A stretch of 64,000 bases of DNA from assembly GCA_041178425.1 (NCBI GenBank), contig JBEGVH010000006.1, forward strand, positions 160,001 through 224,000, given 5' to 3'. This document shows, piece by piece, positions 1 to 64,000 of the stretch (position 1 is its first letter; each line of letters starts with the position of its first letter). Below the pieces are notes generated by a model. That model did no database searches, had not been told where the DNA came from, and was given only the letters and a program-made list of their open reading frames with translations. The translations under genes and the position numbers were made by a program. This DNA comes from Pseudomonadota bacterium. GTDB taxonomy: Bacteria > Bdellovibrionota > Bdellovibrionia > Bdellovibrionales > Bdellovibrionaceae.

Positions 1-467
1 AGAAAATAAGTTTCTTTCCAGCTACAGATGAGATCTTGATAAATTTTTGATCCATCTCTTAGTATCGTTTTGCTTCTTGCAGGTGTTGTAGGATTGCTTA
101 TTGAACCATCGTTGGAGAATTGAGGCCATTTAATTTGAATGCTCATCCCATCATCATCATAGAAATGTTCTATCTGTTTTTCGACAAAAGATTCGTGATC
201 CAAGTAATGCCGTTCAACAAACATCGAATATTTTGATGGCTTCATATGAACGTCTGCAGAAATTTTATCCTCGCGGTTTTCAAAAATAGGATTCGGATAG
301 GTTTTAATATCGATGCGATATTTCATTTTTTTCATTTTAGGATCGGTGGTACAGACAATCAAAGTTTTTGGCTGTTTCTTAAAATGTGGGAATAAGTAGT
401 TCTCTCCCAAAGTTTGAGCTTGAGTGTTTAATGAAATAAATAAAACTAAAAGATAAAAAAATCTCAT
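1..467 (-). CDS. Secreted hypothetical protein (runs off the window start)
   Basis: Manual translation from ATG at 467 (MRFFYLLVLFISLNTQAQ..., signal-peptide-like) stays open to base 1; AGGGGG RBS upstream. Confidence 0.75.
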   Translation of the reverse strand, partial: MRFFYLLVLFISLNTQAQTLGENYLFPHFKKQPKTLIVCTTDPKMKKMKYRIDIKTYPNPIFENREDKISADVHMKPSKYSMFVERHYLDHESFVEKQIEHFYDDDGMSIQIKWPQFSNDGSISNPTTPARSKTILRDGSKIYQDLICSWKETYF

Positions 468-585
468 AAAGGCCCCCTGTTAGAATCTTAGTAGTTCGTT
501 TCCCCTTTCGTCTACACGATGTCTAGCTTTTTTTTGTAAAGTTAGCCTAAAGGGTTTGCAAGCCGATCATCATGTTTGAAAATAA

Positions 586-1308
586 TTATTGAAGGGACCG
601 GCGGTGGCCTGTCCAAACAATGGGCGCGGCAAAAGCGCTATAAATCAGAAGGCCAGCGAGAAACTTCATTTCAGTTTGTCTTCCAAGAGCGGCGCTCCAA
701 ACCCACTCGCCATAAAATCGCGTAGGCAGCCATACACTAATCTTTTGAATGGTGGGAGCCAGGCCAGCCGGTGGAATCCATAATCCTCCAGCAAAAGAGA
801 GTATGAGGTACACCAAATTAGAGATAGGGAGCGCGGATGAACTCGGTGCAAAATAGCCAACGATGAGTCCTAGTAGGCAAAAAGGAAGAGCTCCAATAAA
901 GAGGGCAAAAAGGAAGGGGAAAAATCGCTGCCAGCTCAGCGTTGCCGGAGTGGTTAGAAGAACCACTCCTAAAACAGCGCTAGCAGCTAAAAGGGCAAAA
1001 AAGAGGGCCGTTAATGATCGAGCTAAAAAAAATTGCCAAGAAGGAATCGACAGTGTTTTGACAAATTGAAACCAAGGCGTTGCCCGTTCAATTGAAAAGT
1101 CTAAGGCAAATTGGAAAAACACAACTCCTAAAACAGCAAATGCAGCAAAGGAACCCATTAATAAATTAGCTGCTTCTGGTGTTTTCGCGTTCGGTGCTGC
1201 AAAAAATAAAAAGAACAGACTTGGAAAAATGAGGGTACTCACAACGTAAGAAGGTTGCCTTAAAAGATGAAGACATTTTATTTTCGCATGTTTAATGATC
1301 AAATTCAT
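586..1308 (-). CDS. ABC-2 type exporter permease
   Basis: About 6 hydrophobic segments; start overlaps the stop of the ABC ATPase gene. Confidence 0.9.
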   Translation of the reverse strand: MNLIIKHAKIKCLHLLRQPSYVVSTLIFPSLFFLFFAAPNAKTPEAANLLMGSFAAFAVLGVVFFQFALDFSIERATPWFQFVKTLSIPSWQFFLARSLTALFFALLAASAVLGVVLLTTPATLSWQRFFPFLFALFIGALPFCLLGLIVGYFAPSSSALPISNLVYLILSFAGGLWIPPAGLAPTIQKISVWLPTRFYGEWVWSAALGRQTEMKFLAGLLIYSAFAAPIVWTGHRRSLQ

Positions 1309-2195
1309 TGCTTTGTCTCCTCGACAATTTTTAGAAATGCCTCTTCCAAGCTCAGCCCTTTAACTTCAAGGTGGGTGAAAGGGTGATTGATCGCGAGATC
1401 GCGAACAAAAGAATCAGCGTTGGCAGTGAGAACCCGGTAATGGCCATTATTTTCGTTCACCTCGAAGTCGGCTGAAAATCTGAGGGCGGGCTTTGCTCGA
1501 AACTCAACTTGCTTTAATCCGAGTTGGGCTTTGATAGAATTTAAATCTCCCGAAGTTAATACTCGCCCACTTTGAACCACAACAATTCGTGTGGCCAGCT
1601 CTTCGGCCTCTTCGAGATAGTGGGTGGTAAGAAGAACCGTACCTCCCTGCAGAGAGTACTCCCGGATGATTTGCCAGAGTCGGCGGCGCACATCGACATC
1701 AACACCTGTCGTGGGTTCATCAAGTAAGACTAACTCAGGGTTGCCAACAAAGGCACAAGCGAGAGAAAGGCAGCGGCGTTGGCCTCCGCTCAGAGCGCGG
1801 GTTTGTCTGTGGGCAAGCTGGGAGATGCCGAATTCCTTGAGCGTTTCAGCAATGTTTCGAGGGTTCGGGTAGTGAGCGGCAACGAGTTCTAAAACTTCTG
1901 TTAAAGTGGCATGCTCTAGGAAGCCAGAGTCTTGCGGGGTGCATCCCATTTTACGTTTAGTACTGAGTGCACTTGGTTTGCCATTGAAAACTTCGATGCT
2001 TCCTTCGTCGGGAGTCATCAGGCCAAGGATATGCAAAAGAGCCGTGGACTTTCCGGCACCATTTGGCCCCAAAAGACAAAGAATCTCTCCTTTTTTAATT
2101 TCAAAATCAAGACCGTCGAGAGCCCAAAGGTGGCCGCGCTTTTTACGAACATTCTTAAAACTAACGATAGCATTTGAATGTGGTTCTATTGGCAT
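1305..2195 (-). CDS. ABC transporter ATP-binding protein
   Basis: Walker A GPNGAGKS, signature LSGGQ, Walker B LLDEP, H-loop. Confidence 0.95.
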   Translation of the reverse strand: MPIEPHSNAIVSFKNVRKKRGHLWALDGLDFEIKKGEILCLLGPNGAGKSTALLHILGLMTPDEGSIEVFNGKPSALSTKRKMGCTPQDSGFLEHATLTEVLELVAAHYPNPRNIAETLKEFGISQLAHRQTRALSGGQRRCLSLACAFVGNPELVLLDEPTTGVDVDVRRRLWQIIREYSLQGGTVLLTTHYLEEAEELATRIVVVQSGRVLTSGDLNSIKAQLGLKQVEFRAKPALRFSADFEVNENNGHYRVLTANADSFVRDLAINHPFTHLEVKGLSLEEAFLKIVEETKQ

Positions 2196-2423
2196 TGATG
2201 AAGTGCTCCCTAAAAATAAGTCCTTAAAACCATGCCATAGGACGTGGTCCAGCGCTAAGATTTTTTATTATCGAGAAACAGAGGGTCAGAGTAATGTCAT
2301 TGAAATAAGGGGTGGTTGTTAAAACCTAGACCTTCATCGAGAAGATAAGTGTTCTGATTGAAAAAAATTGTTTTTCAACAGGGGCAATAAAAAAATGACC
2401 TCCAAGTAGGCATTGGAGGGTTT

Positions 2424-3194
2424 ATGTTTAGCGTTTTTATGAAAAGTATCCTCGTAGGCGCGCTCGTCTCAATCATCGTACCTCGTCAAGCTCAGAGCTC
2501 AATGGGAGATTCAATAGTAGCTTCGCTCGATGATATACTGTACTATCAGCGCCGGTACCCCCTCAAAAATACCTCCGAGAAATTCGTCGATAACCAAGGT
2601 GAGGGTTTTGAAGAGCTTTATGGCGCTCGTAATTTTCGCGCTGTTTTGAATGGGGTTATGTACCGAGGCGGAGCAAACAATAAATATAATAAGTATGGTC
2701 GTCGCGACAATCGCAATCCTCTACCAGAAATGGGTCTTAAGAATTTTTGTCAGGAAGGTTTTGGTAAGGTTTACTATATGTATTCGACCAACTACGATAA
2801 AAAACAATCGGTCATTCGTTGTAATTCTGAGCGATCATCAAAACCAAGCCAAAATCACCAAATGGACTACAAGCAATTAGGGCCCTGGGAGCAAAAAAAT
2901 CAATACCAATTGTTAAAAGTCGTTTATGACTCCATCATGAATCCTCAAGAGGGTCCTGTTTATTTTCACTGTTGGAACGGATGGCATGCTTCGGGCTTGA
3001 TTTCTGCTCTTACGCTTCGGCAATTTTGTGATTTTTCGGGCGATGAGGCTGTTCGTTATTGGGACCAAAACACCGATGGCAATAATGATCTGAAGGCGTA
3101 CGAGGCTTACCGTCAGATGATTCGCTCTTTTTCCCCATTTCAAGATTTGAAAATCTCACAAGATCTTCAGCGTCTGATCTGCCCTGCAGATTAA
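2424..3194 (+). CDS. Secreted protein-tyrosine-phosphatase-fold protein
   Basis: Signal peptide; MYRGG motif and P-loop-like PVYFHCWNGWHASG. Confidence 0.7.
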   Translation: MFSVFMKSILVGALVSIIVPRQAQSSMGDSIVASLDDILYYQRRYPLKNTSEKFVDNQGEGFEELYGARNFRAVLNGVMYRGGANNKYNKYGRRDNRNPLPEMGLKNFCQEGFGKVYYMYSTNYDKKQSVIRCNSERSSKPSQNHQMDYKQLGPWEQKNQYQLLKVVYDSIMNPQEGPVYFHCWNGWHASGLISALTLRQFCDFSGDEAVRYWDQNTDGNNDLKAYEAYRQMIRSFSPFQDLKISQDLQRLICPAD

Positions 3195-3233
3195 CGGCGC
3201 CGAGAAAAAGACATTTACCGAGGGGAGTCGCCA

Positions 3234-3932
3234 ATGATGTATGTTCGTAAGGCTACAGATCGGGGATCGGCAGATCATGGATGGCTTCAATCGAGTCATA
3301 CGTTTTCTTTTGCCGATTATTATGATCCCAATTTTATGGGTTTTCGATCCTTGCGGGTGATTAATGAAGATTATATTGCCCCCGGGGGTGGGTTTCCAAC
3401 CCATGGCCATCGTGACATGGAGATTGTTAGCTATGTCATCCAGGGAGTGCTCGAACACCGAGACACCCTCGGCAATAAAGCTCAAATAACGCCTGGAATG
3501 ATTCAGAAAATGTCTGCTGGTACAGGGATTAGGCATAGTGAATACAATGCGAGTTCTCAAGAAACGACACGCCTATTGCAAATTTGGATTGAACCTAATG
3601 AGCTTGGAATTGCCCCTAACTACGGCGAAAAGAGCTTCGAAAAAGAAATCGAGGCTGGAGAATTAGTTCTCTTGGCGAGTTCAACGGGCGAAAAGGGTTC
3701 CATCAAACTGTACCAAGATGCTAAAATTTTCGTTGGAAAAACAAAACAGTCCCGCTCTCAAGTATATTGCCTTGGCTCTCGTCGTTATGCATGGATTCAA
3801 ATGATTGAGGGAACGCTCACGGTGAACGGAGAGGTCTTGCTAAAATCAGACGGAGTTGCTATTTCTCACGAAGAAAATCTTGAGTTAGAGTTGGCAGCGG
3901 GGTCTGAATTTTTACTTTTCGATCTCGCCTAA
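3234..3932 (+). CDS. Pirin family protein
   Basis: GFPTHGHRDMEI, MSAGTGIRHSE and LQIW motifs. Confidence 0.95.
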   Translation: MMYVRKATDRGSADHGWLQSSHTFSFADYYDPNFMGFRSLRVINEDYIAPGGGFPTHGHRDMEIVSYVIQGVLEHRDTLGNKAQITPGMIQKMSAGTGIRHSEYNASSQETTRLLQIWIEPNELGIAPNYGEKSFEKEIEAGELVLLASSTGEKGSIKLYQDAKIFVGKTKQSRSQVYCLGSRRYAWIQMIEGTLTVNGEVLLKSDGVAISHEENLELELAAGSEFLLFDLA

Positions 3933-3945
3933 ATTTTAGGAATCT

Positions 3946-5394
3946 ATGAAATTCAATTTTGAAACGACGTATTTAAATTTGCCTAAAGATTTTTATCGAG
4001 AAAATCGTCCGGAAAAATGTTTGGCGCCTGAACTCCTGTGTTTCAATCAAAGTTTGGCGGAGTTCCTGGAGCTTGGGGCGTTTGAGGCTGAGAAAGATTT
4101 GCCTCTTCTCTGCGGCGAGGTTTCTAATGAAACGGCGCGCCCCTTCTCGCAAGCTTATGCTGGTCATCAGTTTGGTTATTTTAATAAACTCGGAGATGGT
4201 CGAGCCCATGTGCTTGGTGAGCATGTCACTCCATCTGGACAGCGGTTTGATATTCAATTGAAAGGTTCTGGTCAAACTCCTTACTCACGCAATGGTGATG
4301 GACGGGCAGCGCTCGCCCCGATGTTGCGTGAGTATTTGATTAGTGAAGCCATGCATCACCTTGGAATACCAACCACTCGCAGTTTGGCGGTGATTGCAAC
4401 GGGAGATGTAGTTTATCGAGAACAGCCGTTGCCTGGGGCTCTTTTGGTGCGAGTGGCTTCTAGTCATATTCGCGTCGGGACCTTTCAGTTTGCAGCCACG
4501 CTCCGTGATGCCCATCAACTCCGTCAATTTGCCGATTACGCTATCGACCGACACGCTCCAGAATGGCAAAAGCATAAGAACCGCTATTTTGAGTTTTTTA
4601 GAAAAGTGGTCAAAAGCCAAGCGAGTCTCATTGCTCAATGGATGACTGTTGGTTTTGTTCACGGTGTGATGAACACCGACAATATGTCTATTGCGGGTGA
4701 AACGATCGACTACGGGCCCTGTGCGTTTATGAATGAATATGATTTATCCACCGTCTTTAGCTCGATTGATCGGCAGGGGAGATACGCCTTCGGTCGCCAG
4801 CCAGAGATGGCGTCTTGGAATTTAACCCGCTTGGCGGAGTCTCTTCTTCCTCTCTTTAGTGATCAGCAAGAAACAGCCATCGAAATGGCCAATAGCGCAT
4901 TGAAAGAATTTGAAATCCTTTTTCACGACGAATGGCGAAGGGGGTTAAAAAACAAATTGGGTCTCATTGGCGAGAATGATGGCGACACTGAATTGATCAA
5001 TGAGTTTTTAGAGATTCTGCAAGCGCATCGCGCTGACTTTACAAATACTTTTTGTGAGCTTATTCATTGGCTCAAAGGTGGATGTCTGAATATAGAGTCG
5101 CCCTTGCAAAAGCATGACCGCTTTAAATCTTGGCTCTCTCAATGGAAGAAACGAATCAACGAAGGCTCCGATGATGTTGTGGAGCTTATGCAGAAATCAA
5201 ATCCAGCCCTCATACCTCGAAATCATCTCGTCGAGGCGGCCCTCGCTTCAGCGTCTGAGAATAACGATTTCGAGCCTTTTAATTCGCTCATAAAAGCGCT
5301 CTCTCAGCCTTTCAATCACTCGATGGTCGACGCAAAATACCAGCAAGCTCCAGGGGTTGAGTTTGCTGGTTATAAGACGTTTTGCGGAACATAA
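3946..5394 (+). CDS. selO: Protein adenylyltransferase SelO/YdiU
   Basis: YAGHQFG, LGDGRA, QLKGSG.TPYSR.GDGRA, HGVMNTDN, IDYGP, C-terminal TFCGT. Confidence 0.95.
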   Translation: MKFNFETTYLNLPKDFYRENRPEKCLAPELLCFNQSLAEFLELGAFEAEKDLPLLCGEVSNETARPFSQAYAGHQFGYFNKLGDGRAHVLGEHVTPSGQRFDIQLKGSGQTPYSRNGDGRAALAPMLREYLISEAMHHLGIPTTRSLAVIATGDVVYREQPLPGALLVRVASSHIRVGTFQFAATLRDAHQLRQFADYAIDRHAPEWQKHKNRYFEFFRKVVKSQASLIAQWMTVGFVHGVMNTDNMSIAGETIDYGPCAFMNEYDLSTVFSSIDRQGRYAFGRQPEMASWNLTRLAESLLPLFSDQQETAIEMANSALKEFEILFHDEWRRGLKNKLGLIGENDGDTELINEFLEILQAHRADFTNTFCELIHWLKGGCLNIESPLQKHDRFKSWLSQWKKRINEGSDDVVELMQKSNPALIPRNHLVEAALASASENNDFEPFNSLIKALSQPFNHSMVDAKYQQAPGVEFAGYKTFCGT

Positions 5395-5419
5395 AAAGCC
5401 GCTCTTTTATTTCGATGAT

Positions 5420-5632
5420 TTAAAAAAGATATCCAATTTTCAGAAGAGTGATCACAGGAAGCGCCAATTTTCCAAGTTTCTCACCTTGTGAATTTGCGTT
5501 ATCTTCGAGGGCAATATATTCAGCCGTGGCTTTAATATTGTCGTCAGCATTTGATGTAAGATTTGATTTTGTACTAAGATGGGTCTGATAGCCTACATCA
5601 AACCCTCCGAATAAAACAAAAAATGTTTGTTT
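5420..5632 (-). pseudogene. 3' remnant of an outer-membrane beta-barrel-type gene
   Basis: Start-less frame ...FGGFDVGYQTHLS...LPVITLLKIGYLF* ending in a beta-signal-like GYLF; in-frame TAA at 5633-5635 upstream. Confidence 0.55.
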
Positions 5633-5733
5633 TTAATCGGAAGGTAAAGAACTTTTTTACCGATTTCATTACTAAGGTTGTGGGGGTATGGATGTTTTTA
5701 CGGTCGAGTTGAGTTGGAGGAAATAGCGGTTAT

Positions 5734-6492
5734 CTAGTTTTTTACACACCTTAAGAAATGAGATTCTACCTCGTAAATATCTTGTGAGCAGCCATAGCCC
5801 GTCACCCATCTTGCCGACTGAAACCCTGTTCCTATTTTGTAAACGCCCTTAGTGCTATCGCAGCCGTAGAGATCCTGACCATGAGTTGTCCAATACAATC
5901 TGGGGCCCGTTGTCCAACCAGAAGAACAATAATAAGAGTAATCATTGGTTATCGATAGAGCAGTTTGCAAAGCAGAGGCTCCTCCGGCCGCATTTTGTGC
6001 AGCAGTCCACTCAGCAGGGGATGGGACATGATAACCAGAAGAGCAAATACCTTGGATGCCTGAGGGTATCGAAGCAGAGGCTGAAGAGCTATTAAGGCCG
6101 ATGGCCTTTAAAGTATAGACTTTGGCAGAACCATTTGTGTAGCTGGGGTTGGTTGTCACATCACAGGAGGCCCAATAAGCATTTCCTATTTGGACATCAT
6201 TGTTTGTGCATCCAGGGTATTTGAACGTGACAGTGATGCTACAAGTATTACTTACTTGGGTCCAAACACCGTTGTTGCACTTGTAAGAGCAGCTCCCGGT
6301 ATAGCCCGAGGCACAACTCCCCGAACTCAGACCACTAGCTCCGGCGGAAAGGTTGCAACTGGCCACCAATTCATTTTTGCAGGAGCGTGCTTGAAAGAAA
6401 GTCGATTGAAAAAGCCCCTGGCTCCAAGCCACTGAACTCATTACCAAGGGGGCCAGAAACATAAAGAGTAAGGTTAATAACCGGGTGTCCAT
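5734..6492 (-). CDS. Cys-rich secreted protein with Fibrobacter major-domain (FISUMP)-like C-terminus
   Basis: Signal peptide; IGNAYW and QGICSSGYHVPSPAEW motifs, terminal LRCVKN. Confidence 0.7.
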   Translation of the reverse strand: MDTRLLTLLFMFLAPLVMSSVAWSQGLFQSTFFQARSCKNELVASCNLSAGASGLSSGSCASGYTGSCSYKCNNGVWTQVSNTCSITVTFKYPGCTNNDVQIGNAYWASCDVTTNPSYTNGSAKVYTLKAIGLNSSSASASIPSGIQGICSSGYHVPSPAEWTAAQNAAGGASALQTALSITNDYSYYCSSGWTTGPRLYWTTHGQDLYGCDSTKGVYKIGTGFQSARWVTGYGCSQDIYEVESHFLRCVKN

Positions 6493-8480
6493 GCTAAATA
6501 CACATCACTTCCTGAAACTAAAAGATTGTACATAGTGTGAGTTCCGTTGGTCGAGGCTCCATGTCCCGGCGGGAGATGAACGGTCAAAGAGCCAGTTCCT
6601 TCGCCAGAAAAGGCGGTGAAGGAGCAGGTGCCAGTAGTTGTGCCTTTCACGATAAACACATAGGAACCACCGTCTTTTAAATTCCAAAACGAAAAGCTTC
6701 CGCAGCTCGCTGTCGTATGTTGAATATTTCCTTTGGAAAAATCGATGGTTGATGTGGAGTTAATCGTCGAAGCTTTACCTAGGATCGTGGAGCTGACATC
6801 GAGCCCCGAGCGTGGCGCTGTGGTGCCGATTCCCACACTTCCAGCGAAATAGTTAAAGGCATTCGCGTCTGCAGCGTAAAGATCAAAAGGAGTGTTGGTG
6901 CGCGTCCCTGTGGCAAAGCCGCCGATGTAAATTCCATAAGAATTGGTGATTGTACCGAGGTTGCCCCCTTGAACATCAATTCCATACTGGGTAGTTATGG
7001 TGCCACTAGCATTCTTATTGGACGCAGATATCCAGGCCCCTGCTAGGGTCGCTGTAGTTCCCGAACCAAAGGTGCTTGCTTGGCCGATCATTCCCCACAA
7101 GTTGCCATGGTTGACCGTTGAATTCGCTGGTGTGAATATCTCTCCAATAAGAGCCGATCTGTGTCCTGTCTGGTTATTAGTGGGATTATTTGCATAGGCG
7201 ACGTTGAGTCCTGAATAGCTACCAGTGTCCGCGAAGGACGCACCACTAAAATTACCAATTTCGGCAGTGTAGATTCCATTACCAAGCCATCCAGTCTGCG
7301 AAGTATTGATGCTGAGATCAGCAGTAGGGCTTGTTGTGCCGATTCCCACGTTTCCCTCTCCAGTGATCGTCATGAATCGACCTTGGGTGAGGTCAGTATC
7401 GCCACCGCCCCGACCAATCGTTAGTGAATTCTCAGATCGCAAAGCGCCAATTTGCCAATTGGTAAGCCCTTGCAATCCCAGAACGGCAAAGGCGTTACCT
7501 CCGCCCAATTCGGTTCGAGCTTTAATGTACGCATGAGATTCAGTGTTTGATGTGTTCGTGTTTCTCACAACGGACCCAACTCGATCATTATCACCATTGG
7601 CTTCAAAACTGAGTGTGTTACCGGTTTGAGTCCATGGAGAGCTGGGTGGCGACACCCAAGTCGTGCCGCCGCTTCCGTCGCTGGTGAGAACTTGGCCATT
7701 GCCTCCGTAATTGGGAGGTAGAGACATTTGATAGGAAGTGAAGGTGGTTGATGGTGCGATGAGAGTGATTTGCGAATCATTATTGGATGTGCTTGCAAGA
7801 TTGAGGGTGGTGGAGCCCAATCCTTTCATGTATTTGGTTGATTGACCGCTGACCAAATCGAGAAGATCAGTAAAGTTGGTGAGATTCATGGCGTAATTGT
7901 TGAACGAGAGGGGTGGCGCTGCGATAGAAGTATCCACGCGCATCACCTGGTTGCTTGGCACACCCGCAACATTGCTTGTTTCGATGGAGTAGGGGGTATA
8001 GCTAATTTCTAGAGGTGGAAGGGCTTGTAAGCCTGTACCATCATTGAAAGTGACCTTAAGATAAAGCGGATCTCCGATTTGTTTGACGTAGCCGTTTTCA
8101 CATTGAGGCATCGGCGGATAGATCAAGCTGCTATTAAAAATACGAGACAAAGAAAAAGTACTTAGGTCGGAGCGCGATCCTCGCCCCACAAGGAGTGAGA
8201 ATCCTCCATCCCCCGAAGACATATCAATCGTGAAGCGTTCAGAATACATAATGCAAAGTTTTGGTAGATTGAGGGGGCCAACAATTTGCAGGTTAAATTC
8301 AACCTGCGGCGCTTTGAGCGGAATTCCTTCGGGATTGGTGATTCGACCTTGATAGGTAAATGCAACTTGCGCGGCAAGTAAATGGCTAGAAAAAAAGAAA
8401 ATGCAAAAATAAAAAACAAGACCCATTAAGAGAGGTCGCGTTAAATGGTTAATTGCGTCTTTGAAAAATTTCTTTTTCAT
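6474..8480 (-). CDS. Phage tail-fibre-like adhesin (Bdellovibrio MAT-like)
   Basis: Signal peptide; N-terminal FTYQGRI...CIMYSE domain; GQVLTSDGSG and two VGIGTTxP fibre motifs. Confidence 0.8.
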   Translation of the reverse strand: MKKKFFKDAINHLTRPLLMGLVFYFCIFFFSSHLLAAQVAFTYQGRITNPEGIPLKAPQVEFNLQIVGPLNLPKLCIMYSERFTIDMSSGDGGFSLLVGRGSRSDLSTFSLSRIFNSSLIYPPMPQCENGYVKQIGDPLYLKVTFNDGTGLQALPPLEISYTPYSIETSNVAGVPSNQVMRVDTSIAAPPLSFNNYAMNLTNFTDLLDLVSGQSTKYMKGLGSTTLNLASTSNNDSQITLIAPSTTFTSYQMSLPPNYGGNGQVLTSDGSGGTTWVSPPSSPWTQTGNTLSFEANGDNDRVGSVVRNTNTSNTESHAYIKARTELGGGNAFAVLGLQGLTNWQIGALRSENSLTIGRGGGDTDLTQGRFMTITGEGNVGIGTTSPTADLSINTSQTGWLGNGIYTAEIGNFSGASFADTGSYSGLNVAYANNPTNNQTGHRSALIGEIFTPANSTVNHGNLWGMIGQASTFGSGTTATLAGAWISASNKNASGTITTQYGIDVQGGNLGTITNSYGIYIGGFATGTRTNTPFDLYAADANAFNYFAGSVGIGTTAPRSGLDVSSTILGKASTINSTSTIDFSKGNIQHTTASCGSFSFWNLKDGGSYVFIVKGTTTGTCSFTAFSGEGTGSLTVHLPPGHGASTNGTHTMYNLLVSGSDVYLAWTPGY

Positions 8481-8488
8481 CTCTTAAC

Positions 8489-8516
8489 TTATCGGATGTT
8501 TTGTAAGATCGCTCAA
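8489..8516 (-). promoter_or_regulatory. sigma28 (FliA)-like promoter of the fibre gene
   Basis: Minus strand TTGAG-N15-TCCGATAA, 8 nt before the ATG. Confidence 0.55.
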
Positions 8517-8674
8517 TGCCAAGCGCCCGATTTGTGCAAATATTCAAGACTCAATTTGAGAATAGTTGTTTCACAATGATACAAATAATTAAAGCGTATT
8601 TCAAATTTAAGGTTGTCTTTTGCTTTGTGAGCGTTGTGTAATGCAGGCGTGTTTAGTTTGATGAGGGGGAATTT

Positions 8675-9136
8675 ATGCTGAAAAGAAAATGTTGGTTCGC
8701 GACCGCTCTTGTGAATTTGTTTATTATTGGCTTCGCTGGCAACGCGTCGGCTTTCGCCAATGAGTTTCAGGGGCGAGCTCAGTTGAAGTTTGTTAATATC
8801 GATAAAAATAGTGAAACTGCCATGGTGTATGTGACCGTTTTTCAAGAACAAGCCGAATGGGACAACGAACGGGGTGTGACGTTGGGGGCTATTTTAGGTG
8901 CCAAAAGAGAAGTGAGCGTTGAAAATTTGCGTTCCCAAAGTTACGGCTTTTCTGCCTTCATCGACGTGAATGGGAATGGTAAATTGGATACTAACGTTTT
9001 TGGTGCTCCTCGGGAACCTTGGGCTCTTTCTAAGATTGGTTCAAAAATGCCTCTTGGAAAGCCCGCATGGAGCTCTATTGCTGTTGAAATAAAAGAAGAC
9101 AAAACCCTCGAAGTTCCACTGTACTTTCACTATTAA
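8675..9136 (+). CDS. DUF2141 family protein
   Basis: Signal peptide; FIDVNGNGKLDTNVFGAPREPWALS motif. Confidence 0.85.
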   Translation: MLKRKCWFATALVNLFIIGFAGNASAFANEFQGRAQLKFVNIDKNSETAMVYVTVFQEQAEWDNERGVTLGAILGAKREVSVENLRSQSYGFSAFIDVNGNGKLDTNVFGAPREPWALSKIGSKMPLGKPAWSSIAVEIKEDKTLEVPLYFHY

Positions 9137-9150
9137 GGTTTTGGTGTTAG

Positions 9151-10518
9151 ATGCTTAAATCACCATCTATTGTTGTTGCAGGCGCGAGCGGTTATATCGG
9201 TAAAGAACTGATTCTGCGCCTTTTAGAAAAGTTTCCTGAAGCAAATATAATAGCTCTCTCGCGATCGCAACAACACTCTGATGACCAAAGAGTTCAATGG
9301 AAGGCTTGTGATTTATTTTCACTGCAATCACTGGAACAAGCACTACCTAGTCGCATCGACTACGCTTTTTATTTAGTGCACTCGATGGGGCCAACAGCCC
9401 ATCTCGACCAAGGTTCGTTTGCCGATTATGATTTGATTTTGGCTGATAACTTTTCGAGAAGTCTTAAAAATAAAAATGTAAAACAGCTCATCTATCTTGG
9501 AGGCTTGATTCCTGAATCAAAAAATGTTTCCTTGCACCTACAGAGTCGCCTTGAAGTTGAGGAAACCTTCAAGCAATATGCTCTTCCTTCTACGATTTTC
9601 CGGGCAGGACTCATTCTTGGTGAGGCGGGGTCTTCCTTTCAAATTTTAATCAAATTAGTAAAAAGACTTCCTCTAATGGTCTGTCCTCGTTGGACTCAAA
9701 ATCTTACCACACCCGTTGATCTTAACACCGTTCTGAAGAGTTTAACCATTGCTACCGGTGATCTTGCGAGGGTTGGAAAGACCTATGATTTAGCAGGCTG
9801 CCCTCCATTAACCTACATGGAGATGATGAATTTAACAGCTCAGCATATGGGCCTAAGGCGCTTATTTTTACGGGTGCCTTTTTTTACCCCCACCCTGTCT
9901 CGTTTATGGGTGAGTTTGATTACTAATTCATCTCGAGATTTGGTGTATCCATTGATTGAATCATTAGAGCACCCAATGGTGGCTCGAGACTCTCATGTTT
10001 TTACAGAGGGTGGCCCGGTTCGGAGCTACGGTGAGCTCTTAGAAAATGCCTGCTGTAAAGCAAAGAAAGGCAGCTTTTTCGTTCGTTTTCGAGCAAAGCG
10101 CAAAACAGTTCGCTCCGTACAACGATTACCACTTCCCGCAGGAAAAGATGCGGAGTGGATTAAGCAGCAATACATTGAGTGGCTTCCTCGTTTTTTGTCT
10201 CCACTGATTGTGGTGAAACAAAAAGAAAATCTCATAAAATTTTCGCTCCTCGGTAGCCCAATCAGCTTTTTAGAGCTCTCTTTTAGCGAAGAGAGAAGTT
10301 CGAGCGATCGACAACTCTTGCACGTGCGTAGTGGATTATTAGCCGCTAAAAATAATCGCGGTCGACTGGAGTTTCGTGTGGTTCTAAACAGACGCTTTGT
10401 GATGGCGGCCATTCATGACTTTCAACCCTCTCTGCCTTGGTATATTTACCAGGTCAGCCAAGCTCGACTCCATTTATTAGTTATGAATGCCTTCGCGCGA
10501 CACCTAGCCAAGTTTTGA
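9151..10518 (+). CDS. NAD(P)-binding atypical SDR (YbjT-like)
   Basis: GASGYIG Rossmann motif, FYLVHSM, HLQSRLEVE, FRAGLILG. Confidence 0.85.
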   Translation: MLKSPSIVVAGASGYIGKELILRLLEKFPEANIIALSRSQQHSDDQRVQWKACDLFSLQSLEQALPSRIDYAFYLVHSMGPTAHLDQGSFADYDLILADNFSRSLKNKNVKQLIYLGGLIPESKNVSLHLQSRLEVEETFKQYALPSTIFRAGLILGEAGSSFQILIKLVKRLPLMVCPRWTQNLTTPVDLNTVLKSLTIATGDLARVGKTYDLAGCPPLTYMEMMNLTAQHMGLRRLFLRVPFFTPTLSRLWVSLITNSSRDLVYPLIESLEHPMVARDSHVFTEGGPVRSYGELLENACCKAKKGSFFVRFRAKRKTVRSVQRLPLPAGKDAEWIKQQYIEWLPRFLSPLIVVKQKENLIKFSLLGSPISFLELSFSEERSSSDRQLLHVRSGLLAAKNNRGRLEFRVVLNRRFVMAAIHDFQPSLPWYIYQVSQARLHLLVMNAFARHLAKF

Positions 10519-10559
10519 AAGAAAAGCTTCGATAGCGCATTAAGACAATCGGCTTATTG

Positions 10560-12098
10560 TCAGTAAAATTCAACCATATCAAAATCATTGATATGACCGA
10601 GTTCTTGTTCAGTCAATCTTCTCCCAATGGGTGTGTCGGCACTGATATAACCTAAAAAATCATGGTAGGTGCTATTGTCTTGAAGAGATGCTTCGTTCTG
10701 AATCTCATCACGGGAGTCTAGGATCAGAACCTTTAGGAATTTTTCATCGGGTGTTTTCTCAAGAACCTTTATAGGCGTGCCCGGTCGCATGGGTTTTTCG
10801 TTGGGGAAAAGCTCCGAGTAATAGAGGCTGCCTTCCTCATTGGGGAGGGGCTCTCGGTAGATGTTGGTTGCTTGCAATGTTACATCTATGGTTTGTAGAG
10901 TTGTTGCCGCAGTTTCGAAGTAGCTCACGAGTTCTCTTGCTCGAGATGCTCCTTTGCTATCAATCAATAGGTTCTGTTCGCGGTCGGCAATTAACTTTGT
11001 TATTTTTGGAATATTCTCGATAATTTGGGTGAGGGCCTTATCAACTTCCTCGGCACTAAAGCGTTGTCTCATTACAATTAAGTGTTTAATCATGCCGATT
11101 TCAAGACCATTCATTTCCCTCCCAAAAAAACGGCTGGGCTTCTTTTCTGGGTACCTACTCAGCGATACTAACTCCGACTTATCGAGATCATAAACAAGAG
11201 GTACACCTTTGGTCGCATTTCGACCCAGGAGAATACTGGTGTTAAATAACGGTCGATACTTTTCAGTTTGATTTTTGGGTTCTGACCTGACTCTTATGTT
11301 GATGTCGTCATTCATAATCAAGGTATCGAATGCGAATAAAAGAGCCGTTTTTTCTAAATCAAGTTCTACTTTACCCTCGAGAAATTCGCTCGAAACGTCT
11401 TTAACTCTTAAACGTTCAAAGAGGGGTTTGTCATTTTCAATCAGTAGGGCTTGTTTTTCTTTTAGAGATTTGATGTTACCATTAGCAAATTGTTGTTGGT
11501 AATTAATCTCTGCCCTCTGAATGTGTGGAGTGGGTAATCCTAATATTTCTGCTATTTCGTAGCCGAGAGCTTCACGAAAAGGGGCTTCTGGAGTGTTGTA
11601 AAATCCCGAAGTATTGATCCGTAAACCTTTGATACCGGAAAATAGGGTGGATTCGGTCTCTTGTTTTTTACTGAGCTTCAATTTGAGCTTCGGAAATTTA
11701 GCTGCATCGGCCGACGACATACCACGGATTTTAACTTTTCCTGTCAATGCATCGATTGAGTTCTTTTTAAGCCCCACATTGTCAAGCTCGACAGCCACTC
11801 CGAATTGATCGTAGGGCCTCTTTTCACCGGTCCAATTACCACCCCCGGAGAGGCGCTTAGCTTTCGCAAAATCTCCCGTCATCGTAAATTGAATGGCTCC
11901 TGCGTGGTCTAGATTGGATGAAAAAATGACTGAACGATCAATCTTAATCGTATTTTGTTTAGTAGGGTGTTTGAGGGCTTCCTGACAGAGATGGCTGGGG
12001 CTTGCCAAGACCCACTGACTAAAAACGAGGGCGCTTCCAAATAGGATCAAAGACGTGAAATTTGGTCGAGATTCTGATTTGGCCGAGCTGAATTTCAT
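10560..12098 (-). CDS. Secreted protein with CotH-kinase-like motifs
   Basis: ATG 12098 with AAGGGAG RBS; signal peptide; RG..., FPKLKLK, REALGYEI...LGLPTP, LLIE, LIMNDD, YDLD. Confidence 0.55.
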   Translation of the reverse strand: MKFSSAKSESRPNFTSLILFGSALVFSQWVLASPSHLCQEALKHPTKQNTIKIDRSVIFSSNLDHAGAIQFTMTGDFAKAKRLSGGGNWTGEKRPYDQFGVAVELDNVGLKKNSIDALTGKVKIRGMSSADAAKFPKLKLKLSKKQETESTLFSGIKGLRINTSGFYNTPEAPFREALGYEIAEILGLPTPHIQRAEINYQQQFANGNIKSLKEKQALLIENDKPLFERLRVKDVSSEFLEGKVELDLEKTALLFAFDTLIMNDDINIRVRSEPKNQTEKYRPLFNTSILLGRNATKGVPLVYDLDKSELVSLSRYPEKKPSRFFGREMNGLEIGMIKHLIVMRQRFSAEEVDKALTQIIENIPKITKLIADREQNLLIDSKGASRARELVSYFETAATTLQTIDVTLQATNIYREPLPNEEGSLYYSELFPNEKPMRPGTPIKVLEKTPDEKFLKVLILDSRDEIQNEASLQDNSTYHDFLGYISADTPIGRRLTEQELGHINDFDMVEFY

Positions 12099-12183
12099 TG
12101 CTGCTCCCTTTTTAGTTTTCGCGAAAGAGACCCAAATATTCAAAAAATAGACCAACTTTTTAGCAAATATAACGGTTGCGGGC

Positions 12184-12200
12184 TGTCTCACAATTAGACA
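12184..12200. promoter_or_regulatory. Palindromic operator candidate TGTC-N9-GACA
   Basis: CTGTCT-N7-AGACAG between divergent genes; related sites at 8567, 37474 and 63271. Confidence 0.4.
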
Positions 12201-12265
12201 GTAGTCACAAGGTGTGGCATCTCCTTATCGATCGATTTTAAATGCCTTCAAAATTTCTAAAATAC

Positions 12266-12293
12266 TTTAGACCTTCCTTTGAAGTTCCGAAAA
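12266..12293 (+). promoter_or_regulatory. sigma28-like promoter
   Basis: TTTAG-N15-TCCGAAAA, 7 nt before ATG 12301. Confidence 0.45.
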
Positions 12294-12300
12294 ATGATCT

Positions 12301-13431
12301 ATGTTTTTGAAATGTTTTTTTATGATTAGCCTTTTTTTCTATTTGCAGGTTTTTGCTGAAGAACAGTTTCTGGAATGCACCGAGAAGGTTATCCTAAAGA
12401 GCTGCAGTAGCAAAAGCGGTAATGTGCGATCCTTGAGTGAAGCCTCCTTGGCGATAAAAACAAATGCGTGTCAGGAGCAGCTAACCAACCTCGACTGCGA
12501 TGGTTTTTTCAAGGAGTACCCAGAGTTTGCTCAAGATCGAATGCAATGCTCAGTGGGTGAGGTCTGTGAACAGGGCAAGGTGACAGCTTTTTTTGAAGGA
12601 TGCCGCGACTACGGAATAGAAATCAAAGACTCTTTTCTTGCCGAACTCAAAGAAAATCTCCGTTGCCTACGAGATCAAACCTGTTTTGCAAACAAGCAGC
12701 GACAGCAAATTCTAGTGCCGACCTTTTTATTTTTTCATTCCCTTGTTAACTGGAAGGGTCAGTTAAGTCAGACAAAAAAGGCGATTCTCAAAGACTACGA
12801 GAATTATCGTCATCTCAACTGCCTTAATAAAAAATTTAGGAACCAGTTTCTTTGTCATTTGCAAGTAAAATACGGTGCGGCCGTCCTCTCAACAAGTCCA
12901 ACGGGGATGGGAGCAAAGGAGCTCATCAAGGTCAGAAATCTCGAAGCGAAACTAGCTCGCTTTAAGGCAGCCTCAAAAACAAATAGCTTTGAAAATCTCC
13001 AGCAGGCCTTCGAAAAGTCAGATGACGTCTTTCTTATGAAAGGCGGTAGACCAAGGTCAATGATAGATGGGCTTGAGAAAAACAAAAGCTATACCGTGAT
13101 TTTTTACGAAGATCGTTTGGTTCTTGGTGACGATTATTTTGGCCCCGATGGAAATCGAAAAGCGTCGCACGTGAAATTGCTCACAGACACCACGCTCTTC
13201 ATAAATAAAGGAAGACCCGCTAAGGGCTATGATAACTTAGGCTACAAAGATCGCGGTGGAACCGTTAAGATTTACGATGATGGGAGCATCGATGTTTCTG
13301 GGTACCACCTCGGTAACGATAGCGCCTTAGCAGCCGATAAAATCGCTGAACACATCTCTAAGATATTTCCAGACAGTGTAATTCGTAAAACTCCTGGGCG
13401 GCTTGACACCTTGCCACCGAAGGGCAAATAA
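12301..13431 (+). CDS. Cys-rich secreted hypothetical protein
   Basis: 376 aa ORF; signal peptide; about 10 Cys in the N-terminal half. Confidence 0.75.
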   Translation: MFLKCFFMISLFFYLQVFAEEQFLECTEKVILKSCSSKSGNVRSLSEASLAIKTNACQEQLTNLDCDGFFKEYPEFAQDRMQCSVGEVCEQGKVTAFFEGCRDYGIEIKDSFLAELKENLRCLRDQTCFANKQRQQILVPTFLFFHSLVNWKGQLSQTKKAILKDYENYRHLNCLNKKFRNQFLCHLQVKYGAAVLSTSPTGMGAKELIKVRNLEAKLARFKAASKTNSFENLQQAFEKSDDVFLMKGGRPRSMIDGLEKNKSYTVIFYEDRLVLGDDYFGPDGNRKASHVKLLTDTTLFINKGRPAKGYDNLGYKDRGGTVKIYDDGSIDVSGYHLGNDSALAADKIAEHISKIFPDSVIRKTPGRLDTLPPKGK

Positions 13432-13484
13432 GTTTCTTGCCGAATAAAATAAAAAATGTTTACCTTTTTTGGTATGGAGGCCAA

Positions 13485-15686
13485 ATGAAACATTTTTTTT
13501 CTCAGTCTCGCTTCAAGCAAAAACTCATTGGCTACTTGGTGATGTGGGCTCTTTTGCTTTCGGGAGATTGTGGGTATTCGCAATCCAATCCCCAGGTCTT
13601 CGGTAATACCCATCAAGAAAAAGATCGCGATGAACAAATAAATAAGCACTATTTTTTATCGAATGATTATGACGAAATGGCTGCCCCCAATGTCAGCTTT
13701 CAAAATCCGGGAACCATGGTTCAAGCGCATAATCGCGGTACCTTTTATGCTTCACATTCATCGATTTTTAAAGACGATGAGGGACGCTACCATACCTTTT
13801 ACTGCACTTCAGTAAAGCCCTTTGTGCAGAATGAAAGTCCGGGTTGGGATACCAATGAAGCAACAACCTTTTATGCCGCCGATGCTGTTCGTTATGAAAG
13901 TTTCGATGCCAATTCGATGAAGTCCTTGACCGGTGCCATCACGTTTTTGGTGGGTTCGTTCGAGATCAAACCGCAATTTGGCGTAAATACCATCAAAATG
14001 GTTCAATCACCATGCACCAGCAGTACCGTTAAGTTTAATAATTATTATTACACATTCTTTGAATCTTTTACGGAGGGGAGTCACTACGCGCAAATGGTTA
14101 GTATCCACGTGGCCCGCAGTGCCACGCCTGGCGAGAATCCTGAAGTTTTAACTGTTCAGGGATGGCAGCCCCTTCGCACGACCAAAGTGGCATGGAAGCC
14201 CGTCATAACATCCTCTGTATTTAATGATTATCCAAAACACAGAGACTTGATTAACACTGGAGCTCAAGCCGCTCGAGATAATTGGGGAGTTAATAGCTAC
14301 GGCAATTTTTTATGGGGAATGGGCGTTCCATCGGCGGTTGTTCGAGAGGGGCGAATCTATCTGGTAGGGTGGGATAATGTTTATTTTCCGGAGGCGTGTC
14401 GATTAGTAAAAACCAATGGTCGATGGGAGACGGCTGCAAATTCCAGATGTGGCCGCAATCGCATAGTTTCCTCACTCGATGGCGAGAATTTCCAGACAGT
14501 AGCAACACCCGATTTTACACCTGGGGGTGATCTTAAACTTGTTAATGATCCTCAGTCAGATCAGCACGGAAATTTTGCCTTTTTTTGGAATTACGCAGAT
14601 GCCAACCTAAAAAGTCAGCGAAAAATAGGTTTGAGCGTTTCTTTTGCCACACCGGATTTTAAGGGGTGGAGTCCAGCTTATCAATTAGGGCATTTTCCTT
14701 CGCGTGTTTCAGATGCGGCCTATAATGATTTAGGTGGGGTATTTTCTCCTCGGGTTGCCGGGAATGCTTACGGTGAAATTGCGCCGACCACTGCGCCAAT
14801 TTTGCTTCAATTGGCTATGCCTCGCACGGCGGCTTACTCCAAACCTCAATCGATAGCAGAAAATCGCGAAATTTACTCCTGGCTCATTCAGCTTAATTCT
14901 AAACTTAGTCCCGAAGCCCGGCCTGTTCAAGTGGGTGACCCTGGTCAGGTGGCCGATGCTCCCGTCGTGCCTTCGATTGTTTCAGGAATGATTTTAAAAG
15001 ATAATGCTGGTAAACACAGTCTCAACCTTTGCGGTACTTCTTTTACAAACCAAGCCGCTGTGAGATTAAAGTGGAGTCATCTCAGTTCCGACATTTGGTA
15101 CTCACCAACATCTAACACAAATCGAGCCATTCATTACATTGGAACCATACCCACATCGAACAATCATCCTCCTTTTTGTATTTTTCTGAGTTTGAAAGAG
15201 ACAGAGGTAAACTATTTGCGCAATGGCAATACGGTTTCCGCTCAAGTTCATCAGGTCAGTAACAACACCACCTCGGCGGCCCGCCTCTATAAGGCGTCTG
15301 ACTTGCCTGAGAGCCAGCCTTTGCCACCACCGCCTCCGGCTGAAAAGCCCTTCAAAATTATCGGTCCCAAAGCCGGAGCGAAAAACGTTTCGCTTAATCC
15401 AACGTTGAGCTGGACCTCTGAGAACCCACACTTCGTGCATTTTATGGTTGATGTTTCAGACAAACAAAACTTTTCCAGGTTTTGGAATCACGAAGGGGAC
15501 CCTGCAACTCAATCGATTCAATATTTTGGAAAAGATAATGGTTGGGGTAAAGAAGGCAAAAGTCCCATTGAAGCACCTTCTCCATTAAAACCAAATACCT
15601 TTTATTGGATCCGAGTGTCAGCCTTTGATGAAAATTGGAAAATCTTAAAAACAACAGAGAAGATTAAGTTCAGAACCCAAAAGTAA
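13485..15686 (+). CDS. Large secreted protein, possible beta-propeller hydrolase with C-terminal Fn3-like domain
   Basis: ATG 13485 with GGAGG RBS; SSLDGENF Asp-box-like motif; Pro linker; PTLSW...LKPNTFYWIRVSA. Confidence 0.6.
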   Translation: MKHFFSQSRFKQKLIGYLVMWALLLSGDCGYSQSNPQVFGNTHQEKDRDEQINKHYFLSNDYDEMAAPNVSFQNPGTMVQAHNRGTFYASHSSIFKDDEGRYHTFYCTSVKPFVQNESPGWDTNEATTFYAADAVRYESFDANSMKSLTGAITFLVGSFEIKPQFGVNTIKMVQSPCTSSTVKFNNYYYTFFESFTEGSHYAQMVSIHVARSATPGENPEVLTVQGWQPLRTTKVAWKPVITSSVFNDYPKHRDLINTGAQAARDNWGVNSYGNFLWGMGVPSAVVREGRIYLVGWDNVYFPEACRLVKTNGRWETAANSRCGRNRIVSSLDGENFQTVATPDFTPGGDLKLVNDPQSDQHGNFAFFWNYADANLKSQRKIGLSVSFATPDFKGWSPAYQLGHFPSRVSDAAYNDLGGVFSPRVAGNAYGEIAPTTAPILLQLAMPRTAAYSKPQSIAENREIYSWLIQLNSKLSPEARPVQVGDPGQVADAPVVPSIVSGMILKDNAGKHSLNLCGTSFTNQAAVRLKWSHLSSDIWYSPTSNTNRAIHYIGTIPTSNNHPPFCIFLSLKETEVNYLRNGNTVSAQVHQVSNNTTSAARLYKASDLPESQPLPPPPPAEKPFKIIGPKAGAKNVSLNPTLSWTSENPHFVHFMVDVSDKQNFSRFWNHEGDPATQSIQYFGKDNGWGKEGKSPIEAPSPLKPNTFYWIRVSAFDENWKILKTTEKIKFRTQK

Positions 15687-15801
15687 ATGGACTCGGCAAA
15701 AGCATCGATGGCGGTGCCAAAAAATGGTCCTCACTATGGCGAAGTTATACTGTTTTCGAATTCCCGCGACCTTCGTGATTAGTTCGAGTTAGATTCACCC
15801 G

Positions 15802-16317
15802 ATGGAAAATAGTCATTGTACGGGATGTGGATCAAAAGCGCGACTAACTTGTGAATGCTGTGGAGCTTCGGTTTGCAAGTACTGTATGCAATTTATCTCC
15901 GAGGAACGTTTTTCTCTCCAGCCGGAACTGGCGAAGAGGATTCCTCATGCATCGTATTGTCCATCTTGTTTTGATAGTCAGGTGGCAAATATTGTGACAA
16001 CGTACGAACACACAGTTGAACGAGCCCGCGATATTTTGGTCTATGAAAAGACTCAGGGCAAAGAAACACGTTTTTTCAAACGCACAGAAAAACCAGTTCG
16101 TGTGGAAAAATGCGAAGATCGTGCTGAGACACTTCTTCGCCTAGCTTTTTATGCGGCGGCGGCTGGGTTTAATGGGCTGATTGATGTCGATATTAAGGCA
16201 GAGAAGCTTCGCAATGGGTCTTATCAAAAAACAGTCTGGTCGGGCAGCGGTATACCTACCAATATTGAATCGCGCAAAGTTATGAAAGACCGTTCGATTT
16301 GGCACAATCCTAACTGA
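15802..16317 (+). CDS. Zinc-finger hypothetical protein with YbjQ-like C-terminal domain
   Basis: Four CxxC pairs; C-terminal LAFYAAAAGFNGLIDV...WSGSG. Confidence 0.7.
   Translation: MENSHCTGCGSKARLTCECCGASVCKYCMQFISEERFSLQPELAKRIPHASYCPSCFDSQVANIVTTYEHTVERARDILVYEKTQGKETRFFKRTEKPVRVEKCEDRAETLLRLAFYAAAAGFNGLIDVDIKAEKLRNGSYQKTVWSGSGIPTNIESRKVMKDRSIWHNPN
16228..16317 (+). repeat. Direct repeat copy 1 (3' end of 15802-16317 gene)
   Basis: About 90 bp matching 17453-17542 with 7 substitutions. Confidence 0.9.
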
Positions 16318-16501
16318 GATCGAATTTAAACCTGCTACTTTTTGCCTGGCTGTAAAAATCTAGTACCCGAATTGCGAATTTTACCCTATTTTGCCGAGGC
16401 GCGATCTCGCGCAATCTATCTTGCGAGCCCTATCTCGTAAGCAGGTTCTATTAAGCATTGGCCATCCTCTGGGTTTGGAGCTCAGGAGGGAAGGAGTACT
16501 C

Positions 16502-17431
16502 ATGGAAAATCATAGCAGCTACGCTGTTTCTACATTCTATTTTTTCAAAACACTCGATAATCTCGAAAGGGTGAAAGCTCAGGTGGAGGAATGCGCGAAG
16601 GCTCAATCGGTCACGGGCCTTTGCATCTTGGGAACAGAAGGCTTCAATTCCACCGTGGCTGCTCCGGGACGAGAGGCGATGCAGGCCTTTCAAACGTTTA
16701 TCAAGGAGTACTTTGCGCTTCCGGATCTTTTTTTTAAAGATTCTGAAAGTCATAAGAAACCTTTTCGCCGCTTTAAAATTAAGGTTCGTGAAGAGATCGT
16801 TACTTTGGGGACCCCCGAATTAGTGCCCGATCAAAAAAAGAATCATCATCTGACGCCCGAAGAATGGAACAAAGTTCTCAAAGAAGAAAAAGACTTTCTT
16901 TTGATTGATACTCGTAATTGGTACGAAACCCAGATGGGGACCTTCAAAGGCGCAGTCAATCCTCGCATTGATAAGTTCACGGAGTTTCCTGAATTTGTCG
17001 AGCAGCAAAAAATTGGAAAAGATAAGAAAATGTTGATTTTCTGCACTGGAGGAATTCGCTGTGAAAAGGGCATTCTTGAACTTCAAAGGCAGGGCTTTCA
17101 GAATGTCTACCAATTAGAGGGCGGCATTATCAATTATCTCAAGAAGTTTCCTGACGATCAATTTGAGGGAGAGTGTTTTGTTTTTGATCATCGAGTCGCT
17201 TTAGATCAGCATTTGCACCCCAGCGAAACTTACGGTTTGTGTCCTCATTGCGGTCAGCCGGCCAAAACAAAAATTGCCTGTCGACGTTGTGATACGGAGG
17301 CATTGATCTGCGAGGATTGCCTCGAGCTGGAATGGAAAAAAGAGACTTGCTCTAAAAATTGCGCCTATCATTTAGAATTGCATCCTGATCGCAAAGGAGA
17401 GCGCCAAGTTCCTGCCTATGAGGAGGAGTAA
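16502..17431 (+). CDS. trhO: Rhodanese-domain tRNA uridine(34) hydroxylase (TrhO/YceA)
   Basis: EG.N.T, KVREEIV, IDTRNWYE..GTFKGA, FCTGGIRCEK, QLEGGI..Y, CFVFD.R; ATG 16502 with GGAG RBS. Confidence 0.88.
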   Translation: MENHSSYAVSTFYFFKTLDNLERVKAQVEECAKAQSVTGLCILGTEGFNSTVAAPGREAMQAFQTFIKEYFALPDLFFKDSESHKKPFRRFKIKVREEIVTLGTPELVPDQKKNHHLTPEEWNKVLKEEKDFLLIDTRNWYETQMGTFKGAVNPRIDKFTEFPEFVEQQKIGKDKKMLIFCTGGIRCEKGILELQRQGFQNVYQLEGGIINYLKKFPDDQFEGECFVFDHRVALDQHLHPSETYGLCPHCGQPAKTKIACRRCDTEALICEDCLELEWKKETCSKNCAYHLELHPDRKGERQVPAYEEE

Positions 17432-17452
17432 GAGGAACGGGGACGGAATCCA

Positions 17453-17542
17453 AAAACGGTCTGGTCGGGCAGCGGTATTCCCAACAATATTGAATCGCGA
17501 AAAGTTATGAAAGACCGTTCTATTTGGCACAATCCGAACTGA
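17453..17542 (+). repeat. Direct repeat copy 2: orphan 3' end of the upstream zinc-finger gene
   Basis: Encodes KTVWSGSGIPNNIESRKVMKDRSIWHNPN* with no start codon. Confidence 0.9.
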
Positions 17543-17591
17543 TATTGTTGCATCCTCCAAGGTTTCCTGAAATCACAACCCCTATTTTGGT

Positions 17592-20500
17592 CTATCGATT
17601 CAGAATCTGCAACCTGTCTGCATCCGATATCGGGTCATTCAAGTTGCCTGATTTAGAGGGAAGAGTGCTTTTGGGAGTAAAGCCGCCGCAGGAAACACCC
17701 GCCCGACTTAACAGCAACATTGGATCACCGAGGAGTGCTCCCGAAGTAGCATCATAGAATTTGTTTAATTGGCCATGAAATGAATCAATTGAGCGTAATT
17801 GTTCTTCGGTGACTTGTCCAGCGAGGTACAATGGAGATTGAAGGGGCTGTCGTCGAGGATCTAACATCGTGCAGGACTGCCCAGGTTCTAGTGCTGCTAG
17901 ACTTAAGCCTCGCCGCTCCGAAGTCGTGTGACAGCTTATACAAAAAGCGTTACTGCGGTAGTCGATGCGGTTCGCATTCCAACTCAGACGACCATCATCC
18001 AAACCACCTTCTGCTTTTGGAGTAGCATACAAGATGGCCTCTCGTAGTGAGTGCAGGCCCTCCGCTTCCCGCAAAAGAGAGCGGTAAATACCCATGTGAT
18101 CACTATAATCGACAGAACAAACGAATCGTGCGTTGCCAGGAATAGCATACTCATTGACGTATGATTGTGGAATTTGATTGAAAATCTCTTGATGAACAGC
18201 CACCTCATAGAAGTTTGCCACGCTATGCCAGTGAGCTGAAGCGCCTTCCTTCAACCAGTGGAGGGAACCAAAAGCATGGTTACAAATAACTTCTGCTGTG
18301 GGGATATAAGCAAAAAGCTTCAACTCATCAATCCAGCCACGAAAGCCAGCGAGAGAATCATCGGGACTTTGTTTGCCAATACGCAACACAATCTTGCCTT
18401 TGCTGGATGTCGGATTAAACAAGCCAAAGAGTGATTTTTTACTGGTGAAAGATTGTTTTTTCATTCCATTCAAATAAACACTGCCCGATTTTCCGTCGGC
18501 TGCGACGGCAATACCCAGATGGAACCACTTTTGTTTAGCTGTGGGTAAGGGTATCACAACGCTGAGATCCCCTTTCTTAAAACGTATAACCGTGGGGTTG
18601 AGCAACACTTTCGTACCATCAGGAAAGCTCAACAACTGGCGATTGGTGTCGTTAGCGCTGCGACTATCGAAAAACATCGAGAGAAAGAGGTTCGTCGACT
18701 TCACGGCTCTTGGGAATTCATAACTGAGAGTGTTGTTGCCATCTAACCATAAGCCTCGCCCATGGATGCCCCCGAGAGCAACTGGTTCCACACGTCCACT
18801 CGTGAGGTGCCCATAAGTGGGAATTGGTAGGTCAGGCGAGGTCGCAGCGTTTTGTATCAGAATCGCGCGATTTTGTTGATCGATCTTGTTGTCATTTTCG
18901 CCATCGAACCCATCTCGATAGTACCAACCATCGTATCGTGCCCAAGTGGCATTAATGAACTCAACACCAGCCATCATCGAAGACACAATAAGGGCACGTG
19001 GATCAAGATAGTCATCAAAAACAATTTCATCGCTGCCAGCTGCATTGTTCACAGTCCAAACAAGGTCTCGAGGCAGAGTAGGGCGCAAAAAACGATAGGT
19101 GTTGGTCAAATTTTCTAGAGAATCAATGACGTTCGAAGTTTGACTCATCCCTTTGATCTCAGCGTTCTCACTGTAGCTTTCCAGTTGATTGTCGATTCCC
19201 GAACCGCCAGGCCCAGTATCTCTACCTGCGGCGGCCCGCACCCAACCGTCGAAGGCGCCATTTGGCTGGTAGAGTTGGATTTCGCGCTGAAACTGCAAAC
19301 CGCGTCTCAGACCATAGTCGATGTGGTTGATCATGCCATCAAGAACCACTGTTTTACCATGAGTCCATGAGCCGAGCACTGCTGCTCCACGAATATGTTC
19401 GGGGGATTCGGGATTGTAAGGGGACTGTTGGCAATTGGGAACACCAGCGATACATCGAACCGGATAACGAGACGAATTGGGGAGCATGTCTTGCTCTTGT
19501 GTATTCCGGTTTGGCTCCTCTGTGGGAATTGGGTGAAACTTCCAATCATAGCTGAACAATACGCTTCCGCCCGAAGCGAAGAAAAGATTATTACCCTCTC
19601 GATCAATCCATGGGTAAGTGGGGAACATTGCATTTTCTGGAATCAGGTTGCCAAAAGAGTCTCGCATCGGATACTCGGCAATGCCATAACGAGCTTTGCC
19701 CGAGATCGAATCTTTCATATCAGAGTCATGAGGGGCTTTTTGTATTCTTTTAATATAGGAAAATTGGCTGGCATCGCAAGGATTAGCGTTAAGTGGGGCG
19801 ACCATATAGTAAATATCAACATCGTTGTCTCCGGAGTCGTCGTTGCCGTCAATTTTCTTTATGGGTACAAAACTCATTCGAGCCACGTAAAGGCGCCCAT
19901 CGGTTGTGGCTACCGGCTCGAAAGAAAAGAAGTTTTCATTACTCATGTTATAATCGATTTCAATAGGCTGAGACTTTTCGCGAATCTCACTATTGGGCGC
20001 AGGGCGGACATCGCGAACACGGGCTTGAGCTGTTTTAGGGTTCTCCACTTCGACGATAATTTGTCGACTTCGGAAGAAACCGCGATCAAGATTCTTGTTC
20101 GGATTATTAGGACTCTTCATTGTGCGAAAGCCTACATAAGTTAGATCGTAACAGTCATTAATTCCACACTTGCGCGGTTGATCGACTTTTTTCACATGGT
20201 TACAAATCGTGCCACCAGCAAAACCAGCGTCGCTGGGATCTGATGGCTTTGAAAGAAAGTAGGGAAGATGGCTGTGCCATCCTTCAGTATCAGTGAGGAT
20301 GTTCAAACCGGGTTCGCTAAAGGGAAAGGGGCGATCAATTTTTTCGGGAGCGAGGAGATAAAGTCGAAGGTTTGACCAATTAAAGCCTAGACGTCCATCG
20401 TGGGAGGTGCGTACTGGTGGAATCGCTGGACGAACGGGCCGATAAAATTGGGGGGTCGTCTTTGCAATGGAACCATCCGGATTGCGAGTGACATCGACTT

Positions 20501-20771
20501 CAAAAACCTGATGAAGAAGTACGGGTGCATCGGGACGCTTTGCATGAGCGAAAGGTTTTGTCGCAGCCGGTTCTTTTCCAATAATTGCGGGTTGGATCAA
20601 TCCATTCGGTCGCAGTTTTTCTTCAGTATTGGCATTTAATCCATCTTCAGCAGTAGCTTCATCAAGCATCAGTTGAAACTTTAGTTGATCAGAGGGCGAA
20701 CAGTTTTGAAAAGTAATAAAGATAATTGATAGTATGGCGAAGAAAAATATTTTCATCCCTAAGTGCTGCAT
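17592..20771 (-). CDS. Large lipoprotein with LamG-like domain and C-terminal CxxCH motif (paralog 1)
   Basis: IIFITFQNC lipobox; KWFHLGI...VYLNG...FRGWIDELKLF; FCISCH. Confidence 0.75.
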   Translation of the reverse strand: MQHLGMKIFFFAILSIIFITFQNCSPSDQLKFQLMLDEATAEDGLNANTEEKLRPNGLIQPAIIGKEPAATKPFAHAKRPDAPVLLHQVFEVDVTRNPDGSIAKTTPQFYRPVRPAIPPVRTSHDGRLGFNWSNLRLYLLAPEKIDRPFPFSEPGLNILTDTEGWHSHLPYFLSKPSDPSDAGFAGGTICNHVKKVDQPRKCGINDCYDLTYVGFRTMKSPNNPNKNLDRGFFRSRQIIVEVENPKTAQARVRDVRPAPNSEIREKSQPIEIDYNMSNENFFSFEPVATTDGRLYVARMSFVPIKKIDGNDDSGDNDVDIYYMVAPLNANPCDASQFSYIKRIQKAPHDSDMKDSISGKARYGIAEYPMRDSFGNLIPENAMFPTYPWIDREGNNLFFASGGSVLFSYDWKFHPIPTEEPNRNTQEQDMLPNSSRYPVRCIAGVPNCQQSPYNPESPEHIRGAAVLGSWTHGKTVVLDGMINHIDYGLRRGLQFQREIQLYQPNGAFDGWVRAAAGRDTGPGGSGIDNQLESYSENAEIKGMSQTSNVIDSLENLTNTYRFLRPTLPRDLVWTVNNAAGSDEIVFDDYLDPRALIVSSMMAGVEFINATWARYDGWYYRDGFDGENDNKIDQQNRAILIQNAATSPDLPIPTYGHLTSGRVEPVALGGIHGRGLWLDGNNTLSYEFPRAVKSTNLFLSMFFDSRSANDTNRQLLSFPDGTKVLLNPTVIRFKKGDLSVVIPLPTAKQKWFHLGIAVAADGKSGSVYLNGMKKQSFTSKKSLFGLFNPTSSKGKIVLRIGKQSPDDSLAGFRGWIDELKLFAYIPTAEVICNHAFGSLHWLKEGASAHWHSVANFYEVAVHQEIFNQIPQSYVNEYAIPGNARFVCSVDYSDHMGIYRSLLREAEGLHSLREAILYATPKAEGGLDDGRLSWNANRIDYRSNAFCISCHTTSERRGLSLAALEPGQSCTMLDPRRQPLQSPLYLAGQVTEEQLRSIDSFHGQLNKFYDATSGALLGDPMLLLSRAGVSCGGFTPKSTLPSKSGNLNDPISDADRLQILNR

Positions 20772-20798
20772 GCATCCATCCCTAGATTCTTTTGAACG

Positions 20799-20821
20799 AA
20801 TCGATAAATTTTTTATCGATT
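20799..20821. promoter_or_regulatory. Perfect 10 bp inverted repeat overlapping a sigma28-like -10 box
   Basis: AATCGATAAA-TTT-TTTATCGATT; minus strand AAAAG-N15-ATCGATAA upstream of 20771. Confidence 0.4.
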
Positions 20822-20930
20822 GAGCTCGTTAAAGCCTTTTTCAAACTATCATATTTAGCCATCGAGGTAAGCAATTAAGCCTTCAACAGGACGAGTTGCG
20901 AGGTCGTGTAAAAAGGGATTATCCGTCCAA

Positions 20931-20958
20931 TGCTCCGATAAGTTATATTATGTTACAT
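20931..20958 (+). other. dif: dif site (XerCD chromosome dimer resolution)
   Basis: TGCTCCGATAA-GTTATA-TTATGTTACAT vs E. coli GGTGCGCATAA-TGTATA-TTATGTTAAAT: XerD arm 10/11, XerC arm 6/11 with ATAA, 6 bp spacer; intergenic. Confidence 0.8.
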
Positions 20959-20974
20959 CGAGTGTGTGGGTTAA

Positions 20975-21232
20975 ATAAATCTTGATCCTTATAGCAAGGA
21001 ACTGGCAAACCCCAAACTTATTAAAAAAGCTATCCTGCAGGCCTTGGTCGATGGTGATTTAGATGCGGTTCAGGATTTGTTGGTCGCCCACCTCCGAACC
21101 ATTAATAAATCAAAGCTGTCTTCAAAAACAAAGCTTGGTCGTCAAACTTTGTATGATCTCATGGACCCAGAAAAAGAATTTAACCCTTCGCTAAAGACGC
21201 TCACCAATATCCTAAAAAATCTGGCTGCTTAG
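20975..21232 (+). pseudogene. 5'-truncated HTH addiction-module antidote protein
   Basis: Frame LDPYSKELANPKLIKKAILQALVDGD...KLGRQTLY...NPSLKTL is bounded by TAA 20972-20974; no ATG and no toxin gene. Confidence 0.65.
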
Positions 21233-21266
21233 AGTCAAGTCACAATGGCTGAACGATGGGTCAGTG

Positions 21267-21305
21267 GGCCTTTTGGGACTGGCTTTTGGGGGGGGGCTTT
21301 GGGAA
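21267..21305 (-). repeat. Diverged copy of the TTCCCAAAGCCCCCCC repeat
   Basis: Reverse complement TTCCCAAAGCCCCCCCCCAAAAGCCAGTCCCAAAAGGCC resembles 57053-57089. Confidence 0.75.
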
Positions 21306-21443
21306 CTCGGAATTTCAATATCTTGAAGCCACCTTCGAAAGTTACAGAAAACGTCACAATGAAAAAAAATCCACACTGACAAAGCACCATTAGCGACTTT
21401 GGCCTTTAAAAGCTATAATCGCGGTCTCTAGTGGGAGGATATT

Positions 21444-22298
21444 TTGCGTTCATATTTCAACCTTTTATTTCGTTCCTTCTTGGTAATCGCTAGCTTAGTT
21501 ATTTCGGTGTCTTCATCTCACGCGGCCGAATCCAAGCCCGAATCCGAACCCCTTTATATGCTCGAGAATCCGGCCGAATTTCGATTTTGGCTTGCTAAAA
21601 GAGTCCATTATATCTGCGACGACACAGCCTTGCTTAAGCAGATGCGAACGAATATACCCAACGTTCTTTTTTACGGATTAAATCAAATAAAACAAATTAA
21701 TCCTGAATTAGTCGATTTTAAAACGTATTGGCACGAAAGATTTAAAATCAATTTTCGCTGCGTTGAAGATTCTTTTGATCCAGCTCTGAAAGATCGCTTT
21801 GTGCCAGATCACTATCCTTTAGATTGGCTGAACATTTTTAGAGAGCAGCACGGAGAAAATATTTTTGTCTCGCGATCCTTAATTTCAAAAATCGATATGA
21901 GCCACTACTTAGGGCGTAATCCGAATGCTTACACATGGAGTTTTAGTCAAGACGATTACCCTCTGGGCGACCAGCATCTCCAAAAAGCAAAGAGCGATCC
22001 ATTTCTTAAAGAACGCCAAACTTTATTTGTTGCTTACCTTCAAGCCAGAGATTATGAAACAATTCCGAGAAGTACCGTCAATTACTTGCCTCAAAATATG
22101 GATCGTATACCAATCAGTCATCGACTCTCTTATAATTGTGCCGAGGTGGCCTACCCTTTTTTAAGTCGAGGTCAAAGGCATGGAGCTCCCTTCGACCTTC
22201 AGAACGCCTGTGCCTTTTGCGCCATGGCTGAATACAATTTTCGAGACACAAAAATTAACTTCAACTTGAGCGGCAAGGCCCAATTACTTTGTCATTAA
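21444..22298 (+). CDS. Secreted hypothetical protein
   Basis: TTG start with GGGAGG RBS; signal peptide ending SHA. Confidence 0.75.
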   Translation: MRSYFNLLFRSFLVIASLVISVSSSHAAESKPESEPLYMLENPAEFRFWLAKRVHYICDDTALLKQMRTNIPNVLFYGLNQIKQINPELVDFKTYWHERFKINFRCVEDSFDPALKDRFVPDHYPLDWLNIFREQHGENIFVSRSLISKIDMSHYLGRNPNAYTWSFSQDDYPLGDQHLQKAKSDPFLKERQTLFVAYLQARDYETIPRSTVNYLPQNMDRIPISHRLSYNCAEVAYPFLSRGQRHGAPFDLQNACAFCAMAEYNFRDTKINFNLSGKAQLLCH

Positions 22299-22316
22299 AT
22301 TGATTTTCGGGCTCGT

Positions 22317-25301
22317 TTAATCGCAGCTTCCTCCAGCCTTTGCGGGTTGAACCATTGGATCTAGCAAAAGGGCGCCAGAAGGCGAATACAATTTTGGTTT
22401 CGTCTGGTGGTCTGTTGCAATACTCCATAATTGTATCTCGGTCGATAATCCTGAAAGATACAGCGGCCCTTGCAAAGGTTGACGCCGAAGGTCGTTCATA
22501 GAGCATTGATGGCCTGGTGTTAAGGCTGCAATGCTTAAACCTCTTCGACCTTCGGTGCTATGGCAACTAAGACAAAAAGCACTCTGTTGAAAATCAACGC
22601 GCGGAGCATTCCAATGGAGGCGACCGTCGTCAACGCCTCCCCCAGATTTCGGAACGGCAAATAGGAGTGCGTCTCGAAGTGACACAAGGTTTTCGTTTTC
22701 GCGCAGTAATGAGCGATAGATCCCCATGGAGTCATTGTAGTCGGTGGTACAAACCACGCTGGCATCGGCTGGAATTGCTTTTTCCGACATAAAATTGGCG
22801 GGAATTCCAGAGAGAATTTCTCGATGGGTTTCTCTGGGGTAAGCATTTGACAATGTTTTCCAGTATGGACCCGCCTCTGGTTTTACATAATGAAGTGAAC
22901 CATAAGCGTGATTACAAATAACTTCAGGAACCGGTTGATAGGCAAATAATTTAAGATCGTCAATCCAACCGCGAAAACCGGCTTCTTTGGTTGCTGCGGC
23001 CACCCCGACCACGAGGTTAATCGCGGCATTGTTAGTTTGCGGCACCAACTGAAACATTTTTTTCTTAAACTGAGTTCTGTGTTTTTTCATTCCGTTAACA
23101 TACAACGAAACATTCTTGCCATCGGCAGAGACCGAGAGGCCTAACTGAGACCAGCGTCCTGTCGGTAAGGCCTCGATGAAATCCTTTTTTTGAACCGATT
23201 TGTCAGCCGTAAAAGTTTTTGTGACTTGAATTTTGTCGTTCATTAGCCTTACTGCCGTTCCATCAGGAAACAGCAACAACCTTTTAAATTTATTGTTCTC
23301 CGGACGAGGATCGACGAACATCGTGAGAAAAAGCGGTTCATTTTTGATTGCTTTTGGAAACGTATAGGTGAGAGTACTCCCTTCGAGCCACAATCCTCGA
23401 CCATGAATACCACCCAGAGCCACAGGCTCCACTCTCCCCTTATTCAGATACCCGTAACTAGGAACAGGAAGCGATTCAGACGTTGCTGCATTTTGAATGA
23501 GGATCGCAGTGTTTTGTTTTTGTGGGAGATTGGAAGCGCCACCCCAGCCAAAACCATCACGGTAATGCCAGTTATTGTGACGGCCGCCGTAATCTTCCAT
23601 CTCAGCACCAGCGATCATCGAAGAAACAATCAAGGCTTTAGGATCCATATAATCATCAAAAACAACCTCATCGCTACCAAGGCTATTGTTCATAGTCCAA
23701 ACCACATCGCGCGGTAAAGTCGGGCGCATATTTCGATAGGCATTAAGAGTGTTTTCGAGGGAATCAACCACACCAGTTAAAACACTCATGCCTCTGATTT
23801 CGGAATTTTCTTGGTAGCTTTCGATACCGTTATTGATTCCTGAACCTGAAGAGCTATTATCGCGTCCTGGCCCCACGCGCACCCAACCATCAAAGCCTTC
23901 GCGCGGTTGATAGAGATTGAGCTCTCGTTGAAACTGCAAACCCCTCTTTAGTCCATAATCGGAGGCATTGATGAGACCATCTAAAACAACTGTTTTACCG
24001 TGGGTCCATGAACCCAAAACTGAAAAACCTCTCACCACATCAGGCGTTTCGGCGCCATAGGGAGAGTCCATACAATTAGGTGTCTCTTTGATACAGCGAG
24101 CAGGATATCGCTCTGAATTAGGTATTACGATCCAATCTCGCACCTGACCGCGACGTTCAGGTTCTGTCACCGGGCGCTCGGTAAAGTTTTCGCCTTTACT
24201 AAAGTCATAGTTGTAAAGCCGACTCCCGCCGGTCGAGAAAAAGAGGTTATTACCATGACGATCAATCCAAGGATAAATCGGAAAAAGAGCTTTCTCAGAA
24301 AGGAGTTTTCCAAAGGAATCACGCATTGGGTATTCGGCGATTCCGTACCGAGCTTTTCCTGTTGCGGGGTCTCGCATCTCTGGGTCTTTGTGAGCAAATT
24401 GAATGCGCTTCATCGAACTAAAGGCGGAAGCATCACAAGGTTCAGATGATGCTGGTGCCACCATATAGTAGATATCTAAATCTTTCGCTCCGGCATTGTT
24501 AGTGCCGTCGATGTTTCGAATGGGCATAAAACCCGCGCGCGCAACGAAGAGTCGCCCATCGGCCGTGGCAGCAGGCTCTAGAGAGGAAAAGTTTCCATCG
24601 GTTAAATTGTAATCAATCTCGATGGGCTGAGCTTTTTCTTTAACGGGGCCATTACCTCTAACCGCTACAATGCGAGCATTGACTGTCTTTGGATTATGAA
24701 CCTCAATAACCACTTTGCGACTGCGAAAGAAGGCGTGATCAAAGCTGTTCTTTGGATTGTTGGGGCTCTTCATCATTCGATAAGAGAGATAGGACATCTC
24801 ATAGCACTCATTATTTCCGTTGCAGCGTTTGGTTTGTTCGGCAATAGGCGCTGAATTACAAAAAACGGATCCTGCAAAATAGCCCGGTCGATTTTGATCT
24901 CCTTCTTTAAAAAGGAGGTCTTCGATATTGCTATAAAAACCATTGAGATCGCCAATAATTGCTAATCCCGATTCGCTAAATGGAAACGGACGTGTGATTT
25001 TTTCCGGTGCCAACAAATAGATATTTCGGTTGGTCCAATTGAACCCGATGCGACCATCGTGAGAGGTTCGTACGGGAGGGATCGTCGGACGAATCGAGCG
25101 GTAATACTGAGGACTCTGGTACTTGATTGAACCATCGGCATTTCGCTCGATATCCACTTCATGGACCTCTCTCATGAGCGCAGGAGCTTGTGGCACTCCA
25201 CCAGGCTTGGTACCAGGGGGCTCAGCGGCTAGGCACGGCAAAGAAGCTGTGAGAATAATAAAAGTATATAGTTTATATTTAGTGTGGCACGAAATTTTCA
25301 A
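22317..25301 (-). CDS. Large secreted LamG/CxxCH protein (paralog 2)
   Basis: Collinear with 17592-20771 (IPPVRTSHDGR, VLGSWTHGKTVVLDG, GRVEPVALGGIHGRGLWL, FCLSCH); probable TTG start 25301 with GGAGG RBS. Confidence 0.75.
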   Translation of the reverse strand: MKISCHTKYKLYTFIILTASLPCLAAEPPGTKPGGVPQAPALMREVHEVDIERNADGSIKYQSPQYYRSIRPTIPPVRTSHDGRIGFNWTNRNIYLLAPEKITRPFPFSESGLAIIGDLNGFYSNIEDLLFKEGDQNRPGYFAGSVFCNSAPIAEQTKRCNGNNECYEMSYLSYRMMKSPNNPKNSFDHAFFRSRKVVIEVHNPKTVNARIVAVRGNGPVKEKAQPIEIDYNLTDGNFSSLEPAATADGRLFVARAGFMPIRNIDGTNNAGAKDLDIYYMVAPASSEPCDASAFSSMKRIQFAHKDPEMRDPATGKARYGIAEYPMRDSFGKLLSEKALFPIYPWIDRHGNNLFFSTGGSRLYNYDFSKGENFTERPVTEPERRGQVRDWIVIPNSERYPARCIKETPNCMDSPYGAETPDVVRGFSVLGSWTHGKTVVLDGLINASDYGLKRGLQFQRELNLYQPREGFDGWVRVGPGRDNSSSGSGINNGIESYQENSEIRGMSVLTGVVDSLENTLNAYRNMRPTLPRDVVWTMNNSLGSDEVVFDDYMDPKALIVSSMIAGAEMEDYGGRHNNWHYRDGFGWGGASNLPQKQNTAILIQNAATSESLPVPSYGYLNKGRVEPVALGGIHGRGLWLEGSTLTYTFPKAIKNEPLFLTMFVDPRPENNKFKRLLLFPDGTAVRLMNDKIQVTKTFTADKSVQKKDFIEALPTGRWSQLGLSVSADGKNVSLYVNGMKKHRTQFKKKMFQLVPQTNNAAINLVVGVAAATKEAGFRGWIDDLKLFAYQPVPEVICNHAYGSLHYVKPEAGPYWKTLSNAYPRETHREILSGIPANFMSEKAIPADASVVCTTDYNDSMGIYRSLLRENENLVSLRDALLFAVPKSGGGVDDGRLHWNAPRVDFQQSAFCLSCHSTEGRRGLSIAALTPGHQCSMNDLRRQPLQGPLYLSGLSTEIQLWSIATDHQTKPKLYSPSGALLLDPMVQPAKAGGSCD

Positions 25302-25524
25302 TCCGCCCTCCTGATCAATGATGGAAGTCATTCCTCGGTTGATCAAAGAAACAGCAAAACGGTGCCAAGGTCAGGTTTTCGAGGAACTCCACAAAAGTTT
25401 AGTTTTGCTGTCTTGATTTGGATCGAAGACGCCCCTTAAAGAACAAAACATCCTAATTTTTCGAATGGAATTTGAGAAAATCAGCTCGATATGATGCAAT
25501 AGAAAAAAGATTCAGGAGATCAGT

Positions 25525-26121
25525 ATGTCGAACCCTTGGAATGATCGGTACCGTCGGCCCGACTACTACTATGGCATTGAGCCAAATACTTTTTTAGCTG
25601 AACATTCTCAACTTTTTATAAAAAAAGGGAAAATTCTCTGTCTCGCGGAAGGAGAGGGACGCAATGCCGTTCATCTAGCTAAAATGGGATTTGAGGTAAC
25701 GGCCGTTGATTTTTCCGAGGTAGGTCTAGAAAAATTAAAAGATCTTGCGAAGCAAAACAGCGTCGAAATTGAAACTATCTGCGCTGATTTAGAAAACTAT
25801 GATATTGGTCACAACAAATGGGACGGTATTGTTTCTATTTGGTGCCATCTGCCTAAAAATATTCGCTCCACCCTTCATGAAAAAGTAAAACAGGGCCTGA
25901 AAGAAAACGGAATCTTTTTGCTGGAGGCTTACACTCCGAACCAACTAAAATTTAAAACGGGCGGGCCTCAGGATCCAAATCTTATGCCTACTTTGATTGA
26001 ACTTGAGGAAGAGCTAAAGACTTTAAAGATAGAACTGGGGCGTGAAGTTGAGCGCGACATTCAAGAAGGTATCGGCCATCGAGGGTTAAGCGCCGTTGTT
26101 CAGTTCATGGCGCGAAAGTGA
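25525..26121 (+). CDS. Class I SAM-dependent methyltransferase (TehB-like)
   Basis: LCLAEGEGRNAVHLA motif I, VTAVDFS. Confidence 0.9.
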   Translation: MSNPWNDRYRRPDYYYGIEPNTFLAEHSQLFIKKGKILCLAEGEGRNAVHLAKMGFEVTAVDFSEVGLEKLKDLAKQNSVEIETICADLENYDIGHNKWDGIVSIWCHLPKNIRSTLHEKVKQGLKENGIFLLEAYTPNQLKFKTGGPQDPNLMPTLIELEEELKTLKIELGREVERDIQEGIGHRGLSAVVQFMARK

Positions 26122-26146
26122 ATCATTAAAGATTCTGCGTGATTAT

Positions 26147-27496
26147 TTACCAAAATCTTGCGATCGGAAAACCGAAAGTAACCCCTAGACTTTTCGATGA
26201 AACTGATTGGTTATTGATGGTTTCTTTGGCGGCAAGGTAATTGATTTCTCCGAAGACCCGACCACCCCAACGCCACCAAAGATTATAATAGCTGCGCCCA
26301 TTGATCTCAGGATAAATAAACCCGCCGAGCGACATATTGTGTCCGCGCTTAAAAGCGTCGGTGTAAATAAATTCAAAACCCTGAGGAAAACTTGGCGCCA
26401 CGTGGACTTTTCCCTCGGCTTGAAATCCAACAAAATGACCGCCAAAAAGGAGATTCATCGTCATGCGCTGATCAAACATTTTGGCGTTTTCAGTGCTAAG
26501 GTATAAACCAAAATCAGTCCACAGACGATTAGAAATAGAAGTGGCATCAAAGGCAACAAACCTTAAGCCCTCACTAATAAACACAGATCCATAGAGGGTT
26601 AAGAGTGGGCTCCAACCATAGTCATACTCCCCTTCGGCACTAAAATCGCCAAAGTAGGGGCCGATTCCAAGGCCTAAAAAACCCAAAGTGTGTCGCTCTG
26701 ACAGAGCATAATCGATAATAAGTTCTTGTCCCTCTGAACGCGAAAGAACTATTTTACCAGGCGACGAGTTCAGACGAGGGGTGTATATTAAAGGGAGTGA
26801 GGGTTTAATCTCCAGATTATCTGCTCGCACTTTTTGACCACCTTCGGGGTTTTCCCAAAAAACGTACATTTCAAGGGTGGATTTGCGAAAATGATTGCTG
26901 GCTGTAAGAATGGGTCGACAACCAATATAGACCCAATCATTTGCAGAAACCGTTTTTTTGCTCCATTGGGCATTCACGCCATACTTCGAGCAAGAACTAT
27001 CGTAAAAAACAAGGCCCGACTTTTGCGAATCAAGGGGCTGGTACCTGATATGAAAACTTGATTGATAAGTTTTTCCTTCGAATTCGATCTCAACTTTGAC
27101 CTGGTTGTCGGTATGATTAAACAGCGCCACAGGTAACTGCAGGCTCGTCATTTGCTGACCGCCCGAACTAAACCCCCCATAACTTGCTCTCACAGTGACG
27201 GGGCGTTTGAATTGTATATGCGCCCGTCCGCGAGGGAGTACTAAAACATCGATCAGTCTCACCCACTGAAGACTGTCTTTTTCAATATGAGCGCTTTCAA
27301 CGAATGGCAAATCATTTTGCCATCGAATACGAAAATCCTCAGCATTGATGCCCTCTAGAGCAAAGGCAGACGGCACTGCTTCAGAAAGAATAGAACTTGT
27401 TAAATTTTGCGGTAGTTCGAGGCGATTCCCCCAGGCAGAGGAAACAATAAAAAATGATGCGAGGAGAGACCAAAGAAAGTTTATTTTTTTTATCAT
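26147..27496 (-). CDS. Exported protein with probable C-terminal beta-barrel
   Basis: Signal peptide; amphipathic strands ending LGVTFGFPIARFW. Confidence 0.65.
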   Translation of the reverse strand: MIKKINFLWSLLASFFIVSSAWGNRLELPQNLTSSILSEAVPSAFALEGINAEDFRIRWQNDLPFVESAHIEKDSLQWVRLIDVLVLPRGRAHIQFKRPVTVRASYGGFSSGGQQMTSLQLPVALFNHTDNQVKVEIEFEGKTYQSSFHIRYQPLDSQKSGLVFYDSSCSKYGVNAQWSKKTVSANDWVYIGCRPILTASNHFRKSTLEMYVFWENPEGGQKVRADNLEIKPSLPLIYTPRLNSSPGKIVLSRSEGQELIIDYALSERHTLGFLGLGIGPYFGDFSAEGEYDYGWSPLLTLYGSVFISEGLRFVAFDATSISNRLWTDFGLYLSTENAKMFDQRMTMNLLFGGHFVGFQAEGKVHVAPSFPQGFEFIYTDAFKRGHNMSLGGFIYPEINGRSYYNLWWRWGGRVFGEINYLAAKETINNQSVSSKSLGVTFGFPIARFW

Positions 27497-27580
27497 TATT
27501 GTTTTATTGTTACGCCCCTTTACTCTATCATCAAAAAGTAGTTGTTCGAAGGAGTTAAAATTGGTCTTCAGGAGTAATCA

Positions 27581-28519
27581 ATGAACGCAGGGATCAATCC
27601 GCAAATACACCAAAGTCCAGCACCAGTGGTTATTTATTTTTCTTTGGTACTCATTCAGGTCTTATTCGGAATTAACTATGTTGTTTCTCAGTTAATTCTG
27701 CATTCCTTTTCACCGATGGTGTGGGCCAGCTTTCGAATTATTATCGCCGCAGCTGTCATGGTGATGGTGGCCTTTCTGGTAAAACCCAACTCACGCCCAA
27801 AACTGACTCTTTCGGTACTAAAACCGCTGATCATTTTTAGTTTTTTAGGCACGATTATAAATCAAACCGCTTTTTTAAAGGGCTTGCAATACACCACTCC
27901 AACGAACAGTGCGATTCTCAATACGCTGATTCCTGTCTTCACTCTTTTATTTGTGACATTTCGTGGTTTGGAGCCCCTCACCAAATCGAGGGCCTTTGGG
28001 TTTATTTTAGCCTTTGGTGGCGTGCTCATCATGCGAAAAATTGAAGATTTTAGTTGGGGAGATAAAACGCTTCAGGGCGATCTTCTGACGATTCTCAATT
28101 GTTTAAGTTATGGTCTTTTTCTCGCATACAGTCGTGATTTTTTAATGCAACATGATCGACTTTGGGTGACGGCCTATATGTTTCTCTTTGGGAGTATTGG
28201 CATTACTCTGATGGCTCTGCCGGAATGGATACAGTTTCAAGGATTTGAATTTTCGTGGTCTCTCATTGGTGCCATGGTTTTTAGTATTATTGGTGGAACG
28301 CTCATTACTTATTTTTTAAATAATTGGACCCTCACTTACTCGACCTCTTCGTCGGTGGCTATATTTATTTATTTGCAACCCATCGTCGCAGCGTCTCTGG
28401 CCTGGGTTTGGTTGGGACAAACCGTTACTATAAGAACCTTTCTGGCCAGTCTGATTATTCTCGTTGGTGTATTGTTGGTTCTGGGTTTTTTTAATAAGAG
28501 ATTCAAAGTTGCAGATTAA
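27581..28519 (+). CDS. DMT/EamA family transporter
   Basis: About 10 TM segments in two repeats; GLQYTTPTNSAIL, YLQPIVA. Confidence 0.9.
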   Translation: MNAGINPQIHQSPAPVVIYFSLVLIQVLFGINYVVSQLILHSFSPMVWASFRIIIAAAVMVMVAFLVKPNSRPKLTLSVLKPLIIFSFLGTIINQTAFLKGLQYTTPTNSAILNTLIPVFTLLFVTFRGLEPLTKSRAFGFILAFGGVLIMRKIEDFSWGDKTLQGDLLTILNCLSYGLFLAYSRDFLMQHDRLWVTAYMFLFGSIGITLMALPEWIQFQGFEFSWSLIGAMVFSIIGGTLITYFLNNWTLTYSTSSSVAIFIYLQPIVAASLAWVWLGQTVTIRTFLASLIILVGVLLVLGFFNKRFKVAD

Positions 28520-28682
28520 GGATTAGATCAAAGAATTAAGCTTTTTTAGGTATCAGACTTAATACAAACTTCAATTGATCCATTGGCTTGAAGAGCATGA
28601 ACTTCTTCATAAAAATCGCTCGGAGTGATATGTTCGCTCCCATAAAAAGATAACTCTGAGTGAATGGTGCATTTGGTTTTGA

Positions 28683-31600
28683 CTACGGCGGGATCACGAT
28701 GGGGTGAGGGAGCCATGGTGGAATCGAATCAGGATCACCGAACTGTCCGCGGCCGCTATCTCCCCAGCATTTAAGGGCTCCTCCGGTGGTAATGCCGCAA
28801 GTGTGTTGGTATCCGGCTGAGACTTGAGCGTAAGTAATTGTTCCGTCGATCAATGTCGGCGTAGACTTGCTTTCCACAGTGCCGTCGCCCAATTGACCTT
28901 TGTTATTACTGCCCCAACATTTAAGTGCTCCACCGGTGGTAATGCCGCAAGTATGTTTTGGAGTGGGGGTGTTGTTTGTTCCTCCTACAGCGATCTTAGC
29001 ATATAAGGTGTTGCTATCGATGACGGTCGGGATCTTTGAGCTTAGCGATGGATTATTACCCAACTCCCCATTCTCATTTCTGCCCCAGCATTTGAGTGCA
29101 CCGCTGTTAGTAATGCCGCAAGTATAATTATGGCCAGTTACTACCTGCGAATAGAACGTGCCACTATCGATGGTGGTCGGAGCGCTTTTATTGTTGTTGG
29201 TATCGTCGCCGAGCTCCCCATACGTGTTTCCTCCCCAGCACTTAAGTACGCTTCCCGTGGTAATTGCGCAGGTGTGGCTAATCCCAGCAGAGACTAGACT
29301 GTAGAGCGTTCCACTATCTATCGTTGTGGGACTCGTTTTGTTAGTTGTTGTGCCATCACCCACTTGCCCACTGTTGTTCAAACCCCAACATTTGAGTGCA
29401 CCTCCCGAGGTAATACCACAGGTGTGGCTACCGCCAACAGAGATCTGATTGTAACTCGTGCCACTGTCTATCGTAATTGGAGTCGTTTTGTTTGTTGTTG
29501 TACCATCACCCAGCTGCCCAATTCCATTCCACCCCCAGCATTTAAGGGCTCCACCGGTGGTAATTGCGCAGGTGTGGTACCTTCCCGTATGGATTTTGCT
29601 GTAAGCGTCGGTTGTTATTAAGTCGGAGAAGTAGTGTCGGTCTATCAACGTGCCATCCCCTAGTTGTCCACGATCGTTAACACCAGAACATCGTATTTTA
29701 CTATCAGAAACTATTCGACAAGTTCGATTTTGGGTCGCGCTCAATTGTGAGGTATTAACTTCATTTTGAATCACCCTAGGAGTTAGACTCATGGATGGAT
29801 GATCATCGCCTAATTGGCCAAGGTCGTTACTCCCCCAGCATTTGAGCGTACCGCCCGTTGTGAGACCACAGGTGTGTTGATTGTCTGCAGTAATCTGAGA
29901 GTAGGTTTTTCCGCCATCGATAATGGTGGGTAAATCAATTTTTGTGCCCGGTGATTGATGACCCACCTGCCCCCAAGAATTATCTCCCCAGCATCTGAGT
30001 GTGCCGCCCGTGGTGATACCGCAGGTGTGGCTAAAACCAGCAGCTATTTGGGCGTAAGAGTTACTTGTGTCGATAGTCAAAGGTGTATTTGTAGAGTTGA
30101 TCGTTGGATCACCCAGTTGGCCCGAGGTATTCCGCCCCCAGCATTTGAGCGTGCCACCCGTGGTGATACCGCAGGTATGGATCGACTTCGCAAAAACCTT
30201 AGCGTAGCTCGTGCCTGAATCAATAGGAGAGGGAGCGCTAATTTGCACATTGGTAGAGCCGTCACCCAGTTGACTTTCACCATTCCAACCCCAGCACTTG
30301 AGTGAATCATCTGTGGTGATGCCACAAGTATGGCTGCCGCCAGCAGAGATCTGAGAGTAACTCGTGCCACTATCAATCGTGGTGGGAGTCGTTTTATTAG
30401 TCGTAGTGCCATCGCCTAATTGGTTCTCTACATTCCTACCCCAACACTTGAGTGCACCACCAGTGGTGATGCCACAGGTGTGGCTACCGCCAGCAGAGAT
30501 TTGATTGTAACTGGTTCCACTGTCGATCGTGGTGGGATTGGTTTTATTAGTCGTGGTGCCATCGCCCAGTTGCCCACCGCCATTATCACCCCAACACTTG
30601 AGTGCACCACCAGTGGTGATGCCACAGGTATGGCTACTACCAGCAGAGATTTGATTGTAACTGGTTCCACTGTCGATCGTTATAGGAGCCGTTTTGTTAG
30701 TCGTAGTGCCATCACCTAATTGGCCCCAACCATTGTCACCCCAACACTTGAGCTTTCCGCCAAATGTAATGCCGCAAGTGTGTTGAGCACCGGCATCAAT
30801 TTTACTAAAAATGGTGTCAACAGCATTCGAATCGGTGTCTTGAATGACGTTAAACTGAAAGGCAGAAAAACCCGGCACAACACCCGCCCTCGAGGATTGA
30901 TCGATCCGTAGATTGAAAATCTTATCGCCTGTTATCGCACTATTTCTCACTATATGATAATTAACGATCGAACTGAGTTGGCCCGCAGGGATTGTCACAG
31001 AATTTGAGACCAAGTTGTGATCATCGCCACCGGCACCACCAAAGATTTTATAACTGAGTGTCACATCATAAGGCTTTATCTCACCCAATGTGATTTGAAA
31101 AGAATTGGCCTGAGCGGTATCTTGAAATGTTTCACCAGAGGAATTAACACTGGCCTCAACAACCGAGTCTTTCGTCCAAGTAAAATTCGTGGCATTGGCC
31201 ATGAGCTGATAGTTACTATTGTTTCCGCCTTTACTGCCGAGAACACAAAATTTCAACACGGTGCCGTCCGCGAATGAGCTGAGATCTTCTTCAATGGCTA
31301 TACCTACGGCCGTCTCAGCTCCATAACCAGTAAATAGATTGCAATCAGTTGTCGCGCTGGTACCCACTTTGTAACGATAATGAGTAATACCGGTTCCACC
31401 AACGATAATATTAATGGGCGTGAAATCAACTGGAAGGTTTGATAGAGTTGCGACACCGGAAGTGTCACCCTGAGACTTCGTCCATGTGGCTTCGGTGGCG
31501 CCTTGATAGGCTTGCCAATTATTACTCGCATCGCCACCGACCACGCAGAGTCTGATGACTGCATCGGGCAGGCCAGAAAGATCATGAGCGATCTTGCTGT

Positions 31601-32768
31601 TTTGATTAATGGCCGCCGAGTAACCATCGGCGCTGCTACAGTCGGTGTTTGTACTCGCCCCCACTTTGTATTTGTATTTGGTTAATCCATTGTTGTTGCC
31701 AACAGAAACATCTAAAAAAGTTATACTGTTTGAACCAGTGGGCACGCCACTGAGCACTGCCACAGGGACACTAGAGTCCAGTGAAAAGTTAAGAGTATTG
31801 GAAATAAGATTTAGATTACCTTTGCTATCTTGAGTTGATCCCGCAGGGAGATTGACCCCAAAGGTTCCTTGGTTATTCGCATTTAATATAAATTGATAGG
31901 TATGCCCTGATCCAGTCAATTGGCTGGCTGTTGCGTTGGTTAAATTGAGATCACTCAATTCAAAACCTGTGACAGCAAAATTAAAAACCACTGTGATAGG
32001 TAATGAACTCTGGTTCGTTGAACTTCCGTTGGATATACCAGCGCTAAGAGTCGCTGTGACGGGGGCCACTTGCGCGGTCCATGCCGAGCACGTCGCTTCG
32101 GCGCCCACATTGCCAGCTCTGTCTATAGATCTTATTTTAAAAAAGTATTGGGTTCCATTCGACAGAGATAGCCCTGTTAATCGAGAGCCTGACTGAAAAG
32201 AAGTCCAATCCTGCACCACTGAATTGTCAGTGAATTGAATCAATTGAATCTCATTCCTCGCCCAACCACTAATAGCATCACTGCCAGGTGTTAAAAGCAA
32301 AGTGGGTGATTCTTGAAGAGTGTTTTCGGGAAATCCACTCGCCAAGCAAATCGGAGCTGCGGGCCCGGTAATGTCGTACTGAATTGAAAATTCATTCGAC
32401 GCACTATTGGTGTCGTTCAGAGGGTTGGTCGCCGCGTCTCCACTCACTACAACCGTTTGCTTGCCCTCGATAACTGGCACTAATTCGAAAGTGTAAACAG
32501 AATCAGAAACTTTGGTAAAATGGTTGAGCTGCCCACCACCCAAAGTTACTTTGATATCGCTGCTCTCAAATCCTTCAATATTCTCACTGAACGTCACAGT
32601 AAGGGGAATCTCCCCTCGGTTCGTATAATTGGATTCAGTAGAAGTCAGAGTGGTTGAAATAATTTTTAATGAAGGGGTGTCAACAGAGGCACTGAATTCA
32701 CACCCAAGGGTGAGGGTGAGTAAAATGAGGTACACACAATTAAAAACAAAACCCTGCTTTTTTAACAT
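28683..32768 (-). CDS. RCC1/BLIP-II repeat lipoprotein with Ig-like and Fn3-like domains
   Basis: LTLGC lipobox; TVTFSE and VVFNFAVTGF Ig-like units; about 14 HTCGITTGG.LKCWG.N..GQLG repeats. Confidence 0.9.
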   Translation of the reverse strand: MLKKQGFVFNCVYLILLTLTLGCEFSASVDTPSLKIISTTLTSTESNYTNRGEIPLTVTFSENIEGFESSDIKVTLGGGQLNHFTKVSDSVYTFELVPVIEGKQTVVVSGDAATNPLNDTNSASNEFSIQYDITGPAAPICLASGFPENTLQESPTLLLTPGSDAISGWARNEIQLIQFTDNSVVQDWTSFQSGSRLTGLSLSNGTQYFFKIRSIDRAGNVGAEATCSAWTAQVAPVTATLSAGISNGSSTNQSSLPITVVFNFAVTGFELSDLNLTNATASQLTGSGHTYQFILNANNQGTFGVNLPAGSTQDSKGNLNLISNTLNFSLDSSVPVAVLSGVPTGSNSITFLDVSVGNNNGLTKYKYKVGASTNTDCSSADGYSAAINQNSKIAHDLSGLPDAVIRLCVVGGDASNNWQAYQGATEATWTKSQGDTSGVATLSNLPVDFTPINIIVGGTGITHYRYKVGTSATTDCNLFTGYGAETAVGIAIEEDLSSFADGTVLKFCVLGSKGGNNSNYQLMANATNFTWTKDSVVEASVNSSGETFQDTAQANSFQITLGEIKPYDVTLSYKIFGGAGGDDHNLVSNSVTIPAGQLSSIVNYHIVRNSAITGDKIFNLRIDQSSRAGVVPGFSAFQFNVIQDTDSNAVDTIFSKIDAGAQHTCGITFGGKLKCWGDNGWGQLGDGTTTNKTAPITIDSGTSYNQISAGSSHTCGITTGGALKCWGDNGGGQLGDGTTTNKTNPTTIDSGTSYNQISAGGSHTCGITTGGALKCWGRNVENQLGDGTTTNKTTPTTIDSGTSYSQISAGGSHTCGITTDDSLKCWGWNGESQLGDGSTNVQISAPSPIDSGTSYAKVFAKSIHTCGITTGGTLKCWGRNTSGQLGDPTINSTNTPLTIDTSNSYAQIAAGFSHTCGITTGGTLRCWGDNSWGQVGHQSPGTKIDLPTIIDGGKTYSQITADNQHTCGLTTGGTLKCWGSNDLGQLGDDHPSMSLTPRVIQNEVNTSQLSATQNRTCRIVSDSKIRCSGVNDRGQLGDGTLIDRHYFSDLITTDAYSKIHTGRYHTCAITTGGALKCWGWNGIGQLGDGTTTNKTTPITIDSGTSYNQISVGGSHTCGITSGGALKCWGLNNSGQVGDGTTTNKTSPTTIDSGTLYSLVSAGISHTCAITTGSVLKCWGGNTYGELGDDTNNNKSAPTTIDSGTFYSQVVTGHNYTCGITNSGALKCWGRNENGELGNNPSLSSKIPTVIDSNTLYAKIAVGGTNNTPTPKHTCGITTGGALKCWGSNNKGQLGDGTVESKSTPTLIDGTITYAQVSAGYQHTCGITTGGALKCWGDSGRGQFGDPDSIPPWLPHPIVIPP
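28740..30800 (-). repeat. About 150 bp intragenic tandem repeats (RCC1 blades)
   Basis: CCAACACTTGAGTGCACCACCAGTGGTGATGCCACAGG is identical at 30441 and 30591. Confidence 0.9.
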
Positions 32769-32781
32769 AAATATTGATTAT

Positions 32782-32809
32782 TTATCGACAAAAAAGCCTT
32801 TCAACTTTA
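32782..32809 (-). promoter_or_regulatory. sigma28-like promoter of the RCC1 gene
   Basis: Minus strand TAAAG-N15-GTCGATAA, 13 nt before the ATG. Confidence 0.6.
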
Positions 32810-32905
32810 GTCTGTGCGCAGAGATTATCAAAAAAAGACACTATTGTTTCAACTTAAAGCAAATCATCCCTCACCGACAAAGAAATCTAGGTTTTTTGCG
32901 AGATT

Positions 32906-33976
32906 TTACTTCAATATCAGTGTCTCACCGAGTTTCGGTAGAAAGAATGCATCCGCAGAAAGATTGGCCTTTTGCAACTCTTCACGAAGAGCCTTTCGGG
33001 GTTCATCAAAACCCTCATCAGTTAGCTGAAACACTTCAAAATGAATGGCAAAACTTTTTTTGCAGTTTAAATCGAGGTGAGCCTTAACGGCATCTTCGGG
33101 ATTCATGTGTTGATCTTTCATAAAGGAGCGGGGCTCATAGGCACCAATAGGTAAAAGACTCAATTCGATGTCACCCACTCTGTCTTTGATCATTTTAAAG
33201 TGCGGTCCATACCCTGTATCGCCGGCAAAATAGACTTTTCTGCCAGACATTGTGAGCACAAAACCACCCCACAGAGCTAAATTGCGATCACCCACTCCGC
33301 GAGCCGACCAGTGCTGTGCTGGCACGAGCTGAACAGGACCCAGCGATTGCCACCAATCAAGCTCTGTAATACCCTCAATGCCCTCGTCTCTTAGAAATTT
33401 GGCATTTCCAAGAGGAACAATAAACTGCGGATGAAATCGCTCATAAAGAGCTTTAAGACTAGGAAGATCCATATGATCGTAGTGATTGTGGCTCACCACC
33501 ACATAGTCCACCGCCGGCAATTGCTCAATGGTCACCGCCGGCTTTTGATGACGTCGTGGACCAGCAAATGTCACGGGGCTTGCCCGTTCGCTGAATTGCG
33601 GATCGGTTAAAACCGAAATATTTTCATCTTGAATGTAAGTCGTCGCATGTCCGATGGCTGTAATATGAATACTCGCTGCCTTCCCTTGATCAACAAGGAC
33701 GGGGATCGCGGTGCCTGCTGAGGCGTTTGCAGGCCATTCTGTTGCGCTTCCCGAAAGCTTCCACTTTAAAACATCCCAAAGAGTTTTTGTATTGTTTGCC
33801 CCCCAGGGGTTAAAAAATTTTTCTCCATCAAAATGATCCGATCGAGATGGCATAACAACCCCTCCTCGTGACGAACAAGCATTGAGAGTTAAAGCAAAAA
33901 ATAAGAGAGTTTTAAAAAATCTAGTGTTCACAAAACTTTTTTTAACTCTTTGGGGCTTGAATAGGCTCGTCGGCAA
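32906..33976 (-). CDS. MBL-fold metallo-hydrolase (NAPE-PLD/RomA-like), probable lipoprotein; true start may be GTG 33931
   Basis: SHNHYDHMD, PAQHWSAR, FAGDTGY, LPIGAYEP, HMNPEDAV; LTLNAC lipobox. Confidence 0.9.
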   Translation of the reverse strand: MPTSLFKPQRVKKSFVNTRFFKTLLFFALTLNACSSRGGVVMPSRSDHFDGEKFFNPWGANNTKTLWDVLKWKLSGSATEWPANASAGTAIPVLVDQGKAASIHITAIGHATTYIQDENISVLTDPQFSERASPVTFAGPRRHQKPAVTIEQLPAVDYVVVSHNHYDHMDLPSLKALYERFHPQFIVPLGNAKFLRDEGIEGITELDWWQSLGPVQLVPAQHWSARGVGDRNLALWGGFVLTMSGRKVYFAGDTGYGPHFKMIKDRVGDIELSLLPIGAYEPRSFMKDQHMNPEDAVKAHLDLNCKKSFAIHFEVFQLTDEGFDEPRKALREELQKANLSADAFFLPKLGETLILK

Positions 33977-34355
33977 TTAATTTGCCCTCACGAAAATACC
34001 AGACTCCTTTTTGCTGACGAAATTTACTCAGCTCATGATGCGTCGACGTGACACCCGTTTTTAGATCTTTAAAGTGCGCCCTAAATTCAACGAGGGCTTT
34101 GTTTGCTTCTTGCTTCGCATTTAAAACTTCAAGGCGGGTAAACTCCACTGACCCCGCCCAATCGGAATTACTTTTAAGATCAAATTGATCTCGGGTTTGC
34201 GGATCATGTGTATTGAATAAATAGATCATGTTTTTAACAACGAACGCTGAGTATCTAGATCGCATCAGCTTCTCGGCTGTGTTCGGAACGGCGCCCTGGT
34301 CGATATACTCACCACAACATTTTTCATAATCAAGATCGGTACCGCAATAGCACAT
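33942..34355 (-). CDS. ychJ: YchJ family SEC-C metal-binding protein
   Basis: CYCG....Y..CC, TAEKLMRSRYSAF, VEFRA, HHELSKF...WYF. Confidence 0.85.
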   Translation of the reverse strand: MCYCGTDLDYEKCCGEYIDQGAVPNTAEKLMRSRYSAFVVKNMIYLFNTHDPQTRDQFDLKSNSDWAGSVEFTRLEVLNAKQEANKALVEFRAHFKDLKTGVTSTHHELSKFRQQKGVWYFREGKLIADEPIQAPKS

Positions 34356-34371
34356 AGTCAGACTCCACGTT

Positions 34372-35499
34372 TCAAATACGAACTTTAGAAATGTTTTTAT
34401 TGAGTTTTTGTAATCCATCAAGAACCGGCTTTGCAACACCTGAGTCGATCAGATACTTTCCGGCCGGATTATAGATGTACTCAAAGGGATGTCTTTGGCC
34501 CGACGGGCATTTTTTAGTTTTACTTCGGATGCACGGGTGCGCCGCTGCGCCGCTGATTTGTTGATGAGCTTCAGTTAAGGTACTTTGTGGTAAAAACAAA
34601 TATTCAGCGACTCGCTGAATAAAACTTTCGAGAAAACCTTCGGAGCCAATACTTGCTAGAGTTCGTTTTGTGAGAGGCCCATTGAGTTTGCGAACACCGT
34701 CGGCCCCGTGAAGTCGAACGTTAAGAATCTGCATTTCGCCTATTTCGGTTCTTCGAGCGATCTCTTTGAAAGACAGCGGACGATAAAAATCAGAGGAGAC
34801 TCTTGATGTCCATTTACTAACCTTGGGATCGATTTTTGGAAGCTTAACCAGACTCTCTCTCGCTTTTTGAATAATGGCCACAAAGGCCAAACTCTGATGA
34901 AGGCCTAATTTTTCACGATCGAGAGAAGCCACAAAAAAATCGTTGATGGCAACGAGCTCTTCTACAACCCGTTCTCCTTGGCCAATCGTCATCCATAAGG
35001 AGAGTTGATGCAATTTCCAGCGAGTCATCTTTAGAAGGGCAAGCAAAGGGAGCTCTTTGAGAGCCAAGGGGTTACGACATTCGGCGCCCTTTAATTGCAC
35101 GAGCTGATCAAACCGTTGGAGATAAAGTTCTTTTTCAGCCAATTCTCCTCGAACCGTTCTGATCGACTCTTTTGGAAGGAGGCAGGGATCTTTGCAGCCT
35201 TCAATTTTTGAAAAATCGCCTTTGATTTCTTTGGGAACCTGATAAAACTGTTCATTGTTCATGAGTGAGAGTAGCCTCTCGCCTTCAATTTGAAAATTAA
35301 GCTCAGGCGCAACCGCGATACCAAGAAGACTTCCACATTCCTTTTTAGAAAGGAGATCCTCGTCCGTTGACCGAGTTAAAATTTCGAGGGTTTTTTTATC
35401 AACGGGAGTGTCGTAATGATTAAGAGTAGTCAGAGCAAAAACGCCCGCGAACGCCATGATTCCTAAAACCCACAAAAAGTTTACTATTCGTGTTTTCAT
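34372..35499 (-). CDS. Membrane-anchored hypothetical protein
   Basis: ATG 35499 with GAGGGG RBS; single N-terminal TM. Confidence 0.7.
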   Translation of the reverse strand: MKTRIVNFLWVLGIMAFAGVFALTTLNHYDTPVDKKTLEILTRSTDEDLLSKKECGSLLGIAVAPELNFQIEGERLLSLMNNEQFYQVPKEIKGDFSKIEGCKDPCLLPKESIRTVRGELAEKELYLQRFDQLVQLKGAECRNPLALKELPLLALLKMTRWKLHQLSLWMTIGQGERVVEELVAINDFFVASLDREKLGLHQSLAFVAIIQKARESLVKLPKIDPKVSKWTSRVSSDFYRPLSFKEIARRTEIGEMQILNVRLHGADGVRKLNGPLTKRTLASIGSEGFLESFIQRVAEYLFLPQSTLTEAHQQISGAAAHPCIRSKTKKCPSGQRHPFEYIYNPAGKYLIDSGVAKPVLDGLQKLNKNISKVRI

Positions 35500-35627
35500 T
35501 GGGCCCCTCAACATCCTTGTTAATGCAGGTCTTTTGAACATAGACAACAGCTTCATTGTACCGATATTCTTCTCTTTTTAAACAAAAAAACATAGCCTTT
35601 GCTGGAGTTCCTTGTTTATAAACACCT

Positions 35628-36374
35628 ATGACTTTAGACGAAAAATCCTCGCACATTGTTTATTCTGATGGCGCTTGTTCAGGCAACCCAGGTATTGGTG
35701 GCTGGGCTTTCATCCACTGGACCCCCAACAACATGGTTCGAGAGGGATCAGGCTGCGATCCCTCCACCACTAATAACCGTATGGAGATGACTGGCGCTCT
35801 AGAGGCTCTTCGATCGATTCCTCGAGGGGAATCAATCATTGTACTCACAGACTCTGTTTATTTAATTCGTGGTATTACCCAGTGGATTTTTGGCTGGCAA
35901 CGACGTGGTTGGAAGAACGCAGAAGGCAAAGACGTTCTCAATAAGGACATTTGGGAAGAGCTTGCTCGCGCTTGTCGAGATAAAAAAATTGAGTGGCGTT
36001 ATGTGCGAGGTCACACAGGAATCGCTGGCAATGAAAGGGTCGATGAATTGGCGGTTGCCCAGTCGCAAAGACGCCCTCTTGCTGGTTATTCCGGGCCCTA
36101 CTCTGGGTATCGCGTGGCGATTCTCCCATTGCCGGAGAAAGTGGCTATTCCTGAAATGAAAAAGCAAAATGGGGCAACGAGCGACAAATCAAAAACTTTT
36201 TACTTAAGCATGGTCAATGGCGTTGTGGAGCAACATTCCACGTGGGATCAATGTCAGTCTCGGGTTAAGGGAGTTTCTCAGGCTAAATTTAAAAAGGTTC
36301 AATCAGACCAAGAAGCCCAAGACGTTCTTAAAGCTTGGGGGGCGGCAACGTCTCAGACAACTCTGAAGAGGTGA
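35628..36374 (+). CDS. rnhA: Ribonuclease HI with C-terminal hybrid-binding (viroplasmin-like) domain
   Basis: YSDGACSGNPG.GGW, TTNNRME, TDS.Y, W.YVRGH.G..GNE.VD.LA; tail TWDQCQSRVKGVSQAKFKK. Confidence 0.93.
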   Translation: MTLDEKSSHIVYSDGACSGNPGIGGWAFIHWTPNNMVREGSGCDPSTTNNRMEMTGALEALRSIPRGESIIVLTDSVYLIRGITQWIFGWQRRGWKNAEGKDVLNKDIWEELARACRDKKIEWRYVRGHTGIAGNERVDELAVAQSQRRPLAGYSGPYSGYRVAILPLPEKVAIPEMKKQNGATSDKSKTFYLSMVNGVVEQHSTWDQCQSRVKGVSQAKFKKVQSDQEAQDVLKAWGAATSQTTLKR

Positions 36375-37392
36375 TCTCTAAAATCGGATGAGCCACAGTG
36401 ATTCCGGCGGTGCGAAGAGCCGATAAACACTCTCTGATTACGGCATCCGCGGCCGTTGCATATTTGCCGTAGTCGTCGATAGAGTAGATCACTTTTACAA
36501 TCACCCACGAATCAGAAGGCTCTGAAACGAGCGCTATGGGCTTAGGATTTTTGCAAATGTTTGGGACTCGTTCGAGCGCTTGTTTTAAGATTTGAACAGT
36601 GCGATCTAGATCCTCACTATAGGCAATTCTCAGAGACTGAGCTCGAGCAATGGGGATTTCTGGGCGCGTCCAATTGTTTATCTGAGATTGAGCCATAAAA
36701 CGGTTCGGAATATTCACGATCTCATCATAAAGGCCTACTAAAATTGTTGAGCGCCACGTGATCTCTAAAACCTGACCAGTTATTTTTTGAATTCCTGAGG
36801 TGACTTCAATCCAATCGCCAATCTCGAAACTATTATCAATTTGCAAAGAAATTCCCGCAAATAAATTACCAAGCGTGTCTTGAAGAGCCAGACCGAGAAT
36901 AATCGAGAACGCCGCTGACGTGGCGAGCAGTGGTGCTACCTGAATGCCAAAAACGGTTGTGATGAGCCAACCCCCTAAAAAGAGAGAGAGCACAAGAGTA
37001 AAAATATTAACAAGAAGCAAAGGAACAGCGGTTCTCACCGATGTGAGAAATAAATACTGCAACAAAAGAATACGGCAAATTTGAATAAACGTGATGCACC
37101 CTACAATGGCCGTCGCGAGCCCCAGATAAGGAAGCACACGCAAAACCAATGATTCCTCTTTGATGGTGGTGCCAATGGAAAAAGCGGTAAACAGAACTGT
37201 CATCGTGAGAAGTTGTTTATTAAGATTAACAAACCGCGCGTGAAGATTGCGATGACGTTCTTCAGAAAGGCGCTTTAAAAATGATTTGTAAAAAAACCAA
37301 GAAAAAAGAACTAAGACCCAAAGAAGAATGAACACTTCCCATTGAATGAGATTTTCAAGCGGAACAAGGATTTGCAACCAGGGTTTATTCAT
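36328..37392 (-). CDS. mscS: Small-conductance mechanosensitive channel
   Basis: ILGLALQDTLGNLFAG, FEIGDWI, ITWRST, IPN. Confidence 0.9.
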   Translation of the reverse strand: MNKPWLQILVPLENLIQWEVFILLWVLVLFSWFFYKSFLKRLSEERHRNLHARFVNLNKQLLTMTVLFTAFSIGTTIKEESLVLRVLPYLGLATAIVGCITFIQICRILLLQYLFLTSVRTAVPLLLVNIFTLVLSLFLGGWLITTVFGIQVAPLLATSAAFSIILGLALQDTLGNLFAGISLQIDNSFEIGDWIEVTSGIQKITGQVLEITWRSTILVGLYDEIVNIPNRFMAQSQINNWTRPEIPIARAQSLRIAYSEDLDRTVQILKQALERVPNICKNPKPIALVSEPSDSWVIVKVIYSIDDYGKYATAADAVIRECLSALRTAGITVAHPILEITSSELSETLPPPKL

Positions 37393-37667
37393 AGTCTCTA
37401 TTCTATCGTTTTTTAGATGAAAAAAAACTTAGACTGGACCAACTTAACGGAGCCTATTCGATAGTCTGAGTGGTATCAAAGTTTTTGACAGTGGTTTAGC
37501 AAAAATCGGCCTTGGCATACCTTGGAAAAATTAGGAATCAATTAAATTTATTTAAACTCACACACACAGGTCTTAGGCTTGCACTTTAGCTTAATCACTA
37601 GTCTAAGATCAGCAGGTTTTTTCACCCAGAGAACATCTTATTGGTTTTTAAATATAAGGAGTTTGAT

Positions 37668-38471
37668 ATGAAGTACTGGGTTATCATAAGCTTAATTTTT
37701 GTGAATGCCTTCGCAGAGGCGAAGATTTCTCGTCGATGGAAGCAAAGAGGCGGCAAAGCGACGTACTCAAGAAACTGGAAATCGAACTACTCGAGTCCTA
37801 GTAGAGATGTGCCTCAAATAAAGTGCGATTTACCTGCCACTTCGGCCACGGGTCCGGTTCCGTCTGAGGTAGAGAGTTCTTTGAAAAACCTCGTGGCACA
37901 GGCCAAATCAATGGGAATCAGTCCTACGGCTGTTCGTGACACCACCAATTATTACCGAGAAAACTATGCCCGACTGAAAAACAAATGTTACTTTAGTATT
38001 GTCGATTTTAATATCGTCGATACTAAGAACCGATTCTTTATCTTTGATGTTAAAAATGGATCTATCGAAGCCATCAAAACATCCCAGGGCAGAGGCTCTG
38101 ATAAAAATAACGATGGTTTCGCCGATAGTTTTTCAAACAAATCTGGCAGCAATGCTTCGTCTCTCGGCTTTTATGAAACTGACACTACTTACAAAGGCAA
38201 GCACGGAGTTTCACTCAAGCTCGATGGAAAAAGTCCAGGTTTAAACACCAACGCTAAAAGTCGCGCGGTGGTCATTCACTCTGCAGCCTATGTTCGTGGT
38301 GGGGGCCGCAGCCAAGGTTGCTTTGCGCTTGAAGAGAACAACTTGAGAGAGGTTATCGGAAAACTTAAAAATGGCGCTCTCATCTACGCCTATCACCGAA
38401 GTCTCTCAAACAATGATTTAAACAACCAATATGCGCAAGCTGACACAGAGGGAAACACCGGAACCCTCTAG
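37668..38471 (+). CDS. Murein L,D-transpeptidase family (YkuD_2-like)
   Basis: FSN..GS..SSLGFY.T..TY.GKHG.SL.L.G; VVIHSA.YV...GRSQGC; AAGGAG RBS. Confidence 0.9.
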   Translation: MKYWVIISLIFVNAFAEAKISRRWKQRGGKATYSRNWKSNYSSPSRDVPQIKCDLPATSATGPVPSEVESSLKNLVAQAKSMGISPTAVRDTTNYYRENYARLKNKCYFSIVDFNIVDTKNRFFIFDVKNGSIEAIKTSQGRGSDKNNDGFADSFSNKSGSNASSLGFYETDTTYKGKHGVSLKLDGKSPGLNTNAKSRAVVIHSAAYVRGGGRSQGCFALEENNLREVIGKLKNGALIYAYHRSLSNNDLNNQYAQADTEGNTGTL

Positions 38472-38515
38472 AATAGTGCTAGAACATCCCGTCTTTTGAT
38501 CAAGACTTTTATAAA

Positions 38516-38559
38516 AATAAATAAAAAAGGGATTCGGAAGAATCCCTTTTTTATTTATT
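38516..38559. terminator. Bidirectional intrinsic terminator
   Basis: Perfect 20 bp stem AATAAATAAAAAAGGGATTC-GGAA-GAATCCCTTTTTTATTTATT between convergent genes. Confidence 0.9.
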
Positions 38560-38567
38560 CGGCCTAT

Positions 38568-39101
38568 TTAAAGCACTCTGAGAAGGATGTAAGTCATTAG
38601 CGCACCGATGGTGAAATAAGCCAGACCTAAAAAACGTTCTGAATACCCAATTTTATCAGCCTGAGTTCCAGATGCCTCGAGGGCTTGGATTTTTTCTCTG
38701 AGATAGGTGATTTCATGTTTCAATTCTGATGCTTCGTGATCGGAAATTCTTTTGGAGCTGTGCCAATGGCTCGCCAAAAAAACCTGCGGGGTAAAGCCAG
38801 GATTTTTCTCCTGAAGTAGCAAATACCACTGAAGAGCGCGAAAAATATGAGGAGGCGGAGGGGTGATTTTTTTAGTCCAACGAGTCCAGGCTGAAGGATC
38901 GACCATTAAAAGCTGGGAAATTTTTCGTGCCGATAAACCCAGTCGAAACCGAATATCCTCGAGATCTCCGATTTGCGAACGAATAACATCGACCTCAGCT
39001 TCATACGACATTCGATCAGCGGTTTTAGATCGCCATTTTGAGTTGTTTTCGTTAAACCCTAAATGCCCGATTTTTTGTGGTTCGAGATCCATCTTGCCCA
39101 C
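38568..39101 (-). CDS. XRE-like HTH protein with coiled coil and C-terminal TM helix
   Basis: IRFRLGLSARKISQLLMVDPSAWTRW HTH; hydrophobic C-terminus. Confidence 0.7.
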   Translation of the reverse strand: MGKMDLEPQKIGHLGFNENNSKWRSKTADRMSYEAEVDVIRSQIGDLEDIRFRLGLSARKISQLLMVDPSAWTRWTKKITPPPPHIFRALQWYLLLQEKNPGFTPQVFLASHWHSSKRISDHEASELKHEITYLREKIQALEASGTQADKIGYSERFLGLAYFTIGALMTYILLRVL

Positions 39102-39425
39102 CTTTTAATCATTTACCATATTGTGAAACGCAATATTTACATGTACAATAGAACATATTTAGTTGTATTTCAAACGACTGCAGCTAATTTGATTCTAAAT
39201 AATATTACGTTACAAAGCAATTTTTATTTACCCCCTGCGGCTACCCTTGTATTTTCAACTTTACCTAAATATTATAGTTATAAGTTTAAGTGCTAAATAT
39301 TTGATATTTAGTCATAAAACGAAATAGGAGTTGGTTTTCTTTTGTTTTACTGAGGCTCACATATAGATAACGCGAGGCGCATTTTGATTTTTCACAATTA
39401 AAATTTCACTCGCGAGGATGAAGCG

Positions 39426-39950
39426 ATGCGCTATAATTTGAATAAAAATAAGTACCTTCTCGACCCTGAAGTTCAAGCACTCGAGTATCTCTTGAAGCGC
39501 CATCAGGACTTGGATCAGAGAAACTGTCTGCTTATATGGGTAGCGTTAAAGACGGGCGCCAGAGCCCAAGAAGTTTTGAACATTCGAGTGAACGACCTTT
39601 CAGCCTACGACCAAACAATTTTTATCCGAGGCCTTAAGGGAAGTAATGATCGAGAGATCCCCGTTCAAAAAGAGGTTTTTCGGCGCCTAGAACTACTCTC
39701 TAATAAACTCTCTTCTCACGATCTCGTGTTTGATATTTCCTACATGAGGCTCTATCAGATTTGGGATCTCTACCGCCCTTGCAAAAAAAGTTTTCATAGC
39801 TTGCGCCATACCTTTGCAATTAACCTTTATAAAAAAACCAGAGACTTGCGACTCGTTCAGGTAGCCCTCGGGCACCGTAACATCAATAACACGATGGTTT
39901 ATGCAGATTACGTCTACTCAAAAGAAGAGCTTAAAAAACTCATCTTATAA
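39426..39950 (+). CDS. Short tyrosine recombinase (catalytic domain only, FimB/FimE-like size)
   Basis: TGARAQE, GLKGS, FHSLRHT, LGH, TMVY; 174 aa. Confidence 0.92.
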   Translation: MRYNLNKNKYLLDPEVQALEYLLKRHQDLDQRNCLLIWVALKTGARAQEVLNIRVNDLSAYDQTIFIRGLKGSNDREIPVQKEVFRRLELLSNKLSSHDLVFDISYMRLYQIWDLYRPCKKSFHSLRHTFAINLYKKTRDLRLVQVALGHRNINNTMVYADYVYSKEELKKLIL

Positions 39951-40028
39951 AAACACTTCGTTGACAACTTTGCCCATTATCCGTCAAGTAAGAGCCTAAC
40001 TCTTTTCTCTAGTAATTAAGGGGGCTTA

Positions 40029-41441
40029 ATGACACTTCCTAATCCAATTAAAGGCCATGTTGCAGTCGTCGAAGACGATAACGAAATGCGAAGCATGCTT
40101 GAGGATTATTTTCGAGCACAAGACTATCAAGTGTCTGCATTTAGTTCTGCTATAGAAGCCCTAGAAAAGCTCCGTCCCATCGATCCACCCGATGTGATTG
40201 TGTCAGATATTCGAATGCCAAAAATGGACGGTCTCGATTTCACCGTAAAAATCAAAGATAAGTTCCCAGAAACTTGCGTTGTTCTAATTACTGCCTTTGG
40301 AAGTATTGAAACAGCAATTGAGGCCATTCGTCGAGGAGCCTACGATTATTTAACAAAACCTTTTAAATTAGCCGGTCTTGAAGTTGTCATCAATAGAGCG
40401 ATAAACTTTCAAAAACTCAAAAAAGAAAACAAACAGCTTCGCGCCATCCAGAGAACCTCCTATGGGGCTCAAGGACTCATTGGCAAAAATCCGGCCATGA
40501 AAGAAGTTTTTGATGTTATGAATCGAGTGGCCCCATCCATGGCCAACATTCTTATTACTGGCGAAGTAGGCACCGGAAAAGAAATGGTGGCTCGAGCGAT
40601 TCATCAATTGAGTCCCCGTGCCGACCAACCTTTTGTGGCGATAAACTGCACATCGATTCCAGAGGCCCTTTTTGAATCAGAGCTTTTTGGTCACGTAAAA
40701 GGCGCCTATCCTGGAGCAAGTCACGATAAAAAAGGCCTTTTCGATGAAGCTTACGGCGGCACCCTCTTTATCGATGAAATTGGCGACCTTGAGCCAACGC
40801 TTCAGGCAAAACTTCTTAGAGCCATTCAAGATCAAAAAATCAAGCCTGTTGGATCAACAGAGCAACACGCTGTCGACGTGAGAATTATCGCTGCCACTCA
40901 CAAGGATCTTCGGCAAGCCATTCGTCTCAATAACTTTCGCGAAGATCTCTATTATCGTTTAGCTGTGGTACCAATCAACATTCCACCCCTACGCTACCGC
41001 CAAGATGATATTCCTGCTTTGACTCAGCACTTTATGGAAAAATACTCGGCAATCAATAATGTGGCCGTGAAAGCCTTTTCGCCTTCGGCTCTTTCAAAAT
41101 TGGTCAACTCTCGTTGGGAGGGGAACGTCCGTGAGCTTGAGAATGTGATAGAAAGAGTGGTCATTCTCGCTAAGCACACTCTCGTTGATGAAAACGATAT
41201 CCAACTCAATGAACAAACAGACACTGATAAATTTTTTGGTAAAGCCATTGAGTCTTATCCGACGATTGAAGATTTAGAGAAAAAATATATCCAGTATATT
41301 CTCGTTAAAACTGGAGGAAAAAAGGAAAAAGCAGCGCAAATCTTAGGAATCAATCGCCGTACCCTCTATCGCAAAGAACGAGAATACGGGCTCGTTGAAG
41401 ATCTTGGTCACGACGTCGAGTTTGAAGGCGACCAAGATTAA
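40029..41441 (+). CDS. NtrC-family response regulator (REC-AAA+-Fis HTH)
   Basis: VSDIRMP, GEVGTGKE, ESELFGH, FIDEIG, FREDLYYRL, WEGNVRELEN, AAQILGINRRTLYRK. Confidence 0.95.
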   Translation: MTLPNPIKGHVAVVEDDNEMRSMLEDYFRAQDYQVSAFSSAIEALEKLRPIDPPDVIVSDIRMPKMDGLDFTVKIKDKFPETCVVLITAFGSIETAIEAIRRGAYDYLTKPFKLAGLEVVINRAINFQKLKKENKQLRAIQRTSYGAQGLIGKNPAMKEVFDVMNRVAPSMANILITGEVGTGKEMVARAIHQLSPRADQPFVAINCTSIPEALFESELFGHVKGAYPGASHDKKGLFDEAYGGTLFIDEIGDLEPTLQAKLLRAIQDQKIKPVGSTEQHAVDVRIIAATHKDLRQAIRLNNFREDLYYRLAVVPINIPPLRYRQDDIPALTQHFMEKYSAINNVAVKAFSPSALSKLVNSRWEGNVRELENVIERVVILAKHTLVDENDIQLNEQTDTDKFFGKAIESYPTIEDLEKKYIQYILVKTGGKKEKAAQILGINRRTLYRKEREYGLVEDLGHDVEFEGDQD

Positions 41442-41446
41442 CTGCT

Positions 41447-42577
41447 ATGCCGACTAATGAAATTCTTCAGCAACTTGCCGATCACAAATACGCCATTGAT
41501 CAATCCTCGATTGTGGCAATCACCGATGCCAATGGTGTAATTACTTACGTCAATGAACGCTTTTGTAATGTATCTGGTTATCAACCTGAAGAGTTGGTGG
41601 GAAAAACTCACTCGATATTAAATTCTAAGTACCACCCTTTGAGTTTCTTCCAAGTGATGTGGAAGACCATCAAAGGCGGTGGTGTTTGGCGAGGAGAAGT
41701 GCGAAATCGACGCAAGGATGGATCTTATTACTGGGTTGATACCACCATAGTCCCCTTTCGGAACTCGCAAGGTGCAATTTATCAATTTCTTTCCATTCGA
41801 AACGAAATTACTGATCTTAAAGAGGCTCAACGAGTCATCTCAGAACAACAAGCCCGCCTCGCTGTGGCCTCAAAATTCTCTGGACTTGGTGAAATGGCCG
41901 CCAATCTCACTCACGAAATCAATAATCCCTTGGCGGCTATTTTAGGCCGATGCGAAATGCTTTTGACCAACCTGGAGCGTGCCGAGCTCGACAAAGAGTA
42001 TGTGCGAAAATCTGTAGAAACGATCGAATTTACCGCTCGTCGTATTGAAAAAATCATCCGCAGTATGCGCAGTTTTTCGGTGGCGCGAGATGGAGATCCC
42101 TTTGAAATCAAATCACTTCAATCTATCGTCGACGAAACAATCGATTTTGTTCAGCAACGTTTTAAAGATCACGGAATTGATCTTCTGGTAAACCCAATTC
42201 CGCCCCATCTTGAACTTGAATGCCGCGGCACCGAAGTTAGCCAGGTTCTTTTGAATCTTTTCAATAATGCTTTTGATGCCGTACGTTCTTACGAGGAAAA
42301 GTGGGTCAAAGTCGAAGTGTTCTCGCTTGGCGATTCTCAAATTCAGATTTATGTTACTGATAGTGGAAATGGAATTGATTTAGAGGTGGCACAGAGAATT
42401 TTTCAACCCTTCTTTTCTACCAAAGAAAAACAATACGGTACAGGACTTGGGCTCAGCATTTCAAAAGGGCTTATAGAAAAGCACAATGGTTCAATTGAGA
42501 TCGAGCATAGCTTTCCAAAGACGCGATTTGTGATCACTCTCCCTCTCAGGCAGCCAAACCCCTCTTTAAAGGCCTAG
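41447..42577 (+). CDS. PAS-domain sensor histidine kinase
   Basis: PAS (ITD..G.ITYVN, WRGE.RNR.KDG..YWV); THEINNPL H-box; N, D, F and G boxes. Confidence 0.95.
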   Translation: MPTNEILQQLADHKYAIDQSSIVAITDANGVITYVNERFCNVSGYQPEELVGKTHSILNSKYHPLSFFQVMWKTIKGGGVWRGEVRNRRKDGSYYWVDTTIVPFRNSQGAIYQFLSIRNEITDLKEAQRVISEQQARLAVASKFSGLGEMAANLTHEINNPLAAILGRCEMLLTNLERAELDKEYVRKSVETIEFTARRIEKIIRSMRSFSVARDGDPFEIKSLQSIVDETIDFVQQRFKDHGIDLLVNPIPPHLELECRGTEVSQVLLNLFNNAFDAVRSYEEKWVKVEVFSLGDSQIQIYVTDSGNGIDLEVAQRIFQPFFSTKEKQYGTGLGLSISKGLIEKHNGSIEIEHSFPKTRFVITLPLRQPNPSLKA

Positions 42578-43062
42578 TAAACATCGATAATCTCGTACTC
42601 CTTCTCTGTTTTTCCGAGGTCGACGGTAACCAGATCTCCTTTTTTTGTCTGCAAGAGCGCTTCACCGAGGGGAGTGCTTGGGGTGACCACCTGCACGCGA
42701 ATTCCATCGACCACAACGGCAATACCGCCCCCTTTGGGCATAAAAAATAGTGTGTTTTTTTTATCATCACACTCAACGTCAATGAGCGCCGTTGCTGTGA
42801 TGGCAGAATCAGAATTAAATTTTTGGAGCGCAATATGTTTAAAATCATACAAGGCCTCTTTTAACTCGGCCACGCGCTGAGCCTGTCCTCGGGCTACATA
42901 GGACGCTTCGAGGGCTCGCGTATCGTATTCGTTTTCGGGCTTGCTTTCTTCGTTCGTAGCATCTTGATGGGCGACCTTTGCGGCATTGATTGCCACCTCC
43001 AACTCTTTTTCGATTTGATCAACAATCGCATCTATCACTTTTTTCTTATCAAGTCTCGCCAT
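42574..43062 (-). CDS. GreA/GreB-family elongation-factor-like protein
   Basis: KPENEYDTRALEASY.A.GQ; VTPSTPLGEALL..K.GD; GGAGA RBS. Confidence 0.85.
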   Translation of the reverse strand: MARLDKKKVIDAIVDQIEKELEVAINAAKVAHQDATNEESKPENEYDTRALEASYVARGQAQRVAELKEALYDFKHIALQKFNSDSAITATALIDVECDDKKNTLFFMPKGGGIAVVVDGIRVQVVTPSTPLGEALLQTKKGDLVTVDLGKTEKEYEIIDVY

Positions 43063-43362
43063 GAGGTCTCCGTGTCTTCGTTCAAGCGCCGTTGAGTTGA
43101 TTAGTGGAGTCCTCATTATATCCCCCTCTGTGAACAAATGAAAAGTGTTTCGCTGGTGTCAAGATGTAGGAGTGTTTTTGATTTCTGTGAACTCAAGAAT
43201 CATTAAGGGCTGAATGGCTAATGATGCTAATGGTTTAGGCAATAGTTTGGGCTATTAAATGGCTGCCAGATGTAAAAAACTCAGCGCCTCTGATTTCAAA
43301 TCGAATACTGAGCTTATGTTGATGGTATGGCATTTGTTAGTAGTCCTTGTATGGAGAAATCT

Positions 43363-44565
43363 ATGGCGAAAAACATGCGTTTATTCATCCTTGTTGGAAG
43401 TGCTCTGGTCACTGTAAATACTTCAGTGGTGTTTGCTAGTAAAACTCTAAAGCCACAGTCTCTGCCTGAGCTTCCACCAGCTCTAGAGAGATTATCACCC
43501 ATTGATCTTAAAGGATCATTCATGGATCCACGAGTTCCTCGAGACCAAGGCCCATGGTTTGAAGGTTGGTATTATCGAATTAATGATAAAAATTCTAACC
43601 GATCGATTGCAATTATAGCCACTAGCTATCTTGACCCGCAGGAGACTTTTTCGGTTACTAAACCCATGAAAGGCTATATTGCCGTTTTAGTGAGTCACGG
43701 ACCGCAAATGCCCCTTCAGGTTTATGAGTACTTTCCGCAACAAACGTTTCTTTACATGAATAACAAACTTCTCTCTCATAGTTCAAAGTATGGAGAAAAA
43801 CCATCCTTTACCTGGGTTGCAGAAAAGTATGGGAGCATTTCTGCGACGGAAGTAGATCTTTCTCTCCCTGATATCACGGTAAAAGCGAAGTTCAAGGATC
43901 GAATTCCATGGAGTGCTTCCTTTAGCGATTGGGGGCCAGGTGGTATTTCAACGTATATTAATGCTGTTCCCTTAAAGTGGTTTGTTTATAGCCTTGGCTC
44001 CCAAGCAACGTATGAACTTCGATCTGCTCAGGGGTCTATTATCCAACAAGGTGAAGGTTATGCTCACCAAGAAAAAAACTGGGGTGATTCGTTCCCAAAT
44101 CGTTGGATATGGATGCAGGGAATTCATGCTGATAATCAAGCCCAGTTGGCCTTGGCTGGAGGCGTGGTTCGAGTGGCGGGTATAGATATAGAAAAGTGGG
44201 TCGTTGCCTATAAGGCGCCTGGTCTTGATATCCGGTTCGAAAGCGACCAACTCCATACCGAATTCTTTAAAAAGATTGATGGTCGAGGTGGAAAATTTGA
44301 ATTTTTAGCTTCGGACCTCAACTATGTTATGACGGTGAAAGCTAAAAGCTTAGCCCAACAGTTCGGATCGGTCTCAATCCCAACACTAAATGGCTACCGA
44401 AAAAACGGTGCCAAAGAGTCTTTTTCGACGACGATCGAAATAGAAGTTTTCAAAAATACCTTTCCTTTTACGGCCCGCTCTCGGCAACTTGTTGATAAGC
44501 GCGTGATTTCGAATGCGGCCCTTGAGTTCGGTAACCAATATATGCAGACAGGCTCAGCCCAATAA
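43363..44565 (+). CDS. Tocopherol-cyclase family protein with signal peptide
   Basis: WFEGWYYRI, HQEKNWGDSFP.RWIWMQG, ALEFG. Confidence 0.8.
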   Translation: MAKNMRLFILVGSALVTVNTSVVFASKTLKPQSLPELPPALERLSPIDLKGSFMDPRVPRDQGPWFEGWYYRINDKNSNRSIAIIATSYLDPQETFSVTKPMKGYIAVLVSHGPQMPLQVYEYFPQQTFLYMNNKLLSHSSKYGEKPSFTWVAEKYGSISATEVDLSLPDITVKAKFKDRIPWSASFSDWGPGGISTYINAVPLKWFVYSLGSQATYELRSAQGSIIQQGEGYAHQEKNWGDSFPNRWIWMQGIHADNQAQLALAGGVVRVAGIDIEKWVVAYKAPGLDIRFESDQLHTEFFKKIDGRGGKFEFLASDLNYVMTVKAKSLAQQFGSVSIPTLNGYRKNGAKESFSTTIEIEVFKNTFPFTARSRQLVDKRVISNAALEFGNQYMQTGSAQ

Positions 44566-44766
44566 GCTGAGCCTCGACCTCGCTTTATCCAGACTAAATT
44601 CATCGATTGAATCTAACGAAAAAGCGAGCCCACGAGGGCTCCCTGAATCCTAAGCTCTATCAATCAATAAAATCGCCTTGGATGTGGAGTCTCACCTAAC
44701 AAGCCAAATGGAGGCAACAGATGAGTGTCGAAGCCTTGAGGGTTGGCACTCATCAATGACTTTCTG

Positions 44767-46476
44767 CTAAGGAACGAATGGTGCCAATACTGGAATCACG
44801 GCCACCGGGGGCAGTTGATCATTAGGTGAAGATCGAATCTCTTCCTTTTTCTCAAATAAGTTGGTGCTTGCTTTGTTGTAGGCCGCGTATCCTAAACCTT
44901 GATCAATGCTACCGAGCAAATAACCAACGAGTTTCAATTTCGGATTTTTAAACTTTTCAGCAAGATCGTTGGTCCATCTTAACATTTTAATATCCAGGTG
45001 AACCTGGCTGCCACCAATCAGAATCTCCCACGCCGTATCAAAAGACACCCTTGAAATATCTGATTTACCTTGAACCAAAATATTAACCGATGTCGAATCC
45101 ACCAAAGTTATCATTGAGCAGATGGCATACTTGGTTGCAAGTCCCGCCCCTTTTCTAGAAAGCGCTTCGGAGGCTCCAGACAAGAGACTGGTTTGCAAGG
45201 TCATATAAGAGAGATTCTGAAGTAATCCCTTATCGTTTGCTACCTGATTAATAAAATCTCGAGATGATTGCACTGGATGATCCAAAACGAGGGGTGCACT
45301 CGAAAAACTCCAGTATCCCCTTGCATACGACTCGACCGCTAACTGTACGGTCTGTGCTGTAGCAATGTATCCTTTTCTGTCCCAAATAGAGGTGCTGAGG
45401 TCGCGTAAAGATGATCCGATTCTCATAAGGGCACGAGAAAAAATAGCTCTTCGTGATACCCACTGTAGAGCTTCACTTTCGGATGTAAAGCGAACCATTT
45501 TATTGGTTCCTATTGATCCAGAGATCTCTGCGCCCTTAGCCAAATAGTTCAGACCGACCTTTGCTGAGGTTTCTTCTTCAGCGTTGATTGTTGTTTTGTT
45601 GATAAGGCCCTTTTTCCAAACTTTTTGTTCTTCAATGGCAGTTTTAAAATAGGCTTTCATCGATGATACGGTTGAACCATTAAGAGCTTTCACCGCAAGA
45701 AACTTGATTCCTCGAAAAATGATACCATTACCCACAAACAGCGCCACATCGCCCATGATTCGATTGTGCCGTTCTTCAATTTGAGATGTCGTCCATCGAT
45801 AAAGAAGTTGAGACCAACCGTCTTTACTGACTCTCTGTAGTTCTTTAAGAAGATAAGGATCTTTACCAGACTCCTTGAGATCACTGATCTTGTAATCCAA
45901 ATCAAGCAGATCAATTTGGGTACGTTCAAATTCCTTGGCGGTATCAATTTCGCCCTGAACAGTCATAAATAAGTTCTGCAATAACTCTTTTCCGATGAGC
46001 GTCGCAAGCCAACGAGGTTCGTTCAATGAAAACTCAAGGACAATAGCGCGGGCCGTGGGCCAAACATCACTGCTTGTGGCTGTTCGACGAAAGCTCTTAA
46101 CAATGGCTCCTTCGGAGTAAAACCAAGCATCAATGATGTGATCGGCGTTTGTGTCTCTTCCCCTTAGTACAACAAGACTAGTCTCTTTTGCTAACCAATG
46201 CGCCTCGATGAGCGATACTTCAACGGCATTTTCGCCATGACGATTGATGTAATACTCAATTTTGTAGCGAAAGGTTTTTTGATCGGGGGTTGTAATAACA
46301 CGAACCTCTCGACGATCTAAGAGGTCAACCTGAGGCTTTACATCCTGAGCCAAGGCCTCTTGGGCTAACAAGCAGAGCGCTGCCACCACGACAACCAACG
46401 AGGCTACCACCAAAGTCGAAAATTTACGGAGACGGAGACCGATTCCAAAAACGTCCAGGTTTCTAATTGAAGACAT
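44767..46476 (-). CDS. Exported hypothetical protein
   Basis: 569 aa ORF; signal peptide ending ALA; preceded by a sigma54-type promoter. Confidence 0.75.
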   Translation of the reverse strand: MSSIRNLDVFGIGLRLRKFSTLVVASLVVVVAALCLLAQEALAQDVKPQVDLLDRREVRVITTPDQKTFRYKIEYYINRHGENAVEVSLIEAHWLAKETSLVVLRGRDTNADHIIDAWFYSEGAIVKSFRRTATSSDVWPTARAIVLEFSLNEPRWLATLIGKELLQNLFMTVQGEIDTAKEFERTQIDLLDLDYKISDLKESGKDPYLLKELQRVSKDGWSQLLYRWTTSQIEERHNRIMGDVALFVGNGIIFRGIKFLAVKALNGSTVSSMKAYFKTAIEEQKVWKKGLINKTTINAEEETSAKVGLNYLAKGAEISGSIGTNKMVRFTSESEALQWVSRRAIFSRALMRIGSSLRDLSTSIWDRKGYIATAQTVQLAVESYARGYWSFSSAPLVLDHPVQSSRDFINQVANDKGLLQNLSYMTLQTSLLSGASEALSRKGAGLATKYAICSMITLVDSTSVNILVQGKSDISRVSFDTAWEILIGGSQVHLDIKMLRWTNDLAEKFKNPKLKLVGYLLGSIDQGLGYAAYNKASTNLFEKKEEIRSSPNDQLPPVAVIPVLAPFVP

Positions 46477-46535
46477 GCAAACTCCGATGTCGGAAAACTC
46501 TCTCCGATAATCGGTGAAGAGCTATTGCTGGTGAG

Positions 46536-46551
46536 AGCAATGAATGTGCCA
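46536..46551 (-). promoter_or_regulatory. sigma54 -24/-12 promoter
   Basis: Minus strand TGGCACATTCATTGCT (GG-N10-GC), about 60 nt upstream of 46476. Confidence 0.7.
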
Positions 46552-46611
46552 CCGACAATTGAAAAGTTTCTCTGATGCGATTGAAATCGACACCCATTGC
46601 GATCAAATGTA

Positions 46612-46664
46612 AATTCAACAACCTAACCTTTTTGGTTAGATATTAAAGCTTAGGTTGTTGAATT
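46612..46664. repeat. 15 bp perfect inverted repeat
   Basis: AATTCAACAACCTAA-N23-TTAGGTTGTTGAATT. Confidence 0.8.
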
Positions 46665-46777
46665 CCCTGGTTTTTTCGAAAGTTGATCACCTTTTAAGTA
46701 TAACTCAATTAACGATGACTGTGAAAAAGTAAAAATCTGGAGCCACTTTGAGGCCAAGACAACAAGTCATTATTTGC

Positions 46778-47158
46778 TTATTTTTGAAACCCTTTCAAAG
46801 ACACCCTCAGAGTGGCGAAAGCCGTGAGGGTCATCATCAAAAGAAAACTTAGGTTCGAAAACGAGTGCCATTGACTACCCGTGATTCCGAAAAAAGTCTC
46901 GGTATTAAAATCACCTTGCCAAGAGACTAGGCGTAACACTGAAATCGGAAGAACTGCAGCAAACAAAAACTGAAAACCTGCAAAAACGAGAAACCTTCGC
47001 TGTTGACCACGAAAAGTGATAGCCAAAAGAGCTGTCGTCAAAAAAACACCGTTGGCCAAAAGCGAAAGCCATTTTTTTTCGCCAGGCAATTTAAAAATTA
47101 AAATGATCAATGGAATCACAATGAGCTGCCAAAGAAGCAAAGATCGTGGATTTGTCAT
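46778..47158 (-). CDS. Small membrane protein
   Basis: About 4 TM segments; ATG 47158 overlaps the stop of the upstream gene; GAGG RBS. Confidence 0.7.
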   Translation of the reverse strand: MTNPRSLLLWQLIVIPLIILIFKLPGEKKWLSLLANGVFLTTALLAITFRGQQRRFLVFAGFQFLFAAVLPISVLRLVSWQGDFNTETFFGITGSQWHSFSNLSFLLMMTLTAFATLRVSLKGFQK

Positions 47159-47838
47159 AAAAGTACCTCGGTTGAAAGAATGGAAGTGTCTCGAGTAAGA
47201 TCTCGAAAATGATCTAACGGGCACTCACCCAATCGACCCTCTAATACTTTTGGAGAGTCCTCTCGTTGACTCTGACGTTGCGATTCAAAGAGAGAGTGCC
47301 CGATGCTTCCTCTGAAGCCGAGCACGCCCCAGGCGCGCTCTTCGGCCCTCAAGGCTTTGTTTGGCTTTTCTGATACCTCAAACAAATGGGCGCTTATCTT
47401 TCTAAGAAAGCCCCAATTTTGACAATCACTCACTGAATGACTACCTACCATCACGTCATGATCATCCAAGCCTATATTTATTTGGTCCAAAACATCCACT
47501 GGAGAAAACTCAACGTCAGGAAGTATGAGAATATTCTTATTGGTCCAATAAGCGTGAGATAGAGACATTGTTGTTGTCCAGTCGGGGGTAGAATCAACGA
47601 GACACAGCTTGACCATGGGAAACTGAAGGGTCAGAAAATCAATTAACAATTGCTTGTCATGTCTCGTGATAACAACGGCATTCCAATGTCGCTCTTGAGC
47701 CCACATTAAAGGGGCTTGAATGAGAGGTTCCCCTGAATTGGGACGCAACAGAAGCTCCTTTGCCGGTGGAGAACCCACGCGAGTGCCAAAGCCAGCCGCA
47801 GGAATTAGAACTGTTGGAGCTTCGCAAATTTCGTTCAT
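47155..47838 (-). CDS. Nucleotidyltransferase (NTP_transferase-like)
   Basis: LIPAAGFGTRVG..PAKELL, ILPD. Confidence 0.8.
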   Translation of the reverse strand: MNEICEAPTVLIPAAGFGTRVGSPPAKELLLRPNSGEPLIQAPLMWAQERHWNAVVITRHDKQLLIDFLTLQFPMVKLCLVDSTPDWTTTMSLSHAYWTNKNILILPDVEFSPVDVLDQINIGLDDHDVMVGSHSVSDCQNWGFLRKISAHLFEVSEKPNKALRAEERAWGVLGFRGSIGHSLFESQRQSQREDSPKVLEGRLGECPLDHFRDLTRDTSILSTEVLL

Positions 47839-47918
47839 TCAAGCTTGGGATTTAATGGGTTGAAAACCGAATGTCATCATTTAATTTGACTCCCCCGCCG
47901 TTCTTGCGATGATTAACT

Positions 47919-48626
47919 ATGTCACTTATTGAGTTAAATGGAATTCATAAATCGTATGTGCTCGGCGACAATAAAGTTCATGCCCTAAGAGGAATCAGTC
48001 TCTCTCTTGCCAAGGGTGAGTTTGCGGCTCTCATTGGAGCTTCAGGATCGGGAAAAAGCACTCTGCTTCATTTGCTTGGAACAATCGATGAGCCTGATGA
48101 AGGCCAATTTCTTTTGGATGGTGAAAACGTGCTTTCTTTATCAGAAGACGAGCGAAGCCTTCTTCGAAATAGAAAAATTGGTTTTATTTTTCAGAGCTTT
48201 CACCTTGTTCCTGTTTTGAATGTTTTCGAAAATGTTGAATTGCCGCTCCTCGTTCAAAAAGATTTGAGCAAAGAAGAGATTCGAAAGAGAGTCACCCAAG
48301 CCCTCGACGACGTGGGACTTGTTGAACTTGGCCACTACCCTCCTAACAAACTTTCGGGTGGTCAAAGACAACGAGTGGCTATTGCCAGAGCGTTGGTGAC
48401 CCACCCCTCCTTAATCCTCGCCGACGAGCCGACAGCCAATTTAGACTCAACAACCACGAATAAAATTGTGGATCTCCTTCTCGAACTCAATCAGAAAAGA
48501 AATGTTACATTTCTTTTCTGCACCCACGATGAAAAACTGATGAGTCGGGTCAACCGCCAAATTCGAATACAAGATGGTAAAATCGTGGCCGACACAAAAA
48601 TAAATACAAACTTTCCGGGAGCCTAA
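47919..48626 (+). CDS. LolD/MacB-like ABC ATPase
   Basis: GASGSGKS, GFIFQSF, LSGGQRQRVAIARAL, ADEPTANLD. Confidence 0.95.
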   Translation: MSLIELNGIHKSYVLGDNKVHALRGISLSLAKGEFAALIGASGSGKSTLLHLLGTIDEPDEGQFLLDGENVLSLSEDERSLLRNRKIGFIFQSFHLVPVLNVFENVELPLLVQKDLSKEEIRKRVTQALDDVGLVELGHYPPNKLSGGQRQRVAIARALVTHPSLILADEPTANLDSTTTNKIVDLLLELNQKRNVTFLFCTHDEKLMSRVNRQIRIQDGKIVADTKINTNFPGA

Positions 48627-49981
48627 TGAGACTTTGGCTTCTTGCTCTAAAAAATCTTTGGCGGAATCCGCGACGAACTATTGTCACCGGCCTTGCCATG
48701 TCGATCGGATTTGCCGGGCTGAGCCTTTTTAACGGCTATGTTCGCCGCATTGAAATCTCTTTAGCCCTTGGTTCAGTGTACGTTAATCATATGGGCCATT
48801 TGATGATCATGAAGAAAAACTGGATAGAAAAAGGACTCACGAGACCGGCCCTCTATTCTTTAAATCAAGAAGATCAGGCTCGTATCAAAACTTTTTTGAC
48901 TCCTTACGAAGACGCAATAGCTTATCAGGCGCCGCTGTTCATTGGAACTGGCCTCATTAGCAACGGCTGCCGAAGTGTGCCTTTTTTTCTAAAAGGTCTA
49001 ACCCCCGATTTTAAAAAGTGGGTCTTTACCAATGATGGTTTTCTTAAATGGGCGCAAAATTCAAAACCAAAATATTTTCGTGGAAAAGACTTTACCTTTT
49101 TTGAAGAGTCAGAATCAGCGCTGATGCTAACAGAAAATCTTGCTCGCCTGCTGAACAAACAAAATCTCTACACAAATCAGGAGTCAATGACCCCGGCTAA
49201 AATAATTGATTGCACTTCAATGTTAGATAAAGCTTCGGCCAGCAAAGACCCCTCGGTTCAACTCATGGCAAAAACACTTGATGGAGGACTGTCAGCCATC
49301 GACGCCAATGTGGTTGGTCATTTTAGCCTTGGTTTTATTTTTCTGGAAGATATGGGTGTACAGACGTCGTTGGCTTTGGCTCAAAGACTTTTCGATACTC
49401 AATCGATTTCTCGATGGATCACCTTTTTAAAGGATCCAAGCACTTTAAAAAAATGGAAGCTCAAAATAAAGCCGCAATTTGAAAAGCTGTTCCCAGACTT
49501 TGAGATGTTATTTTATGATGAAGAAAGAATTAATCCCTTTTATACTGGAACCGTAAGTTTTCTAAATAGTCTTTCGTTCTTTTTCGTGATTATCGCTGGA
49601 TTCGCAGTGAGTTTAGCGATTCTTAATTCTCTCACTATAAATATTATTGAGCGCTCACAGGAAATTGGAACTCTGAGGGCTCTAGGTTTCAAACAGTCAC
49701 AGTTAGCCTGGCTCTTAGGTCGAGAAATGCTTCTTTTATCGCTTCTGAGCTTGGTTGCGGGCCTGATGATCACCGAAATTGTGGCCGCTTTGATCAATCA
49801 AGTTAACCTTACCTTTGAACCCCCAGGGGCCTCTGGCCCAGTAAAATTGGAAGTCGCTCTCGACGGGCAGTTTCAATTTGTGGTATTCCTAGCTTTAACC
49901 GTTTTAGTCGGTGTTGGCAGTTTTTTTCTAGCAAAACGAAAACTTCGGTCGAATATTGTGGAACTACTCGTTCAAAGTTAG
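48626..49981 (+). CDS. FtsX/LolE-like ABC permease
   Basis: ALKNLWRNPRRT; large periplasmic domain; ERSQEIGTLRALGF. Confidence 0.9.
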   Translation: MRLWLLALKNLWRNPRRTIVTGLAMSIGFAGLSLFNGYVRRIEISLALGSVYVNHMGHLMIMKKNWIEKGLTRPALYSLNQEDQARIKTFLTPYEDAIAYQAPLFIGTGLISNGCRSVPFFLKGLTPDFKKWVFTNDGFLKWAQNSKPKYFRGKDFTFFEESESALMLTENLARLLNKQNLYTNQESMTPAKIIDCTSMLDKASASKDPSVQLMAKTLDGGLSAIDANVVGHFSLGFIFLEDMGVQTSLALAQRLFDTQSISRWITFLKDPSTLKKWKLKIKPQFEKLFPDFEMLFYDEERINPFYTGTVSFLNSLSFFFVIIAGFAVSLAILNSLTINIIERSQEIGTLRALGFKQSQLAWLLGREMLLLSLLSLVAGLMITEIVAALINQVNLTFEPPGASGPVKLEVALDGQFQFVVFLALTVLVGVGSFFLAKRKLRSNIVELLVQS

Positions 49982-50026
49982 AACAAAAGACACCGTTGGC
50001 ACGACACCTAAAGGGAGAATTTAAAA

Positions 50027-50770
50027 ATGATCAAATTAATTCTTTTACTGACACTCTCGCTTCTGGCTCTGAGTCCCCTCTCTCTTGCCGAAACGATTGA
50101 CGTTCAGAAAATCCTTGAGTTTTCCGATCGCACCCGTGGAGGAATCGATGAGGGGCTAGAATGGACCGTCAATCTGACGACAGCCGAAGATGGCGAAACG
50201 TCTGAACGCAGATTTTTCATTAAAAATAAGCGTGAGGACTCGTTTGTTGAGAGCATGGCTCCTCAGAAATACAAAGGCGAGGTCTTCGTATTTAATGGCC
50301 GAACCATTTGGTTTTTCAAGCCTGGTCTTCGAAAACCAATTGCGATCTCATCAAAGCAAAAGCTCAGTGGCGTTGCCTCAAATGGAGATATCGCGTCAAC
50401 TAACTATGTGCGCGACTACTCCGGAACTTTTATTAAGTTGGAGCCAATAGAGAATGAGGAATGCTACCTTCTCCATCTAAAATCCAAAGCAAACGATACA
50501 ACCTATGATCAAATCAACTATTGGGTATCGAAAAAGTCTGGACTCGCCATTAAATCTGACTTTCTCTCTGTCAGCGGCAAAATCATGAAGACGGCTTTTT
50601 TTAAATATCAAAATAAAATCACCTATAAAAATGAAACCTATCCCTTCGTGAGTGAAATGAGAATAATTGACAGTAAGAACAGTCAAAATCAGAGTACGCT
50701 CATCTATTCTTCTCCAAAAATAAGAAATCATTCTACAAGTCTTTTTAATGTTAACAACTTGGTGAGATAA
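50027..50770 (+). CDS. LolA-like outer-membrane lipoprotein-sorting protein
   Basis: Signal peptide; IWFFKPGLRKPI.IS..QKLSG.ASNGDIA; located between the permeases. Confidence 0.8.
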   Translation: MIKLILLLTLSLLALSPLSLAETIDVQKILEFSDRTRGGIDEGLEWTVNLTTAEDGETSERRFFIKNKREDSFVESMAPQKYKGEVFVFNGRTIWFFKPGLRKPIAISSKQKLSGVASNGDIASTNYVRDYSGTFIKLEPIENEECYLLHLKSKANDTTYDQINYWVSKKSGLAIKSDFLSVSGKIMKTAFFKYQNKITYKNETYPFVSEMRIIDSKNSQNQSTLIYSSPKIRNHSTSLFNVNNLVR

Positions 50771-50772
50771 CG

Positions 50773-52107
50773 GTGATCAATCAGCTCTTTTTGAGAATGG
50801 CATTAAGAAATGTGAAAGCTCATTGGAGACAGAGCTTAGCCGCTATCCTGTCGGTCACCGCCGGATTTATCGCTTACGTGATTTTTGATGGCTATCTTCG
50901 AGATATTTATCGAGCCTATACAGATTACAATCAGAATCTTGAGATGTATGGAGACTTGATGGTAGAGCGCGAGGGTTTTTCTGACGTTGAAGGCCGATCA
51001 GACCCATGGGCGTTCGCGCTAACGGAGGCCGATCAACTGTTCATTTTTAAATTTTTAGAAAATCACAGATATGAAGTCAGCGCTGCCGCTCGTTTTATAC
51101 AAATTTCCGGGAGCTTAGAGACTGGACAGGCCTCTTCTGTTTTTCAAGGAATCGCCTATGACATCGAACCGGCAGCTATCATTAGAGGGCAATGGGGTTG
51201 GGACACCTATTGGGGACATCCGTTGCATAAAACAAAGAATGTTGATCTCAAAATGATAACAGGTTTGAGGCTGGCACAAAAGTTAGGATGCCTTCCGGAT
51301 AAGATTGAGGGGCTCGAGAGATACCTCCTCGATCTTGAACGATATCCTAAAGCTCGTTCTTTTAACTGCGAAAATGAAGAGTTTCAACTTTCTGCAATGA
51401 CCGAATCGGGCCAAGTGAACGCCATTGATCTATCGATTTCAGGAATACAAGATAAAGGGTTTCGAGATTTGGACTCTCGCTATGTTGTCTTACCTTTAGA
51501 GACAGCCCAAAAACTTTTTAACACCAAAAAGGTCAGTTACTTCTCGATCAAACTGAAGAAGAATGAATCTCTCTCAAAGTTCATTACCGAGTTTAATCAA
51601 AGTCTTAACGCTGAATTCGCTCATCTAAAAATGATGCCCTGGCAAAAACATCCTGTTGGAGAAATGTATCGAAAGACTTTATCCCTGCTCGATGTTATTA
51701 GAACATTTTTGATCTCTGTAATTATTTTTATTGGTTCAATGTCTGTTTTTAATATCATGGTAAAATCTGTCAAAGAGCGAACAAAAGAGATGGGAATGCT
51801 GAGGAGCCTCGGTTTTTTTCCAAGACAGATTCGACTTCTTTTTTATCTAGAAACACTTCTTTGGAGCGGATTAGGATGCTTTTCAGGCACGATCCTTTCT
51901 CTTCTGTTATCGTGGTTTTTTAATGCGGCAGAGTGGACCTATCCTTCCGGTCAGTTTTCTTTTGAGGCCCCTTTTATTATTGCCGTAGCACCATCGATTT
52001 ATGCTAGCGGTGTGATATTAATGTCTTTCATCTCATTGTTGGCGTGTTGGCTTGCCATTCGTAAAACCAGCGAATCGAATATTGCCAATTTGCTTTTGCA
52101 TCATTAA
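50773..52107 (+). CDS. FtsX/LolE-like ABC permease
   Basis: MALRNV..HWRQS; ERTKEMGMLRSLGF. Confidence 0.9.
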   Translation: MINQLFLRMALRNVKAHWRQSLAAILSVTAGFIAYVIFDGYLRDIYRAYTDYNQNLEMYGDLMVEREGFSDVEGRSDPWAFALTEADQLFIFKFLENHRYEVSAAARFIQISGSLETGQASSVFQGIAYDIEPAAIIRGQWGWDTYWGHPLHKTKNVDLKMITGLRLAQKLGCLPDKIEGLERYLLDLERYPKARSFNCENEEFQLSAMTESGQVNAIDLSISGIQDKGFRDLDSRYVVLPLETAQKLFNTKKVSYFSIKLKKNESLSKFITEFNQSLNAEFAHLKMMPWQKHPVGEMYRKTLSLLDVIRTFLISVIIFIGSMSVFNIMVKSVKERTKEMGMLRSLGFFPRQIRLLFYLETLLWSGLGCFSGTILSLLLSWFFNAAEWTYPSGQFSFEAPFIIAVAPSIYASGVILMSFISLLACWLAIRKTSESNIANLLLHH

Positions 52108-52123
52108 TTAGGGGGATCAATTA

Positions 52124-53410
52124 ATGCCCAATTTAAATCGAAGCCGAAGTCTTCTCCTTGCCTGTATTTACCTTGGCTACGCTGGCTTTATGCTGATAAA
52201 AACATCGATTATCGCCGGAGGTCCAGCGCTCCTGAACGATGCTTCTTTGGGACTCACCAAATCCGATTGGTCTTCGATGCTCGCTTTTGGCACAATAGGT
52301 GGCATCATCGGAAAATTCATTAGCGGATGGTCTGCAGATCGTTGGGGAGGTAAATCAACCTTTACGGCTGGATTACTTTTCGCGTCCCTTGGTATTGCCC
52401 ATTTCAGTCATCAATCGTCTGCCTTTGCTTTTGCAGCCACCTATTCAGCGATTCTTCTCTGCAATTCCTCAGGCTGGCCGTCAATGGCCAAACTGATCGG
52501 AAACTGGTTCGAACCGCATCAGTACGGGAGAGTGTGGGGACTCATTTCAACTTCTAGTCGCGTAGGAACCATCAGCGCCACTCTGATCGTCTCTGCGCTT
52601 CTGCGAAATATGGAATGGCGGCAGATGCTTTTAATATCTGCTACCATCGGAGGTTCGCTTTTTATTATCGCATATTTATTTATCAAAGAATATCCTGCCA
52701 TTCCTATCAACAGAGCGATGGGAAACGCCACCAAAGAAGCAGAGGCAAACGCTGTCCACCCCTTTGCGGCACTCAATCTGAACGATGCGATTAAAGAGTT
52801 TTTTCGTAGTCGACGTTTTTATCTGATTTGCGCATCGATGATGGGTCTTACCATTCTTTGGGACTTCATCAATTTTGTTCCCGTCTACCTAAAGGAAAGC
52901 CTTAAGATCAGTGCCTCTGACGCGGCGATGGCCACCTCATCGCTCCCCCTCGGTTCTCTTGTTTCGGTGTTACTCGGTGGATTTATATTTGACAAATTAT
53001 CACGTCATTTAGTTGCAAAAATTATTGGACTCTATCTATTCTGTACAGTTTTGTGTATAACAACACTTTTTTTGCTTCCAAATATTTCAATCGCAGACAC
53101 TAGCAAAATGACTATAACACTCGCTTGTTTGTTCATTTTTGGATTTACGGTTTCACCGGCCTACTATCTCCCAATGAGTATTTTTTCGATTGCCTTCGGA
53201 GGGCCCCACTCCGGATTCCTTATCGCTCTGATTGATGTTTGTGGCTACGGAGCATCGGTTTTATTTAGTTTTGCTGCTGGTCGAATTTTTGGAGGCTCTG
53301 AATCCTGGGCGCCTTTTTTAATAGCTCTCATCGCTGTGGCAATCGCAGCGATGACTTTTACTTTTTGGTTTTTAAAAAATGAAGCAAAGTTGGCAGAAGC
53401 AAAAAGCTAG
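52124..53410 (+). CDS. MFS transporter (GlpT/UhpT-like)
   Basis: 12 TM segments; GKFISGWSADRWG, GWP...KLIGNWF...YGRVWG. Confidence 0.88.
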   Translation: MPNLNRSRSLLLACIYLGYAGFMLIKTSIIAGGPALLNDASLGLTKSDWSSMLAFGTIGGIIGKFISGWSADRWGGKSTFTAGLLFASLGIAHFSHQSSAFAFAATYSAILLCNSSGWPSMAKLIGNWFEPHQYGRVWGLISTSSRVGTISATLIVSALLRNMEWRQMLLISATIGGSLFIIAYLFIKEYPAIPINRAMGNATKEAEANAVHPFAALNLNDAIKEFFRSRRFYLICASMMGLTILWDFINFVPVYLKESLKISASDAAMATSSLPLGSLVSVLLGGFIFDKLSRHLVAKIIGLYLFCTVLCITTLFLLPNISIADTSKMTITLACLFIFGFTVSPAYYLPMSIFSIAFGGPHSGFLIALIDVCGYGASVLFSFAAGRIFGGSESWAPFLIALIAVAIAAMTFTFWFLKNEAKLAEAKS

Positions 53411-53425
53411 AGGCAAAAATGAGTC

Positions 53426-53785
53426 CTAAGCTTTTCTTACAAATTCCGATTTTAAATTCATGGCGCCAATGCCATCAATTTTACACGCAATGTCGTGCCC
53501 ATCACCACCGTCTGTTAGACGAATGTTCTTTACCTTGGTTCCACCTTTAACAACGAGCGAAGACCCTTTAACCTTGAGGTCTTTAATGACAATCACGGCA
53601 TCGCCATCAGACAGCACGTTACCATTAGCATCACGAATGAGCCCGTCGTCGACAACTGAGTCAGCGGTAGAGGATTCTGCCACAAACTGACTCCATTCAT
53701 TACCACACTCTGGACAAATCCAAAGTGAGGCATCGGCATAGACATGAGTAGAACTACATTTTGGGCAAACCATAGATTCAGACAT
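53426..53785 (-). CDS. phnA: Zinc-ribbon PhnA/YjdM family protein
   Basis: [42 protein letters not shown]. Confidence 0.93.
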
Positions 53786-53882
53786 AATGTTCCTAACGTG
53801 ATTTTAATACTATTTGAGACACCGATAACATAATCATGAGACTTTTGACCATGATCGCCCTTTAGTTTTCTGCTCTGCATCT

Positions 53883-55115
53883 TTAATGCTCACTGGCATG
53901 ATCTTGAAAAATTAAACTGATTACAGCGGCAAGCACGACGGCCTTGGCGATCTCCGTGAGAATTGGATATTGGGAAATTCTTGGGGCTCTACGAGAGCTA
54001 GGGGCTTCCAATCCATAAGCATGCTCATCCAGATCTTTATCTCTAGAATGGGTGCTAAAGGAGAGCTGTTGAAGAGCTTCCTCAGACACCTTAAAATCCA
54101 TCTGATTTCCTATGTTCAGCTGCAACACCTTCGCAAGAGCTTTAAAATCTAAGTGTTCGGCTTCTTGTTGCTCTTGTAAAAAATCAATTAAACGCGGATC
54201 TCTGGATCGAATAGCTTCAACGAGACCCCGCGAAAAATTCAAGTAAGATTCAATTTGAGCCCCATCAACGGTACTGTTAAAAAGTCTGAACTCGACAGTA
54301 CCCAGCGACTTTAAAGATTTAAGATTAAGTCCTCGATAGCGACTCAATTGGTTTTCTAGCAAATGAGAGGCTTGCAATGCCTTGTTGGTTACGGACTCGA
54401 GGTAATCAACCATGGCTATGTCTGTAGGCTCAGACCATTGTTCGCGGTAGCGTGTTTTTTGAAAGTGATCGTTCACCTGATAATCAATCGACGAAAATAG
54501 CTGCATCAGAGAAGCCAGTTCGTGAGCTTTTGCCTTCGGAAAGCCGACATGTATGTGCACACCAGCACTGCTTGGCTCTGCTTTTAGTCCTGTTGAGGTT
54601 TTGAGTTTTTCTATGAGCTCCTGAAACGTTTGAAAATCTTGCCTGTTTCTTAAAATAGGGCTCACAATTTCAATGCCCTCATAGCCCATCGGACTCCGAA
54701 TAGAAGCATCAACCGTGAATTCATAGATGTATTCGTGCTGCAAATACTCATAACTAACAAAAACACTTGAATCAGCTAGTAGTTCGGTCTGCGATAACCG
54801 AAGATTTTTGTATTCGGAGTTTTGAGAAAGAAATTTTAAAGCAGCCTCTGCTAAGTCTGATCGGCGCAAACTCGAGGGAAAGATCGCTTCCACCTCAATT
54901 CCAATGGTCGTCTCTTCTTTGAATGAAGAGACTTTCTGAGGATATCTCAAAAACTTTAATCCCCAAAAAAGTTGATCTATCGAGCGCCCATCGGAAAACA
55001 GCTGTCGACACTGAATCGGAGCTTTACTTTCGATTTTTGCAGAAATGGGCATTGCTGCCAAAACTAGATTAAGAGACAATAATGCACTTAGTACTCGGCG
55101 CTGATTGAGATTCAT
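53883..55115 (-). CDS. Amidoligase (COOH-NH2 ligase type 2) family protein with signal peptide
   Basis: GIEVE, DASI, GIEIVSPIL, AGVHIHVG, RYRGLN, TVEFRLF. Confidence 0.85.
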   Translation of the reverse strand: MNLNQRRVLSALLSLNLVLAAMPISAKIESKAPIQCRQLFSDGRSIDQLFWGLKFLRYPQKVSSFKEETTIGIEVEAIFPSSLRRSDLAEAALKFLSQNSEYKNLRLSQTELLADSSVFVSYEYLQHEYIYEFTVDASIRSPMGYEGIEIVSPILRNRQDFQTFQELIEKLKTSTGLKAEPSSAGVHIHVGFPKAKAHELASLMQLFSSIDYQVNDHFQKTRYREQWSEPTDIAMVDYLESVTNKALQASHLLENQLSRYRGLNLKSLKSLGTVEFRLFNSTVDGAQIESYLNFSRGLVEAIRSRDPRLIDFLQEQQEAEHLDFKALAKVLQLNIGNQMDFKVSEEALQQLSFSTHSRDKDLDEHAYGLEAPSSRRAPRISQYPILTEIAKAVVLAAVISLIFQDHASEH

Positions 55116-55818
55116 TAGGGCCTCACCTTATACCCCCATTCCTTTCAAATATGAGACCCTAATGAAGCATTATCTAATCAAAAGTAGTTGAGTTTAAACG
55201 AATCGCCCCCCTCATCACCAACCCTCAGGTGTTAGCCTTCTAACAGCAGCGACAAATTTACGCCATCCCTTCACCTTGTCCAATACGACTAAAGAGAGGG
55301 ATGATGCAACGAAACGAAACAGAGGTACTGAAAATGAACCAATCTCAATAACATACTTTTAGAAGATCTAGACGCCCCCAATTTCAACGAGGTCAGTAAC
55401 AAAAATGTTAATTCACCCCATTGAAATCGGTGTTTTTCAAGAGAGATGTCGACTGATAGGATTTACCCGCAGTTTCATTTGCGGCAAATGATTGTGATCC
55501 CTGCCAGCTCATGCTGCTCACATAGAGACTAACTACTTTTGCCCGGATCTTTCTAATCTCATGAACCAAAATGCGCCCGCGCGCCATAACCGAAATAAGC
55601 AGCCAAACGGCTTTCTCGCTCAAAATCCGGTTCATTGATTCAATGGCTTCTTCCGCCTTTTTCTAGATGGTTTTCCCTTTATTGATGACCTTCTTCATTC
55701 GTGACCTCATTCTGGTTTCCTGCGTGGATTTTAGATACCCAGCACTAGAACATAAGTGAGGTCATGTTTCAAATTTCAACTAAGGATAAACCAGTTCCTT
55801 AGAAAAGGTCAGCACACT

Positions 55819-56478
55819 TCATTGTTTATCTTCCGGGACAAGAAGCTCAACAACATCTTTCGTTCGATCATAAAAACAAGCCAGGCTCATTTCCCAAAGG
55901 GTGTTTTTGGGAATCACTCCGTCTTTAGCGGCCTGAGCGTCAGAAACTTTCGAATAGTCTCCATAATGCTGTAGCTTAAGGTTCGGAACTTCAGGGTTGC
56001 GAAACTTCATCGTCGTCTGAACAATATCAGATGTTTCTCGGTCGCTAAAATTAATATCAGCAGCAAATACATCGCCAATGACTGTCGTATTTCTCTCTTC
56101 GATAGCCTTGGCACCATTCTGGGTCTCATGAAGCAACAAGAAGCTCAGAGACATAGAGGGTCTATCAGCGAGCCTATCCTTATCCTCAGTTTGAACATAA
56201 AGATCCATCTTGTACCCTTTATTCAAATTGAAAATTAAGCGGCCACTCCGGCAAGTTGCAGACCATGTCACATTGCACGACGAAATAGGGATTTCTATCT
56301 TTTTAAACTTAGTATCAACAACCCGATCCGACTGTGGATTATTAATAAAGGAATGAATGAGCATACAGGCTACCCGTTTCACTGGGGGCTGCGGGGTCGG
56401 CTCTGAGGTCGCCTGAGGTGCCGCAAAGACCTGATTTAGACTAAGCACTGTTAGAATAATTATTGGATAGAGTTTCAT
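55819..56478 (-). CDS. Secreted hypothetical protein
   Basis: AAGGAGG RBS; signal peptide ending VFA. Confidence 0.8.
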   Translation of the reverse strand: MKLYPIIILTVLSLNQVFAAPQATSEPTPQPPVKRVACMLIHSFINNPQSDRVVDTKFKKIEIPISSCNVTWSATCRSGRLIFNLNKGYKMDLYVQTEDKDRLADRPSMSLSFLLLHETQNGAKAIEERNTTVIGDVFAADINFSDRETSDIVQTTMKFRNPEVPNLKLQHYGDYSKVSDAQAAKDGVIPKNTLWEMSLACFYDRTKDVVELLVPEDKQ

Positions 56479-56648
56479 ATTAAACCTCCTTTATTTGGTT
56501 TGTGGGACACTCTTTAACTCAATGCACCAATCAGAAATAGATAGAAATTTAGTACGCTCCCTAAGGTAAGGCGTCCATAAAGTCATTCTCGGCCTTTCTT
56601 TTGCAGAATTTCGTAGTAATCGAACCCATTTGAGACCAGGAGGTTCAG

Positions 56649-57107
56649 GTGTTATTTGGGTGCAAAACATTTTTACGTTTGCTGCCAGGAAAAGGCCTCA
56701 AACCCCTCCTCCAGGGAGGCTTCTCTATTTTATTTATCGGTCTCTTTAGTACACTTTTTTTATTTAGCAGTAGAACTTGGCCAACCCTAAATTTGTTTTA
56801 CTCTTCAGATACTAGCCTAAATCGTTCACCGGCAGAAAATGGCGAGGGCCGGGGTGGTGGTGGCTCAGCTCTCTATTGGAATAATGTTCTTGGCCCCAGC
56901 ACATTTTTGGACTTGGTCAATGACTCACGTTATTCGACCTCAAACGATCAAATAGACGAACCTCTGAAAACTTTCCATAAACGAATTCGAACCTCCGTGG
57001 AGTTTCAGATCCTTGGGTTTACAGGAATAAGCAATTCAAATGGTTTTTGGCTTTCCCAAAGCCCCCCCGAAAGCCGGTCGCAAAAGGCCTCCAGAGGGAG
57101 CGTTTAG
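56649..57107 (+). pseudogene. Possible truncated exported protein running into the repeat element
   Basis: TM segment followed by RSPA; the C-terminus reads through the non-coding 47 bp repeat. Confidence 0.3.
57023..57069 (+). repeat. 47 bp direct repeat, left copy
   Basis: AGGAATAAGCAATTCAAATGGTTTTTGGCTTTCCCAAAGCCCCCCCG, identical to 63954-64000. Confidence 0.95.
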
Positions 57108-57168
57108 CCTCTGGATCCAGTTTTCTTGTGGGGCAAATATTATGTTGAGGTGACGGAAGGGCTAATCA

Positions 57169-58023
57169 GAAAAGTCTAGGGGAGTTGGCGGTCGTATGGC
57201 CACTCGGCGAACCCTTGATACAAGATTTGATCACGGGGCTCAGTTTTACCGACTAAAAGAAGATATTATTTCTCTTCATAAACTTTGGTGTGACCAAGCT
57301 GTAACTCAGTCATGGTTTGAATCCGACGAGGGAAATCATTGGTGCGCTAAACTTGGAATGACGACTCTGGCGAAAACTCTGGCCTCAAATCTCGAGATTG
57401 GCCTAGAAAAACAAATAAGCACCATCACTTTTGAAAATGGTTTGTGGAAAATCGCATCGGATAAAAACGAAGAGTGGATTTGTCGCAACCTCATTCTCAC
57501 TTCACCTATGCCTCAATCGGTGAAGCTTCTCGAAGGAGCAATAAATCAAATGAGTTTTAAAAAAGATAAATTTCTCGAATTAAAAAAAATTGAGTACACC
57601 AAAGCCCTTATCGCTCTTGTGACACTAGAAGAAGAAATATTTATTCACGAATCAGGCTATCTTGAATTTAGCTCGGGTGATTTCTTTTCAATTGCTGATC
57701 AAAAACGAAAAGCAGTTAGTGAAACGCCAGCTCTTAGCATAACCATGTCACCTCAATTCTCAGAAGAATTTTTTGAAGAAAAAGACGATGTGATACTTGC
57801 AGCGATCTTAAAGAAATTTTCTAGTCAGTATCCTGAAATGAAAATCAAAGCAGCAGAGCTGAAAAAGTGGCGCTATTGTCGTCCAACGTCTCAAGATAAA
57901 AATCTCTTTTGCGAAATTGCCAACAATTTATTTTTAATTGGAGATGTCTTTGGCGGCAGCAGTCTCCTCGGGGCCGTGAGATCCGCTGAAAGCTTATGTC
58001 AGCATTTACAAAGTCGAATATAA
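57169..58023 (+). pseudogene. 5'-truncated renalase-like FAD-dependent oxidoreductase
   Basis: Frame starts EKSRGVGGRMATRR..FDHGAQF just after TAA 57163-57165; the N-terminal GxGxxG motif is missing. Confidence 0.75.
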
Positions 58024-58025
58024 AT

Positions 58026-58445
58026 ATGTTTAAAAATAATACGCATTCAACAATTTTAAAAATAGCTGCCATCTATAATTTAGTTTGGGGAGCTTTTATA
58101 ATCTTGGCCCCCAACGCTTTATTTGATTTTGCAGGCCTTCCTCGCATGCAAAACTACATTGGCATCTGGCAGTGTGTAGGAATGATCGTTGGAGTTTACG
58201 GCATTGGTTATTGGGTCGCGGCCCTTGATCCCAATCGCCACTTGCCAATTGTCTTGGTGGGTTTTTTAGGAAAAATTTTTGGACCCATTGGATTTGTTCA
58301 AGCGTATTATCAAGGCGTATTTAACGCTAAATTTGGTTTGACAATTCTTACCAATGATATCATTTGGTGGATTCCTTTCTATCTCATTCTTAACTCTAAT
58401 AAAGATGAAATCATAAAAACATTTAATCCATTCAAGGAAAAATAA
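58026..58445 (+). CDS. Conserved 4-TM protein (family often labelled alkyl hydroperoxide reductase/SelL-related membrane domain)
   Basis: AAIYNLVWG, WQCVGMIVGVYGIGY, DP.RH.PIVLVGFLGKIFGPIGF, NDIIWW. Confidence 0.75.
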   Translation: MFKNNTHSTILKIAAIYNLVWGAFIILAPNALFDFAGLPRMQNYIGIWQCVGMIVGVYGIGYWVAALDPNRHLPIVLVGFLGKIFGPIGFVQAYYQGVFNAKFGLTILTNDIIWWIPFYLILNSNKDEIIKTFNPFKEK

Positions 58446-58447
58446 TC

Positions 58448-58915
58448 ATGACTATTAACATACAAAAACGACTTCACCATCGCACTCCATACTTACTCAT
58501 TGATGAAGTGATAGAGCACTCGCATAAGCAATTGCACGCAAGAAAACTCTCTACTCAAAATGATTTCTTTCAAGCAGGCCATTTTCCAAATGCTCCAGTT
58601 GTACCGGGGGCGATGATGCAAGAGATGACGACCCAAGCAGCGGGGCTTCTTATTGCAGAATACTACTCACCGGTAGCAGATTATGATAGCGAAAAAACTA
58701 AAGGCTATGCTTTAGGAGTGCTCAGAGCAATTCACCAAGCAAAGTATAAAAAATTTGTTCGCCCACAAGATATTCTAGATATCAAAGTTGAACTCATAGA
58801 AAAAATTGAAGATGCTTTTTATTTTAAAGCACACATCGAAGTTGATGGAAATAAAGTTATGAGCAATGAGTTTACACTCATTAATATTGCGGAAGAAAAG
58901 TTAATCGGAAATTAA
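58448..58915 (+). CDS. FabZ-like 3-hydroxyacyl-ACP dehydratase
   Basis: LHHRTPYLLID, FFQAGHFP..PVVPG.M.QE. Confidence 0.85.
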   Translation: MTINIQKRLHHRTPYLLIDEVIEHSHKQLHARKLSTQNDFFQAGHFPNAPVVPGAMMQEMTTQAAGLLIAEYYSPVADYDSEKTKGYALGVLRAIHQAKYKKFVRPQDILDIKVELIEKIEDAFYFKAHIEVDGNKVMSNEFTLINIAEEKLIGN

Positions 58916-59156
58916 ATTTTTTCAAAAATGAAAAATATTGTCCTTGAAGTAGTTTGATTATTTAAATTCAAAATTGATTCGTGCTAACTCACCAGAAAAA
59001 TTCTTTTGAATGAAAGATATTTTGGTGAGAATTGCGAATCAGTCCTGCAAGATTTGCTTTGCTACTTCTCACCAGTTTTTTAATCTTAGCATATTTCAAT
59101 ATGTGTTTTAAAAAATTTAAGCTGAATTAAATTTCTCAGGCATGAGACTTAACTAG

Positions 59157-59903
59157 TTAAATCGCCGACCAGCCACCATCGTTTGCGAGAACCGCTCCAG
59201 TGATATTGCTCGAGTCATCGCTAGCAAGCCACAAAATACTTGCCGCCAGTTGCTCAGGCTCGGCCATATTTGGTGAGATGCCTTGAAACACAGGAGTTAG
59301 CCTGTCGTTAGCAAGAGCAGATTTATAAGGAGCTTCGATCGATGTTTTCACTCCACCCGGAGCGACGACGTTGCAGCGAATGCCTTTATCTGAATACATA
59401 AAAGAAGTGCTTCTAGATAAACCAATCAGCGCGTGTTTGGAAGTTGTATAAGTAGCTCCAGCACACGCTCCGCGAAGTCCTGCTTCAGAACTTATATTGA
59501 CGAAATTTCCCTTACCAGCTTTAAGCATCAGAGGAAGAGCTGCGCGAGTGAGTCGCATGGGCCCTGTTAAATTGACCGCAAGAACTTTCTCCCACGTCTC
59601 ATCGTCGACTTCAGCAACCGGAAGAAATCCATCCATGATGCCAGCGTTGTTGATAACAATATCAACTTTTCCTTCACACGCTTTTATAAGAGCATTTGCT
59701 GTTTCTTGTTTTGAAACATCTCCGGCCACTGTGATGATGGCATATTCTTTTAATTGTGATTTTAATTCAGACAAGCGAGACTCATTCCAATCACTAGCAA
59801 TAATTTTGGCGCCTTCTTTGGCGAGTCGATGCACACAAGCTTTGCCTATACCTGCGCCTGCACCAGTGACGATAACGGTTTTATTTTGAAATCTATTATC
59901 CAT
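59157..59903 (-). CDS. SDR family oxidoreductase
   Basis: TGAGAGIG, NNAG, YTTSK, DGG; AGGAGA RBS. Confidence 0.95.
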   Translation of the reverse strand: MDNRFQNKTVIVTGAGAGIGKACVHRLAKEGAKIIASDWNESRLSELKSQLKEYAIITVAGDVSKQETANALIKACEGKVDIVINNAGIMDGFLPVAEVDDETWEKVLAVNLTGPMRLTRAALPLMLKAGKGNFVNISSEAGLRGACAGATYTTSKHALIGLSRSTSFMYSDKGIRCNVVAPGGVKTSIEAPYKSALANDRLTPVFQGISPNMAEPEQLAASILWLASDDSSNITGAVLANDGGWSAI

Positions 59904-59995
59904 TAAAATCTCCTTGAAGATAAACACTTGGAGATCGTTGCATCTGATTTGTTGTGTGAATATGATAAAAATTAGTTTAAAAACATAGATAAATT

Positions 59996-60169
59996 AAATA
60001 AAAAGAGAGGATTGCTCCTCCCTAAACCATTAGAGTAAATCCCTTAACGATCTTAAAATCATTGCTAGTAATTTTAAAATCAGGATAATAGCCTCTAACA
60101 ATTTTAGAACCTTGAACATCCTTGCCTTCCTGAAAGATTGACCTTCATTGGTCAGGAGCTCACGGTTTG
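59996..60169 (-). ncRNA. Candidate structured RNA element, copy A
   Basis: Homologous to 63292-63463; covarying hairpins; ends GGGAGGA-GCAA-TCCTCTC-TTTTT. Confidence 0.6.
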
Positions 60170-60243
60170 TATCTTTAAATGTTTATGGTAAAATATTTTT
60201 ACCCTAAGCTACGGTTTGCTAGACCGTATATTTTAGAACCTTG

Positions 60244-60270
60244 AAAACCCCTCATACTACGAGGGGTTTT
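60244..60270. terminator. Intrinsic terminator downstream of the 60340-60600 gene
   Basis: AAAACCCCTC-ATACTAC-GAGGGGTTTT. Confidence 0.8.
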
Positions 60271-60339
60271 TTATTTGTCCTGATTTCAAAATGAATACGT
60301 ACAATTTTTTTGAAATGAATTGATAAAAATCTGAAGATT

Positions 60340-60600
60340 TTATTTTTTATCTTCTGAGTTACCCCAGCGCCACTTAAGTGGCTCTCCATAGCGATACATA
60401 ATGTAAAAATTTGCAATGGTGATGGCAACGATATAACCATACCATATGTAAAGAACTGTTTTACTCATCGGGTGGATTAAAATAAGTGGAGCAACGATAG
60501 AAGTGGAATATCCCAGAGTAATAAGCCAGCCCTGCCAAGTACAGGGAGTCCAACCAATTCCATATTTTTTTCTTTTAAACCAAATGATTTTTTCACTCAT
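60340..60600 (-). CDS. Small 2-TM membrane protein
   Basis: WFKRKKYGIGWTPCTWQGW ... GEPLKWRWG. Confidence 0.8.
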   Translation of the reverse strand: MSEKIIWFKRKKYGIGWTPCTWQGWLITLGYSTSIVAPLILIHPMSKTVLYIWYGYIVAITIANFYIMYRYGEPLKWRWGNSEDKK

Positions 60601-60684
60601 AGTTTTATTATAAATCGAACTTGAACTTCCTGATTCATTTGTTAGACTTTTTTAATATTTAATTTGAATAAGAAGGTAGTAGCA

Positions 60685-61428
60685 ATGGCCAAAACAATTT
60701 TAATTCCAATTCCATCTAATGATTTTGATCCCACAGAATGTGCTGTTCCTTGGAAAATTCTTGTAGAGAATGGAGTTCAAGTTAAATTTGCAACTCCAAA
60801 TGGTGAAGTTGCTCAATGTGATCAAAGAATGCTTCACGGGTATGATCTTGGACCACTTTCTCCTGTACTCTCTGCTGACAAGAACGGCAAAATGGCATAT
60901 TTTGAACTTGAAAAAAATCATGAATTTCAACATCCCCTTGCTTGGGAGAATATAGTACCAGAGCAATTCGATGGAATTATTCTTCCAGGAGGACACGCTC
61001 AGGGAATGAAAGAATATCTTGAATCTGAACAACTAAAAAAATGCGTGAGTGTTTTTTTTCAATCCAATAAACCTGTGGGAGCCATTTGCCACGGAGTTGT
61101 CTTGGCCGCACGGAGTTCTATAAACGGAGTGAGTATTTTAAAGGGACGCAAAACAACGGCTCTTCTTTCGAGTCAAGAAATGCTGGCGTGGGGCTTAACC
61201 TGTTTGTGGTTGGGAAGTTATTATCGAACTTATTCTCAAACGGTAGAAGCTGAAGTGAAGTCTTGTTTAAATTCTCCAGATGATTTTTTGAAAGGACCGG
61301 TGCCCATCAAGAGAGATAACATGAATGATTTAGAAAGTGGTTTTACAGTTCGCGATGGAAATTATCTATCTGCTCGCTGGCCGGGTGATGCTCATCGATT
61401 CGGAATTGAGTTTTTAAAAATGCTTTAA
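60685..61428 (+). CDS. DJ-1/PfpI (type 1 glutamine amidotransferase-like) protein
   Basis: DFDPTE.AVPW, LPGGH, GAICHG, SARWPGD. Confidence 0.92.
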   Translation: MAKTILIPIPSNDFDPTECAVPWKILVENGVQVKFATPNGEVAQCDQRMLHGYDLGPLSPVLSADKNGKMAYFELEKNHEFQHPLAWENIVPEQFDGIILPGGHAQGMKEYLESEQLKKCVSVFFQSNKPVGAICHGVVLAARSSINGVSILKGRKTTALLSSQEMLAWGLTCLWLGSYYRTYSQTVEAEVKSCLNSPDDFLKGPVPIKRDNMNDLESGFTVRDGNYLSARWPGDAHRFGIEFLKML

Positions 61429-61439
61429 AAATAATCTTT

Positions 61440-61484
61440 AAATAATTTCAAAATTATTGCTGGTAATTTAAAGATTAGGATAAA
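61440..61484 (-). repeat. Partial degenerate third copy of the structured element
   Basis: TCAAAATTATTGCTGGTAATTTAAAGATTAGGATAA vs copy A TTAAAATCATTGCTAGTAATTTTAAAATCAGGATAA. Confidence 0.6.
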
Positions 61485-61512
61485 TCCATGGAATTATCTT
61501 AAGAAAATTCAT

Positions 61513-61992
61513 TTAAAAACTCACACTGCAAGTTTCTCGAATTAAAAATCGTTTGTAAATATCACATGAGTATATGCTGATCACAGTAAGTTCATTTTTA
61601 TTAATTTCAACTAATTCTTTAAATGAACTTAAAATATGCCCTCCACATTGACGGTCGTCACTCCCTGTTCCATCAGTCTTGTAAGTAATCATACCATTTT
61701 CAACATAGCGATCTTCGTCTTGAAAAAATGAAACAACATAAGGGTTGGATTCTCTATATTGGGGAAATCTATTATCGTTATTTCCATCTACTTCGATAAT
61801 AAATGCACTACCCATATTATCGGCAACAATTCTGCAATGACCTTGCTTAACGATTTGGTTGTTCTGAGTTACTTTAAACTCACCAGGACGATTTAAAAGT
61901 CTAATTATTTCTGTTGGGAGATTGAAATTATTTGCAAGAGTATCTCTAGGTATCATATAGATCGACAGGAGCGATAAAAGTAATAGTTTCAT
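61513..61992 (-). CDS. Secreted hypothetical protein
   Basis: Signal peptide; 4 Cys; AAGGA RBS. Confidence 0.7.
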   Translation of the reverse strand: MKLLLLSLLSIYMIPRDTLANNFNLPTEIIRLLNRPGEFKVTQNNQIVKQGHCRIVADNMGSAFIIEVDGNNDNRFPQYRESNPYVVSFFQDEDRYVENGMITYKTDGTGSDDRQCGGHILSSFKELVEINKNELTVISIYSCDIYKRFLIRETCSVSF

Positions 61993-62139
61993 CTTAAATC
62001 CTTTTAAAAATATTTTTTAAAAGATAACATTAAATTTAAGTGGTTTATCTATTTAATTACTTATAGGGTAAAGATTACACTTTATTGCTTTGATACCCTT
62101 CATTTTATGAAATTTTTCTGAAATGAAATCTGCAAGCGA

Positions 62140-63201
62140 TTACTCACACTGCTCAGGATTTTTAAAAGCTGCGCGAATTTGTTTGCTGGTTTTTAGTGAT
62201 AATGAATCGACTGTCCAATCTTCGTAATCATGTTGATAAAGCTTTTCGTAAATGAAAGCTAAAGTTCCCACGCGAATTCTGTTTCCAATAATTCCTTGAG
62301 TGAGGTATCCCCAAAAATGATACTGAAGCCCCGGGATATCATCTCCGTCGACAAGCTTTTCCATTTTATAAGAAACGACTGATGAAGTTGTGCGATTGAC
62401 AGTTAGAGCGTCCCCGCTGAAAATCCAAGGGATGACTCCCAGGGCGACAATGGGATCACCATAAATCTCAAGTGCCTTGTGAAAAAGTTTTTCAGGTGTA
62501 ACTGAAAAATTTTCTTGTTGTAATAACCACAAAAATAGTGGAGAAGAAAAATGATTATACTTTTGCGACTCATAAATAAATTGATTGAACATTTTATGAT
62601 CAGGATTTCCAACTCCAAGTTTAAAAAGATTCTTCTCTTTTACTCCCTCTTTTTTCTGCATAATGGGAAGACCGTTGCTATCGAGAGAAGGAAAAGAATA
62701 GTTAGCAACAGCAGGCATATGCTCTTCGATTTGTTCAATTAGGTTAGCTTCATTTCTTAATTGAAATTTAGGCTCTTCGCCATTGAGATACGAAATGTGG
62801 CGCATTCTTGCGAGGTGGATAAAAGATGAAAGATAATTCTCTGTAGGATCTTTCAGCTCTCTTTTGGGATTGCCATAAAGAATAAAGGCATTTTGCAAAT
62901 AGTATTCAGAGCGATCCATTGGAAAGCCGGGTAGACCTGTGATTTTTTCAATAGGTTTCGGCAGCGACAATCCAGCGGGGATTGGATAGGCATCAACCCA
63001 AGGATCAATATCTTTTCTTAGAATATCTAAAATCTCGACTCTAATTTTGTGAAGTGATTTATCAGGATATGTTTTTTTAATTGATTGTGAAACCTGGCAA
63101 GCAAACTTATCCATGCGCTCTTTTGTGAAATAAATATCAAGCGCAAAAGAAGAATGACTTGCGAGGGCAGTTAATATTAAAATGATTGTTTTTTTCAACA
63201 T
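62140..63201 (-). CDS. Secreted hypothetical protein
   Basis: Signal peptide ending SFA; 353 aa; contains YHFWG. Confidence 0.75.
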   Translation of the reverse strand: MLKKTIILILTALASHSSFALDIYFTKERMDKFACQVSQSIKKTYPDKSLHKIRVEILDILRKDIDPWVDAYPIPAGLSLPKPIEKITGLPGFPMDRSEYYLQNAFILYGNPKRELKDPTENYLSSFIHLARMRHISYLNGEEPKFQLRNEANLIEQIEEHMPAVANYSFPSLDSNGLPIMQKKEGVKEKNLFKLGVGNPDHKMFNQFIYESQKYNHFSSPLFLWLLQQENFSVTPEKLFHKALEIYGDPIVALGVIPWIFSGDALTVNRTTSSVVSYKMEKLVDGDDIPGLQYHFWGYLTQGIIGNRIRVGTLAFIYEKLYQHDYEDWTVDSLSLKTSKQIRAAFKNPEQCE

Positions 63202-63291
63202 GGGAAAAGAATAGCAAGATTTACAATAGTCGAAGCACGGATTGAAAAAGCTTCATAGGTGAAAAAAATATGTCTAACGTTTTGACAGTTA

Positions 63292-63463
63292 AAATAAAAA
63301 GGGAGGATTTCTCCTCCCCCAAATCTTAAAGATACTTCCTTAACGACTCTAAAATTATTGTTAGTAATTTTAGAATCAGGATTAGTAGCTTTAATGATTT
63401 TAAAACCTTGAGAATCCTTGCCTCCAAAAGATCGCCTTCATTGGCGCGGAAGCTCTCGGCTTG
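63292..63463 (-). ncRNA. Candidate structured RNA element, copy B
   Basis: Homologous to 59996-60169; ends GGGAGGA-GAAA-TCCTCCC-TTTTT. Confidence 0.6.
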
Positions 63464-63961
63464 AAAAAATATCCCTCAATAGAATTCAGCATTGATCTAA
63501 ATCCAGCTAAAATTGATCTAAAATCAGAAGGGATTGATATTGCCATTAGACCTGGAATTCAAAAAGATTCTGGTCTATTTATTCGGAAATTAGATGAAAT
63601 TCAACCCGCGCTTTTTGCCTCATTAGAATATATAAAAAAAAATGGTCGGCCTAAAAATTATGAAGATTTGAAAAAACATAAATTAATTTCAACCAAGATA
63701 ATAAATCTCGATGGCGAATCTTATAAGCCTGCCATTCTTGCTAATAGTATGTCTTTTGTAAAACAAGTCACCCTTGAGAGTGCAGCCATAGGATGCTTGG
63801 CCGAAGAATTTATTATGAATGAAAAAAAATCAGGTAAACTTGTTCGCTTATTTCCAGAAAAAAATTTACCTAAATCTCCCATCTATTTGGTTTTTACCAA
63901 TAAAAAATTAGCCAAGCGGGTTTCTTTACTGGTTCAAGAAATAATTGAATTTAAGGAATAA
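63461..63961 (+). pseudogene. 5'-truncated LysR regulator (substrate-binding domain only)
   Basis: KYPSI...IDL..EGIDIAIR, ASLEYI...GRP....DL..H, G.LVRL; no HTH; begins exactly at the edge of element B. Confidence 0.75.
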
Positions 63962-64000
63962 GCAATTCAAATGGTTTTTGGCTTTCCCAAAGCCCCCCCG
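63954..64000 (+). repeat. 47 bp direct repeat, right copy (may extend past the window)
   Basis: Identical to 57023-57069. Confidence 0.95.

Follow-up and report, generated by a model that had tools for sequence, protein, structure and literature searches.

The repeated element near the right end of the window (the whole stretch of 64,000 nucleotides that was analysed) probably forms one of the two parts of an autonomous cassette that is organised like a type I toxin-antitoxin locus. Such cassettes seem to make up a toxin-antitoxin family under RNA control that has not been described before and occurs in a few genomes of predatory bacteria; no Rfam, Pfam or NCBIfam family claims the element. 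In the proposed mechanism the minus-strand RNA would be the mRNA of an amphipathic, Leu/Ile/Lys-rich peptide of 27 or 29 residues. An extended -10 promoter, located on the opposite strand about 30 nt upstream, would drive the synthesis of an approximately 75-nt sRNA whose sequence complements that of its own message at as many as three co-linear sites. These are codons 2-7 just after the AUG, the loop of 7 nt in the long hairpin and, often, the stop-codon/3' region. The sRNA would dock and zip over the start of the open reading frame, thereby blocking ribosome entry, and the duplex would probably be marked for cleavage. When the sRNA is lost, the stable folded message would be opened or processed, and the released peptide would insert into the inner membrane and arrest or kill the cell. 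The reading is built on an open reading frame, a message fold, signals of an sRNA gene and copy-specific complementarity, all of which can be read in the aligned sequences; the transcription of both RNAs, the toxicity of the peptide and the order of events we infer.

Copies of the element and their setting

A BLAST search of the carrier's own 3.06-Mb genome aligned segments 59996-60169 (copy A) and 63292-63463 (copy B) with 77.8% identity over 176 columns (E 1e-29) and gave a partial 34-nt match at 61450-61483 (fragment C, 85%). No further copies were found in this genome, and the two copies of about 175 nt plus a partial copy that the earlier note had seen by eye were thus borne out. The message of copy A is composed of a 5' stem domain, a long hairpin and a terminator. 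Copy B has kept the fold and the terminator (63299-63320), and its upstream sRNA module is gone: neither the sRNA hairpin nor the -10 motif was found upstream of it. Judged by sequence, copy A is an intact pair, copy B a relic devoid of the sRNA gene and of the AUG, and C a fragment (Table 1).

Table 1. Features of the cassettes and of their surroundings (positions in the window)
Feature	Position	Strand	Evidence or remark
151-bp direct repeat, left copy	57018..57168	plus	98% identity over 151 nt
Copy A, folded message (predicted toxin mRNA)	59996..60172	minus	CM 207 and 171.6 bits
Intrinsic terminator, copy A	59996..60023	minus	stem 60004-60023, GCAA loop, U-run; pattern scan
Small ORF of copy A, 29 codons + stop, MFKVLKLLEAIILILKLLAMILRSLRDLL	60030..60119	minus	translation
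Loop of the long hairpin, CUAGCAA	60062..60068	minus	exact complement of the predicted sRNA loop
Predicted sRNA seed target, codons 2-7 of ORF A	60101..60116	minus	perfect 16-nt match
SD-like GGAAGG, copy A	60125..60130	minus	5 nt ahead of AUG; paired in the consensus fold
Extended -10 box TGGTAAAAT of the predicted sRNA	60186..60194	plus	motif and sequence
Predicted antitoxin sRNA, ~75 nt	60201..60275	plus	terminator scan, alignment, fold, complementarity
Weak copy of the ATTTCAATTCAGAAA block at copy A	60303..60326	minus	alignments
Fragment C, decayed bit of the hairpin/ORF region	61440..61484	minus	CM partial match, 17.1 bits, E 0.062
Copy B, decayed orphan message	63290..63466	minus	CM 192-207 bits; fold z -5.5
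Frame of copy B, 29 codons, ILKVLKSLKLLILILKLLTIILESLRKYL	63326..63415	minus	translation; AUU replaces AUG
LysR-type regulator gene, 5' end lost	63461..63961	plus	adjoins the 5' edge of copy B
151-bp direct repeat, right copy	63950-64099		extends beyond the window end

The product of the truncated gene next to copy B matches Pfam LysR_substrate at profile positions 30-205 of 209 and has no HTH domain. All three copies lie in a 6.9-kb low-GC segment (GC 0.35-0.40 versus 0.44 for the genome), which is flanked by the 151-bp direct repeats. A repeat search found no inverted repeat linking the two ends of copy A or of copy B.

The wider search, which took in 35 loci, gave 37 CM matches at E<=1e-5, and the 37 related copies come from 10 genomes and 8 metagenome contigs. 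(Feature counts below refer to 36 copies, the fold alignment to 33.) The distribution is patchy and multi-copy, in agreement with the earlier suggestion of a multi-copy family. The cassette is approximately 385 bp long, and in unit L022 cassettes stand in tandem with a start-to-start spacing of 383 nt. The downstream gene is co-directional in seven of the 36 copies, convergent in 25 and absent in four. A co-occurring protein gene, which the earlier note had proposed to look for, did not emerge: the 55 neighbouring ORFs (28 with any Pfam match) are functionally unrelated and include no nuclease, transposase or reverse transcriptase, no Cas, Cas9, TnpB, IscB or RT-type protein; genes for export or immunity were absent too. 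tRNA genes were present nearby at 3 of the 17 loci scanned.

A conserved small open reading frame

The element had been described as non-coding. This part of the description has to be given up, since the copies share a translation start and a frame and differ by coding-type substitutions. An SD-like motif, in most copies other than A the sequence GGAGG, was found within 14 nt of the start in 36/36 copies. The start codon is ATG in 34 copies, five bases 3' of the Shine-Dalgarno motif, and ATT or ATA in one copy each. In 33/36 copies the frame has one of two lengths, 29 codons (23 copies) or 27 codons (10 copies), so that a short ORF for a hydrophobic peptide with its own ribosome-binding site is a feature of the family. 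Both the 'long hairpin' and the 'GUUAAGG' of the supposed non-coding RNA fall inside this ORF. Pairwise differences at the three codon positions numbered 4247, 2515 and 5398, position 2 being the least variable, and 2306 of the 4442 single-base codon changes (52%) were synonymous versus 2136 non-synonymous. These two patterns indicate coding selection on the ORF. The +1 frame is interrupted by a stop in all 31 distinct sequences. Copy B, the sole copy without an sRNA module, is one of the two without AUG.

The encoded peptides are amphipathic and rich in Leu, Ile and Lys, and those of the other copies are 33-76% identical to that of copy A. They were never called as a gene (0/8 exact look-ups), had no match in NCBIfam and carry no signal peptide. 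The best Pfam match was TisB_toxin (PF13939), with weak matches for 12 of 29 peptides (best E 0.017); copy A scored 11.7 bits, below the Pfam cut-off of 25, and hhalign against E. coli TisB returned a probability of 28.6%. Melittin gave weak matches, far below threshold, for three of the 29 (best E 0.075). A conserved leader ORF of the mok type was not found, upstream AUGs being in frames 0, 1 and 2 in 13, 12 and 10 copies, respectively.

Fold of the message

The minus strand folded with -57.2 kcal/mol in copy A (z -5.0 relative to shuffled sequence) and with -60.6 kcal/mol in copy B (z -5.5). The corresponding z values of the plus strand were -0.8 and -5.2; because the plus strand of B folds well too, the strand is set by fold energy for A only. 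In the alignment of 33 sequences compensatory changes were detected at 30 of the 51 base pairs, and 90.9% of the cells could pair, as compared with 43-60% in slid controls. The covariation score was 0.392 versus 0.240 in shuffles, and none of 500 shuffles reached it. This larger alignment, which had been named as a check, therefore supports the earlier description of a real, conserved, strand-specific RNA fold with an intrinsic terminator at its end. Among the 33 homologues, compensatory changes occurred in 3/3 pairs of the short hairpin under the AAUGAA loop, 8/13 pairs of the long hairpin, 5/7 pairs of the enclosing 5' stem and 5/8 pairs of the terminator. The terminator, with its GNRA loop and U-run, was also recovered by the pattern scan, and its helix is paired in 100% of the cells. 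The possible AGGAU/AUCCU pseudoknot was pairable in 83.5% of the cells, with compensatory changes at 0/5 pairs, and was matched by 265 of 500 shuffles, results that speak neither for nor against it. Loops and junctions of the message are conserved as well (CAAUGAAG and CUAGCAA).

The translation start is masked by the fold, a trait of type I systems. For the helix that covers the Shine-Dalgarno motif (GGAGG), 95.2% of the cells pair and all changes are one-sided; for the one at the GGA preceding the AUG, 99.0% pair. Because SD motif and AUG are buried in helices, the full-length message is expected to be poorly translated. A -10-like hexamer for the message was found in 22/36 copies versus 73% of shuffled segments, which leaves the message with no assignable promoter; its start may lie further upstream, with the transcript overlapping the sRNA gene.

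A predicted antitoxin sRNA gene

The predicted sRNA partner, encoded on the opposite strand just upstream of copy A, had been overlooked in the earlier note. Of the 36 copies, 35 carry the sequence TGnTAnnnT at a fixed site about 30 nt upstream of the message and 33 carry a terminator hairpin, which is followed by a U-run of mostly six U (5-10 across the 33 units). Thus, an adjoining gene for a predicted sRNA complementary to the toxin message characterizes the family. In the predicted sRNA of copy A, a 5' hairpin whose loop reads UUGCUAG (60216-60222) is followed by the single-stranded seed (60230-60245) and by a hairpin terminator with U-run (60243-60275). The same order of hairpin, free seed and terminator was the lowest-energy fold in 29 of the 33 units. 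The assumed orientation was the more stable strand in 16 of the 33 units and mean fold energies were equal. Since fold energy favours neither strand, the sRNA was assigned to its strand by the -10 box, its U-run and its complementarity to the message.

The Rfam scan suggested earlier was run and no family matched the element: none had E<0.1 over 56000-64000, so the sRNA matches no curated antitoxin RNA family, and none reached the gathering score at 17 other loci. A conserved block (consensus ATTTCAATTCAGAAA) is located about 48 nt past the sRNA terminator in most units; the strict pattern matched 14 of 33 units and further ones were visible by eye.

Complementarity between sRNA and message

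In copy A the seed duplex is a 16-nt Watson-Crick stretch starting at +3, with an energy of -20.0 kcal/mol (direct-repeat family D3). The loops of sRNA and message were exact reverse complements in all 28 units in which both could be located, and occurred in four variants. Averaged over units, the seed duplex energy was -22.0 kcal/mol for own pairs versus -11.8 for other pairs, a value not reached in 10000 permutations, and 26 distinct seed targets (specificities) were counted. When only genomes with several copies were considered, the averages were -22.1 for own and -11.9 for other pairs. Watson-Crick stretches of 7 nt or more gather at +3..+25, +51..+57 and +85..+101 and sum to 1008 nt, as compared with 437 +/- 60 with shuffled partners. 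The third of these sites, in the stop-codon/3' region, is frequent but not universal, and in copy A it has no stretch of at least 7 nt. The sRNA of one unit, L042, is better suited to a different copy than to the one it belongs to. Gene conversion between adjacent direct repeats may account for part of the match between a unit's two modules.

Alternative explanations

A benign small membrane protein, tuned by the sRNA and, for example, modulating another membrane protein, would account equally well for the ORF, the fold, the sRNA and the pairing, toxicity itself being inferred. We consider this unlikely because the cassette is found in several copies, partly in tandem, with a patchy occurrence, is located in a low-GC island and has left decayed relics, and because the copy lacking the sRNA also lacks the AUG. 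By analogy, multiple and tandem copies, a patchy distribution and a peptide uncalled as a gene are typical of type I systems, and point to selfish loci of that type rather than to housekeeping small proteins; heavy burial of SD motif and AUG is likewise typical of toxin messages.

The possibility that the unit is a miniature mobile repeat (MITE-like, or a relic of an IS end), conserved by recent spread and not by function, was suggested by several dispersed copies per genome in always different contexts, the 25 of 36 copies at the 3' end of a convergent gene, the tRNA genes at some loci and the truncated LysR gene at copy B. The neighbouring ORFs include no transposase, however, and diverged copies keep base pairs, frame and copy-specific sRNA match, which argues for selection and makes recent copying very unlikely as the explanation; mobility and a toxin-antitoxin function are not mutually exclusive. 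A truly non-coding structured RNA (sRNA, leader, ribozyme or guide), whose ORF would be a by-product of an AU-rich hairpin, would be consistent with the strong covarying fold, the conserved terminator, loops and junctions, the absence of an Rfam match and a weak PrrB/RsmZ match reflecting several GGA motifs. Conservation of frame, frame length, SD spacing and AUG, together with the low variability of codon position 2 and the synonymous half of the codon changes, leaves it scarcely any probability. Of the earlier interpretation, the conserved fold, the terminator, the lack of an Rfam match and the patchy multi-copy occurrence stand, whereas its non-coding nature does not. The guide-type scaffold and the ribozyme that it had considered do not fit the genomic contexts, with co-directional downstream genes at 7/36 copies and unrelated neighbours. 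For the same reason, and in view of the unrelated Pfam families of the neighbours, a riboswitch or cis-regulatory leader was rejected. A tracrRNA or omega RNA scaffold was rejected because no Cas9, IscB or TnpB-type neighbour was found and the terminator directly follows the fold. A CsrB/RsmZ-type sponge was discarded on scores (PrrB_RsmZ 19.8 bits versus a gathering score of 44, RsmY 14.6 versus 57) and because the GGA motifs sit in covariation-supported stems, not in loops. It is similarly hard to believe that the peptide is a cationic lytic agent aimed outward at prey or competitors and silenced by the RNA lock until needed. Its amphipathic, Lys-rich character, the Melittin matches and the carrier, which we take with the earlier note to be one of the predatory bacteria, were counted in favour, but these matches are far below threshold, there is neither a signal peptide nor a neighbouring export or immunity gene, and the locus is organised like those of type I toxins that act inside the cell.

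Implications

Type I toxin-antitoxin systems easily escape detection, as their peptides change rapidly in evolution and fall below the length that gene callers recognise. In the passages of PMC2887945 and PMC8594479 that were compared, the families described come mainly from enteric bacteria, Firmicutes and Helicobacter, and Bdellovibrionota is absent from the main text of both papers (Fozo 2010 and the T1TAdb paper, respectively). At the level of titles and abstracts, the literature search returned no paper describing a type I system in Bdellovibrio or Bdellovibrionota. The toxin-antitoxin reading of the cassette comes with rich comparative evidence, namely a message fold supported by covariation, a predicted sRNA and dozens of sRNA/target pairs that have varied together. 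These natural pairs amount to a ready-made table of compensatory mutants, and the family would serve as a model of multi-site antisense recognition, besides supplying an island marker in these genomes and orthogonal RNA regulators. A more general lesson is that a 'novel ncRNA with covariation' can be the folded message of a small protein.

As a tentative and rather improbable extension, the cassettes might be natural, mutually orthogonal RNA locks in a unit that is also mobile between lineages and settles in islands. The address of each copy may combine its seed and its loop with a 5' end that fits the 3' region of the message; given 26 seed and at least 4 loop variants, a genome could hold up to five such switches with little cross-talk. 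The unit of about 385 bp may move between lineages of different classes, settle in genomic islands and stabilise its island, for instance the low-GC island described here. Should the peptide also serve in predation, a type I module would have acquired a novel role.

Comparison with known systems

With tisB/istR-1 of E. coli the cassette shares a 29-residue hydrophobic amphipathic peptide (TisB in the K-12 record also has 29 aa) and a complementarity that stems from a short direct repeat common to both genes. IstR-1 pairs within the 5' untranslated region of tisB at a long distance from the AUG, and the SOS response controls tisB, whereas the seed described here spans codons 2-7 and is joined by two further sites. 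The TisB_toxin match is below threshold (hhalign 28.6%), the host belongs to another lineage, and there are several copies per genome instead of one. IstR-1 is annotated about 360 nt from tisB, the predicted sRNA about 30 nt upstream of the message; in both cases the sRNA gene is upstream, divergent and does not overlap the toxin gene (K-12 annotation; passages compared in PMC8594479).

No sequence relation was found between the cassette and zorO/orzO, shoB/ohsC or dinQ/agrB. The tandem L022 pair is similar to the tandem repeats of z3289 and z3290 of EHEC, which were subsequently named zorO and zorP. In the passage of PMC2887945 compared, z3289 and z3290 code for 29-aa proteins and their similarity extends beyond the coding region; Table 1 of that paper reports the zorO-, shoB- and dinQ-type families from enteric bacteria. 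A non-overlapping sRNA gene 5' of the toxin gene is given for TisB/IstR1, ShoB/OhsC, Zor/Orz and DinQ/AgrB in the corresponding passages of PMC8594479, the same layout as in the cassette, whereas pairing at three sites with a loop-loop match is not described in the passages compared.

The cassette differs from hok/sok and aapA/isoA in that its predicted sRNA has a gene of its own upstream, provided that the message does not begin further up than assumed, and from hok/sok also in having no conserved mok-kind leader ORF. It resembles both in that the fold of the toxin message hides the translation start and is conserved by covariation; for aapA1, regulation via folding of the toxin mRNA is described in the abstract of the eLife 2019 paper (PMC6733600).

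Two copies of a folded RNA and their relatives

The repeat, the fold and the terminator described in the earlier note are all present. By BLAST, copies A and B, the two minus-strand elements of about 175 nt, are 77.8% identical over 176 columns (E 1e-29), a partial third copy (C) is recognized by a 34-nt match of 85% at 61450-61483, and no further copies were found in the 3.06-Mb, 43-contig genome. The minus strand folds with -57.2 kcal/mol in A and with -60.6 kcal/mol in B (z -5.0 and -5.5, respectively, relative to shuffled controls). On the plus strand A was no better than the shuffles (z -0.8) and B was better (z -5.2). Both copies close on the minus strand with a G+C-rich hairpin that has a four-base loop and is followed by a U-run. 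The element could not be assigned to an Rfam family: a permissive scan (E up to 10) of positions 56000-64000 returned 14 matches, the best at E 0.15, all of them driven by the terminator and none near its own gathering score.

A covariance model (CM) built from A and B (model R1) found only these two copies in the window's own genome, and nothing convincing in 150 genomes of the window's family (best E 0.0145 and 0.0336). Sampling 151 genomes of the order revealed two strong matches (133 and 82 bits), both in genome G196 and separated by 1.1 kb; the family of G196 added no carrier, the single match among its 109 genomes being G196 itself. When the blocks common to these four copies were used as a pattern, eight metagenome contigs holding nine strong CM matches were obtained, and viral contigs gave no match. 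An earlier pattern match in a Bacillota MAG was attributed to chance, as no CM match at E<=1 accompanied it. Searched with a model made from 13 sequences (R3), the class sample yielded genomes G000 and G196 and one weak match only. The phylum sample yielded two further genomes, both of another family (f22). In a 151-genome sample of that family eight genomes were matched, including six of the seven genomes of one genus, and the carriers had 1 to 5 dispersed copies each. The total was 37 CM matches at E<=1e-5 across the 35 loci searched. Two complete-genome relatives, G463 and G397, gave two strong matches each. On one of the metagenome contigs, L022, two matches stand in tandem, their starts 383 nt apart. 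At gathering score, Rfam recognized only tRNAs in the G196 locus and 17 further loci.

The fold was tested with 33 sequences aligned to the CM, and also with a 13-sequence version of the alignment. In the larger alignment, in which fitting to the model structure favours the result somewhat, standard pairs occupied 90.9% of the cells and 30 of 51 pairs had changed on both sides. The covariation score was 0.392 compared with 0.240 +/- 0.007 for shuffled alignments, none of 500 shuffles reached this value, and sliding the partners by 1-3 columns lowered pairing to 43-60%. Every helix named in the earlier note was supported. The proposed AGGAU/AUCCU pseudoknot fared differently: it was pairable in 83.5% of the cells, none of its five pairs was compensatory, and 265 of 500 shuffles matched it. 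Pairing of the Shine-Dalgarno (SD) sequence with the 3' arm of the terminator was also considered and rejected (pairable in 97.6% of the cells, no compensatory changes, controls not exceeded). In the consensus fold the SD is paired in 95.2% and the GGA just 5' of the AUG in 99.0% of the cells.

The element encodes a small hydrophobic peptide

The element had been described as non-coding. This part of the description has to be given up, since the copies share an SD sequence, a conserved frame and coding-type substitutions. The most conserved single-stranded block is GGAGGCAAGGAUGCU, which consists of the SD motif, five bases and AUG. Of the 36 copies, 34 start with ATG, and all have an SD-like motif at a distance of at most 14 nt. 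Counted from the AUG, the ORF has 29 codons in 23 copies and 27 codons in ten; the remaining three, with 20, 26 and 37 codons, show visible damage. When 31 distinct coding sequences were compared pair by pair, the differences at codon positions 1, 2 and 3 numbered 4247, 2515 and 5398, and 2306 of 4442 single-base codon differences were synonymous. Stops interrupt the +1 frame of every one of the 31 sequences and the +2 frame of 18. The peptides are rich in Leu, Ile and Lys, with the consensus MLKALKxLELIILILKLLAxILxLL. None of eight tested peptides had an exact counterpart in a collection of 15 billion proteins, indicating that they are missed by gene callers.

Since the conserved frame starts at this AUG, the long hairpin, the GUUAAGG motif and part of the 5' stem of the fold proposed earlier lie inside or around the coding frame, and the same sequence serves both fold and peptide. 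A second candidate frame, a leader ORF starting in the CAAUGAAG loop of the 5' domain, was rejected: relative to the toxin AUG it is in frame 0, 1 or 2 in 13, 12 and 10 copies, respectively, and its length varies. As the AUG of this loop is in no conserved frame, the loop is probably an RNA signal.

A predicted sRNA gene on the opposite strand

Conservation continues for about 170 nt past the 5' edge of the message fold. In 35 of 36 copies an extended -10 box (TGnTAnnnT) lies there on the opposite strand at a fixed distance. It is followed, on that strand, by a hairpin, a single-stranded stretch of 14-18 nt, a C/G-rich hairpin and a U-run, usually of 6 U, with a range of 5-10 in the 33 units that have the terminator hairpin pattern. 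This order of hairpin, seed and terminator was the lowest-energy fold in 29 of 33 units. Single-sequence folding was used here because RNAalifold, applied to a MAFFT alignment in which the sRNAs were misaligned, gave a consensus of only 10 pairs.

The two modules form direct repeats within a single DNA strand, so that their RNAs can pair only when the modules are transcribed in opposite directions; the -10 box and the U-run indicate which module would be read from the opposite strand. Fold energy gave no strand preference (the sRNA orientation was more stable in 16 of 33 units), and the search for a sigma-70 -10 box of the message was uninformative in the AT-rich spacer. Contigs of four metagenome runs, considered as possible RNA evidence, covered the locus only in fragments: they had loose ends at the terminator hairpin of the predicted sRNA, and in two weak joints the shorter side measured 30-32 nt. 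No conclusion is drawn from these contigs. The cassette (message plus predicted sRNA gene, about 385 bp) is bounded on its outer side by the conserved ATTTCAATTCAGAAA block, which has partial dyad symmetry and often follows TTCGC. This block is a candidate promoter, operator or recombination site.

Features of the element and its surroundings (positions in the window unless a locus is named)
Feature	Position	Strand	Remark
Message of unit A	59996-60172	-	
ORF of unit A	60030-60119		
Peptide of copy A			MFKVLKLLEAIILILKLLAMILRSLRDLL (translation)
Predicted sRNA gene of unit A	60186-60275	+	
-10 box of predicted sRNA unit of A	60186-60194	+	
Predicted sRNA of A	~60201-60275	+	
Seed match in A	60230-60245 with 60101-60116		perfect, 16 nt
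Loop match in A	60216-60222 with 60062-60068		
Message terminator			GGGGAGGA...UCCUCCC, predicted 3' end of message
Apical loop of 5' domain, CAAUGAAG	60141-60148 (A); 63437-63444 (B)	-	near-invariant in 33 sequences
Conserved block, consensus ATTTCAATTCAGAAA	~60303-60326	-	~48 nt beyond sRNA terminator; also at other loci
LysR-type regulator gene	63461-63961	+	Pfam substrate domain from profile position 30; N-terminal DNA-binding domain absent
Direct repeat, 151 bp	57018-57168; 63950-64099		98% identity; the right copy runs past the window end at 64000 (L006 9950-10099)
Second repeat of G196	L015 (contig C67) 2191-2430, 3332-3645, partial 4876-4975		

The predicted sRNA is complementary to its own message

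Watson-Crick stretches of at least 7 nt were sought between the predicted sRNA and the message of the same unit, with positions counted from the A of the AUG. They fell into three co-linear sites. Among the 31 units with any such stretch, the first site, starting at 0 to +15 (approximately codons 2-7), was present in all, the second, in the hairpin loop (+51..+57), in 30, and the third, at the stop codon and just ahead of the terminator (+85..+101), in 21. Two of the 33 units (L042 and L045) had none. The summed length of the stretches was 1008 nt, compared with 437 +/- 60 (maximum 588) in 200 shufflings of the partners. In all 28 units in which both loops were located, the loops are exact reverse complements and occur in four variants; those of two more units match by eye, and the loop of L042 is mismatched.

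For the seed, the mean duplex energy was -22.0 kcal/mol when an sRNA was paired with the target of its own unit and -11.8 when it was paired with other targets, and none of 10000 permutations reached the own-pair mean. The 26 different target sequences each have a matching seed, and 19 of 33 sRNAs ranked their own target first. Within multi-copy genomes the corresponding means were -22.1 (n=26) and -11.9 (n=60), with 16 of the 60 foreign pairs at -15 or stronger.

The L042 unit looks hybrid. Its sRNA, whose loop has no match in its own message, pairs with the message of L049, located on the same contig (C4 of G584), with -27.8 kcal/mol, compared with -14.2 for its own.

The low-GC island of the window

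By sequence, copy A is a complete predicted unit. Copy B has kept the fold and the 29-codon frame. It starts with AUU, as one of just two copies lacking AUG, and is the only one of the 36 copies without the upstream sRNA module. As judged by eye, the predicted sRNA of A is still complementary to most of the target in B. The 5' edge of B coincides with the break in the LysR-type gene, and this shared breakpoint suggests that a rearrangement took both the start of that gene and the sRNA module of B. C is a fragment.

A, B and C lie within a 6.9-kb stretch of 35-40% G+C (44% in the genome), which is flanked by the 151-bp direct repeat; elsewhere in the genome this repeat has partial matches only (39 and 66 nt). 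Besides the toxin-antitoxin copies, the segment contains SDR, DJ-1/PfpI-like and FabA-like genes and genes of uncharacterised secreted proteins, and no integrase was found inside it. With the whole island as query, the phage collection gave no match and the plasmid collection a single match of 338 nt (a Leptospira plasmid), which falls under the DJ-1-like gene, outside the element. Low G+C is common to the other carrier loci (30-41%), thus the stretch may have been imported from a low-GC carrier lineage.

Neighbours of the copies

The gene downstream of the fold is convergent in 25 of 36 copies, its stop codon often lying within a few bases of the element's terminator; it is co-directional in seven and absent in four. 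A Pfam family could be assigned at E<=1e-5 to 28 of 55 neighbouring ORFs. The families include dihydrofolate reductase, TrmD, BioY, GNAT acetyltransferases, Fic, proteases and a BLUF sensor, and no transposase, integrase, reverse transcriptase or RNA-guided nuclease was found among the 55. A leader dedicated to a single kind of gene is thereby ruled out, as is an RNA serving a neighbouring protein.

In three of 17 scanned loci a tRNA gene lies about 0.3-1.1 kb from the cassette (L016 3643-3715, L033 350-422 and L025 2508-2580), which agrees with residence in integration hot spots. The two cassettes of G196 (L015 1-6400) sit within a series of small accessory genes that share one orientation and are all convergent with the cassettes. 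Judged from their translations, these are kinase-like, phosphotransferase-like, GNAT-like, glyoxalase-like, TetR-like, nucleotidyltransferase-like and excisionase-type HTH genes. Behind each G196 cassette lies another repeat, non-coding and about 240-310 nt long, which is absent beside the other copies. It has its own terminator (GCCCAG...CTGGGC stem and T-run) and a possible extended -10 box, and may represent a further gene for a small RNA or a small protein.

Comparison with type I toxin-antitoxin systems

A gene for a tiny hydrophobic peptide with a self-folded start and a divergent predicted sRNA that has a short complementary region, present in several copies per genome, at times in tandem, with patchy distribution and decayed relics, is most likely of the type I toxin-antitoxin design. 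Two other readings were weighed and dropped. A CsrA sponge would account for the GGA motifs, but these lie in covarying stems, and the scores for PrrB_RsmZ (19.8 bits, gathering 44) and RsmY (14.6, gathering 57) were low. An integron attC site was suggested by the co-oriented small genes of G196; the unit of about 385 bp with a coding frame and two terminators does not fit it, nor does the mixed orientation of the genes in the window.

No description of a type I system in Bdellovibrio or Bdellovibrionota was found in the titles, abstracts and main texts consulted. In articles containing both 'type I toxin-antitoxin' and 'Bdellovibrio', neither term stands in the title or abstract. Neither the main text of Fozo et al. 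2010 (PMC2887945) nor that of the T1TAdb paper (PMC8594479) contains the word 'Bdellovibrio'; the supplementary tables of these papers hold thousands of candidate ORFs and could include related peptides.

Similarity to known toxins was weak. TisB_toxin matched 12 of 29 peptides with E 0.017 at best, copy A reaching 11.7 bits where the cut-off is 25, Melittin matched three of 29, NCBIfam gave nothing, and hhalign against E. coli TisB gave a probability of 28.6% over 16 columns. This suggests a new family of a known kind, which would work like tisB/istR-1 and stand outside that family. In TisB/IstR1, ShoB/OhsC, Zor/Orz and DinQ/AgrB the sRNA is encoded 5' of the toxin message without overlapping it (PMC8594479), and the present unit resembles this group. 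The likeness to E. coli tisB/istR goes further: TisB also has 29 residues, and its two genes also have a common short direct repeat.
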